In this document: one piece after another, positions 1 through 64,000 of the stretch | Position numbering within the stretch: the stretch's first letter is position 1 | How the letters are laid out: every line of letters starts with the position of its first letter | Source: Catajapyx aquilonaris | Taxonomy: Eukaryota | Direction: 5' to 3' | DNA: 64,000 nt | NCBI GenBank assembly: GCA_000934665.2 | Contig: KZ537968.1 | Location: 62,001 to 126,000, forward strand | Position numbers and translations under genes: made by a program | Notes under the pieces: generated by a model | The model's input: the letters and a program-made list of their open reading frames with translations, nothing else | The model's database searches: none | What the model was told of the DNA's origin: nothing

Positions 1-3000
1 AAATCTGAGTGCATGCTGGCAAACTGTCACTTACCCTTCTCACAATTGCTTACAGTAGCTTACACACCTTCTCATTGTTACTTTGTGAAGAAGGTACAGG
101 TGCTGCATTTCTCCTGAGGTTAGAAGCCGTCATTGTCTTTCGGCACATTTCTAAACAAGTTGTTCAGAGAAAGCTATTTAAATTGCAACGGCTCTTTTTT
201 TAAGCGCTTCTTCTGCTACAGTCCGTTCTAGTTTATGGCGCTTTTAAATGAGACGCAGCGTTGAATGCACCCTTTTTGCTAAGCCAGACGGTAGAGCTGT
301 TACTTCTGCATCAGTACCCAGATTTTGAAATATAGTTTCGCAGACAAACCCTGTTAGAGGCAAAGGACAAGCCTTAACAATTAGTGTCTGAGAACACCGT
401 CCCCATCTATCTTTGGAGGTCCAGAAAATCGGGTTTTAAAAATGATTTGCGAGGTCTCGCCTAATTTTTTTTTTGTTACATTCTCTGTGTCTCCAAGAGC
501 TGGTCCTTCCCTCCGATTTTATTCCGCGGGTATAATGCCAGGTAATTGCCAAGACCACGGCTGTCACCCATCCCTGCATCACAAATCCTCGTCCATCTTC
601 GTCACAGATCACGCTGCGTTAGTTAGAGGAACCAGCCCTTTGGAACATATAAGGTGGAAAGAAAGTCACTCTCCCGCGACTGAAGGCCCTTTAATAATTC
701 CTCGCTCGTTGTCGGTCCTTGCTTTAATGGCATATATCATTCGAGAGAGGGGACACTTTACATACAGGTAATATATATAGTGCGGTGGAATATATTCAGG
801 GAGCAATTAAGGTTGGAGTGCTTTTGCATCTGTCGTTCTGGAATAACTTGATGGGTCCACCTCTTGTTTTTTTTATAAAATGGAAGTCCGAGCAACCAAT
901 TACATCGCCGTAAAGTGGAATTAGAAGTTCTCTGTTTTTCCAACTTGGGCAGAGTATGTAAATAAGTGTGTGATTGGAATACACCGGTTTAGACAAACGT
1001 AAATATTGGGATTGACGCATGTGGTTTGAAGGGAGCAACATGCAGGATTACACGGGTGATGATAAAAATCGAGTTTGCGTTTTAAAAATGTTAAGTCCTT
1101 GTAGTGCGTATATAGCAGCTCTTTTGTTGTTACTACTTTAAAGTGGTTTCAATTAGCACCTGTGTGGACCAATAAAAGCGGTATGAACAATACACAGCTA
1201 CTATTGATGGACACAAATCACGGCTATTTTAGTACATATCAGTGATCACCGTTATTTTTTAAAAAAATCACTCTCTAGGCCCGCTGAATTGTGAGACAAT
1301 GAAAGATGCTTCAGTTACTTTATAGGTTTTCACCGACAGGTATTTTGAAGCGTGGGTATTATTGATGCATATAATATACCTGTACCATAAAACTGGTCCC
1401 AATAATGCCTTGATTTTTGGCAAATAGAATACTGGCAGTAAAATGAAGGGCGAGAAGCCAGTCAAACCAGAACCCCACGTCAATAATGGCACTCCAACAA
1501 TACCATAGATGGGAAATCGCGGCGAAGCGAAAGGAAAAAGCCAGGCCACGTCGCCTTGGACTCTCCAATGGGACTCCCAGGCATCAATACCTGCTGCAAA
1601 GCCCAATCCGCGGGTGCCCAAATTTCACTCAGGTGGTTGTTCTTGATGTCAATTTGCTCCAGATGCTATCGGCGGCGTTCAAATAACTCACGAGGGGCAC
1701 AGATTGCATCACTGGGAGTCAGTCTGGACATGCAGAGGTGTCGTTTTGGAGACAGCAAACGAGTTCTTGCCCCCCCTCTTTGTTGCACTGCCCCTGGGAC
1801 TGACTTGTGAGAGACCTCCTCGCATCCAGAGCTGCCCTTAAGGATCGCGAAGGGAAATTAAGGTCCATTAAACCGTCCGCCTTCATTGTTTTCGAAAACT
1901 CGTTTCTCTGCGCATGGTGATCGCGGTTAATTAAATTATCATTTTACAAGCGATGATGACAGGGCAGAGTTAGGTTCTAGCCATGTTTTCTCCTTGGCAT
2001 CCATTATTTTTTTAAAGAAAAATATTCATGGAGGTAAAACACCGCCATTGCTCTCTATCGAAGGACCGTGGACAGCGGACAAAAAGTGTGATTTACAATA
2101 AGCGAAACTGTGCTTCAATTTGGCACGCTTAATGACCCTAGCTCCTGTTGCTCACGAATGGAAACCTGGCAAGGCTTTAAGACCCATAAATCCTTCCACT
2201 CAACTGTTTTCCGCCGCCACCTACATCCTCCTTGGGTTTCTTTTCTATACCCGACATCTCACAGCAGCTTGTTTACGGTGGCAACTGTCTCATTAACCTA
2301 TCTTGTCTCTTTGGGATGGGTCGCAAGGCCTAGGATTTTTGCCCAAGATGGCGGCCTCCTGAAGTGACAGGGTGTGCAGATGAAGCGGTACGGGGACTAT
2401 AATCAGAAATGAAAATGGAGTGACTTTATGAGGAGGGAATCTCTTCGGGAGGTACAGGGTTTGTAAATCAATCTGGTTTGCACGGTGGATCCCGAGCAAT
2501 ATGGGGACCCACACGTGGTGATATATGAACCTGTCAGGTCGGGTTGTGTACTGCGCAAGTCATCTCGCCCGCCCCATTATTATTATTCTTTTCTCCTCTG
2601 CTGATAAATGGGGGATACGTGCTCATTTTGGTAAGTGGTTTGCCGCCTGGACCGGGTGTGTGTGTCAAAGAGCAAGAACAGGTGACTTGCAACATTAAAG
2701 TTTAAAACACCTGTATAATTGCTTTTTACAGCTGGTAATTGGGCGAATTTTTTAAAACGGGCTAGTTATCAGCCAACAGAAGCTATCAGTGTAGGATTAC
2801 CATATGGCCTGTGACACCATCAGATTTAAGCTTAATTATATTTCATGAATGATGCTACACTATAATTACTCGAACCTCTAACGCATTTGGCAGCACACAG
2901 GGGATTGTTACAGTGAAATCATAATTTCCAGCATTTCGAGCACTAGGTTTTCTCTGGTACAGTAAATAGGGCTCCGAAGTATTTTCAGATTGAGAACACT

Positions 3001-6000
3001 CTTGCATATTAAGACGAGCTTCAGTAACAAGTCGTGCGAAGTAAATAACAAACCGTGAGATTTTTTCTTAACCCAGATAAAAATGGCATGCTTTACCACA
3101 CGAAGAAAAGAGACCGATCCCACACCTCAGTCAGTATAAATTAATATTTTTTTCAAGCTATCTAGCTGCTGACACGATAAAAAGCGAACCCATGTTAGGT
3201 TCTTTCATCACTCGTCGTATCAGACAGCGGTCGGCTGGCTAAGCACATTCCTTGTAATTATCTGCGACAGAAAGGGAGTTGCCTAATTGTTCGGCCAATA
3301 TCCACAGACACTTGCAAGACGACAGTCTCGATTAATGATGACTTGGTGTCAATGCTCCAAGCTGTTGGCAAAATGGCCGCGACTTGTTTGAAAATGGTCG
3401 ACTCATGGCCTACTACTAAACTACTGGTGATGAGGGCTAAGCAAACACTCCCAACATCACTTGTCCCTTTGACATACATCACCTTTTTTTTATTTGGTTT
3501 CTATTTTAGCACAAGTATCCCAGCCTTGAGCCTGGGATAAAAGGCTTTGATTGGAAATAGAGGATTCATGTTATGTTCGAGTGTATGAACGGCACATATT
3601 GTAGGCACTTTCTAGTATGCAAGTAATGCTACCTGGTAGAAATCTACTGTTCTGCTCCAATGCTTCTGAAAAGAACACGGAGAGTTAAAGAGTTTCGTGC
3701 GTGGAGAGAGAGTCGTGTCTCAGGTTTGCTACCGGCGAAGGTCGCTCTATTTTTGGAAAATCAAATGAAGACTTGGATACCAGGAAAATGAATATTCTGG
3801 ACACCATCTTTCCCTATACTGTGCCGAATCACGACTATTTTCTTCCAATTGAAAACTAGATAAGAAAATATCCACAAAAATGCAATTTTCTCTGTAGACC
3901 AAACAACGGTTTTTCCCTCACAAACTGGCAATATTTGCACCAGTTATTGCTCCAAGTTTACGACCTGCCTGGAAGTGCGAAGAGCAGTTTGGTGTTGAGC
4001 ATAAATTCCTCCCAATAACACCAGCTCGAGACCTAGTTATTGAGTTTGGAACCACTGCCCTGTTTTGTATAATCAGGCCTGAGGGTGCAAGGCACTGGCC
4101 CAATCTTATCAATATCCAATGCCCGGGCCATTGCCTTAATAATACGTCCCGGGTAGCGAGGCGTGTCTGTGTACATTGGATGGTGCACCAAGATTACGTG
4201 AGAAGAAAGCGTGTGTGTGCAGTAAGAATCTGCTCGGGATTTGCATTTGCACCCTTGTGAAACTCTGAAGGAATTTAGGACACTTGTCACGTGGAACGCA
4301 ATATGATGGTTTATGATTTGAGTTTGAGCTCCCTGCAGTGTGTGTAAGGCTCCCCCAACCTTCCAGCCACCAATACCAGTTTGCGGGGGGGAACCAGTCT
4401 AAAGGCTGTCATTCTGTCTACAAAGGGAGGAACTCGGGTTACGCCCTTCAAGACAAATCACGTGATGCTGATTACGTCATATGTGGAGACCTGGTGACCG
4501 AATTGTTAATTGCTCCAAAGATGCGTCTGGTGCTGGCGTAATTGCGTCTTGGGTGTAACAAAGTAGGCCAATAGGGCCTCTCCATTGTCTTGCCGCTGGC
4601 GATACTCGTATTAGTGGATGGACACAATGTGTGCTTTACGGTTGGAACGGGCTCAAAATCCTCCATTTTCTTATTTTCACACACGTGGCCTTTACCAAAA
4701 AGAGAGCAAGGTTGCCCAGGAGCAGATATCTTGCAATGCTTTCCCCCAATTTTACCAATTGGCCAGTGTTCCACATTGTACACAGGTTGGTAATAATGCA
4801 AGAATTCGACCAATTCCATCATTGAAGTCGCCTCTTCTGGCGCCCTGGGGTCTGAGGGATGTGGGTAGTTTACCAAGGATATCTTTTTGCTGGTCGACCA
4901 CGTGTGGGGTCACGCTGACCCTGATGTTCACTCAGATTACGCCACGCACAATGGTTCAGCCTCCAGAAACAGAGAAAGAGTGGTGGGAGGAGGAGAAGGA
5001 ACTATTGCTTAGTTGGAGGTTTTCCTAGCAGTTTTGTCGTGACCAGAGATGCGATTATCCCTCCAGCAACTGGGGGTTTTGGCGAGACCCATGCTGTCGG
5101 GACATTGTTTCTTTTTGTCTTGTCCCTGGCTAATATGCACCGCTAGTAGTCACGCAAGGGTCATATCCATGGACAATAGGAATAGAACAAAATGTCGCAG
5201 TACTGTCCAATTCCCAACAATAGGAATGTCTCTCAAGCAATTTCCTCCATATGAGTGTAACAGATTTGTCACCTGTTCAGCTCAGCTTGAGGTCGAAGGT
5301 GTGGTCCGTCAACCTCTTACAGACATGGTGATTCTTAATCTGGAACCATTATCACTCAAGTTGCTATCGATTGAGTGTGTAGGATCACCCATGGAGTTAT
5401 TGCACACTCGGTTGGTCGGTTGTGACGCTCGATTTCTACTTGCGAAAAAAAAATGCCTGGAAATTCCACCTTGTGACTCACACTGGAAATTAGGACACTC
5501 GGAGGAAAAAGGACCACCCAGGCGAAAATAAATGATCATCATAAAATGGAAATTGGTGTATTGCCCATCATCGAGTGTCATAGATGGCAGTGGAATTTCT
5601 CAAAATGGCGCGAATATGACGGGATCGGAGCAGCAGCGGGATCTTTGAAGCCAGGATCATAATGATAGGTTACGCGCATTATGTCCAATTGTCTGTTGAT
5701 ATGCATGTTATTAACAAGTTCTCAATACTGTCCACATATCTGAATATATTAATGGGTGGGTCGATTTGATATGTGCGTGCTGGATGCGTGTACAAGGTGT
5801 AAATTTCTAAGCACGCAGGACGTTACAGTGCAAAAGGGCGTGATGACAAGGGTGGAAAGTGCATGATTCCAGCCCCTCTCTGTCGGCTGTCATTTAGTTA
5901 GAGCCTGTTTCCCAGCATATAAAGCAAGCCGACCTGATGGGAACAACTAGCAGGTGTGGGAGAGACTCATCTGGTCAGCACTTCCACGCTGGCCAGAGAG

Positions 6001-6931
6001 AGTGTTCAGGGGAACTGACCAGTGACTTGGCCGATATCCCACCGCTTAACCTGGTTTTGAGCCATTTGCACATCGCTCTACGGGATTTTCCAAGCCCGTT
6101 ATCAAATTGGACACGGTCTGGCAGAAATGAGATGGGGGATATGACCATTGCCAATGTGTGACGTCAGGGTAATAATCATGTGCTCAAGGCAGGGTTGATA
6201 TTGCATTAAGTTATGCAATATTTAGTATTTGTTTCGACACATCCATTACTAGTGGTTATTGGCTTAATTTCGCATTACAAACATGTAATGATACTGACCC
6301 ACAGAAAATGTAATGCCTTACGAAAATGATATCACTGCCTAATTTTTTGAGCAGCATGTACAGTACTATATCGCTCAAAAAGATAGAGACGAATTTTAAT
6401 TTGGCTTCAATGCAAAATCGTTATCTTTTTGAGTACCTTGAAGTGCATTTGGTTGAAACACTTTCAACTCAGTACCAACAAAAATTACAGCGATTTTTGA
6501 CTAATATTAGTGAGACAAAAATATTTTGTTGAGCGATAGTAGAAAAGTGTATCAGATTGGGCATAAATTAATTGAGAGACGGACATTATCACTATATTCT
6601 CGTTAGAAAATGTTCACTCGATGTCACTTGCTAATGAAGTCATCATGTGCTCACTTGTCAGGTGTTGAGAAATCTTCGCGAATGTTTCACAATGAGGCAT
6701 AGGGGAAACGAGCTGGTTGTATCAACCGGGAATATATTCCAATTAGCAGTTGTATGCATATATAGTCAAATAATAAGGGTTGGCTACTTTTTTATGGTCC
6801 GGATTAACACAGGGGATTACAAAGGTTGCTTCGGTGGTCAATTAAAACTTCATTACTTATTCAGACAGTTCTTTCTCTCGCTTTTTCATTTGCGCCTCAC
6901 TAATTCTGTCATGTTTTTATCTCTCTTTCAG

Positions 6932-7012
6932 ATCGATCCTATAGCTTCTCGGAGAAGCAGCGATACGACGGCTGGTATAATAATTTAGCTCATCCCGATT
7001 GGGGATCTGTAG
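6932..7012 (+). CDS. Duox: Duox coding exon ([26 protein letters not shown])
   Basis: Acceptor ctctttcag, donor G|GTAAGT; conserved Duox N-terminal motif; missed by the ORF track. Confidence 0.93.
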
Positions 7013-10000
7013 GTAAGTGAATGAACCTTTTTTACTTTATAATATGATGTGGTGATAAAATCTGGCTCAGTGAAATCAAAAAAATAGTTTTACCCTCATG
7101 CAGAACCATCCCAAGAGTTTCTGCAACTTGTAAAGTGAAGCCATCATTGAGACTGCAGAACTATTTTGGTCGAAATAAATATTTCCTAGAATTTTCGTGA
7201 TCGAAGGAGTAACGATACTTTTTGCACCTGAGCCTTCATTAGCCTCACAACACGAGGGTGTTACTGGTTCCACTCACAATATACATGAAATTGGCCATTA
7301 AGAACCTCGGCCCTTTAAACGTGCACCACTCCCTCAACTCCACCCGTTGTATAATCCGAAACATTTTTGCTCACTTTTACATCGAAAACACCACATAAAA
7401 ATTCCCAACACATTCCGAAAGATATCAACCATATCAGCTCCCAGAAAATGTGTCACGTGCCTTCATGCCGCAACACAAAAATAATAAACGTTACATACTG
7501 GGTACCGTACAATAAGTCAGTCAAGGCACAATCATGAGACCTGCATAAAATGAGGGACAACCGCGGCGGCCCACGTCTAATTCCGCCGCATTATTGCCCA
7601 TAAAATTCTAGCATGAAAGAACCACAAGATTTCACCGCTCCTTTAAAAAAATGGAGCAGTTATTACTCAGGGCATGGTAATGGCCTGAGAGTTAGACACC
7701 TGACTTCATGTCTGGCCTGGTAAATGGAATGAGCGAAAACCGTCTGTGCACATACAAAGAGACCAAAAAGCTCCAGCTGAGCTTTATTGGGGCTACCTTT
7801 TACGGAGTTCGGCCCAGCAGGAGACGGCCGGGAATGTGGCCAGATTGGCCCCGGGGCCAGAATAAAAAAAAGAAGTACATTTTTGCTCCTGGTTCAAGGC
7901 ATCAGATGGCACCTGCCTTGCTCCATGCAGGACATGTTAATAATCTTGCTTAGAGGTATCCAGCGGCAAAGCACCCTGCATGCGTACAAGATGCTATATT
8001 TCAATCGAACTATGCGATTTTGGAGCCGCAAGTCGCCAAATCCAGTAGAACCAGATTTTCTTTTTATTATATTCAGAGAGGTTTGAATAATAGGGGGGTT
8101 GTCGCGTGGGAAGTGGTAAAGCTAGGGGGGCTTTCGACGCTCCATTTTTCAGTGTGTCACATTATGAAAATGGCTGAGTTGTCTAGTTTCTGCGGTATGG
8201 ATCATGATATTTGATACAAAATGTTGCCCAAAGTACATTCAACACAGACAGTGCCAAAATATTTGTCAGAAGTGGTGACACTTACGCATTCAACAAGTCA
8301 CCAGATTTACACTACCGGTAATTATTGTGTCATCTAATTGCATGGCATCATTGTTGTCGTCATCCAACTTTTCCAAGTCAGTTTAGGTCAGTGACTGGCT
8401 GTGACCTGACAACACAAAAGTACGAGCATCACTTTTTTACGATTCTCATAATTTCTAATCACGAGCTTCCTTCCAAGGATGATGACGGGCCCAATTTCTT
8501 ATGGTACCGCTGAAATGTTGGTACACCCGGCTGTTTAGTTCCTCTAATGAAGTCACTGCTGTGTATAGTGGACTCAGTGCGGCATATATTTAAAGAAAAG
8601 ACAATTTACAAGTAGAGAGCTGGCAGCCGGCCGTAAAACACGACTATCGGAACCAATCTCCAGAAAAGGTTTGTGGAATAAAACGTGCGGAGGTGCATTA
8701 AGGGCAAGTGCTACAGCCAATTGGGAGGTACTTGATGATTGAGAAAACTCATTTTGTAACTATCTATCGAGATTGATGCTGCCGTGCTGAATGAATCTGT
8801 AGGCAATCGGACTCTGCAATTGGCACACAGTTGTCCTGGTCACACCTTGTCGTTAAAATATTTGCATTCTAGTTAGGACAAGATGACAAACCTTTCAATA
8901 ACTGTCTTTGGGCCATTGAGAACACCATTTCTCATGATGTAGGGTTCTGCTTAGGGATCGTCTCTAATGTCAGTAATGTGTACTTCATACCTGTTGATAT
9001 CAGAGTGAGGTCACAATCAATTGTGGACATTTACTGCAACTTTAGTGAACATTTCATTTTGAAAATTATTTATCCAAAACGTGACCCTCCAAATTACATT
9101 TTTTATCATATTAAAATCTTCCGGACTATATGACCGAGTCGTCTGATTGGTCCGCCTCACGTTGTTACCGAGACTCTTCCTATTGGCCCGCGTTCAACGC
9201 ATGCGCAAAGGGTGCAGACAGCGCATCTGGTGGGTGGAAGGAGAAACTACTGTAGAAAGTGCAACTCGAGGGGGTTTCTAGTCAAAACTTAAATTTTTAT
9301 GGGAAAATTGACGTTTGGAGTTAAGGTCTGTCCCAGTGTAACAAAATGGCCAAGATTTAGTGTCACGTGCAATGACCCCTTAGGTCATTCTGGGCGTTGG
9401 AGATAGCACAGAAATTGCAACATCCTCCTACCTGTTACTTGCTGATTATGCAAATAAGATTAGAAGCGGCAAATATGGCTGTGGTTGGTGGGCGTCTGAG
9501 TACATCAGCGATTAAAGTTTTGGCAACTACAAAAAGTAGGATTCTGACCAGGGCAAGAGTCATGCTGCTTTAATACACGAAAATGATAAATTTCGTTTTT
9601 CTCGCCCGGTTTTCATAACCTGGTCCCTCAGACGTGTAGGTTTATCCGCGACAGCAGGAATTAGAGCGGATGATTTACAGTTGGCAAAGGCCGGGAGAAT
9701 TACAAACCATGAGCAGCCATTAATAATTTTGTACAAATGCCATGCTAGTCAGGCCCTGTCTGCAGGCTAACCTCGTGTGTATGCTGCTGACTCCACCGAA
9801 AAACCATCGATTCAAAAAAGGAGGCCGCCATGTTTATGCCTGCCTTCGGGGTCCATTCTGCAGTGATGGTGACGGATGCCCACAAGGGTCGGGTGATGAA
9901 TGTTCCGAGGCCAAAAACTTGTTCATACACGAGAGATAAACCCCGAGTTGTTGCAACAACACTGCAGGCTTCGTATTATTAGCAAGTGGTGAACGGCCCG

Positions 10001-13000
10001 AGATATCCAGGCCCATTACTGCTCCTCCAGGACATTACTCAGTCAGCGGAGGAGGCGCCCAGATCTTAATGGAAATCAAAAACCAGAGGGCAGCGAGGGG
10101 CTAATTGACACCGAGGGCCTGTTAAACTCAGGATGGACGGTGGTGAGGGGCAGGGCCCGTGAATATATGTGCGCAAATCTAGTGGTTCAAAGTAGCCGTG
10201 ACTTCCCACTGTCATCCCCGCCTTTTGCCTTCAGCTTAACAGGAGGAGGATTTTCCTTTCAAAACGAATGGACCGATTGCTGAAGTACTAATCTCTGGAC
10301 CAGGCTACCGAATCCTTTTGTGTCGTATACGAAATGCCCGCGACTAATCTTAACATTGGACACGCCCCATGGAATCCTTCGATGAAGATCTGATGTTTGG
10401 TCGACTTGTAAGGTGTTCAAGAATGTGTGACCCGCTTCATGCCAATTGCTGCTGTTGATCGGCTTAACATAAATCTTTATATTAAAAGGGCGGTTACAGG
10501 GCGTTGCGACGTTCTGACTCTAAACCCGTGACATACAGGGTGCTCCACAAGCCATGAAAGACACATTGATTGCATAAATTTAGGTGTTCATCCATAAGCT
10601 CTTCGCGCCATGTGCCAAAATACAGGCTTGGGGAACACATTTCTGGCCACTTAATACTAATCATTCCTGAAAATTATATGGACATTAGCAGGTATAACAG
10701 ACATGTTTTGTTCTGTTTGGCGTCAAAATTACTGTATGTATAGTCTCATACTTTCTAATCATGCTATTGGAAATACACAAGCAGAATTTTTATGAGCAGT
10801 GTTCCTTTCTTATTGGACTGACCTTTTATTGTCTGACAATGAGCGAATTAGGCGAATTCCTGGCGCGACAACGCTTCAGGTATTCATTTGACGCTAGGAT
10901 TCTTAGGAGGCGGCGACCTGGAACTGCTGGGTCTGTTTAATAGCTGGGTACTTGAAGCATAAAAATTTTTGCTACCAGAATATGAGGCGTGTAAGGGGAT
11001 CGTGTCGGGCAAGCGGCACAAAATATGTCGGGAGAAGAAGGGTTTGCTGGGGGGTGTTGGTAACAAGCAAGAACCGCAAGGGATGCGGGCTGGTTCTGCT
11101 TGAGATGAAGTGAAACTTTATTAATTCAATGTCGCTGACTGCCAGTTGCCTCACACACATTCCATCAGCGTGTTTCGCTTTGCTGACCACTGTTTTTCTG
11201 TTACGAACGAGCATGATCAAAATGGCGGCTCGTCTGACAGCAACCTTATCATGGCCCGCCATCTTTCTTCTTATTCCAGATAGTCGACTGACGAGGAAGA
11301 CGCCACCATCCTATGCCGATGGTGTGTACATGCTGGCTGGACAGAACCGTCCCAGCCCCAGGAAGCTGAGTGAGGCCTTCATGAAGGGCCAGGATGGGCA
11401 AGGGTCCTCTCGCAACAGGACGGCGCTGCTGGCCTTCTTCGGTGAGCACGCCATTTGTCTGCGGTACCACTCGATTAACACTGGAACCGGTCGTTTCGGA
11501 ACCTCGAGGGATTAGGATTAGGGGTCGTTTCGCCTAGTGACAAATTGGTGAAAGGCGAGGTTTCAGCGGAGTTCTGGGATAACAGATGAAGGCTATTTGC
11601 ACTAACCCGGCATAAATTAGCACGTGTGTGGGTATATGCATAGGGTGGTGCACTACCATGCATCACATCAAGAAGGTGCACATATTCGTGCATTGAAGTC
11701 GCCATGACAATATCAGCCACCCTGAATATTTTCCGAAGAAATGATGGTCCTGTTAGAAAAGAATCAATCCGGTCGATGAATCACTGACAATGGGCAGAAA
11801 TCAAATTTTTACGCTCAGCATTAAACAGGTTTAATATGCTGGAACCCATCATTGTAACCTGGAGGAGCGCAACGGCATAAATTATTCATACTGCTTTGAG
11901 TGATGTGCACTTATGCTTTTGAAGGTAACCTTGTAATTTTCGTAGGTCAGGTCAGACAGGTTTATATTACATCCGGACCACCTCCGAGCCAGATGCTGTG
12001 ATATCATCGCTAAAGTTGGTAGCGTTTGATTCGACTTGAACGTTGGAATTCTCCTTGAGAACGGTCTTTTGTCGTTCGACATTTACGAGCGGGGTTTGGC
12101 TCACGCGGTTGAGCTTTATATCTGTCTAAACACACAAAGGTGCCATATTGAGAGGTCAGAGAGCATCCCTTTTGCATAGGGAGAGATACACGAACGGTCT
12201 GGATCCGGAGCATGGCCGAGAACATATGTGTTTGTCGTCGAGAGACTGACAAGACATGGAAATCGTGACTGTTCGCAAGGCAACGGAGAAATCCGAATGG
12301 TCCCAGCTGCGTACTAGTTTGGTAAGACTGCACTTCAAGACAGCATGTCACTGCAGCAGTCAGTCACAAAACTAAACCGCTCAAAGGGAAATGGGTCGCA
12401 CTGCCAAGATTTGTGGGCCCCGTCGGCCTCTTGCAATGTAAAACATGGGCAATATCGCGCATAACTAATGAAACGTGGTGCTCTTCTACATGCTGGGTAG
12501 TCATTTGCAGACTGATCTCCTGCTTGACCCTTCGAAACAAGAAGAAATTCTGACTTGGAAGAGGTCGACTTCATGAGGAAAAGGTTATCGTGATTCGCTG
12601 ATAATCACCGGCTTCGGCATGTCTTTGGGTTGCCCTAATGGACCGAAAGCCTGCCAAAAAAAGCTGAGACAGCCAGTGGAAACATTGCTGCAGTTGTGCA
12701 ACTGCAACTAAAAACCGCAACGACTAACATACGTTGCTCAACATTGTTTGCATTCTTTAATAGTGCCCACTGTGAGGGAAATTTTTCTCAGTTGATGGAA
12801 TCCATAAATATTTGAATCATTTTTCAGTCAATTCAAGTAACGCAATGCTTTGAGTACATTATTAAACTTGTATAAATTGATATCTAATTTAGTTTATTAA
12901 ATATCGTCACCGTCATTAAAAATGAATAGTCTCATAATTCATTACAGTTCACTATTTACGTTAAAAATTAATTAACATAAATTCAGCCGCTATTGATCAC

Positions 13001-16000
13001 TGTTATTTTTGACAGCAGTAGCAGTGATCACAGTTAGTAAAAAAAATCGGCATTTGGCCTGCCCCTACGCTACAGGATTTGCTGGGAAGCCACCCTCATT
13101 TCAACGCCTGCCAGCCTCCCGCTGAGCCCCTGATGGACCCAGAATCCCCAACACTTCCATCACTTTGTTGTTGGAGAGCCCCGTGCTGCTGCTCCACCGT
13201 TGTAATCAACACTGCGGCAAAACCACCCCTCTCGCGAATTAATTAGATGCTTTTGTTGGCGCTTTTGCTCGGCTCTTTCACCTCGGCCTCCTTGCAAGAT
13301 AGGCCCCGAAGAGATCCCATTTGCCACACCGCGTCTGCTCGGCTGTTCTCCTTCGCTTCTTCCAGCAGCGGACAAACTCCCAGGTGAAAGGAGTTGCTCA
13401 ACATCCAAAGGAGGGGGGGTTATTCTACACACTTCCAAATCGGATTACTCCACCGGCCGTCGAAAATTACGCCTCAATGATCTCTCTTTGGTTGTTGGTT
13501 GGTTGGTAGGAAGGGTTACCCAGCTTGTATGGCTCTGTCTGAGTCGAGCCTTGGCAGCCGGGGGTAGGAGAGGAAGGTGTGGGATTGCAAGGTAGGGGTG
13601 GGGGAGAAGGGTGGGGGAGAGGAGGGCTGGCCCCGGCTGTACTGCAATGCCGGGTCCAACCCAGGGACGGGGGTGGGATATTCTCCCAAGCACCCCGTCC
13701 AACCAAGAAATGCGAGTCAGGTCCGAGGACCGCTCGAGGAAGAGAGTACCGTCGCTGGCGAACCAGACGGGCCTCATACAACCATTGTATTTTGATTGCC
13801 TCAATGATCTCTCAATTGGCGGACCTCAGCGGGAGCCCGCCAGAGGGGAGGCCTCCAATCTCCACAATTTCTCTCGGTATAATGGTAGTGGAGGCCCAAC
13901 ATGTAATTGGATTCAATTTGGGCGAAAAAATATTGTCAAAAAACTGTATCGGCTGTCGATAAAAGGCCGGCCGTGATCTAAATGCCGGAGGGAGCCATGA
14001 TCTAATGTAGGCCACGAGAGAAAATGGCCGACAGGGCTAAGGCTATACGCAGCCGGTACATTGTACGTGCTGTTCGACTCCCCCGTAATCAGTCTTATCT
14101 TGTACTGAGAGAGAGAGAGAGAGTATAGGCTGTGCATCATAACCGTATCATTTGACGCCGGTCGTGCGATTGCCAATTGATGCTGAATTGATCAATTTTT
14201 TCGGGGGACTTGGTTGGCTGCTGACTATATATGGAAATGGAGTGAACCACCAGCGTTGGTTGGCATTAGCATTTCTGATGGCATCGGAGGAGGACCCTGC
14301 TGCATGGCAATCAGGCTCACGCCTTCTTCTTCTTCTTCCGATGGTGGACGCCGCCAGCTGTACGTGAGAGAAAAGAGCTCGTTTGCCGTCCCATCAACGT
14401 ACCTTTTGCAGACTCCTGATGGGCGGGGGTGTTTTCCAGGCTGGAATTCCGACCTTCTTTTTGCACAGCCACAGCTAACTACCGGAAAGGGGCACTCTTG
14501 AGATATCATCAGGTGTTTGCACGGGCGACCCAACCCCTACAAATCACTCCGAAGCGAGGCAGCACGAGAGATACACTATTTTTCCGTCAATATACCTACG
14601 AGGAAAATTTAGTGAAATTGCGCTCAAAATAATTTAGAGAGTATAAAGAACCATGTAAATGACCCCGAGTGTGTGATGTCGCATTCCACTGATGATCGAT
14701 CCGGATTAGCTGGCGAAAGATTCTGTTTACGATTATGGGGCAATTAAGATCAGTGTCGCGTCTTCTGGCGAGTCTTCTGGAGGCTCCTCCAAATTTATGA
14801 TTTTACAAGAGTTTGACAGGGGCTTTGACACACAAAAATGCTCATTATTCCATAGAAAAGAGGCGGGTGTCGATAGCAGGTTTTCCCCTCTCCCATTAGA
14901 ATCTTGGCAAGATCAACTTTGTGTGTTTTTTTTGTCCATCGGCGGTTTGTTCGTGACTGAGACCACGCAAAAATCGTAATGCGTGACTTAACCCCCCTTT
15001 TAAATTTTTTTCCTCCTTAGGTCAGGTGGTGTCGTCCGAGATCTTGATGGCCAGCGAAGGAGGCTGTCCGATCGAGATGCACAAGATAAGGATCGAGCGA
15101 TGCGACGAAATGTACGATCGAGACTGCAGAGGTGATCGTTTCATGCCCTTCCATCGAGCAGGGTACGACCGAAAGACCGGACAGAGTCCCAACAGCCCTA
15201 GGGAACAGGTAAGACAATAAACATGTATCTGGGACCCAGGGCTCATTGAGGTCATGATTAGGCAACGTGTGCTAAAGAAACGCGATTGGCTGGAACCCGG
15301 AGGACCGATAATCGACAGCGCCACAATGGCCGAGCAACACCAGACGCCATGCAAAGGTGAAGCAGGCACGATTAATCCTGGAGATATAATCGTTAATATT
15401 TTTTCTTGGCCCAAGACCTGGTCGTAAATAATGATGATTGTTAGAACCCCTGTTGCAACCCACACTCCTAAGGATGTGACCCCACCCACCCTATGTAATT
15501 TCGGGGCAGCCACTCATTTGCAAACAGCGGATTAAGTGTTTTTAATTACTGTAGGATGAAAGTAAATGAATGGCCCAATAGAACAACAGCCCAAGTCTAC
15601 CAGGTGGAGGTGCATTTTACATAAAATATTGTGAAATTTAATTGTACCGGAGGGTTCATCAATTAAAACCTGAGAGCAAATATTTTCCTTTGGTGAAACA
15701 GGTAGCCTCACCGCCTGGTTTTCTTAATTCCGAATGACATAATAGGCACGGATTGATCTCTCGAGCAGTTTTACAGCACACCAATATTCCAGGGGTACAT
15801 AGCCGGTGGCCCCTACTTTTACAGCTGGTTGCTAACTCATCCGGCACTGCTGCTGTTGATAAATCTTGTCGCAAATTAAACCCGCCTTCCCTCTGGTGAT
15901 TCAAACCAAATCAAACCATTCGCTGGGTGGTCTTCTTCCTGAAAATCGGTACCCATTTGCTTAAAAATCAGGTCGTTTAAACCCCGCATCACGTACGTTG

Positions 16001-19000
16001 TAATTTTTTTTGCAATATATTTTTTGTACGATCGCATGACATCCGCAGCTTCATTTGCAACAGGTATCCAAAGATAAGCCTCCCATTTTTACATAGACCG
16101 GGGCCGTCTCATGACAACGTCGTGATTAGATGCTTTGGTATTCGCATACTAATCTGGCCGCTTTTTAGGTGAAGGTTGGAAGTATTTTGTGTGCCGGCAT
16201 AGTGTAATGACCACCCTCACCCAACCCAACTCTACATGCCTAATAAAGTACCGCTTTTAATTGGATCGATAGTGCCTCACCTTCAGCCAATGAAAGGATC
16301 GCAATTTTTTTTTACATATTTGCAATGTAGGACTATCTCCTGCTGGTTTTGCCAGGATTAAACTTGGAGGCCAGGAATCGGGTCAGAGTCTTGAAGGATT
16401 ATCTGGGTGAGCCGCAGGATGGATGGACATGCGCATTGATTGATGGCATGGTGTCCAGTTTGCGGTGATGTCGCGATAAAGGATGACAAACGACTCGGAC
16501 CTACTTCAGGGTGATGTCAGAGAGAGACTAGAGTCTGTAGTGTTACCTGAGGTGGCAGTGTTGCATAGCACCACACGAGACGGTGATGCTGATCCTTCTG
16601 ATAGCATTACACAAATTAGGCGTGAATGTGTAAGCAGTTTAGGATGCGGCTGTCACCCTGTACAAGGATGTGTGTATCTGCATTGTGATTGTTTGACGTG
16701 TCGTACGACGTACTAGTAAGACCTGAAATGCATGATTTCAAGATAATGCAGGGTTTTGCAGTTTACACCATTCCTTATGGTATTAAAATATCTCCAGAAT
16801 TTTTGTGAGGCTGTAATTTTAATTCAGAAATATACAAGGGTGTTCTGAATTCGTGGGTCATTTTTATAACTGATATCACCTGATGGTAGTTATTTTTGTG
16901 TAGCTTGTTGTGCCCCTATCCAGCAGGTTCCCCATTACTCCCAGGCAGTCAAATGATTAGGAACACAACAAGCTACTATCGGGCAATATCAGTTATAAAA
17001 AAACGACCCACGAATTTGGAACACCCAGTATGACCTAAGAGTATGACGCTTAAAATAACTGCTAAAATAACAGTTATTGTGCTGATATCCAAGAAAACCA
17101 GCCAAGTGTTTAAGCGCGCCACCTTTTTACGACCCAATTTCAATTAAACTACGAGCAATAAATTTCTCTTTCAATACGGTAATGCTCCTGACGTTCAATT
17201 GATAAGCAGGTCAGGTCAAACCCATAAGATGAGGACGATACCAGCTATCAAGGCATAGTAAAAATTTCTGACATGCTTCCAGGCGCTTCCAATGCGTGCA
17301 AGGTAACACTCTCTAATTGACACTAGATGATGATGCATTGTCCGCAATTATTTTAATACGTACAGTTACAGCAGGCTAGCAGCACGTGATAACTTATAAT
17401 CGATGGTCCGGATCGACCAGGCATGAATGATTCATCGACTTCCATCTAAGAGAGGTCAGGTGCCCAGAATTTTTGCTCAGGGACGACTGCAAATTCCAGC
17501 AAGGCGCTGATGTAGTCGAGTTACGTAAAAATCAGTCCTTGATACCTTGTTTTCTCCAAATGGCCACGCCGGATCTTACATTAGCATGACTTCTTTTTTT
17601 GTTGAAGAGAGACCCTCGGGCGGTCAGGACATATTGCATTTGCATGGATTTTTCGGGTGTGTGCTCATCGAGAGGGATTTTCCATATCTAATTGTGGTCG
17701 CGGACACGCCAGTAAAAAAAAGAAAAGAAAAAAAAGAGTGACAATAGGGGCCAAGGTTGTGGAGTTCGGCGAAAAATAATGAGAAAGTTGGGCTGGGTGT
17801 CACAACAGTGTAGATTTCTTGCATGATGACTTATTCGTACTTGCTGACGTTTCTAGGCGTGAAAAGTTTCAAGTATGTGTATATAAAAAATATTGAATAT
17901 TTGTAACGTTGTCGTGAATGCAAAAAATTTGTGACATTGTCAAGTTGACAGGAATGTAAATTGAGTTCCTAGGGACTTGAAGGCAAAGAAAGGACATATT
18001 ATGGAGTGACTGATGCAAGTGCCACTGTGCAAAAGAGCTTTGGAACATTAGTTATGAGTAGAGGGGCTGTAAAATAAATGGGAATTCTGGTGAAGGGAAG
18101 TTGCAAATGAAATATAGGTATCAATGTTTTGCATTTAAATGGCTGAGTTATATTTTTTTTGTTGAAAAGCTACAGTCGAAAAACAAATACAGGGACTCAT
18201 GAGATTTACAGTTAATGAGCGGTTGTTGGCGAATTTCGTGCGCTCAGGTGAAAATTAGTAGCCATCACGACGGAAGGTTGTTTTGGTGCTCCTTTTTTGC
18301 AACTGGAGACATTACACGTAATTACTATGAAGAACAAGTGCCAGGTACTCTAACGTGTGATTTTTTTCTGAGCTTGAATTAAAACTTTTAGAGGAGGGGT
18401 TGAGCCTGTCAGATGTTTTTGTCAGAGTCCGAATGATAGATGAGCTGTTACGACCTTCTCTGTAATGGATTTTTAGGATAGCAATTGAAAAAAAGCGTGT
18501 TGTAGTAGCCTAACATTCTGGCCATATTTTAATAGCACAACGAAACTAGCAATTTTGCCTTTCCATTATTGCTGCCTTGCAATGGAACTGAATATATCCT
18601 AGAAAAAAAACAACAAGATTAAGATCATTTCATGGTCGAGTTAATGTAGCATGACTAAAAATTAAAAGCCTCTCCAGAGTTGTTAAAATGCAAGTTATGC
18701 AAATTAATTTTGCCGTAAACAATCGAATAAACACTGCACGCGCGACTTGTTTTATTGCTATCACTATTTTACGAGTTGTTTTTTTTCCCTTTATATAATT
18801 ACTGACCTGGATGGATTCCCCTTAGGACAAGTTAGGTTTTTCTACCACTTTCTATCAAATTTTAACGACTCTGTTTTTCTCAAATTGTTGCAGATCAACC
18901 AGATGACCAGCTGGATAGACGGCAGCTTTATTTACAGCACCAGCGAGGCTTGGGTTGCTGCCATGCGTTCTTTCCACAACGGAACGTTCAGGATATCACC

Positions 19001-22000
19001 AGACGGGGAATTACCGCCTCTGAATGTGGACAGAGTACCTCTCATCAACGCACCTTCGCCACATGTACTACGGATGTTGGAACCGGAACGCATGTTTCGT
19101 ACGTTTATTTAATTATTTTATAGCTATCTGCGGTGTAATTGTACTGAACAGCACGCCATACAAATCATTGCTACTTGAAAGTAGCGGTGATCACTTTTAG
19201 GACCATCATCAGACCTAGCTGCTTTTTACGTCTCTGTTGCAATCATTCCAAGAATGTACAGATGAAAATGGGAAAGAAACTCTGTTGCACTTTACCTTCA
19301 CATAATATCTGGACACCCACAGAGAGTGGTCGTAATCATACACCTGCTGCAATTCGTCAACCTGCAACGATGATTAACGACGTTTGTTAAACCCGCACGG
19401 ACCGTGGCTAGATTTTTACGACATTTTTCTAGCCCATCTTATGAAATGAGCGGATGAAATCGCGAGATAGTTTGGCATTTAAGCTCGCCAGCTCGAAACG
19501 AGAGCGGTCAACCTGACAGCAAGAATTTTCAAGTTCTTATCTTTCGCTTCAAATTACGACCCTCAGGCCTGCTGGTCTGTACAAAAAAAAATACTGTCTG
19601 CATGAATTTTTTTGGACGTAATTTTTGCAACAAGTATTGTCGAAGCCGTGAATTTTACGACTTAAATCCCTTTATGTTGCATGGATTAAAAAATTGGCTG
19701 ACAGTTGGATTTACTGGCCGGATAATTTTTTTCAAGGTATGATCTGATATTCAGCTTGCAAAAAGTGGGGCGGTAAGTAAGATTTCTATGAAATGTACAC
19801 CCCTCCCGATGATTATCTCTGTCGGTTTTTATGTCTTCGGTCTTCAGAACAGAAAACAGCAGGGGTATCCCCCATTTATTACCGCCATTTGCGCTCAGCC
19901 ACGTTTACTCGTTATCTAAGGATGATCTGGTTTCTTAAGTAAATTTGCTCCATGTGAGACCCGGACGGAATCTGGATTGGTGTCGATTTAAAGATGACAC
20001 ATGGAGGGTTTTGTGGCCAGGCGGCTTCCTGCATACACAGGTTCAAAAAAGGAGCAACTGTCTTTTGGGAATGTGATGGGTCTGCTGTCAGGTAGGATTT
20101 AAAAGGACGCCGTCTTTCAAATCATGAGGCAGTTCGTTACCCTTTAATTGCTAAACCTGCATGGGGTATAGAGATGATTAAATTTTTTGGTCCAGTTTGT
20201 GCGTGGAAAATAATTTTCAAATTTAATGCACACAATGTGATGTCAAACATTTAGGAAAATATGCAGTGGCCAAATTTTTTCCAGTATCTTTTTGTGGTTA
20301 GCTGTTGACCTCCAGGTCACGGTTTTACGACTCCCGCCACCGCAGAAACCAGGTAGCGGCCACCCTTTGATCTTTGCGAATCCCTCGTGATGTGCTTACA
20401 AGCCCTCACCTGTCACAAAATCATGACTCACCTGACAATCAAAAGGTAGAGAAGGGAGTAACCAGTTTGCTTGTTGCATCCACCCATTCAAAATATGATA
20501 TCCCACTGTGGACCCCAAACGGAATGGACCTACAGGAAGGCTCATTAGTATCACCACTTGATCAGGTGATAATGAACATACCATTTTTTTCATTTCGAAA
20601 AAAAAAAATTGTTGCGTAACATCTCCCATAACTTAACCGGAATGCGAAAGCTCTTTCCTAGCCTAAAAGCAATACCGTGTTTTGCATGCTTCGAAAAGGA
20701 GCGGCGCTCGATTTATGATAGCCACACCTCCTTCTCAAGGAGTTTTCAATAGCTGGAATCAAAAACTAGGCTCAAGTGAATAAATACAGGCTTGGGCGTT
20801 TAAAAAAATTCGTCACGACATGGACCTATGACGGCGTTCTTGATTTTGATGGGGGTGAAGCAAATTGGAATTGTTAGCGGGAGACACGTCTTATCATCTG
20901 CGGGATGTAAGAATTGGTGGAGTTGAGGCATGGTTCTTCTGGGTGGCCACCAGTTATTGGTGGAAAAAATATAGGCAAAAGGCACGAAACATACGGCATA
21001 ATACTCATGGTACGCGACTTCAGTACTGTAAGACTGTGTACAAGTAATTGCTGTGGAGGTAATTATTGACTGGGTGATTTAAGAAGTGGGCAAGTCATTA
21101 CAAGGGGGAATCATCTATGCTGTATGAGTATAAATCACTTCCCTTTGTTTTGTTAGCGGGTCGATTATCCGGGCAATTGATTAACACACGAACTTGCAAC
21201 CTGCCTGATGTGAAAATTAGTAGGCAACATGCACATCAGCTGCCCCATTATAATATCAACCGACATAATTACACCCGCAATTAAAATATTTTTTCTCCTC
21301 CATTGCCATTTGCCCAATGCAGATGCAAATGCCGTTATCTACACATCATGGCACCGAGGATTTTTCGCACGCAAAGTTAGTTAATCGCACGTTGGACTGA
21401 CTACGAATGAAGCAAGTTCATCCCTCTGGCTTTATGGCGGCCATTAGTACAGTAATTTAAAAGCGTTCTTAAATGATTGTAACAAAGGTGTCGGGTCATG
21501 GCCTCGCGTTGTTGGAATGCGCATAACTCATGTCGATAGCTCCGAGGGGCAGACTAGTCCAGTTTTTATATGTTCGTGAGACCAACAATCCCGGATGGAT
21601 CCTGGAGGGGACAATCCGATTGTTAGAGGCGCCTGTTCTAGGCGCCAAACAGACGACCCGACTCTCTTGGCCCACCTTCGGAGAGAACGTACCAGGAGGC
21701 CATTATTTTCTGAACATGGCCACCTCTCGCAGAGCTATTGTTTATGGGTGCTGCAATAGGTGGGAGGTAACAGTAATGACGGTGTTGAAAACGTGAGCCA
21801 CATAATTTACATGAATCAAGGTGCAGCAGGTGTACCACACGCGTATTAAATAATATTAAAAACGAGGTATGGCGACCTAGAAACTACTTGTAGGCAGGTG
21901 TAGGATCTGTAAGTAAACATCGTCAATAATGAAAAGCATACGTTGCGTGATCGAGGCTTCTGATTGGCCCTCTGTATGTTGTTTGCGCGACAGTTCCGAT

Positions 22001-25000
22001 TGGCCCCCGTTCTGCGGCTGCGCAATGGAGGAAGGACCTATTCAGTTGCTAGCTGGCTTGTGGCAGGTAAACATCGTCTCTCCCGTCACCTCGACCATTC
22101 CCCCTTCGTCACCCACCCACCCCGTCCCCTCCACTGCGACGGGGTGCCGAATCGGTCTCTGGGTATCGAAAAATGCGAGAGACGCAATGGTTTTTCTAGT
22201 GTGACATTAAATTCGAGTTTTAACCTCCAGTTTTAGGTGACGCTCGCACCAACCAAAACCCAGCACTGTTGTCCTTTGGCATCCTGTTCTTCCGCTGGCA
22301 CAACATGGTGGCCAACCGTGTCCATGAGGAACACCCGGACTGGTCAGACGAAGAAGTGTTCCAGCGAGCACGACGCATCGTTATTGCTTCATTACAGGTA
22401 AGGGCACAATCACTCCGATCGCACTACGTACCCTAGACATTTTGCGTTGCTAAGTAGGCACCTCGAGGGGGTGAAGACTGATAAGAGCCAGGGTGGTAGC
22501 TTCACCTCCTGTACTTTGAGATAGTACTGGTGCATAAAATTTTCAGCCGGAATTGCTAATGTCTTCATTAAGGTAGCTGAAAAGTGAACGATGCAGGAGA
22601 TTTGATGGGAAACTTGTTTCCTTCCCCTCAAGCTCGGTTAATCAGATCGACCCTGTAGCTCTCATGGATGGCCTGACATGATTGATTTCTTGTGAGAAAG
22701 GTGACAAACACTGCCCCTGTTTTCGAGGTATTTCCGGGTGTAGTGCCAAGCACTGGGGGGGCAATAACTAGGCACTAAATTTTTATGGGGTCTCAAAAAA
22801 TTTGCTGTAAATTGAACTGCATATTGCAGCGCATAGTTTGGGTAAGTGGTGGCGAAATGTGTAACCAGTTTGGCATCTGGTAGGATGCTCACGTTCGTGT
22901 ATTTAACCATCGCTAATTGCAATCGCCTGAATCCATATCGACGGCAACCGGATTGGCATAAAAAAGTTTGCAATAATGCTAGTTTAAAAAAGACGTGACA
23001 AATTAATAAGCGGATTGACATTGGGGCAGCTGTTTAATCAGGACTTCAACTTACACATTGTCGCACTTCCTCATGCATTTTATTGGGTGGCAGTAAAGCT
23101 GTTAGGCAGGCACTTTAGACCACTTGCGAAACAGGATTTGCCCAAAGTATTGAGGAATAATCTTGGACGCCAGAAAACGTAACGACCTTCCATAACGAAC
23201 CCTTTTTTTAACTCTTCTGGTTGGACCTGTCCCCTAACCAAATTTGTCGCAATGTCAGTTGGGTCTGGAGACCTGTCAACTGGCTGAGGACTGGTCCAGC
23301 CATCCAGGTGATGGAGCGATAGTGGCAACCCGGCTGATAAACTCGATTAGAAATTACGTAGGGGTTATCAGATCCGGCCCTAATGATCATGTTATAGGGC
23401 AAGGGTGACAGTTCTCCAGCTTTTTAGAGATTAAAGGCAAGCGCTGAGCTTTTTATTTGAGTTTGAATCTCACTTGGACACATTGTGATACGTTTTGCCA
23501 ACATAGATCTCAAGCTTAGAATTTAATTGTGTTGGTTTAGGAGGAGAGTCGAGCCCTGATTGGTGGATAAGAGGAGATTCGATCTCTGATTGGTATGCAA
23601 GAAAAGACGCTACCAGTGATTGGTTGGGCAAGGAGACGCGATCTCTGATTGGTTGAGGGAAAGGAGCTACCTGTGATTGGTCGCATTTGAAAGAAGCGTT
23701 ATGTGATTGGTGCAGCCATGTTTAACTCAAAACATAATTTCTTTCTGTGTCTGTTTTCAGAACATTATTGCATACGAGTACCTGCCCGCTTTCATCGGCG
23801 AAGGGTTGGGCAGGTACGAGGGTTACAAGCCTGATGTACATCCAGGAGTCAGCCACGTGTTTCAGAGTGCAGCCTTTCGCTTCGGACACACACTCATACC
23901 ACCCGGAATCTACAGGAGAAACGGACAGTGTGATTACCACCTGACTCGAACCGGATCTCCTGCCCTTCGACTTTGTACTACTTGGTGGGATTCAAACGTA
24001 AGTCGTTAACTACATGTTTATATAGCCCTTTAAACGCCGGTTGCAGAAGGACAAAAAAAAAGAAAATGGCACAGATACTCATGTGCTTTACCCACATGCA
24101 TCATGTGTGTAACAACCTGAGAAAATATCACGACGGCTATTGTCCCCATGACTCTGATTACAACACCAAAGCAACATGACTGACTTAAGAGTTCACGGAT
24201 GTTCATCTGGGCCATATTTCTGTCCAAAGGACAAAGGGTACCCGGGGATTTATAGCGGCTTTTACGAGGAGGAAATCTTTATAAAGGTAATTTCGTGCCA
24301 CGGGTTGCGCACACTTTTTTTCCTTATCGCACTTCTGAATGGGAATCCAGATTTGGCTTTTCCTGCACCGAATTCCCACAAACCTGCTGTACACCGGTGT
24401 TATCGTCTCGTGAGGCAGGTGGTCATGCACGAACACGTTTGTGCTCTAGAATTAAACAACCGGTAAATTGGGCTAACTTTGTAGCTCATGAGAAGACCTG
24501 AGCCACTCACTCCTGAATTAGCCAATCTGACCACTGCAACACATGCACAGTCCCATTTCCTGTGCGGATGAAGCTAATATATGGGATGCTCACACAATGG
24601 CAAAAAGATTTTGTAATTATTGGGGATGTCAGCCAACAGATTATGTATAGGCGTCACTAAAGCACACAGTGTCTATTGAGGGAACAAACAGGAAAAATTC
24701 TGAGCTACGTTTTTTGTGAAGAAACCGTTTAAAAATCAAGCCTTGAAAATTCGTTTAGGCACGAGGATTACAACAATAAAGGCGGTTTCAAGGAAAAATA
24801 CTGCTGAAAAATGATTGTGACCAATCCGTGTTGTTATTTTCAAATATAGGACGTCCTGGCCCAAAGTTCAGTGGAGGAGCTCCTGATGGGGATGGCATCT
24901 CAAATCGCAGAGAGAGAAGACACCGTCCTGTGCTCTGATGTCCGGGACAAGCTATTCGGTCCGATGGACTTCTCCAGAAGGGACCTCGGAGCCCTCAACA

Positions 25001-28000
25001 TCATGCGAGGTCGAGACAACGGCCTTCCGGACTACAACACTGTTCGGAAGTGCTTTCGGCTGCCAATGATCGCCAACTGGAGCGAGATCAATTCGGATCT
25101 GTATGCCAAGAAGCCCGAGCTCTTTGAAAGGCTGGAGGAGTTGTACGGTAACGACCTGAACAACGTTGACCTCTACATCGGAGGGATGCTGGAGTCCAAG
25201 GACGGACCTGGCCCTCTCTTCAGGACCATCATCCGGGAGCAGTTCCAGAGGCTCAGGGACGCAGACCGATTCTGGTTCGAAAACGTCGACAATGGGTGAG
25301 TTGATTGCTCTTTACCTTGAACCCCATTGTTGGGATAAGCACTGTGGACGTATTGCCAAACCATTTCGGCTTGATTACACCTTGCATACTTTTTTGTGAA
25401 TCGACGGTTCATGGCCGGACATACCAAACGGCCATCCTTATACATTTTGACAAAACTTTCACCCCGACACACCGAGCTGGAAACATTGTAATTAATTGGG
25501 CATTCCTTCCGGTGATCAACCCCAGAATTCCACCAAGAATTTACGAGACAGACCTTGTGATTTCTGGCGGCGACTAAAAAATAATTTTTCGAGCTCCCCT
25601 GCCCTTGGGTGCTCTCGAAACAGGTGCGACACATCATTCTCAAAGTGTTTTTTCGAGAAAAGAGATATAGAGAAAACCGCTCTGGGTCTGGCCGTCCTTG
25701 GAAGAAGGCGAAGGCTTGGCAATGGGAATAGCGTGAGGATCGTTGGTGCGTTGAGGGGAACGCCGTCACCACACCTGTTTCCACAAGAGAAACCTGCCAT
25801 CCAATATAATATATTTTTTTGCACTCCTTTTCGCCATTCCTTCAGAGCACCAGGTCCAAGTAACATAAATCTTTTTCCCCATAGTGCGCCGCCGCACACT
25901 GATTTTTCTACCAATCAAGCGGTAGGACCGGTTGTCCCTGTCGCGGATAATGTGACATACATAGTTTTACCCCTGCTGATTATTATTTGGCTTTTGTGTC
26001 AGGCTGGATTATTTGAAAAGACACAAAGACGATGATGTACTAGTAGGATGCTCAGGAGATGATTTTCAATATTAAAACAGGATTTTTGGACGGGTTTTTA
26101 AAACTCTGGCTGATATTTACTCTTGTCAATTTTTTTAAATAGTGACGGTGATAGGCAAATGCTACCAGAAAGAAGGTGATATTTCAAATGTAAAATATGT
26201 TTCTAATGACTTATCAAGCCTTTAACTGTTAAGTACACTGATTTGTACATATTTATTGTTGGCTATTACGTCCGTGCTTAACACATTTTATAACCCAAAA
26301 ATCTGGAATATGCTTTTGTCGAGATGCTATAACAGCTTTACACCGAATCATATAGCATAGGGTGCAAAAAAATCGTGCCCTCTTCATTTTATAATATGCA
26401 AAATATCTGTTGACAAACCGGAAGGCATCGTAGGCAACAAAAATGGCTGAACTAAAAAAACTCTTTAATAACACCCGAGTGGACGTTGCCCATTTGGTTG
26501 ATCTCCTTTTTTTCATGTGTGCCAACCTGTCATTGGGTGGATCCCGAGCGCCAAAGAGTGGTCAAACGTGTCCGCAAAGCTCCTCTAAAACGGCTAAATA
26601 TCCTTCTAATGACTCTTCTTGGTCCCATCTCGGCAGCATGTTCACGGAGGAGGAGATCGCCGACATACGTAAAATCCGGTTGTACGACATCATCCTCAAC
26701 AGCACGACCATAAAACCGGGGGAGCTTCAGGAGAAGGTGTTCTTCTGGATGGACGGCGACCCATGTCCACAGCCCATGCAACTGACTGCGAAGCAGCTGG
26801 AGCCTTGCACGTTTCTACAAGGGTACGACTACTTTGAGGTGAGAACTACAGTTTTTTTTTGGAAGGGGGGTAACCCAAGTAGGAAACATGACGAAGAGAC
26901 ATGTTTCAACATTACCATCACTTGGCCTCGATCGAAATCACTCTGGCTGATTCGCTTTCTCCATGATTTGTTGGGCTAATACTGGATTTTCCACCTTCGT
27001 TTGCCAGTATATCCTGGTCCTGATAGTTTGTAGCAAAACTGGATAGAATAGCACATAAACTGTCCTACCGCAATGCGGGCTGTTAATTGCATTTTGGAAA
27101 TTTATTGCTTGTGAACATACGGTAATGAAGATATGTAGGATGTTCCTGCATTTGGCTGCCAAATTCCGCTTCAGCCTAAGATATTAAATTATTAATACTT
27201 TTTCTCTATATTTTTAGGGTAGTGAAGTGGCCTACATCTACGCTTGCATCTTCCTTTGCTTTGTGCCAATCGTGTGTGCTGCTGCAGGCTACGGAGTGGT
27301 GAAGCTGCAGAACAGTCGTCGTCGTCGCCTGAAGATGCGTCAGGAGGAGAACAACAACGGAAAGTCAGTTGATAAGATGGTGGTGAAGGAGTGGCTGCAT
27401 CAGAACCACAAGAGGCTGGTGAAGGTCAAGTTCGGACCAGAGGAGGCCATTCACACGGTCAACCGCAAGGGCGAGAAGCTCCGCACGGTCAACTTCAAGG
27501 CGGCGGAGGCGATGACCATCGAGATGACCCAGGACCCAAGGAAGAAGCCTATGGTTCTGGTCAGGGTTCACAAGGACCACGATCTGGTGCTGGAGTTCGA
27601 CTCGATCCACTCCAGGTCAAAGTTCGTCAGCAAACTCGAGGGATTTCTTCGAGGCTACCATAAGTCGCTGGAGACGAGTGTGACCTACAGGGAACAGATG
27701 CTGGCCAATGCTGAGACTAAAGAGAGGAGGCAGAAGAGGCTGGAGCATTTCTTCAGAGAGGCCTACGCTCTGACCTTTGGGCTAAAGCCAGGAGAGAAGC
27801 GGAAGCTGGAGGATGTGACCAGTGATGTCATCATGGTCATGAGGACGTCTCTGTCCAAGAGCGAGTTCGCATCCGCCTTGGGAATGAAACAAGGAGACGT
27901 GTTTGTGAAAAAGATGTTCAACATCGTGGACAAGGACGGGGACGGGAGGATTTCATTCCAGGAGTTCCTGGACACCGTGGTCCTTTTCTCCAAAGGTAAG

Positions 28001-31000
28001 ACTGGCGACAAGCTCAGAATCATCTTCGACATGTGCGACAACGACAGGAACGGCGTCATCGACAAAGGAGAGCTGTCCGAGATGTTGCGCTCGCTAGTTG
28101 ACATCGCCAAAACCAACAGCCTGTCCAATGAAGAGGTAATTCATCAATGTACCTCTTGTATAATTTTAATCGTGCCTCGAGTTACACTGTAGTGATCGTT
28201 GTCTGTTAATCACACTGTAAGTACACGTTGACAGTGAAAACAATTCCTTCTCTTATCAGACCGCTGTTGTCACGCTCAGCTTGTTCCTAGGGGGGGCTGT
28301 TTCGAGTGTCGCCACCCTATGCATTTTACAATTTACCTTGATCCCAGTGCACTGATCCAGAAATCCTTTGCTTCACCACCACTCTCTGGAGAGAGAAAAT
28401 GAGAACATATTACTATAGGTCTGTCAACGCACTGTGATCTTATTGTCGTTAAAAAAAGAGTGGTTATCCTACAAGTTTTTTTAAAGCCCGTAGCTATGTG
28501 AAATGAATAACGATCAGTTTGACCCCCTGTGAGGATACAAGCTCGGAATTTCAACCCCTTAGGTGTTTCTCACACTTGACGATATATGCGGTACAGGTTA
28601 CGTGATGGGGACGTTACACTGCCCTTACCTTTTTGTCATTTTGTGTACTGTATATGGTTTGTGAAGGTAATCAAAGTGATGCAAATTACCAGGTGACTGA
28701 GCTGATCGATGGAATGTTCAAGAACGCGGGGTTGGAACACAAGGAATTTCTGGCCTACGATGATTTCAAGATCATGATGAAGGAATACAAGGGCGACTTC
28801 GTGGCCATTGGATTGGATTGCAAAGGAGCCAAGCAGAACTTTCTGGACACATCAACCAACGTGGCCAGGTCAGCAATACCAGTTTTTTTTTCTCGAGTAG
28901 TAATTAGAGACGATTGTTGACTAATGAAGAAAGCAATGGGTGAGGCACACGTTCTGTATGCATGCGTGCTCTGGTACCCCTGCAGTTTTTCTGAGAACGG
29001 AAGTCTTGATTAATCCCGCCACAGACAATGCCTTTTACAACCTGAAGCAATTCGGCTTCCAAGTGTTCATGATAAGAGTTCATAATTCAACAATTAGGCA
29101 TTGAAAAGTGTAATAATGGACGGGATAATTAATCGGAGAAGAGTGGAAAGGTGTAGTAACAGCAGGTCTTGTCCGAGTGTCTCGAGCATTATCGCCCCAG
29201 GAAATCAACGGCACGTAATACGTAATTATCTCAGGTGGCTGGAAAAACTTTTTCGCGGGAACATTTTTTTTTTCATTGCTTCACAACCTTTGGCGAAAAT
29301 GCGGAAATTGACAATAAACACCGGCCCACCTTGAGCTGCGCAGTAGTGAAAGGGATGATCTTTATGAGGGTAATGATCACGCCACGAAATTTTTCTGACG
29401 GGCGAGACCAGGTATTTCGTGTGTTACACTCGCTGTTTGAAAAGACTGACATTTACTAGCGCAGAGAAAGTACACGCGTCCAAAACTTTTTTTCATTTAA
29501 TTAGTCAGGCATGACAAACTGATAACCAGTGCGCCTAGTATCCATCGTCCTTCGATGCTGCAGGTGCGCCGAGCAAAACAGTTCCTTTTTATCGAACAAT
29601 AGGTCCCGACCATAAAGTTTTCATTATATAAAATCGGCAAAGTGGTAACTTCCGTCACGGCTCAGCAGGATTACTTTGACGCTCAATTTATCAATTGTGT
29701 AACAACCAGAGTTTTCATGCCAGCCTGTATTGCATTGCAGAATGACCAGCTTCGCCATCGACAGCATCCAAGAGCGGAACAGACCGTGGATCCTGAAGCA
29801 ATTGGATTGTCTCACCACATTTCTGGAAGAGAACAGGCAGAACATATTCTACCTGTTTGTGTTCTATGTAGTGACAATGGCTCTGTTTGTGGAGAGATTT
29901 ATTCACTACTCGTTCATGGCCGAGCATACTGATCTGAGGCACATCATGGGCTTGGGAATAGCCATCACAAGAGGATCGGCAGCGGCCTTGTCCTTCTGCT
30001 ACAGCCTCCTTCTGCTGACAATGTCCAGGAATCTTCTGACCAAGTTGAAGGAGTTCACCGTCCAGCAGTACATCCCACTGGATGCACATATTCAGTTTCA
30101 CAAGATAGTGGCCTGTACTGCCCTGTTCTTTTCACTGCTTCACACCATAGGACATATCGTCAACTTCTACCACGTGTCGACCCAGCCAATAGAGCATCTC
30201 AAGTGCCTTACAAAGGAAATGCTGTTTCCGTCCGACTACAAGCCTGGAGTCACCTTCTGGCTCTTTCAAACCGTAACAGGTATAAGGTCATAACCACAAA
30301 CAATACCAAAATGGAGCATCTAAAAAAATATTCTGCGAGCTATCTCTCTGATTGTATAGATTATAGTTTCTATAAATATCCTTCTTTTTATAGGTATCAC
30401 TGGTGTACTCCTGTTCGTCATCATGATCACCATCTTTGTGTTCGCTCATCCTTTGATACGCAAGAGGGCCTACAAGTTCTTCTTCGCGACGCATAAGCTG
30501 TATGTTGCAATCTACATCCTGTGTCTCATCCATGGATTGGCTCGGCTGACTGGCCAGCCCAGGTTCCTGCTCTTCTTTATTGGCCCTGGGATTGTCTACA
30601 CCTTGGACAAGGTTAGTGCAAAGAGATGGACAGTGACAGAGGATGTGGCTGACGGTGGTAAAAATAGTGGGTCAGAGGAAGGGCATCTTTTTGATTAGGA
30701 TATGTTGACGTGGGCATGAGAATTTATGGATTATATTGCCTGCCTTTAATTAAAGGGGGGATGCACATGGCTGGATCCGTGGGAAGTGTCATTCCAAAAA
30801 TTTCCTTTGTTCGGTTGTTTCGGTACGTGTCAGCAGGGTGCCTGGATATTTTCAGGTATTTTTTCCCAGGGGAAAGATTTTTATGAGATTTCATAAAGCG
30901 GTTTTGAGCGAACGTATTGAGTAATAGACTTAGTGTTGGTGGCGATGTTTTGTTTAAATCAGGCAGAGGTATTCGTAGCGCACACATCCCAATATGGATG

Positions 31001-34000
31001 TACTGTATATTTACAAAGAGAGGGATGACAACCGCGAAAAAAACAGTTATCTGCAAAATTATTACGTAATTACATTGTACACATAGGTAGGGCTATTATC
31101 ACTGCCTGGCTTCTCAAAATAACTGTAAGTTATAGTAAGATTAAATGAATAAAAGGACCGTTGCACAAGGAGTGACAGCATCCCCTTTACGCACGAAATC
31201 AAAATTGTACCAACCAAGGTTATTTCCTCAATTTTTCCGCCTCAACGCTCAACACTGACACCCGTTATGCAGTTTATTCCCAGGCTTTCTTCATATTAGA
31301 ATTGTTTAAAAATATGGCACACGCAAAGTTGCTCAATTACAATTTGTCTAATAAATCATGATGTGTTTTTGCACATTTGTTTTGCTGATACACACACAGG
31401 GTGGTCTATTGGTAGCAATACGAGCATATTTAAGGATAAAACCTGTTATGGCTACCTGTCTGGTTATTGCAAAGACATGTTAAATTTTGCCAGCTCTTGT
31501 GATTTAACACAGTACGCAACCGCTTCAAAGTCCGATTAATCCAGTTGCAATTAGCAAGTGTCCGACACGATACCACGCAGCAATAAAAACGCCTCTCACA
31601 GCATCCGATCCACCCACCCAATCTGGTTCTGGCAAGGAGAGACGAGCCTAATGAAAATCTGCTGATACGCCACCGAGCATCGCCTCCAAACAAAACGGAA
31701 CACTTCTCTTTTTCCTTAACCCAGGTGGTGAGCCTACGCACCAAATACATGGAGCTAGACATAATAGAGACGGAGCTACTACCTTCGGACGTGATCAAGA
31801 TCAAGTTCTACCGGCCGCCCAACTTCAAGTACTTGTCTGGTCAGTGGGTGCGGCTGGCCTGCACCGCCTTCCGACCCCACGAGCTACACTCCTTCACACT
31901 CACCTCAGCTCCTCATGAGAACTTCCTCTCCTGTCACATCAAGGCCCAAGGACCATGGACGTGGAAGCTCAGGAACTACTTCGACCCTTGCAACTACAAC
32001 CCGGACGAGGATCATCCTAAGGTATTGCACTCGTGACGATATATCCAGTGAATAGGACAAGTTGTCTTCAATGTTTCGTGTGTTTCAGATCCGATTGGAA
32101 GGTCCGTTCGGAGGAGGGAATCAAGACTGGTATAAGTTCGAGGTGGCGGTGATGGTCGGAGGGGGCATCGGGGTCACTCCGTATGCCTCCATCCTCAACG
32201 ATTTGGTGTTTGGGACCTCTACCAACAGGTACTCCGGAGTCGCCTGTAAAAAGGTACGTACTTGGGTGCTGAGCAAAATGTTTTTAGATAGTAACTGGCC
32301 TGAAAAGGTTACTCGCGCGTGCTGTGGCGATTGTTGGCAGTCCATTTATAATGATTTTCGGTTAATATTAGGCTGAATAAAATGTTTAATCAAGATCAAG
32401 TATGGATACACACACAACCGGTGGTGCTATGGGCGCCAAAAGAATTGACCGGAGTTGATGGGTATATAGCGCCATATACCCATCAAATCCGGTCAATTCT
32501 TTTGGCGCCCATAGTACAAATACTTTTGATAATTTTTGATGATTTTAATAATAATTTATTTAAATCTAGTGTACAGTTCTATACTGAAGAGCTTTCTCTT
32601 CCATACTTGTGGAGATAGTGTTTCCTGGTCGTTTGCGGCAATACTGACTGTAAAGATATTATGAATTTAACTATTTGGGCGGAAATAGGTACATCAAAAG
32701 TAGTAAATGTTGGACAACGTAATGCCTATAATGGTATATAGATCTACGTGTACTGCCAAGCATCAAATCAGATGTAGTGTATTATTTGATGCATTTTTTA
32801 TTATATTTTCTACCCGACTGGATGTGTTGCTCTATCATTTTGTCCTGCAAGAACGGTTTCCTTAGCTCATTGACTCCAGAAGCAAGTGTTTCCAGGGAAT
32901 GATACCTGTTATTTTACCTAGTCATTTACAAACTCCTGTCATTGAACCAACAGTAATTTCGCTGATTTGCTTGATTGCAGTGTTCACACCGATTCATCCC
33001 GATCCATTACTTCCCACTAACAAAGTACAAGTAATCTTCAAACCGGATCTTGACCCGTCTAAAAAAAATCATGTCATATCAAGCTGTACATTTCATGGAC
33101 GAATAGCTGTCCGTCTCATATAAGAACAATGGCCAACAGGAAGTCTAATATATATTTTTTTCTGCTAGTTCCACTGTATGAAACTGGGCGCTAAGAACTA
33201 GCACTCGTCCTTCAATGTGCAATAAAGAATACAAACACTTGGGTGTTTTGAAGGAGGGGTCGTAAAGTGAGCCCTTTCGAATGACTTTTTACACTCTGTT
33301 GCTCTTCAGGTGTACTTCCTGTGGATCTGCCCTTCCCATCGACACTTCGAGTGGTTCATTGATGTCCTGAGAGACGTGGAGAAGAAGGACGTGACCAGCG
33401 TACTGGAAATACACATTTTTATCACCCAGTTCTTCCACAAGTTTGATCTCAGGACAACCATGTTGGTAGGTATCTTCATAGACCACAGCAATTCAAAATA
33501 AGATGGGCATAATTTGAAATAATTTTTCACTGAACGAAATTTTATAAACTTAACATGAAACGTAAAAGCAACGTTCTATCTGTCTATTCCTCCCATCTTC
33601 TGTAATTTCACTTTATTCGAAGGTAAAGGCCGCCAAGTTGAATCATTTTCTGGCATAATTTCCCATGTTTATTTCCACTTTTTTTGCAGTCTGCAGTTTG
33701 AATGAAACAGTCCTTGAAGCGGTGCATGTTAAATTAACCTGGCCCTCTATTTTTTCCAGTACATTTGCGAGAACCATTTCCAACGATTATCCAAGAAGAG
33801 CATGTTCACTGGCTTGAAGGCCATCAACCACTTCGGGCGGCCAGACATGACGTCATTCCTTAAGTTTGTCCAGAAGAAACACAGCTACGTAAGTGTGCCC
33901 TTGATGCGGATAAGAGAGTTATTATCTTTAAACTTTCATGGGTGTTGGCTCAGAATCACCACGTTTCTCATATCCGGAAGCAGTTACTGAGCGAAAGGGA

Positions 34001-34581
34001 ACCTGACACGTGTATGTGTATATTGACATGCATTTTTTTTTGTTATGGGGGGTGCGGTGCGGATATGATCACAAGGACAATTGTTTTGTGTTAGGTGTTG
34101 TATGCAGGTACAGAGTGATATGTTTATTTTTTCATAATTGTCGTTTCCTGGTCGGCCAAGTTTTCTTCAGGAAGGGAATGTCACTTTTCAGGTACTAATG
34201 TGCTACCAAGGAATCATATAGGTTGCCAAGGGCGTTCTTAAAAATATATTTTCATTTGCAACTGCGAGTGTGACTTGCATTCACATGTTCATGGCTATGC
34301 TAATGAGAGTGAAATTTAGAATTCTGACAATTTTTTGAATGGCTCAAGGGTAAGCTTTGCTGAGCACGTCTAGACTGGAACAGTTGCATTATTATACAAT
34401 GCTGTAATCACTTCCGGGATCTGCTCTCTAATTAATAATTTGCAATCCACAGGTGAGCAAAATTGGTGTGTTCAGCTGCGGACCTCGACCATTGACCAAA
34501 AGTATAATGTCCGCCTGCGAAGAGGTCAACAAAGGTCGAAAACTACCATACTTCATACACCACTTCGAGAATTTCGGCTGA
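6932..34581 (+). CDS. Duox: Dual oxidase (peroxidase-like domain, TM, EF-hands, NOX flavocytochrome); 17 coding exons, 5'-most signal-peptide exon not confidently placed
   Basis: Exons 6932-7012, 11280-11441, 15021-15208, 18894-19098, 22231-22397, 23761-23997, 24850-25295, 26637-26838, 27218-28135, 28693-28868, 29741-30279, 30394-30611, 31725-32021, 32089-32253, 33310-33465, 33760-33888, 34453-34581. All introns are GT-AG and phases join into one frame of ~1470 aa. Motifs: [43 protein letters not shown]-hands [12 protein letters not shown] and [15 protein letters not shown] motif HSFTLTS, NADPH motif GGGIGVTP, C-terminus HHFENFG*. Matches the Drosophila Duox sequence as I recall it. Confidence 0.98.
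11280..11441 (+). CDS. Duox: Duox coding exon ([17 protein letters not shown]...RTALLAFFG)
   Basis: Acceptor ttattccag, donor G|GTGAG; phase 1 to phase 1. Confidence 0.95.
15021..15208 (+). CDS. Duox: Duox coding exon ([19 protein letters not shown]...NSPREQ)
   Basis: Acceptor ctccttag, donor CAG|GTAAG. Confidence 0.95.
16835..17028. mobile_element. MITE-like element (Tc1/mariner-type ends) with long imperfect inverted repeats, flanked by TA
   Basis: Left arm caagggtgttctgaattcgtgggtcatttttataactgatatc...tagcttgttgtg; reverse complement of right arm ctgggtgttccaaattcgtgggtcgtttttttataactgatatt...tagcttgttgtg; TA at 16833-16834 and 17029-17030. Confidence 0.78.
18894..19098 (+). CDS. Duox: Duox coding exon ([15 protein letters not shown]...EPERMF)
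   Basis: Acceptor gttgcag, donor C|GTACGT. Confidence 0.95.
22231..22397 (+). CDS. Duox: Duox coding exon ([25 protein letters not shown]...IASLQ)
   Basis: Acceptor cctccag, donor CAG|GTAAG; peroxidase GDxR and RWHN motifs; missed by the ORF track. Confidence 0.95.
23557..23711. repeat. Array of six TGATTGGT (inverted CCAAT box) motifs at 28-30 bp spacing with divergent spacers
   Basis: Motif starts 23557, 23587, 23617, 23646, 23674, 23704. Confidence 0.9.
23761..23997 (+). CDS. Duox: Duox coding exon ([11 protein letters not shown]...AAFRFGHT...WWDSN)
   Basis: Acceptor gttttcag, donor AAC|GTAAGT. Confidence 0.96.
24850..25295 (+). CDS. Duox: Duox coding exon ([14 protein letters not shown]...[11 protein letters not shown])
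   Basis: Acceptor aatatag, donor GG|GTGAG. Confidence 0.96.
26637..26838 (+). CDS. Duox: Duox coding exon ([12 protein letters not shown]...GYDYFE)
   Basis: Acceptor ctcggcag, donor GAG|GTGAG. Confidence 0.95.
27218..28135 (+). CDS. Duox: Duox coding exon (first TM helix, linker, EF-hands)
   Basis: Acceptor tttttag, donor GAG|GTAAT; two canonical EF loops. Confidence 0.97.
28693..28868 (+). CDS. Duox: Duox coding exon (VTELIDGMF...TSTNVAR)
   Basis: Acceptor ttaccag, donor AG|GTCAG. Confidence 0.95.
29741..30279 (+). CDS. Duox: Duox coding exon (ferric-reductase-like TM region with haem His residues)
   Basis: Acceptor attgcag, donor G|GTATAA; QFHKIVA and LLHTIGH. Confidence 0.97.
30394..30611 (+). 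CDS. Duox: Duox coding exon (GITGVLLF...ATHKLY...LIHGL...YTLDK)
   Basis: Acceptor ttttatag, donor AAG|GTTAGT. Confidence 0.96.
31725..32021 (+). CDS. Duox: Duox coding exon (FAD-binding, HSFTLTSAP)
   Basis: Acceptor aacccag, donor AAG|GTATTG. Confidence 0.97.
32089..32253 (+). CDS. Duox: Duox coding exon (IRLEGPFG...[11 protein letters not shown]...ACKK)
   Basis: Acceptor gtttcag, donor AAG|GTACGT. Confidence 0.97.
32427..32514. repeat. Near-perfect inverted repeat (41-bp arms, one mismatch, 6-nt centre) in a Duox intron
   Basis: ctatgggcgccaaaagaattgaccggagttgatgggtatat-agcgcc-atatacccatcaaatccggtcaattcttttggcgcccatag. Confidence 0.95.
33310..33465 (+). CDS. Duox: Duox coding exon ([10 protein letters not shown]...DLRTTML)
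   Basis: Acceptor ctcttcag, donor TTG|GTAGGT. Confidence 0.96.
33760..33888 (+). CDS. Duox: Duox coding exon (YICENHFQR...HFGRPD...KKHSY)
   Basis: Acceptor ttttccag, donor TAC|GTAAGT. Confidence 0.96.
34453..34581 (+). CDS. Duox: Duox last coding exon ([11 protein letters not shown]...HHFENFG*)
   Basis: Acceptor ccacag; TGA at 34579-34581. Confidence 0.96.
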   Translation: MSKIGVFSCGPRPLTKSIMSACEEVNKGRKLPYFIHHFENFG

Positions 34582-35859
34582 TCAATTCGTCCAATATGAT
34601 CACCATGGTGCTTGTGTATTTTTTAAACATTTTTTTTTTCGCTACGTGTGACATACTCCCAGAATTTTTTCCCCCCGTCTTCCCCCCACATTTATTTGTG
34701 GTTGTTGCGAGTGCTGCGAGTGACTCTTTTTGGTGTGTTAATTTTATTTTTGCGTGCTTGCGAGGAACCAGATCCTCCCTAAGACTTGCTGGCAAGTGAC
34801 TGCCTCCATTGTGATAAAAAGTAGCACGTAGCTGATTTTGCTCAAGGAGATTTAAAAAAATATTTTGCAAACTGTTTGGCACTTGAGCTTTAGACCACAG
34901 TCAAACCAAACCGAACTTGAAGTTTTCTTTTTGATTCGCCAAAACAACAACGCGAGTGAAACACTTCTACATTGCAAGAAAACTGTGCGGCTTGCAACTT
35001 TTTCATTTTGAAAAAAAATATGGAAGGGTGTGTTTATTGGGCCGCCAAAACAAGGCCTGAGACAAGACGTTGACTCCTTGATTCTTACAATTTTCTAGTC
35101 CTAGGAGATGTTCGATGGCGCTTTGAGGAGAAGTAAAAGGGGAGGATGGGACCAGAAGCGCCAGTGGACCTGTCGTTATTATTTTTTTTGGGATGATCAG
35201 TATTTTGAAATAGTCAGGAAGACAGTACACCCATTTATGTGCCTCTGCCTACTTTTCGTTCTAATTTCTGATTTCCTCTTGATGAACTTTTCTTTTCTCA
35301 CCATGTTCTACCCATTTTTTGATTTAAGTCCAATAATGTAAACTGTGACTTTGATGTCCCTCATCGAAACAGTAAAAAAAACTGCAAACAAAAGACGTCC
35401 CCTGTAGCTTGCATCCTCTGGTAATTCTAGTTGATACAAATGTTGTACATAGAGAGACGTGTCGCCAATGAGGGTTTCATTATCAGTACTGTATCATAGT
35501 TGTAAAATGAACGTCAGTAAACGTACAGGCCATTTTTGTTTAAAACATTGTCTTGCATAATTATTTCTTAACCGATCCAAGAACATACCCAATATGTCGT
35601 TGTTGAAGTTGTGTGCCCATAACGTGCAATTGCCTGGTCATTTGACGCCCTTCTTGCCCCTTTTTTGTTACTGAGAAATAACGGTAATAGTTGACCTATA
35701 CGGCATTAGCACATCGATATAGATCTACTGTACTATTGTACTTGAATACAAGTAATGCAAGAGGAAATGTCTATGTGAGGCCACTGGTGATGCAGAGTTC
35801 CAAACTGACCAAAGAGGTGGTGAAGAAGAGAAGGACCCATTCACATGAAAATAAATGAC

Positions 35860-36046
35860 ATTCCTGTCCTGCGATGGATTTTGATAGTGGGAGGAAACGG
35901 GAGAACCCTGAGAAAACCCACGCTAATACCGAGAGAACCCATTGCAACTCTATCGACCTAAGTATCCTCCGTCCGACCCCGGGATCGAATGCGGGACGCC
36001 ATAGGTGGAAGGCTGTGGCGATAGCCACTACACCACCGTGCTGACC
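35860..36046 (-). mobile_element. tRNA-derived SINE with V-domain-like core (3' boundary approximate)
   Basis: Minus strand begins ggtcagcacggTGGTGTAGTGG (A box) ... caTTCGATCCcgggg (B box), then GCGTGGGTTTTCTCAGGGTTCTCCCGTTTCCTCCCAC (plus-strand 35887-35923). Confidence 0.8.
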
Positions 36047-36294
36047 ATATTGTATATATTATATTAGAATTATCCCTCAATGGGGAAAAAATTAAATTAA
36101 ATAAAAATTAAATTAGAATTAGTATAATCCGGTAATTCAGTGAATTCAAATTTCAAAGCGTTTGAATTCCAAAGCGCTGCCATTCAGAAATATTGGAAGA
36201 ACTTATTTTAAACAAAATAATGCAAAGAACACTTTAAGCAGAGCCCTATCAGAAAATTTTTACATAGAAAACACAATTTTGTTTCCCAGTGTTA

Positions 36295-36319
36295 TAATAA
36301 TAATAATAATAATAATAAC

Positions 36320-36355
<36 letters not shown>

Positions 36356-36356
36356 T
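36295..36356. repeat. (TAA)n microsatellite, tail of the adjacent SINE
   Basis: Directly visible, lies inside the TSD pair. Confidence 0.95.
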
Positions 36357-36669
36357 GGGTGATAGGCGTACCCCTAGAGGTTTTCAGCCAGACCTTTATT
36401 TTGACGTTGGTACCATTTTTTGGGAATGCTATTATTGAAGCGCCCAGGCCCACGCGCAGGATGACAGGAGGGAATGTGCAAGTGCAGTGCCTTGTCTGAA
36501 ATGTGGTCGTTTTGTGAGATCCCCCGGGTGGATTAGTCTAAGGACATTCCACCCAAGACGAAGTCAGAGACGACTCATGAACTCTGCACGAGATGAAGGG
36601 GGTTGGGATCGAACCCGAACCTTAACATCCGTGGGCGCATACGTTACCGTAGCACCACTCCGCCTCCCT
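36296..36669 (-). mobile_element. tRNA-derived SINE with (TTA)n tail and 14-bp target-site duplication
   Basis: Head gggaggcggagtggtgctacggt...GGTTCGATCCC; tail read as (TAA)n on plus at 36295-36356; TTTCCCAGTGTTAT repeated at 36282-36295 and 36670-36683. Confidence 0.88.
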
Positions 36670-38661
36670 TTTCCCAGTGTTATTAAGACTATTAGTGGAT
36701 ATATCAGGTATATTTTGATTGTAGTTATTGTAATATTTTATATCACAATAGTAATACTGGTGCCTAATAATGTAAGTGCATCAACTATACAAAAATACAA
36801 ATTGCAGTTGAGACTTTTCGTGCTACTAATAAAGCATTGTCAGTCTTATAAAATTTACCGCCAATCGGCTCTCAGGAGAACATACTACTTTTATAATTAC
36901 GTGACAATAGATTTTGTGTCAGAATTATTCAAGGAGGACTTGCAATATGGATTCTGAACGATGTACTGTACACCTTCAATACTGATGTAATAGAGGTGAT
37001 GTAGAATCGTTACGCAAGAAACTACTTTTCAGGATTCGGAAGTGTTTCGGTTACATGGTGCATAATATTATTTCAATTAAATTTAACTGAAGTGTCATTA
37101 AATGTGGAATTTTATATGGGGCTCTGAATCCCTCACAGTCAGTAATTTCACTTGTTAATTTAAAAGGCTTGTCAGGAGAGACCAATCAGACAAATTCCCA
37201 TCAACATGTGAACATTCAGTGCATTCTAAACTGAAAACCTGACAAAATAATGCTCAAATAATTAGGGCGTGGAAGGGGTGTGAGTCGTGAAAAAATCACG
37301 TTACATCGCAGGAAATGGAAGTACAGTGCAAAATATCTGATTTATTAACATGTGAGCTGTAAATGAAGTAGTGGTAACAAACATGCCATAATATACAGCG
37401 GTTTTCTGCAGTTTTTTTCAAACTTTTGGGAGACATGGATTCCGTCAGCAGTGTTTTTGTAGATATATCAGAGGAGTCCGGTCTATTGCTTGAAGATCCT
37501 CTCACATATAACAAAATTGCACAAAAGGATATGGACCCATCTTGAGGCAGTTTAATATAAAAGGAATCGTAGTTTTCCCCTTTATCCTACACATTAGGCA
37601 AACCCCCTGCTCAGGGGAGGCTTGCTGCGTGGCCTTGAGCATTGCAGTACGGTGTAATTATGTATACAGTATTTTTTGGACCACGCCATCCGATTTTTTA
37701 AGCTTGACCAGTCACCAGAGGATTCATTATATATACGGGTACTGGTCGTACGAGGTGGCCAGGTGGATTGTATCTGGTCATCGCTGGTAACTCCATAATC
37801 TTGGGGAAATACTGTGATTGTATGTATATGTATGTGCATATCCTCCTGAGACCTGATGTCCAATATATTGGACATCAGAAAAAAATTTGGCGTCAATTTC
37901 AGTTGACGCCCTTTTTCCACACACAGTTTGGAGATAGACCAAAGTCAAGATTTGACCCTCGCTTACATGCCAGTGAATACTGAAAACCTGGCCTCCCGGT
38001 TCATAATGAATCTTTAAGACTAAATGGACTTTACCCGGCGATATAGCAGAAAAATACTACTCGGAGTGATGTAAATAACTCAAACCATCAAAACTTCACT
38101 TGCACGTTAGTGGATTTCACTTGTTTATGATAATTATGATGTTGCGATAGGTCCTCTCACCAATGGTTACGTCTTAAATGACATCCAACCCTGCATAGTT
38201 GTGTTTATTTGTGCATAACTCAACCCAACATCATAATAATTATTTACATGACCTTAATGAGATAATTACATTTTTCACGCATCCATTATCCTGTCTATTC
38301 AGAGCAACCCATGTGCCTTTCTTGCGCAACGGGACGGCCTAATTTCAGGATATATTAGGGAATATTTGTCCTTCCGTTCACATCCTTTATGTTGGACTGT
38401 CCCGCAGTGTAAGAGAGACACAAGGGTTGCTCTGAATAGCCAGGATAAAAGATGTTGGGACACCCCCAGCAGGTCTTGCCAAAATGATTCCCTACCAGTG
38501 GGGAAGACCCCAGCTCTGTAAAGGTGATGGACAATACTGAAACCATTTACAATGAATGTGTACAACCGAAAATAACTGGCGACAGAAGTGAAACAAAAGC
38601 TAGAAACTCTAACAGCTTACGATGTTCAGAACTTCTTTGAACAATATAATATTATTCGTCT

Positions 38662-39155
38662 CTACACCATGAGTTTTCTCTTGCATACCTTAAGCAATAC
38701 GAAGGTAATCAGAATGAATATCCCCGTCCACGTAATAGTAATTGCATACCCTGGCCAGACATCGGCTTTGAGAGGGCTCCATCCCCTGATGAGCATGCTC
38801 CTCGAGGATTCAGTGGCCCATGTGGTTGGGAAGGCCAGACAAAACCTTCGCAGCCAGTGTTGGGCTATGCCTTCCAGAGGCCACATTGTGCTGCTCAGTA
38901 TGATTGCTGGGTACACCCACGTAAACACAAGAGGGACCAGTATGTATATGTCCTCTGCTATCAATGAGAGCACGTATCCGGCGCACATTCCGCAGCCAGC
39001 TTGCAGTGACACCAAGATCGAAAACCATATGAAGGAAAATGACAGTTCAAATCTCTGGTAGAAGTACATGACTACGAGCATTCCTGCCAGTTGAACTCCG
39101 AATATGAAGTACTGGACAGCCGTTTGTGCTAGGAACATCTTCGTTTCATTGATTC
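38662..39155 (-). CDS. ABCH: ABCH last exon (TM helices)
   Basis: [16 protein letters not shown]...[18 protein letters not shown]; stop at 38662-38664. Confidence 0.92.
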
Positions 39156-42100
39156 CTGGAAGAGGTCACGGGAGTTTGGGAGGTTAGACACATGTAAATA
39201 ATAATTGAATATTACTTGTTATTCAAAGTTTACAAAGTAATAATTCTTCTGTTTTAACATTATTTTCATAGGTATTTGTAAAGTGAACCTTACCAGCAAC
39301 GAAACTTCTTTGGAGCACACCGTCTTTCCTCTCCAAAACAAGTAGACCAGCCGAGAAGCCAATGGATATTGCAAATACAATGCTGCAACCCGAAAAATTG
39401 TAGTACATAGTATAAAACAGTGTTTTATGAAAATGCGAGCATTTGGAACTACTGAATCAAGTGTAGCCTTTCATGGAGGTGTAGTACAGTTAGGTCTAAA
39501 CATGGAGATACAAAATACATGTCAGACTAATACAGCTGTAACTTACCAAATAAACATTCCAGGAGCCATAAATTCTTGGAAGTTAGGCTGGTTGATGCCA
39601 AATATTGCATCTCCAAATTTTACGGGTGTTGGTCCTATCAGGTTTTCAGCTTTACACACACTAAACAGATCCTTCATGAATTGTAGAAAGCGTTGAAGCA
39701 TCATATGTTGCACTGTAAATCCAATTTGCTGATCTAAAAGGAAAATGATCATGGCTGAAATATGTTGCATTGAAAATTCAAATTGTTTTTTCCCCCTCAC
39801 TCTTCGATCATTATTCGATTTGACAGTATTGTCATAGCTTACAGAAACTTATGCAAAAAGGAAGTCATGCAGAAAATGTTGCTCTTAAGTTTCAAAAGAA
39901 CGCCCTCCTTTCCAGTACAGTTTTGGAACTAACTCGAAATCGGATACATACCGGTACATGTATTTTACTGAAACTATATTATTATATTATATTATTTTGT
40001 AAAGGGCATTTCCCCCTGGTTGAAAGTCAGGGTTTTGAAGACTAATAATACCGTAGTAATAACTTAGCAGGATAATTTCAAACATTCTCACAGACACAAA
40101 TGTGCCATATTTAGGATTTTTGGCACCCGCTATTCATAATTACATTTGTTAACTACAGGGTGGTCAAATCGCAATCAAATAATAAATATTTTGAAACAGT
40201 ATTGAATACTAATTCCCCCCATGAACATGAAAATGCACTTACTAGACATATCCATGCGAATGGTAGATATGGAGTTATACAATGTGTCGTTGTCAGCATC
40301 TCTACCTTTCTTCAGTCGTTCAATCAAGTTTTCAGAATAGTTATAGGGAAAGGACAACATTCCCCAAGCCTCCCCAGTTCTAATGGCTTCCACAGCTGAT
40401 GCTTCATTATGATGCGGAACCTTATAGAAAGCACAGAATTAATTATTAACTTATTGCTCATTCTGATTTAGGCAGGTAATGTTGGAAACATCACATACAT
40501 TTCCGAACATATCGTTGATCACTAACCAGATTAACGATGCTGTGGTCCAATGCTTGAAGGTAACCACAGCTGAGATTTCGATGACCACACGGGTCGTAGT
40601 TCTGGCAGACTGGCTCTGATGGCAACTCGTTGTTGACCACTGCAATTGTGATTTTCGCCGGATCATTACCAATAAATGTGGCGAACATTAGCATTACGGC
40701 AGGTGGGAGAAAGAAGAACAGAATCATCGCCCTGAAATTAGACCATATTGATATCAGAATTCTTGGTCAAAGGAATAATAGGTATAATAATTATTATAAT
40801 AACTAATATAGGTTACAGCTATACAATTAATTGATTTTACAAGGGAGTCCTTTTCATTGCTACTTTCATTTGAGAATTGTTGAAAGTTATTGTTTCGTTA
40901 TACTTACTTCCACATTCTGAAAAGGCGTTTGCGATACTTGTATAGCAACGCATCCATGTGATTCGACCAAGATGATGGCTTGCAAACTGCCTGCGTCTCA
41001 TTCACGTGGTTCCCATTTTGACGCACTTGGAGCGACTTCTGCTCATCTGAGACTTCATTGGAAGTGTTTCGGAAGTCTCTAACGTCCATGCCCTCGTCCT
41101 TGAGGCACAACTTCAAAAACACCTCCTCCATATTGCTGCCCATGAACTTGGTCAGGAGATTCTTCGGGGAGTCCTCCTCCAGAAGATGTCCGCTTCTCAT
41201 CATTCCCACCGTGTCGGCCAGGCGAGCTTCATCGATGTAGTGGGTGGTAAACAGCACTGTCGTGTTCATTTCGGACGAGATCTGGCGCATGTACTTCCAA
41301 ATACTGCATGATCAGAGCAAATTGTTATTCCAACGCTGACCTTTCCATTATGCTATACTGTCCAATGGCCTACTTTTGACGAAGAAGCGGATCCAGTCCA
41401 ACAGTGGGTTCGTCCAAAACCAAAAATTCAGCTTGATGAAAAAGAGCAATCGCCAAGGAAACTCTTCTTTGCTGCCCTCCACTAAAAATGTTGGATATGT
41501 ACTCAAAAACGACATTAACTATTAGTTATGGGTCAATGCTACGATGTAATTAATTAGTTGTTGTTGTTCCATTTTAATGAATGGTAGAGCTGTACATTTT
41601 GCTGACGCTCATTTTACGTAACATGGTTCTAAAAATAACACGTACTGTAGCACAAAATAATGACTACTGAATATGTCATTACCCTGCAATTGCAAAGGTG
41701 CAAGGGTTTTTTTTTTTAATTAAAAAAATTCCCCTTCGCTCTCATCATGCAATGGTTAATTACCTGCAATATATTTAGTTCAATGTGTGATGCATATACG
41801 TTGTTTATGACCACCTCGCTGTCCTTGGAATTTTCTCGGAAAAATTTTGTTATATAAAAGACTTGCACCTACACATGTGTGAAATCTGTATTCTGTATAG
41901 CACTTGGTAATAAAAATGTGAGCTGCAGTAATTAAGAAAGAGTTTGGTTACTCTACTGCGGAGATGTTACACTGTATAGAGTGCAATACTTTACTCAAGA
42001 GAACTATCTGATAAGAACGAGAGGAGTATAATAGTTTCATGTGACACTGACCTGCCATGCTTGGGGGGGCCTACCTGAGCGTGTGAATGACCCTGCTGGC

Positions 42101-42797
42101 TCTTGGTAGCTGCAGCAGCCTCACTAAATACGCAACCTGCAATTTCATCTGGTCGCGAGTCATTCCGTGAATGAGGCCAAAGTACACCAGCATTTCTTCT
42201 ATGGAGCAGTCCAAGTACATGCCCAAGTCTTGAGGCATGTAGCCCACCCTTCTGCCAGGAACACACGCCTCCTTGCTTCCAGGACTGTGCCCAAAAACAC
42301 GGATCTCTCCAAGGTCCAACTGGCGAAGGCCAAGAATACACTGAAGAATAGTGGTCTTTCCGCATCCACTGGCCCCCAACAAGGAGTATCTGCAATATTT
42401 TCACTTACTATAGTGAACATTTGGAAGGTTGCTTTAGAAAAGCCTCAACACTATTAGCCATTATTAGGATTAATAATACTTTTCAAGAATATATTCTAAT
42501 AAAGTAAGTTATCACTTGGAAATGTACAAGGTATTTCATAAAATACTACTGATGTCACATGCTTTTGCTTGTTAGCTACCATTGTTGACAGTTATTATTT
42601 GCGACGCATGAGTACTATTCTATGAATGCATTACGCCTGGATGTTACTTACATAGTTCCTTGTTTTACGGTCATATTCATGTTGTGTAGTGTAGGGCATG
42701 AGTTGCTTCCTCTGCCGTAAGTTTTGAATGCTTTTCGAACAGTTACTGCATAAGGTAATTGATGTAACTCGGAAACGTTGACGTCAATCTCTTCCAT
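38662..42797 (-). CDS. ABCH: ABC transporter subfamily H half-transporter (NBD-TMD; often annotated ABCG23-like), 9 exons, 705 aa
   Basis: Exons 42797-42652, 42389-42075, 41481-41374, 41303-40908, 40731-40527, 40420-40243, 39733-39547, 39382-39294, 39155-38662. GT-AG introns, consistent phases, 2118 nt. Motifs: [22 protein letters not shown] (Walker A), GYMPQ (Q-loop), [10 protein letters not shown] (signature), [12 protein letters not shown] (Walker B/D-loop), TTHYIDEA (H-loop), then an ABC2-type membrane domain with a large extracellular loop. This layout is typical of arthropod ABCH. Confidence 0.93.
39294..39382 (-). CDS. ABCH: ABCH exon 8
   Basis: [30 protein letters not shown]. Confidence 0.9.
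39547..39733 (-). CDS. ABCH: ABCH exon 7
   Basis: NQQIG...[13 protein letters not shown]. Confidence 0.9.
40243..40420 (-). CDS. ABCH: ABCH exon 6 (extracellular loop)
   Basis: [21 protein letters not shown]...IRMDMS. Confidence 0.9.
40527..40731 (-). CDS. ABCH: ABCH exon 5 (TM1, start of extracellular loop)
   Basis: [24 protein letters not shown]...LSCGYL. Confidence 0.9.
40908..41303 (-). CDS. ABCH: ABCH exon 4 (H-loop, linker)
   Basis: IWKYMRQ...TTHYIDEA; donor AA|GTAAGT. Confidence 0.92.
41374..41481 (-). CDS. ABCH: ABCH exon 3 (signature, Walker B)
   Basis: [36 protein letters not shown]. Confidence 0.93.
42075..42389 (-). CDS. ABCH: ABCH exon 2 (Walker A, Q-loop)
   Basis: Acceptor attgcag, donor AG|GTAGG. 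Confidence 0.93.
42652..42797 (-). CDS. ABCH: ABCH first coding exon (MEEIDVNV...[12 protein letters not shown]...NMTVKQGT)
   Basis: ACCATGG start context; donor AT|GTAAGT; missed by the ORF track. Confidence 0.88.
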
Positions 42798-43263
42798 GGT
42801 TGTGAGATCCTCCTGAAGTGATCAAGTTTATTCTGGAACGATTAAATGCAAGCGTGGCATAAATAGCATAGAAGCAGGTAACAAATTGAAATCACTTTTT
42901 ATGTGTAAAAAAACGAAGATATCGCTATTATTACAAAGCAAAACTCCTACACTGTACAAACTACATATTAAATATTCTTGCATACTCACATGGAAGAAAC
43001 CTTTCTTGCACGTCCAAGTAATCGTGTGGCCAGTTTGGTTCTGAGTCCCTTCTGATTCCAGAACTTGAAGTTGAGTAACTACAACAGCCTTGTCCTTGAG
43101 CACTGCGGTGAATGCCCAGAAGAACCTTTAATGAAAAGAAGAGAGGTCACAAATGACCTGGACATGTTTTTATAGAAGTAATTACGCACGCAATTTACTT
43201 CAAGCCATGTAGCTAAAAATACTAAATAACATGCTTACAAAGTTTCAAAATGGAAAATGGCTG

Positions 43264-43399
<136 letters not shown>

Positions 43400-44090
43400 T
43401 GTGATCAGGTTTTGCGCAGGAAAGTTTGATCACGTGCTTGGATGGAAGTGGATGGCCGTGGCCCCTTAAAAGAATATTTATGGCCCTTGGAGATCCGGAC
43501 CTAGGACAACATACGTTTTGCGCTGAAGTTCCATGCCCTGGCCTCGAAGGGTTTTCCCAACATTACATACGTTCATCACGCTCAAGGACGCAGAGATTAC
43601 TGTGACGCAGGTGTGAACTAATTACTCGGACTATTGCAATCTTCTGCTGAGATACTCTCATATAATATTACAATCAACATGTCAGTGTGTGCAAATATGC
43701 TGAGTATAAACTTACTTCAGATATTGTCTCGAGTTTGTTACTGATTGGTCAAGATGCCAGTAATAACAAGCAAAATGGTTAAGGCTAGCATGTATTTGTC
43801 ACTCTTCTCTTACCGAGAAGTTTGCAAATAGCATTTTTCTCAATGCGAGGTCATTTCATAAATAAATGTGGATTAGCAAAAAATGTTTTAAATGTGGACC
43901 TTGTGCGTTAATAAATTTGATGGCCTCGAGCAAAAATACTTTTCACCCGATTGAAGGACTAATGAAGTGAATTTTAAAAACTGCCTTATTGTCATTTACC
44001 ATACAGCATACCATGTCCTAGAGGTCATATGATGCATCTTAGGTTTATGGATATTTTTGTGGGCTTTAATTTAAGCAATAAAATCATTAC

Positions 44091-44269
44091 CTTCGTTAAG
44101 TTTTTCTCACTTTAGTGTCGGTTCACACATTATAATAAGGTTTTCTGAATCACAAAACCGAGCCGCAGCAACTGAATGTCTGTTTTTAAAACACGACACA
44201 CGAGAGTAGTGTTCAGTCCAGTTTCTACTGGTAAACAACAAGTTGGAACGTTGTAGGTTGGATTGCAAG
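44091..44269. promoter_or_regulatory. Putative divergent core promoters and non-coding first exons of ABCH (-) and the BTB gene (+)
   Basis: Inr-like TCAGTT on minus at 44175-44170 with donor AAG|GTAATG at 44090; Inr-like TCAGTC on plus at 44213-44218 with donor AAG|GTAAAC at 44270; both genes have an acceptor just before their ATG (42814-42813 and 44550-44551). Confidence 0.45.
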
Positions 44270-44552
44270 GTAAACTAGTGGAATGAATAATTAACAAGTG
44301 ATATCAGCAGTAGTTCTGCCTATGCATTTTCACAGAAGGCAACAAACTTTTTCTCGTGTAATGTGCAACGATGCAGTATTGTCATACAGTCAGTTCATAT
44401 AGGCAATGGAGCTGACGAAGCATGTTTATATTAAGCCTGGTGACCTTTGTTCCAACGGAAGTAAGATCCAAAAGTGCTGCGGGTCACACTTTGAGGCGAC
44501 GCATGTAGTAGTTGGTACGCGAGTTATGTTCATCTGAACCTTGTCTGTCAGA

Positions 44553-44638
44553 ATGTGGGCATTGTGTCTCATCCTGCTGCTTCTAATTTGTGAGGTACAA
44601 AACTACTGCTCTGCTGATATTGATACTTTTGGAGACGG
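44553..44638 (+). CDS. BTB gene exon 1, signal peptide MWALCLILLLLICEVQNYCSA-DIDTFGDG
   Basis: Hydrophobic core plus C-S-A cleavage motif; donor GG|GTAAGT. Confidence 0.7.
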
Positions 44639-47600
44639 GTAAGTCTGCCTATACCTTTACGAAAACTTCCATTTCAGGATCGTATTCCAGATAAATAACA
44701 TAACTTCACGCAATATACGAGTAGAAATGACTCAACATTTGTCAATAATTCAACTGGGATTACCGAAACGATTGCAACCACTGAAATCGGAGAAGTGGAG
44801 GAGAACATTCCATGGCAGATCAACACGACTTCTACCAGGTCTCGTCTGGAACATCTCCTAAAATCGGAGACATTCTCTGATGTCACTTTCCTTGTCGGAC
44901 CTGACAGGACGGAATTCCGCGTTAGTAACTTACTACAATTTTCAACGTAATCTGTTACTTAAGGTTTTTCACTGCAAGTTCACTGTTACTCGAAATCTTC
45001 TAGCTTATCTAGACAATCTAGAGTCTAGACTCAGATGAAAATACTTAGACCTAGATCAAAATTCAAATAAAAAGGTTAACAAGTCCATAAAACCTAGCGG
45101 CGTTTTTCTTATACTCGCAGTTATTCTCGTGTGAACAAGAGACCTTTATTAAACTGGAATATATTCCTTTGTTATTTCCTCCAGAACATGGATTATATGT
45201 ACCGGTAATCAGTACAAGAATCTATGAGTACAAGTACTACTAAATTGCATTATGTCAATTTTAGCCCTCATATAATTTTTTGTAAAACCCCGTGATAGGG
45301 CCCCCTCTTAGGGGGGGAGGGGGAGGTTCCCAAGGTAGGGAGCTCTTACTTAGTTTTTAGTCATTTCTGACCCTCTTAAATACCAGACCTTTTCTCTTGG
45401 CCCTGGGCAGAGAATGGAGTGCAAGTCTGCCCGGACATGTCGGGTGAAAAGCGGGAAAAGATCCGACCAAGCGAAGGTGTCAGGGACGGGATGTGAACCC
45501 CGGACCTCCCGCTTGGCTGGCCAGTAGTATAGCCACTAGACCACCATGCCCCCCTTTTAGCCCTCCTATAATCAAAGGTTATTATTACGCGTATTGCGCG
45601 ATTTTCTCCCCTTCACACAACTTCTACACGTTTACATGATCGTATATAGCGTTTCTTGGGTTTTACAATATTTCAACAAATTAATTACGGTAACTGAAAA
45701 TGAATATTATTGTTACAGGCTCACAGTTTGATTCTCTCCATGTCCAGTCCCGTCATGGAAAACGACCTCTATGACAATAATCAAAGGAGGAACACCAACA
45801 GTAGCATCCTTGAAATGTTTGACACAGATCCAGACATTTTTCAGCTGCTGCTCAGTTACGTCTACAAGGACGATGACGAAATGGCATCCAGCTATGAAGC
45901 ACAGGAATTGAGGAATTTGGCAATTAGATTGGAAATGAATCATTTGGCGGCAAAAACTTATCAAGTAAGTGAGCAGTGGAATAAGATACTCTCCAAATTG
46001 GGGCCAAAATACACCACCATAACATATTACCAGCAGTGGGATACAGTAGGCGCTTTCATTATCCAGTTTCTTCAGTTACTTTCGATTGATAAATATATGC
46101 CATTAAAATATGTGTTTAGGCGACTGCGATTGAGTATTAAAATCTTCATGATTATTTGTGCGTTTCAATGTGGCAATGTGCAAATTTAATGAATTTTCTG
46201 ACAGCGACATTAAAGATAATAGCAAGTCAGAAATTACGTAAGTATTCTGCATTTAGCCTGCAATAATTTCAAATGTAGTTTTGCGTAACAAGAGTGGGTT
46301 TTCAAAGTCACTGTTTTATTTTTGCCACTAACCTGCTTATTAGTATGGCTATATAATAAGAAACCGAAACTGAAAGCTCCTTATAAGAACAACTTTTATT
46401 TTCAGTACATCAGCAATAATCTAGACAATGGTAACGTCCTTCAGGTCATACGAAATGCAGCGGCATATTACGACACTCAGCTGGAAGGCTTATGCTTAAG
46501 GGTAAGGTCACAGTCATGCACACAATATTACACTATCCCAGTATCAATATCACACCACCAGTTGATACCCGCATTTTCTTAGGAGGTCTCAAAGTTTAAA
46601 ATTTAGAGAAGGTCTGGATCTTGGACACTAAAACCCTTATAAACGCTAAATGCAATACACATTTTGCAGCAACAAGAACACTGAACAATAAGGGCCGTGA
46701 TTTTTGTCTCTTTAAATTGGTTGCTGGAGTAAACAATCCAAACCTTTTCTCTTTAACTCAGGGCTTAGAACATCGTGTAGAGACAAACCAAAAGACAAAC
46801 TGCTGAAGTTTTAAGAAAATTAATAAACCAGACTGCAAATTATTATAATACGTATAGGTTATTTTATTCTAATACTTGCACATTTTCAGCATATCGACAA
46901 GTACGCCAGTGATGTCTTACATCACATAGATTTTTCCATTCTTCCCGAGAGTGTAATAATTAAAATCTCCTCCAGTCCGATATTAAACGCAACGGAAATC
47001 GATCTCTTCAAGGCCATTTTATACTGGTGAGGTTCGTAAGCCAAGTTTAAGTGTGAATACAGCATTAAATTGTATTTTTACAGGTCTAGGATGCAGAGTG
47101 TGCTAACCAATCAAACATTGGAAAGCATTCGGCAAGAATTAGCTCCTATCTTACCACTAATCAACTTTGACAAGATGACTCCGGAGGAATTTGTCAAAGT
47201 GGTTGTACCTGCAAGAGTCCTGAATGCCACAGAGACAAACAAACACCTTGGTTATTTTATCCAGCGATTCCTGCCTAAATCAACGACAAGCAATACCAGA
47301 GTGCAAGAGAAAATGTCAGCCCAAGCAGTTTGCAAACGATCTTTGGACTCGGATGTTTCTAGCTATCGGTCTTCTTCAACTCAGTCCCATATTATTGGTT
47401 TTCGAGCTAAGTGTACCGAAAGGTGTTTTCTTTCTGGCTTCAAAGTAACAGAGAGTTTTACTACGTACAGTTGGGGACTGTCCTATAAAGCGCTGCAATT
47501 AACTGCCACAATTGAGGATTTGAAAACATCAGAAGTATTGTTTCATTTCGAGTCATCTTTGACTCATCCATTTAAAGTAGTGATTGAGACACCTATAGAA

Positions 47601-47813
47601 ATGAAATCTGAAGACACTTATGTTATACGCTTAAATGTCGAAGCTTTTCAAGTGGCACGTGGCGATTACGGGTTTCAGTACTGTTCGCATTGCTTACAGA
47701 ATATTAGTTGTGATAATGATGCCGGTACTGTGCTAGAATTTATTGATTATCCGGAAGCTAAATTTACAAACTCTACTCATGGTTTGATTTCAGAACTTTA
47801 TTTTGTGCACTAA
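44553..47813 (+). CDS. BTB/POZ-BACK domain protein with PHR-like C-terminus (BTBD1/2/3/6-like) and predicted N-terminal signal peptide, 6 exons, 496 aa
   Basis: Exons 44553-44638, 44725-44920, 45719-45964, 46406-46501, 46890-47026, 47084-47813. BTB: WQ...FSDVTFLVG...FRAHSLILSMSSPV...FQLLLSYVY. BACK: LCLRHIDKYASDVL...F..L...LNATEIDLFKAILYW...ILPLINFDKMTPEEF. The C-terminal HGLISELYF resembles the PHR end motif GQIPELIF. The exon 1 to exon 2 junction is the least certain part. Confidence 0.85.
44725..44920 (+). CDS. BTB gene exon 2 (Thr/Asn-rich linker, start of BTB)
   Basis: Frame open from 44699 to the donor CGC|GTTAGT; 5' boundary inferred from phase (TAG at 44722-44724). Confidence 0.75.
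45277..45554 (-). mobile_element. tRNA-derived SINE in intron 2 of the BTB gene with 18-bp target-site duplication
   Basis: Head ggggggcatggTGGTCTAGTGG (A box) ... GGTTCACATCCC (B box); TTTTAGCCCTC(A/C)TATAAT at 45259-45276 and 45555-45572. Confidence 0.87.
45719..45964 (+). CDS. BTB gene exon 3 (BTB core)
   Basis: AHSLILSMSSPV...DPDIFQLLLSYVY; acceptor ttacag, donor CAA|GTAAGT. Confidence 0.9.
46406..46501 (+). CDS. BTB gene exon 4 (BTB-BACK junction)
   Basis: YISNNLDNGNVLQVIRNAAAYYDTQLEGLCLR; acceptor ttttcag, donor AGG|GTAAG. Confidence 0.87.
46890..47026 (+). CDS. BTB gene exon 5 (BACK)
   Basis: HIDKYASDVL...LNATEIDLFKAILYW; acceptor ttttcag, donor TG|GTGAG. Confidence 0.88.
47084..47813 (+). 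CDS. BTB gene last exon (end of BACK, PHR-like beta domain)
   Basis: Acceptor ttttacag; stop TAA 47811-47813; AATAAA near 48113. Confidence 0.88.
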
Positions 47814-50203
47814 ATAGTTGTGCACCATATGATTTCTCGACGCCACAGTAGACTACGCGGAATACGTAGGCTAAGTCATAAGATTGACGAGTTATACAAT
47901 AGGCCTATTATTATGCAGAATATTTTGTAGGCTACTACGTTTTCAATCAAAGTGTACTGGCATATTATTCAGCGTCAACATTCAGTATACAGATGATGCA
48001 AGAGATGATGATTAAGTGTGACATGATGTTATTTTCACGGACGTACAAGATAACATAACACGCTGTCCTATTATAGATCTTGAATATCGTGGAAAAGTGA
48101 ACCTAGTTGTGTAATAAAATGTAACAGAGTTATAAACACCTCTAAAGCCATGTTGCATATGCATTTATTTGCATATCTTTAACCAATTACGTATTTCCTG
48201 TATCAACTGCCACTTTAGTTACATTTGGGCAGATCCCAAACAATGACAGATAACAAGTATAATAATTATTTTGCTGCGCCTAAGTTACTACTATCTACGT
48301 GATATCCTCTTCAGACCCGAGAAGAATTGAATAAGGCAATGTCAGTTTCTATTGCATTTTCTGAACATTTCCCCCCCCCCAAAAAACGAGAATTTTTTTA
48401 TAGTTCTAAAATATTGACAAAAATTATGACAAACAACCAATGAGAACATGGGACCCAATATTGCTGCTACAAAAGCAGAACGGATGAAAGCTAATAAAAA
48501 ATGTAAATGCCACTTAATAACACTGTGCTCTATCCCCCAAACGATGTTTTTTTAAAATTCATTTGTGGAATTCATGGTAGCAATTCCTCTCAGAAGACAA
48601 TTAAAGATAAACTGCAATTATTTTTCAAGGCCAAAACTTCAGGTATGGGGATTGCTCCTTCTCTTCTTACCTCCTAGCATGGTACCTCGCTATTCTAGAT
48701 TTTAAAACTGAACTGTAGTGCAAAGCACACTTCCTTGTGGGGGTACAGGTAGTGTAGTGTACAGGTATAGGAGGCGACAGTATCAATAGTTGCCGCGGAA
48801 ATGTTTTTTAAAAAAACTTACGTATCCTACAGGATACTCCAGGTCCGAGGAGGCACAACAAACGAAAGTATACTGTTCATGATTAATGTCAAAAAAAATG
48901 TTAAACATGGAATAAGTCGCGGGATTTATTCCAAAATTGATCGTCACCAACATTTGATGTAACTAGTGCGTCATTACAGAACCCATGATATGAATACAAA
49001 ATACAAGGACATTTGGCATGGAGAAACTGCAGAGTGCGCATGTCAGAAATGGCACAGCAGGCTATGATTATTATTACTATGTAATTATCAGTACCTTTAG
49101 CTCTGGCTGCCGCGGGTCGATGTTCATTATTTTCAACAACTAAAGTGACCCATCAAAGTACAAACATTGGAAAATTTACTTGAACATGTTATTTTATTAT
49201 AGCCTATACTTACGTAGTATTAATATTGCATGCAATGGTTTTTCAGAGTCGGCTTGTGAAAAATCAAGATTATGCAATTCTGTAGTATTTCTCCAATGAA
49301 ATAACGGATACCGTATATTTTTGCGCACTGCAGCTTATAGTACAGTACTGGGAAAAGAAACGTGTGATCAAGCCTGGTGCTTTGAGTGGTCCAGCTTTTG
49401 CGGTGATCCTGCCAGTATGGCAACCCTTCACACACGACCAGTGTAATACACTGGCGTTGCAGGTTCTAATGTACAATAATCATGGAATTTCAAGCTGTAG
49501 GCTACAGTAGGCCTACACCAACTGACTTTGCAGCTACGTGGCAAACTCTATAAAAAGCTACTGTATACACGAAAATATTTATGCACGCCGTCATTATCAC
49601 AACAAAAAACACAGTGTTACATAAAACTGTACGTAAAACCAGCTCTCACATTTTGCATTCAAATCGGCTTATTAAAATTGTTCACGGTGCTCTCGACTAA
49701 AATATTTTGCTGTAAGTAACTTATGCATCGAAACAGATACTGGTGGAGCCTATTGCATAATGCTAACTTTTCAATTTTTATAATTTTTATATTAACATCG
49801 TTAATATTTATTTATGGTAGAGAGGCGCAATGTACCAGCAACAAAACCAGAGATGGATTACATACTGTCCTATACTGAATATTGCAGAAGAGCTTACAAA
49901 TTCCGATGGCATATTAAGATTTAGCACTAAATGTAAAAGTTGATTCAATGTGTCTGGATAATCCCCTGTCAAGACATTTCTGTATGATTTCATTAACCTT
50001 GCCATTTACAGGAATATTAAGGTTTTCCTTTAATCCAAAAGCCTGGAAGACTGCAGAAAACTCACATTATTACATGTATGTGGGAGGAGGACTTCATATT
50101 GTGGACATGGAAAGTAAAAAAAAGCCATTTGGTAGTAATTTAATACGGCTAAATACGGTACAGCAAAACATAATGCAGAATGACATACATAGCATTAGAA
50201 TTA

Positions 50204-52418
50204 TTATAATAAAAATGGAATGCGCTTCCTCCTAGGACGCATTTCAATGGCCAGCACAACACACCCGATTCCCAATCCAATGAGCCACATATAAAAAACC
50301 GACTCTAGTTTCTCAATATTTAAAAGACTCTCAGAATCACTTGATTTTCCCAAATTCTCATTCCTCTTCTTATAATACTGCCTAATGAAATTATGGTAAT
50401 TGACTGCCGATTCGATGTGATCCACTATGTTGCCAGCTAGTAAACCACCGTTCACTCTATTAACGTGATCGATCCACACGTTATCCCTCTGGTAGCAAGA
50501 GCCCGTAAAGGCACTGGCAATAACATAAGGAGCTAGGTTAAGTTGCAGCTCTCCCTTCTCGTCCAAGAAATTATTTTTCTCTCGACGGTACAGCACGTCT
50601 AATATTGCACATGCAAAGTCTTCTTTTAAGGCCTTATCCAAACACTCCTCAAGTGACGCAACTATTTCGGCTTCGTGCACAGCCTTGTGTTGAAAAGAAC
50701 CTTCTTCCGACTCGCCTGCAAATATAGAAAATGCCTGTACCTGCATAGCTGTAGATCCCCATCTAAATTTTGAGTCGAACACCAACTCTTCGGCAGTCAG
50801 AGGCAAATGCTCGGTCGGAGGAAACGTAATTAATGACACCAATTTGGTCTGATAACAACAAGTGATGATGAGTGCGAAGCAAAAAAATAATGCTAGAAAA
50901 ACTGGGACTGAATTATTCGAATCTAATGGGACTGATGGCTGCCCGATGAAAATACATGTTAAGGTTTTGGTTTTACTCCAGATATCGCCAACTTTCCTTT
51001 TGCGATTCCACTTTGTAGAATCGTGTCTGTAGTGCGCTTCTAATGAATGAATAATAGTGGCACAAATTATAACTGACACACACAAAACTATCCACATGTA
51101 GACACCGAATGGTTGCAATATCACGTACCATTTAATGTCCAGTCTGGGATGTCTGGTCACGATCATGACGTGCCAATTCATCATTGGGTAAGTCAAAGAA
51201 ACGGCCTTCATCGACACATCTGTGTAAACTATTAAAGTCAGCCCTTCCACATCACCGAAGACAACTGGTTTCATCATTCCTGCCAGACTTCCGTTTTCAG
51301 AGAACTCTGAAAAAGCCATCTCTGGTACTAACACGTCAAAAGTTAAGTTAAAGATGGATTCGTATAATAGCAAAAGTTCTTCCGTGTATGTAGTCGGAAG
51401 ATTCTTCTTCTTTCTCACTGCAGCACCTCTCAAATCGACTGGTTCAGGGTGACCCATGATGACTGTGCTGCCATTAGTATTGCGAGGTGCGTCTGGAAAC
51501 ACGAGATCCCTTGCCAAGAAGTTGTCGTTCAGATAGGTGACTGGAGGATTCACGTTGTCCTCTCCCAAAGCGGGCTTATCGGTACAGCAGTAGCACACGG
51601 TGTGCCACATCATCCTTCGCTGATCGTGATCGAATCTGGACAGCAGCTTTAGCTTCATTCCACGAGCAGTTTTCCCCAGAAGAAACTCCTCGATCCAATT
51701 CAGATCAATGCTGGTGTCGTATGTGTGAATGAAGAATGGGTCCTGCAGATGCCTGACCCTGAATGAGGCTGCGGAGTACATGATCAGCTCAGGTGTGGTC
51801 GATGCATTTGTAGCCAGGATCAGATTGAAGCTGCACTTTCCTCCAGGCCATATTTTGGATCTGAGTTCCGGAGGATGAGACCTGAAGGACAGGAGGTGCT
51901 CTCTCTTCCAAACCCAGGTGTAATCTTCCGGATTGAATGGAAAGGTGTCCATTCGGCTCATCACCAGTGGACGGTGTCTGATCCTCTGGTTCCAGATCAG
52001 AACTTCTTGCAGAGGTTTGCTTAGGATAGGGTGATCCAAGCCCAATCCAAAGGAGCAATCCGGAAAGTGCATTTCTATAATCTTGCGAAGTAGTGTTGCC
52101 AGATGATAATCTTCTGAATCAACTTCTTTAATTGCCGTGATTGCAATCGAATTTTCTCCTACCTGGAAGTACGCAGTGGGATATAATTTAATTTCGTGTG
52201 ATGTCTCTGCAACTACTTGACAGTTGACAATCATAAAAAAGTTTTATGTAGTTTGCTAGATAAAAAGATGTGAGTGTAGGTCATATAGATGAGGACAAAA
52301 TAATGTGGCCAATAGCTCAATGACATATTGTACCAGATGTTTTACATAGTGAACATATATTTACCTTCGACAATATATTCGGTGCGATCAACACCAGCAG
52401 GAGAAGCAATGCCAGCAT
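50204..52418 (-). CDS. Divergent ionotropic receptor (IR, variant iGluR family chemoreceptor), 2 exons, 670 aa
   Basis: Exon 1 52418-52365 (MLALLLLLVLIAPNILSK, donor AAG|GTAAAT) spliced in phase 0 to acceptor tacttccag at exon 2 52162-50204. iGluR topology: S1 (GSLAGMM...GDV...AVSLTYP...IVTRHP), M1 (LQPFGVYMWIVL), pore loop (IFIGQP), M3 (LIITCCYQTKLVSLITFP, equivalent to SYTANLAAFLT), S2, M4 (LNIEKLESVFYMWLIGLGIGCVVLAIE). Confidence 0.9.
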
Positions 52419-53631
52419 GGCTTACTGATGGTTACAGTCAGAAGCAATAGTTAAATGGTTAAAGTGGTACCAATATTTAAAATTACTCCAGAGATACTTG
52501 CAAAAACTTTGAGAGTAGAGAAACAGGTAATTTCACGACCACTTGTACCAAACCTTATTCTCCAAGTGACAAACTTTTGAATTCTCAATCTTCGCCGAAG
52601 CAATTCCTTGAAAGGTGGAGCAATTAAAGGGAATTACAGGGTAGGTAAGTATAATCAAGCTGTCCAAACGCTGCTTAGCAGCAGTTAAGACAAGGCCCAA
52701 TGACGTCTGCGAAATCTTTCAGTCTATAGTAAACAACACCTTTGTCTTTTAATATTTGACGACTGGTGTAGTTAAGTCGGAGGTGACAGCTGACTGTGCC
52801 AGATAGCTTGTACAGATAGCTGAACTGTACAAGTGACGAAAATTATAGCCCGTAGAAAAGTGACACACTGAATGGTTTCCAGAACATTCCACACAAAATA
52901 TATTGGACGTTTATCTTTCGATAAATTTCGAAGGTTCACTATGACTCAGTAATGATGGTTAGAAGTGATTCATTCCTGCACACTTTAACGGTACATCACA
53001 CTTGCCTTCTAATGACAACATTCTTAATTAATACAGTATACTGATACCAATCTACCCATGCTCCTGTGAGTAGTCAACCCTTCACAGGTTTTGAACATAC
53101 AGCAGGACAAGTATTGGTGAAGTGAATTAATATATTGACAAATAAATGGCTGGAAGCCTACAGGAAAAGTAACGTCAAGGAGACCAAAGGGCAGGTGAAG
53201 GTTGTATGTAAATCAATAAACATAAAGATAAAGGTAAGAATACATACCCAACGCTCATAGAGCAAGGCGCATGGCATAGATAGATCCAGCCAATGCTATA
53301 TGTCTCCCATTTATTAGGATAGTCTCTGTAATTTATTCTGTCGACATAAAAACTTTGTAGGCACATTTCGAACACTACACCAGTCAACATTTCCTAATTT
53401 GTCACTGCGAGAAGGGAGGGTAACATTTTAAATATGTTGGTGGAGTTCCAAGACATGCCTATTTTTTATAGGTTAAATGAATGTGAGTTTACATATTTGT
53501 GCAATGGACCATAACTTGACTAAAATTGTTACAGAACTAGCTGCCTATTTCCAATTGGACAGCAGATATAACTTGCTGTTTTCGTTTAATCCGCAACTCA
53601 TTCTCCGCATAGCATCATCATCGTTGTTTTC

Positions 53632-53663
<32 letters not shown>

Positions 53664-53678
53664 ATTGTTATTGTTATT
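53632..53678. repeat. Short (TTGTCG)n/(TTGTTA)n microsatellite
   Basis: Directly visible. Confidence 0.85.
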
Positions 53679-56600
53679 AAAACAATAACTATATGCACCA
53701 ATTATTTCTCGTTAGTTGCAAATAGCTTACCACAATGCCATGAAATTCATTATTATTTATTTCCTCCTATTAGTTCCCACTATTTTCAAAATAAAAAAGT
53801 AAAAAGTAAAAATTTAATATGCCTCTAGTTATAAATTTGTGGCTATAATTTATTTATTTTTTGCATTAATCACAACGTATGCTACGGTATTGTGGGAAGG
53901 CCGGCCACGCGCGAAGTGTTGCGTACCTGCCAGGATGTACTACTCCTTGCAGGAATAAAGGCGACTTATGATCTGATTGTGAGTCACGAAGCCATGTCGA
54001 GGGCCAATTGAATAAGATTTAATTATAACATGCCCGACTGGGGATTTCGACTTTATTGCATATACAATTGATTAAGAAATGCCCCGCATAATACGGTGTA
54101 CTGCAGAATACAGGTCCCAAAGAACACGATCACATTCACACTATAGTCATCATTGCATCTTATAATCAGAGTCTATAATTTTAATGTAGTACTGTGACTC
54201 CACTTGAACACAATATATTTCTCTGTTGAGTGACAAGCATGAAGGAAATATTTTATGGGTCACAGTGGCGTGCACATTAGGACTGCTACTGCAACTTCGA
54301 CCTTTTATTAGCCTTTCTGATTGGTATGGCGCATATACCTTGTCAAATGTGAAAACACTTTCGGCCGTCACGTTGCGCACTTATAAATGATAGAGTGCAA
54401 CATCGCTTGCTTTCTATAAGGATGTGTCTGTTTCATTAGCACAACAAGGGGTAAGTTTTAACACGTCGTATATTTTTGTCCAAGTAATTGCTTTGTTTCA
54501 ATCCATTGTTCGCAACATTTTTGCGAACCACGCCAAATTCCAGCCCCCATATTATTGTGTGTCAAATTTTGAGCATTCCTGTATACACATTTGCACTTTG
54601 CCACTTTTATATAAATTGCCCATATTGTTGCATATCGTACATACCATCAGCAGTTAAAATCCAGACAGAGCCGGATTAATCGTCCTTTTGGAACAGCATG
54701 GTGCAAATGGTAACTTGAGTACTCTAATCATTAACAATCTGACAATAATTCATATTTTCATATAGAGGTGACCTTTATATGAGGCATCATCTTGACGTCA
54801 TCGGTTCCGGAAGGATGAAGGGCCATAAATGGATACCATGAAGGCACACACTTCTCCAGTCCTCATCGCCTACTCGTGCTCACCGCACCTGATCATTCAA
54901 GACCAACCAGGTAAATACCTATTTCTGTCCATTGTCTCTTCGACTCGAAGTCACGCTTCTTAAAATCTGGTCATCACTGGGGAATGCCCGGGATATTGTG
55001 CGATTCTCCCACCCACATCCTTGGCCGAGCGTGAAAAAGGCCATTTGCAGAAACCGGACTTTCCCTTTTCTAATCGTTACGTTATCATTTACATAACAGT
55101 TTCAATTAATCTTGTAACCTGAGCACCCTTCGATGCTCATCTACTTTTTTATGTGCAAAATATTACAAAAACTGTGACTCATTAAGCCAATTCCGGAATT
55201 GACAAAAGAAACGGACATGGTCGGGACACGCCCAGAAGAAGGTTGATAAAAGGGTGGAGTTTGGTAGTTAAAAGATTACAAGTGTATATAGCCGGCCTTG
55301 GATGGTCTTCATCTGGAGGACAATCCAGACATCAGAAGCTTCTGTGTTCCCGGAAGATGAGATTATAAGCTTCCTTTTCCTCCAACGGTACATTCATTGC
55401 TGAAAATAAGGAAGGCGGAAAAATTATGAAAAGTCTTTGAATTTTTTGGAATTCGCACACTTCGAAGCATTTCGCATGCAAAATATTTTTTTTGTTTTAG
55501 CCGGGTCTAGGACTTTTCCGTTTTTGGTTGGCTCAACAGATGGCCTGAAACGTGAGGTGAAAATTCTCGTGGCTGTTCCACACGACAGATGGTGCTCGTG
55601 TAAGTTGGACACGCAACTTCCGAAAACTCGAACAAAGTCCCAAATACCAGAGGTTTCATTACCAGCACGTACGCGGAGTTTATTTGTTGCAATTTCTCAC
55701 GCAACACAACAGCAACGAAAAAAAAAAACCGAAAATGTCTGGGTACAAAATGATAGGTTTTCGATTGACGTAAATTTTGCGAATATTTCTGGTGCGGAAA
55801 ATGCTCATCAGCAATTCTGCTCACATTGATCACGATTTCGCAATTCGTGCATAACGTATTTCATATATTTTTTGTGCTTCTCAACCTGTAGGAATGCCAA
55901 CTGACAGGAGCTTGTCATCCACTTTCTTGCCATTTCTCAATCCATTTCACCAGGAAAAGTATCTAGCTATAGCAAAGCCGTGTCCTTAATACGCTAATGA
56001 ATTCCTCAATAAAATGAAGTCCTTACAAGCAAAATACGCTTTGCAATCGCAACAGAAATAAATTAACAGGAGTATTATCTATCGTACACCTGTCACCTGC
56101 GAGACATTAACGCAATGTCTCTTAGATTACAAATGTTGTGGGTATGCCTAGGGCCAACATATCAGTTGGAAGCTAGTTTATTAATTCGCTTTTGATTTAG
56201 GTATTATGGGTATATTGCAGTGCTGAAAAGAGCATTAAATGCTATCACTAGGTATTTATCAACGCCTAATATAAAACTTAACGAGTTATTTGTCAATGTC
56301 GCGTTTATTTACAAGCAATTGCAGTCAACCGTATTTTATTACTCACAAATTTCAATTTACATTCATCGGGTACATTATATTAAGTTATTTGCATTTTATA
56401 TCGACCAATCTCTTCAGTGCCTTGATCATATTTACTGTTATAATGCTTACAGGCTAATATCAATCTGTAAATACGCTTTCATAGTACTAATATCCAAGTA
56501 GGTTTACTGGTACTAGCTTGATACAATCCCTAGTAAAAACCTTGCTATAATATTACCATATATATACGCAATACCATATGTGCACAAGTCTTCACTCGCA

Positions 56601-59600
56601 CGTCACGAAACCTTAATCTCACCTTCGAATACTTGTACACTTGTTAAGTGTACAGCACAGCACATGCCTGCGCATTATTTGCAATATGTGGACCTAATTC
56701 AGTAAGGTGCGATAATTACGTGAATACCTCCAGTATAGGCTACAATACCGGTTATACCGCTAGGAAAACACATCAACACATGCGGTTTGCAGTGTGTGGT
56801 TAGTGGTTACTTTTGTCCCACTCTACACACAGCAATGCAGCAAACCTGTTGAAAGATGGTAAAGAACAAGCACCTCCTTCCGAATTAGGGAAAGTTCCTG
56901 CCTGCTCTATAAAAGTAGCGTAAAAAAACTATACGTTGTATAGTTCACTCCTTATCTTTGCTGCTTACTCTGGCGAACAAATCTCACGTTCTGATCGAAA
57001 AAAGGAATTATTAGTCTGTCGATACTCGACCATTCCGGCCATAGCCAGGCAACCCCAACTGACCGATAACAGCTAAAATTGGGTAATAACGATCTCAATT
57101 TTCGCGCAGGTAAAAACCCTTACGAAATTGCGCCTCTCCACAGCTTTTAGTTTACGTGACGCCGAAGTGCGAATTGCCAACGTGACTCTAATTTCAAGCC
57201 GAAATCGGCACCTTAATTTTTTATGCATATATTTTCGAGCCCCCCCCCTCTTAAATTTGGTCTAAATCGTGAGTTCTTGTTAATCGCAAAGGGCAGTGAC
57301 ATGCAAACCGAATAGATGACCGTTTAGCATGAAGCGTTAGGGAGACTGCGGTTTCCCCAAAAGTACTGTGCATTATTGGCTCAAGGACGAAGGGTGAGAG
57401 TCACTTAAGTTGTAAAGGCTTTTTCTCGAGTTACTTTCACTTATGTAGTATTCCTCACATTGCATGTGTGTGATAGTTACATTCGGCGGAGATTTTGTAG
57501 ACGGTAAACAAACATTAGGATGGAGCATAAGAAATGATGTTAAGCTGTGCTGAAAAGATTTATGATTTTTTTTCGGGACGGGCATGATAAGACTTCTTAA
57601 ACTTCATTTTTAGGCCAAATAAGCTATTAGTGTGTTAGGCCCCTTGGGAGCTACAAGGGTTAGATATATTTTATTATTGTACAAAAGAGGGTCCTTCATA
57701 CATTACGTAAGAAAGATTTTTTGATGGTGTTTAAACACCTTCATCCTCCCTAATAATACGTCGTAACTCTTCAAGCTCGTGTCTTTTAAATTGCGTCAAC
57801 CTATCCTTTCTCTCATTAATTTACGATTTGTTTGGAAATAAATTATAGTGGCTTACATAGGCGAACAGTGTGGAACATCCCTCTGAAGCCCTCATAATGG
57901 CACTCATAATACATCGGCTACGTAGCGTACCTGAGTGTGGAGATATTTTGTAACGCCTATTTTTTAAATTGAAAATAATGAAAAGTAAGCATCCCTGCTG
58001 TGGTTTTAACAGTACTTTTCAGGAGACATACCTTTACATACTGTTCTGCTCGTTTGCATATTGAGAGCGTGATGCTAAGTGATTGCACCAGTGCATTAAT
58101 GCATATCCTAAGCTTCAATTAAATCCAATATGCATTGTAATCATTCTACAGTACATATCGTCAAGGCTATAAACTCAAAAGAAAATAATACAAGTACTGT
58201 TTATCAAACCAGAATGTGCTACTGTCACCACAATTCTTATGTAATTTCCAGTTTATTGTTGGCATTATTGTGATCTCACAATGATGTTCTCTTGCATCTT
58301 CGAGTAGAAGGCTGTACTTTTTTGTCGTTCTGAGCCTACTTTTTCGGCCACGACGGTACGGCACAAAATCGAAAGTGAAGGGCATTGCCATATGGCCACC
58401 CGCATTGTCACAACACCTCATCTTCCTCCCCCCCAAAAAAGAGAAGAAGAAGAAGAAGAAGAAGGCGTTAAGATGGCTCACACTCCAGCAGGACACGATC
58501 CAGAATCTTTATTAATCCACCAGGTACTTTCTCTGCGTTGCATATATCCAGGAAGTGATGCGGTTATGCGGATGAAAACAGTGGATCCCACACACCTCCA
58601 AATCCAGTTTTTCCTCTCTTTTATTGTTTACATATTCAGCCTGTGTTTGTGCCCTTACGCAATCCGTTTGTTGACTCTCTTTCGCACCCATCTAATCCTC
58701 CTAATGAAAGGTCCCCTGATGAGCAACAATTAACACGTCCAGCCATAGTCCACCGAACCCTTTTATTGCACATAGTGCGTGTACCACACGGGCCAACGAC
58801 TCGCCCACGGAACACTCATGTTTCTAGCTGGTTTCACAATTAATTAAATCCACTATGTGAAGGACAGATTCAGCGCAAGAAATGGGTAAGTGGCGCGCAA
58901 ATGTTGCGTATTACAATAATCGGTTTCTTTGGGAAGCTTCCTTTATTATGCGAGCTTTTATGGCTGATCGTGTCTGAATATTTTTAGAGTTATCCCCCTA
59001 TAGGTATATATAAATATTATTCGTGGCGCTGACAGCAGCAGCCCCAACAGGAAAAACCAAGTTCACAGAAGCCAGGGTTCGTCTAGCGTGCTGTCCTTGC
59101 GTTTTATGATGACTGTAATTCATAATATTCCCAAGTGCCCGCTTATAGAAACAGTTAGGTTTCCACGGATGTTTCTAGCCTGTAATTTGTTGCTATTTTT
59201 ATTGCATTGTTTCACGCCTTGAAAATTGATGGAAAAAACCGTGGTTCTAGCTTCTAGGATATAGGACCTTCCTAAACGGACAATGTGCCTTTCTTAAGAA
59301 GGGACGTAAAGGTGAATGACATTGGACGTGATGGGCCTAGATAATCAAGCTTGTACATTTCCTGGATTACATTTAAATAATTCGCCTGCTCACCCTGCTG
59401 CAGTCAGAATAATATGATCACCTTGTACTATCAAGCTGCTGTGCATTTCCTCATTATTATCTAACTATGTGACGAATCTAGCATTGACGACTGTCAACTA
59501 AGCTTGAAATAGTGCAAGGTGATCAGCTGCCCTGTAACAGGCTACGTGCCAAATAAACCGATCGGAAGTAGCATACAACTTTATTACATATATTTATTAC

Positions 59601-62600
59601 CAAACTCGTAAATATGACTGAGTGTGTCAAGGGACATGTCTAGTTCCTTGTTTAGGAAGTAAAATCTGCGCACCGCAATTAAAACGTGGAAACAACCGGC
59701 ATGACACTCCACTTCTGTCGCCTTGAGGTCGGCAAGGAAAAGTGCACAAAAGGCTCGAACCAAACCACGGATAGGCGATCACGGACAACCCTTTTTCTTG
59801 TGCCAACTTCCTCATGCACCGTCCTAGACCCACATGGGGACACTCAGCCAACGAAGGACTCTGCCTTCAAAATAAATTTAAATGGCGTAACGCAATGATG
59901 ACCACCATGCATTTATCACTGCTTTAGACTGACTTATAATACACACATGGCTCGTTTTTACTGCCAGTGAGTGACACGTAACGCGGACAATCTGGACACG
60001 CGACGGACCCCTCGGCAGGGAATCCGAATAGGCCATAAAAGTGACACAACTCTGTCCAGAGAGGTCCTTGCGTGACGTAACCTCGCCTGGAGCATGTAAA
60101 CACTGCCCGTTTTTACAAGGATGGACAGGTCGTAATATTTTTTTATAATTAAGCCGCGTTTTATAACGAATTCATGAAGGCTTTGGCATCAAGGAAAAGG
60201 AAAGGTAGCGCGACACGTGACCAGGTCGAAGAGTGTGTGTCCTCTCCCTCTGTGTGTCCATCCATCGGTGACGACTTGAAAAGGACTGACAATGGACTAT
60301 TCTTACGGTGTACAACTTGCTTGGGAAAAAGGACAAAACAGCAATCAAGGTGATCTGATGGCATTGGGTGAGAAACTGGAGAGGGGGTGATGTTCCCCCT
60401 TGCGTTGCACGTAGTACATGTGCCTCCAGATTAATGCTTGTCAGCCGAGGAAATGTTTATCTGGGCATGTTAAGCATTGTTCTCGAAGCATGAGCGTATA
60501 ACCTGCGAAGGCCTTTGGATCACGAGATGCGACCAACTCTAAGCACATCTTACGAATAATGACCCTCTTTGCCAGCATATATGATACACCGTATTACGTG
60601 AGGGTGGACTAAAGCACTACTCATTTGTTCGGGTGTGTTACTCATGTGAATGTAATTAGCACTAAATTTTATGTTATGGTTTTGGTAAGAGCACAGGTTA
60701 AGTATATCGCATGTTGGTTAGTATTGATGTTATCATGTAAGAAAGAGAAACTGCTCGGATTGGATAGGTTAGTAACTGATGTAATCTTAGGCACGCCATT
60801 TCAGTCACAAAGTTAGGATAGGTTTTGGAGTCCGAATGAAACAGAAATGATTTTGACCAGATATTTTACTACTACATAGTACCATAAGTTTTGAATCTGG
60901 CTGAATTTTTAAGTAGGGTGGGTCATGAGAAAAATACCATGAGTGTTGGTATCCCACCACAAAAGTTGAGTTAAAAAGTGGGCAGGGCTTTGATTATATC
61001 CTTATAACAGGTCAGTTTTCTCACGGCCTACCTGTGGTGTTACATGTACTATGCTATAGGAAAAGATTGGCATCAGCTTTGTAGCCTAATACCATTCAGG
61101 TATTATGGTAACCAAGGTTTATAACACCTGTTATTGTTTCAATGTTCCGGTCGCGGACACCTTTTGTATGCAAAATTTTTAAGCTATGCCTGCCGGAGGT
61201 ATTCACTTGTAAAGAATGCGGTTATTATTGCATCGAGGTATTGTTGCAATGTTTCTTCTTCATTGCGAATATAGCGTCTTCTCACGCACTGCAAAGAGGG
61301 TTGGGAAACATTACTGGTAAACTTGGGCAATACACCTTGACATCCTTAAAGTGTTCCTGCAACACGCTGTGACTCAAAATGATTTGTCCTTTGCAAAAAT
61401 TCAAGGCTTCTTCCGGAAGAGTTACGTGGTGCGATTGAAAGTAAATAACCTTCGCTCGCAAAAATGCCTGCTCCACATTTCCGTTCATACGTAATGTTCA
61501 GGGTTGAAAGAGTCTATTCCCCTCTTCTCCTTGTTTGCTGTTCCGACCATCTCTCCCACAACTCTTGACTTTGGAAGACTCCATTTTTCGACCTAGTTGC
61601 GGTCAGCCACCAGCACCTTTCAAGTTTTATTTTCTAACCATACGCACACAAGTCACATTATTATTGTGGAGAATCCCTTGCATTCAGCAGCCTCCCTGGA
61701 ATAAAAATCTTCAGCCAGCCAGCATCATCGGCGAAAGTTTGTTGCCCCCGATATGAAGCTCAGCCCCATTCGTCGGCAGGGGTTCCCTCAGGCAGACGTT
61801 CACTTTACGCTCGAGTGGATCACTCCTTCTTCACTCTAGTCTTCTTCTTTTTCCGACCCTTTTTGTTGAGTGTGACCGTCATGTTCAGAGAGTGACCGGT
61901 GCTGTGTGTGACCCACTCCACGTGACCGATCGGATGGGGTGGGCCATGGACTGGTGAGTTTTGTTTGGGTTTCAGGTGTAGGAGCCACTTCCCCACTTAT
62001 TTTGTCCTCCTTATGGGTTAGTGTGTGAGGAGTTTACTGTGACGATGATTTGGCATGAACGTCGTTCGCGTGCTGCATGATGTCGCGACCGATACGGTTG
62101 TCGAGAGGCCGAGGGTCGCAGTAAGACATCAATAATGAGGAGGTCTGCATAATGCCACCAATGGAGTTCAAATGGGGCGAAATTATTACGTCGTTACAAA
62201 AAATATGTGGGTATACCACATTATATCAATTTGTCATCTAACAACACAATTTTTCACAATGTTAATTATCAGCTCATTTCCTGCACTTTGAATTTTAAGA
62301 CACTGTTAAATGTTCCTCCAAGATAATTATCCCGTCGTGAGTCGAAGCCTGTGGGTGTGAAATACGAGTTGGCTTAATGCCTATAAAAGTCTGAGGCTCA
62401 GCATCCCAACTATGCTGCTCAGAGTCTCCTACATGCAGACCGAGCGACATTTCCTCTGGGCAAATCGGAAAAAGGAAATGACTTTGGGGAGGAGGACCGG
62501 TTCGCAAAACTCTCACGGACACTTTTTGCCTTGGTTCGTGAAGCAATCCCGTAAGACCTTCTGGTGAATGGGGGTGGACTGTCTTTTGCTCACAGACTAG

Positions 62601-64000
62601 TGATTGCAAGGCCGGTGGAAACATAATTGAATCACTTTTCTCGGTTACCATCTCGAGGGGCAATATACCCTGCCACTGGGAGTTTCATAATGATGCAAAC
62701 TTGGAGGAACTGGCCATCATGTAGGAACGTCATTTGGGTTCCGAAACACCCTGCAACTCACGATGAATATGTGCATGTGGTGCGTGCGTAAGATGTAATC
62801 GCAATCTGCCCCCGAGAGTGAGAACTGTATTATTGCAGTGTCACTGTACAAATGAAATGGGTATGTCGCTGCTGAATGATGGGTGGATGCTGCGGTTTGC
62901 GAGCGTGCTTTTGCGGTATAATGGCACGCCTTGTATGGGGCATATTCATGGTATCACGGTCGGACACAATTCGCGTAAATGTGGGGCAGGCTGAGATGTT
63001 TACAGTGATGTAAGGGCGACCGTGGGGATCAGAAAATTTGTTGAAAGTAACTACTTATTTTGTAGAAATGACCGTCGACGCTGCAGGAGGTTCGTAATGG
63101 GCAGAATTAAAGCAGTGACATAGTGCTTATCATAAAACTTATCATGTCATCGAATTTAAGGTTGCAAATGTTTCATTTGTATATGGTGATATCATCTGAA
63201 ATATACAGAAAAATATTATTGTGCCAAATTGGTGCAGCTACAATAACACCCATTTTCACGTGCATGTAGGCTATATGAAAAGCAAAGATCAATTGCTTGT
63301 TTTGCAGATATTTGTGCAAAATGGAATTATGATTACGGATTAAGTCCAAAGTCCATCCCCATTCAGTGTAAAATTAATATTGTAAACTATCTAATCAATT
63401 TACGTGTTGAATTTTAAATTTGAGTCAAGCATACAAAATATCATTGATCTCATCAAACCAATATTTTTCTCTCTCTCGTCTCCTGTTAAATTTTTATTTG
63501 TTACATGCAATTCTAGTAAAATGGCCATCACATCATATTATAGCAGCGTAAATGGCTTGCATGGCATTGCATGATAAGGTAAATATCCTGAGCATGACGA
63601 CAATATTTTCGTATGACGCGTTTCAATACCGGTACATGATGTTCACATATAACTGACAAAGTGCACGTCGTGACTTAAGCAACGCAGATTTCGTCACTAT
63701 AGCCCTTGAACAATCTCGACTGTCGGAAATGCTGATTAATAATTCCACGACGCATCGTTTTAAATGCCACTTGCAATACAGCATAGATTTTTGTTGGTCT
63801 CCAACCAGATCTTTTCTTCCTCTGTTTTTGTTTTAGAGCGACTCTCACTCTCTCACTCCATATGTAGAAGTTACTGCGCCTATAAATTCACCCAAACCGT
63901 TAATCACCAAGGGCAAACGACCCAAGTCACATACTGTTACAGTCCATGGCGCATGCAACCCACGTGTCCCTCTACATCCTCGCAACATAAGCACTCCTGG

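Follow-up and report, generated by a model that had tools for sequence, protein, structure and literature searches.

The gene at positions 44553 to 47813 of the window, the 64,000-nucleotide stretch of Catajapyx aquilonaris DNA analyzed here, probably represents a divergent, lineage-specific branch of BTB-BACK-PHR proteins that is secreted by way of a gained signal exon and acts as an extracellular bivalent binder, a reading to which we give a probability of about 0.66. Our sequence-based gene model has six exons and encodes 496 amino acids, with a hydrophobic first exon ahead of the domains, which come in BTB-BACK-PHR order. The gene and its neighboring features are as follows.

44553..44638, + strand: exon 1, predicted signal peptide (about residues 1 to 21) and a short acidic segment; phase-2 donor
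44639..44724, + strand: predicted intron 1 (86 nt), with weak in-frame acceptors at 44721 (GAG) and 44724 (TAG) and out-of-frame competitors at 44677 and 44690
44725..44920, + strand: exon 2, sequon-bearing linker and N-terminal part of BTB; placed by tblastn to paralogues and a shared phase-0 intron position
45719..45964, + strand: exon 3, BTB core (Pfam PF00651, E 4.7e-10); its 3' donor is seen spliced
46406..46501, + strand: exon 4, 3-box and start of BACK; placed by an RNA contig joint to exon 3 and by paralogue alignment
46890..47026, + strand: exon 5, BACK (weak Pfam BACK match, E 0.12); phase-2 intron conserved in paralogues
47084..47813, + strand: exon 6, end of BACK and divergent PHR; stop codon at 47811-47813
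47814..48148, + strand: likely 3' untranslated region; RNA contig 47155-48148 continues beyond the stop, with AATAAA at 48113
44176..44252, + strand: possible alternative upstream exon of 25 codons, with no hydrophobic stretch and a weaker phase-2 donor; perhaps untranslated or a chance occurrence

The initial annotation had proposed a BTB-BACK-PHR architecture, and this was borne out domain by domain. The BTB match exceeded the Pfam cut-off, and the exon-3 profile matched BTBD6 and SPOP, with the BTBD6 BTB domain (2vkp) as the top PDB entry; exon 2 on its own had no Pfam match, and a single-sequence PDB search with exon 3 returned mostly spurious matches and was set aside. BACK is split across exons, and neither its exon-5 match nor that of the paralogue C656 (E 0.0026) reached the Pfam cut-off; the region aligns continuously with C753 and C334, the genome's own BTBD1/2 and BTBD3/6 orthologues, and is helical in the AlphaFold2 model. 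When the AlphaFold2 model of exon 6 (pLDDT 76.6) was searched with Foldseek, ranks 1 to 4 were all PHR domains (E 4.7e-8 to 3e-6), led by that of BTBD2 (3no8, E 4.7e-8), and PHR was also reached through Atlas PHR clusters (0.95) and a Pfam match short of cut-off (E 0.0087). This domain order is common to BTBD1/2/3/6 proteins, yet the window protein is only 22 to 24% identical to C753 and C334, whose intron positions differ from those of the window gene. No tRNA genes were found in the window with ARAGORN.

The gene is transcribed. RNA contigs from one run (X1, of unrecorded kind) join exons 3 and 4 at 45964/46406 with GT..AG borders and 0 mismatches, and a contig spanning 47155-48148 runs past the stop codon, all at low contig depth. 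These contigs leave 43500-45169 bare and are therefore silent on exons 1 and 2 and on the junction 44638/44725.

The need for an upstream first exon had been deduced earlier from the reading frame, and frame 44699-44950 (83 aa) indeed follows an in-frame stop at 44696-44698 and contains no Met; the next in-frame Met of the protein is residue 102, within BTB. The proposed exon likewise stands as described, running from the ATG at 44553 to a donor after 44638 that fits 8 of 9 consensus positions and would join in phase 2, across an 86-nt intron, to the TAG at 44722-44724. Of ATG-led exon candidates with a phase-2 donor, the + strand offers just three that end within 42000-44700; the nearest of them is hydrophobic with a strong donor. 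A hydrophobic candidate at 42622-42716 was dropped because an ABC-transporter exon lies antisense to it. The acceptor of the model, at 44724, is a weak one (4 of 12 pyrimidines), and splicing to the out-of-frame CAG at 44690 would make a 52-nt intron followed by an immediate stop; introns of 48 to 57 nt are present in gene models of this genome. The signal call is based on a mean hydropathy of 3.51 over 11 residues and on residues 19-21, which fit the (-3,-1) pattern, with a hydrophobic core of only about 12 residues. After residue 30 the best 19-residue Kyte-Doolittle mean is 1.05, in agreement with the earlier claim that there is no second hydrophobic helix. From hydropathy and the (-3,-1) pattern, then, the protein is predicted to carry an N-terminal signal with a cleavage site and no further transmembrane helix, the arrangement of classical secretion.

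The best support for a secreted branch is comparative and comes from the pattern among paralogous gene models. Among the 11 divergent paralogues whose first exon could be read, 5, counting the window gene, have a signal-like exon followed by a phase-2 intron; the count leaves out C1054c (62481-63095), C823 and C12445 (first exon not found) and C13352 (exon 1 present in its 3' part only). In each of the four others (C1992a, C1992b, C3078, and C656; 29 to 41% identical to the window protein), a hydrophobic ATG-led exon ends in a phase-2 donor and joins in frame ahead of BTB. Such exons are rare by chance: with a filter that was chosen post hoc and passes only 3 of the 5 signal exons (C656 scores 2.28 against 2.4, and C1992a has a stop), 429,340 strand-bases of background gave 3 exons (about 1 per 140 kb, P of about 0.0035 per 500 nt) and eight signal-less controls gave none; a looser filter flags one of these controls as well. 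Beyond the C1992 pair, the five signal exons are unlike one another in sequence; within that pair, exon 1 differs by 7 nonsynonymous codons, one being the C1992a stop, and 2 synonymous ones. Hydropathy, the recurrence of the arrangement in these four paralogues of the same genome, and the low chance rate all support the signal-peptide first exon.

The proposal that the family is lineage restricted is likewise supported, also by the paralogues and the topology tests. The window gene groups with the C1992 pair (UFBoot 93); a single origin of all five signal-bearing genes is not rejected (AU 0.215), although the maximum-likelihood tree does not make them monophyletic, and a clade of the signal-bearing genes with C753 and C334 is rejected at an AU value of about 1e-9. 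No close relative turned up in the databases. A search of longer proteins with the last exon had none of its 987 candidates score, and a profile of nine last exons run against 1.84 billion representatives gave 23 matches, none at or below 1e-10; the 14 of these inspected by eye had no obvious signal at the start. With an exon-3 profile of the five signal-bearing genes, the one candidate among 2890 at E<=1e-12 was a lepidopteran BTBD6. These blank searches reflect poor lineage sampling as much as novelty.

Other features first taken as signs of secretion were present and proved uninformative. The count of 10 sequons was confirmed and exceeds a shuffle mean of 4.8 (p=0.012, 496-aa protein), and the cytosolic-type orthologue C753 has 8 (p=0.021), whereas the other four signal-bearing models have 6, 3, 3, and 7, none above shuffles (p 0.21-0.79). 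A sequon at one loop position common to the window and C1992 proteins was dropped, since C753 has one in the loop. The Thr-rich linker between signal and BTB (36 residues) is 25% Ser+Thr, within the 13 to 35% of five signal-less N-terminal extensions. All six C-terminal-domain cysteines (337, 364, 368, 454, 457, and 463) are there as reported; Cys337 also occurs in the canonical orthologues C753 and C334, most paralogues without a signal share Cys368, and the signal-less C6533 also has a CxxC. We rejected sequons, linker, and cysteine count as evidence because relatives with and without a signal cannot be told apart by them.

Apart from the predicted signal peptide, the window protein differs from the BTBD1/2/3/6 type in a decayed Cul3-contact loop. 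Passages of PMC3597819 give SPOP Met233 and KLHL11 Phe130/Glu132 as Cul3-contacting residues; in alignments, the alpha3-beta4 loop in exon 3 of the window gene has Asn and Arg at the positions of the hydrophobic residue and the Glu, and these residues are missing in all five signal-bearing models. Loop loss is not a marker of secretion, because all three modelled signal-less C1054 genes have also lost the loop and the canonical C753 lacks the Glu.

Four other readings were weighed against a secreted protein. That this is an ordinary cytosolic, if divergent, BTB-BACK-PHR protein, opening with some other signal-less coding exon while the hydrophobic exon is untranslated or fortuitous, is quite unlikely in our judgment: the signal-less phase-2 candidate 44176-44252 could join 44725, six divergent paralogues begin at an in-frame ATG without a signal, and silkworm BBP proteins are predicted to be cytosolic in passages of PMC4033408 (BBP family definition in part of PMC1257465), but the donor of 44176-44252 is the weaker one and lies an additional 470 nt away, and four paralogues repeat the signal-exon arrangement, which chance would seldom produce. 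We also consider it unlikely, if slightly less so, that the protein enters the secretory pathway without being freely released, either as an uncleaved type II anchor made by splicing an upstream exon to an acceptor-like CAG that ends at 44551, 2 nt ahead of the ATG, or by retention in the lumen of the ER or Golgi. That CAG matches the phase of the 44176-44252 donor, the 25 codons of this exon include basic residues, and cleavage is predicted by pattern alone; yet the core is short, at about 12 residues, residues 19-21 offer a (-3,-1) site, the 496-aa protein has no KDEL-like C-terminus, and the paralogue models show no such N-terminal extension.

A decaying duplicate in a fast birth-and-death family, transcribed and either unproductively spliced or functionless, is similarly improbable. 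It would fit the out-of-frame acceptor at 44690, the low contig depth, and the defects seen in relatives, namely a stop at codon 22 in exon 1 of C1992a, the missing exon 4 of C3078, and the altered exon-1 donor of the partial copy C13352. Against this, the six window exons are all open over 496 codons with introns 2 to 5 at paralogue positions, a spliced contig exists, and 9 of the 12 differences between C1992a and C1992b in exon 3 fall at third positions. Membership in the known secreted BTBD17/LGALS3BP lineage is largely refuted and very improbable. Both are secreted BTB-BACK proteins in passages of PMC5015019 and PMC12890474, the latter counting BTBD17 as extracellularly secreted in a human secretome, and the SH test does not reject the grouping (p 0.17). 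However, the AU test does reject it (p 0.002), albeit on an incomplete model of C4610 and with quick constrained searches, and the C-terminal fold is PHR, where BTBD17 has a TRAF_BTBD17 domain (PF23651), which in this genome matches C4610 only, and Pfam scans of the window protein found no SRCR. We conclude that the window gene is neither BTBD17 nor LGALS3BP and probably converges on them. LGALS3BP is a vertebrate gene, and the arthropod relative of BTBD17 is presumably Tango10-like.

On the preferred reading of a secreted protein, a branch of BTBD1/2/3/6 type would have gained a short cleavable-signal exon with a phase-2 intron before the old BTB exon. The protein would then enter the ER, probably become N-glycosylated, and be released, because it lacks both another hydrophobic helix and a KDEL-like end. 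Once exported it would be out of reach of Cul3, unlike Btbd6, a nucleo-cytoplasmic Cul3 adaptor according to passages of bioRxiv 10.1101/575910; its contact loop has decayed, probably with loss of Cul3 binding. BTB homodimerization was most likely kept, so that two divergent PHR beta-sandwiches would form a bivalent binder whose ligands may be matrix, cuticle, or microbial surfaces; literature passages on the family establish no ligand class for the PHR domain. By analogy, LGALS3BP (90K, Mac-2BP, BTBD17B) is the best functional counterpart, as it likewise has a signal peptide before a BTB-BACK scaffold, and the window protein may use its scaffold much as LGALS3BP uses BTB-BACK in extracellular oligomerization. 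Passages of PMC6026745 and PMC5015019 describe LGALS3BP as a secreted glycoprotein whose BTB forms the canonical homodimer, and those of PMC6026745 indicate that a secreted BTB can fold and dimerize; as described there, LGALS3BP has SRCR, no PHR, and disulfides within BTB, whereas the window BTB has no Cys. Deep-sea snail BTBD6-like expansions (PMC7736800, in part) offer another tandem BBP-like gain in one invertebrate lineage, as here, and the main text of that paper never contains 'signal peptide' or 'secret'.

A second Cul3-adaptor family may have taken a similar path. On contig C295, 10 of 11 MATH matches lie in an open frame that begins, splice-free, with a signal-like stretch, compared with 1 of 43 distinct BTB ORFs in a sample from C1465 and ten further contigs, which are thus not the site of the signal-bearing MATH array. 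In the main texts of the open-access literature, we found no paper on a secreted BTB-BACK-PHR or a signal-bearing MATH-BTB protein. Such a parallel switch of predicted MATH-BTB proteins, alongside the BTB-BACK-PHR genes of this genome, suggests that new extracellular binders have evolved along this route more than once. It is possible, though in our view doubtful, that at least two unrelated Cul3-adaptor families (BTB-BACK-PHR and SPOP-type MATH-BTB) became secretory in a wingless-hexapod-like lineage, their recognition domains reused as diversified extracellular dimeric binders, antibody- or lectin-like and convergent on vertebrate LGALS3BP.

BTB-BACK-PHR proteins have so far been described as intracellular adaptors, and we infer a probable extracellular binding role for several of these paralogues. 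With signal-less sisters in one genome, a secreted branch would be a natural experiment in which an intracellular scaffold is exported by the gain of one exon, and it would bear on the timing of Cul3-contact loss relative to the move outside the cell, the loop being gone in some signal-less sisters too.

A six-exon, 496-codon model recovers all the counts that the initial annotation gave for the BTB gene of the window, with GT-AG introns throughout, in phases 2, 0, 0, 0 and 2.

The BTB gene and its neighbours (window positions)
about 11000-32100, plus strand: dual oxidase gene
about 38600-42830, minus strand: multi-exon ABC transporter gene, head-to-head with the BTB gene
44553-44638, 44725-44920, 45719-45964, 46406-46501, 46890-47026, 47084-47813, plus strand: exons 1 to 6 of the BTB gene (gene model)
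50204-52243, minus strand: 679-codon ORF without introns, encoding a ligand-gated ion channel domain, which we take to be probably a divergent ionotropic receptor

One contig of a sequencing run (kind unrecorded) omits exactly 45965-46405, and a second contig of that run continues from 47155 beyond the stop to 48148, so the gene is transcribed and spliced; the contigs of that run start at 45170, and their cover excludes the predicted junction 44638/44725. At this junction the exon 1 donor is strong and the predicted exon 2 acceptor is weak. Nine AG sites lie in 44660-44830, and the tandem 44721/44724 pair alone is in frame. The rival acceptor CAG 44690 would give a 52-nt intron and an instant stop; introns as short as this do occur in models of this genome. 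A candidate alternative first exon lacking a signal lies at 44176-44252.

In the stretch that separates the ABC and BTB genes, 43235-43400 is a trinucleotide repeat of compound type, with CAT runs followed by TAT runs. Intron 2 holds a repeated element (45316-45555) on which many divergent contigs pile up, with copies on contigs C753 (83%) and C1054 (69%). Read against the A-box/B-box consensus, the minus strand of this element opens with tRNA-like A- and B-box motifs, on account of which it is probably a SINE; ARAGORN, run as a tRNA scan of the window, calls no tRNA there. As for the neighbouring dual oxidase, its best named matches (ostracods, dragonfly, crayfish, cockroach) are 74-77% identical. 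A tree built from 37 of the 120 proteins listed, with supports of 0.76-0.99, places a relative at 96% identity as the sister of winged insects, from which we infer that the animal itself is probably a wingless hexapod of an early branch.

The proposed domains were largely upheld. Exon 3 encodes BTB (Pfam E 4.7e-10), and a profile built from nine paralogous exon 3 copies matches BTBD6 first, then SPOP. The top four structure matches of a last-exon model (pLDDT 76.6) are PHR domains, the best being that of BTBD2 (E 4.7e-8), and Atlas is consistent with this assignment. Alignment to relatives runs continuously through the claimed BACK domain, but its Pfam match is weak. The predicted architecture, as judged from sequence and model, is that of the BTB-BACK-PHR (BBP) family (defined in PMC1257465). 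Separate canonical BTBD1/2 (C753), BTBD3/6 (C334) and TRAF_BTBD17 (C4610) genes are present in the same genome.

Searching the 285.6-Mb genome with single exons as queries, we found paralogues on contigs C1992 (two), C3078, C656, C1054 (four), C6554, C6533, C2362, C823, C13352 and C12445. The first coding exon is readable in 11 divergent genes, the window gene included; four further copies fall outside this count because their first exon is missing or cut. Paralogues with a signal-like first exon, which the initial annotation proposed to look for, make up part of this set: in 5 of the 11 (first-exon models of the window gene, C1992a, C1992b, C3078 and C656), a hydrophobic ATG-led exon of 80-101 nt with a phase-2 donor joins in frame upstream of BTB, but the remaining six (C1054a, b and d, C6554, C6533 and C2362) start from an ATG that lies in frame within the BTB exon itself, with a stop 1-11 codons upstream. 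The C1992a signal exon has a stop at codon 22; compared with C1992b, exon 1 is 90% identical and intron 1 70%, and seven of the nine altered exon 1 codons are nonsynonymous.

Several copies are unusual in structure. The signal-bearing C656 gene (L038:3641-8272) has a low-complexity spacer of ~495 residues and an intronless BTB-BACK region, and its reading frame, provisional at that point, crosses an N inside a CCT repeat. Signal-bearing C3078 (L017:7868-7928) is without the 96-nt 3-box exon needed by most Cul3 adaptors. C13352 (L024), with an altered exon 1 donor, and C12445 (L008) are either extra copies or haplotypes; identity is 85-95% in the stretches that match best. In signal-less C6533 (L021, about 6315-6724 oriented), an insertion with inverted-repeat-like ends splits the last exon; similar text occurs on C4610.

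A filter for such exons, with thresholds chosen after the exons were seen, required an ATG, a length of 62-122 nt without a stop, an 11-mer hydropathy of 2.4 or more and a strong phase-2 donor. It gave six matches in 429,340 strand-bases, drawn from the window together with 17 loci that partly overlap. Of these matches, three are the exons of the window gene, C1992b and C3078; the other three are background and correspond to a rate of about 0.0035 per 500 nt. Applied to as much as 3 kb of sequence preceding signal-less genes, the same filter found 0/8, and it misses C656 (hydropathy 2.28) and C1992a (stop). Loosened, it recovered four of five signal exons, flagged one of eight controls and added farther candidates for three genes.

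Other features once read as signs of secretion do not separate the two groups. The 10 sequons of the window protein do exceed shuffles (p 0.012), but those of none of the four other signal-bearing models do, and cytosolic-type C753 has 8 (p 0.021 vs shuffles). The Thr-rich linker loses its value, with Ser+Thr at 25% vs 13-35% in signal-less extensions, as do the C-terminal cysteines: Cys337 is common to canonical orthologues, and CxxC, found in 5/5 signal-bearing and 0/3 C1054 models, is present in signal-less C6533 too.

In a tree of 21 sequences and 416 columns, UFBoot support was 93 for the window gene with C1992a/b, 74 for the loop-less genes and 87 for all divergent genes. The five signal-bearing genes form no single clade in the ML tree. 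Topology tests, whose p-values are rough because the constrained searches were fast runs (5000 replicates), left a single clade unrejected (AU 0.215) and rejected grouping with canonical BTBD1/2/3/6; grouping with BTBD17, named beforehand as counting against a lineage-specific family, was rejected by AU (0.002) but not by SH (0.17), the BTBD17-like model being partial. On these sequences, the signal may have been gained once and then lost in C1054, or gained more than once.

We use "phi-x-E" as a label for the Cul3-contact loop residues of KLHL11 and SPOP. At these positions the alignment places Asn and Arg in the window protein. The contact residues are lost in 5/5 signal-bearing genes and in 3/3 modelled, signal-less C1054 genes; they are retained in C6533, C2362 and C334, and partially in C823 and C753. 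In the alpha3-beta4 loop of KLHL11/SPOP, Phe130/Met233 is inserted and Glu132 bonds (PMC3597819). The window protein would no longer bind Cul3, a loss that may predate gain of the signal.

Signal-like starts also occur in a tandem MATH(-BTB) array on contig C295 (L065-L069, G000:C295:66000-111367), in 13 ORFs. Ten of its 11 MATH matches fall within an open frame in which the first Met is followed, splice-free, by a hydrophobic stretch (11-mer of 2.3 or more), and three further signal-like ORFs are interspersed among them; an edge gene near 68750 is without such a start. In a comparison set, 1 of 43 distinct BTB ORFs (44 rows; 11 other contigs) has one, and four have loose upstream candidates. 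Genome-wide, MATH-BTB and BTB-kelch-like genes form a very large, mostly intronless expansion in tandem arrays, with at least 105 MATH matches and, from scoring 150 out of 346 candidates, at least 150 BTB matches.

We put the probability that the window protein enters the secretory pathway at about 0.78. Most likely it would be imported co-translationally, its predicted signal cleaved near residue 21, then glycosylated and secreted, and would dimerise via BTB into a bivalent binder displaying a pair of PHR domains. That it acts as a free secreted binder is somewhat less probable, if still favoured; its ligand class is a guess. LGALS3BP is an earlier known case of a BTB-BACK scaffold that is secreted and dimerises (PMC6026745, PMC5015019), and BTBD17 is on a list of secreted proteins (PMC12890474). 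Intracellular activity, Cul3 recruitment included, is reported for LGALS3BP too (PMC5015019 among sources), and therefore a signal peptide need not rule out a cytosolic pool. Among BBP proteins, the Cul3 adaptor Btbd6 is nucleo-cytoplasmic (10.1101/575910), silkworm members are cytosolic by prediction (PMC4033408), and snail expansions are known, with secretion unmentioned in the accessible text (PMC7736800). Protein-database searches with the last exon, a last-exon profile and an exon 3 profile found no close relative, and the literature, as far as its accessible text extends, yielded nothing on secreted BBP proteins. The window gene varies on a family already known and probably converges on a type of secreted protein that is likewise known; a secreted BBP variant would surprise a BTB specialist and would be easily tested.
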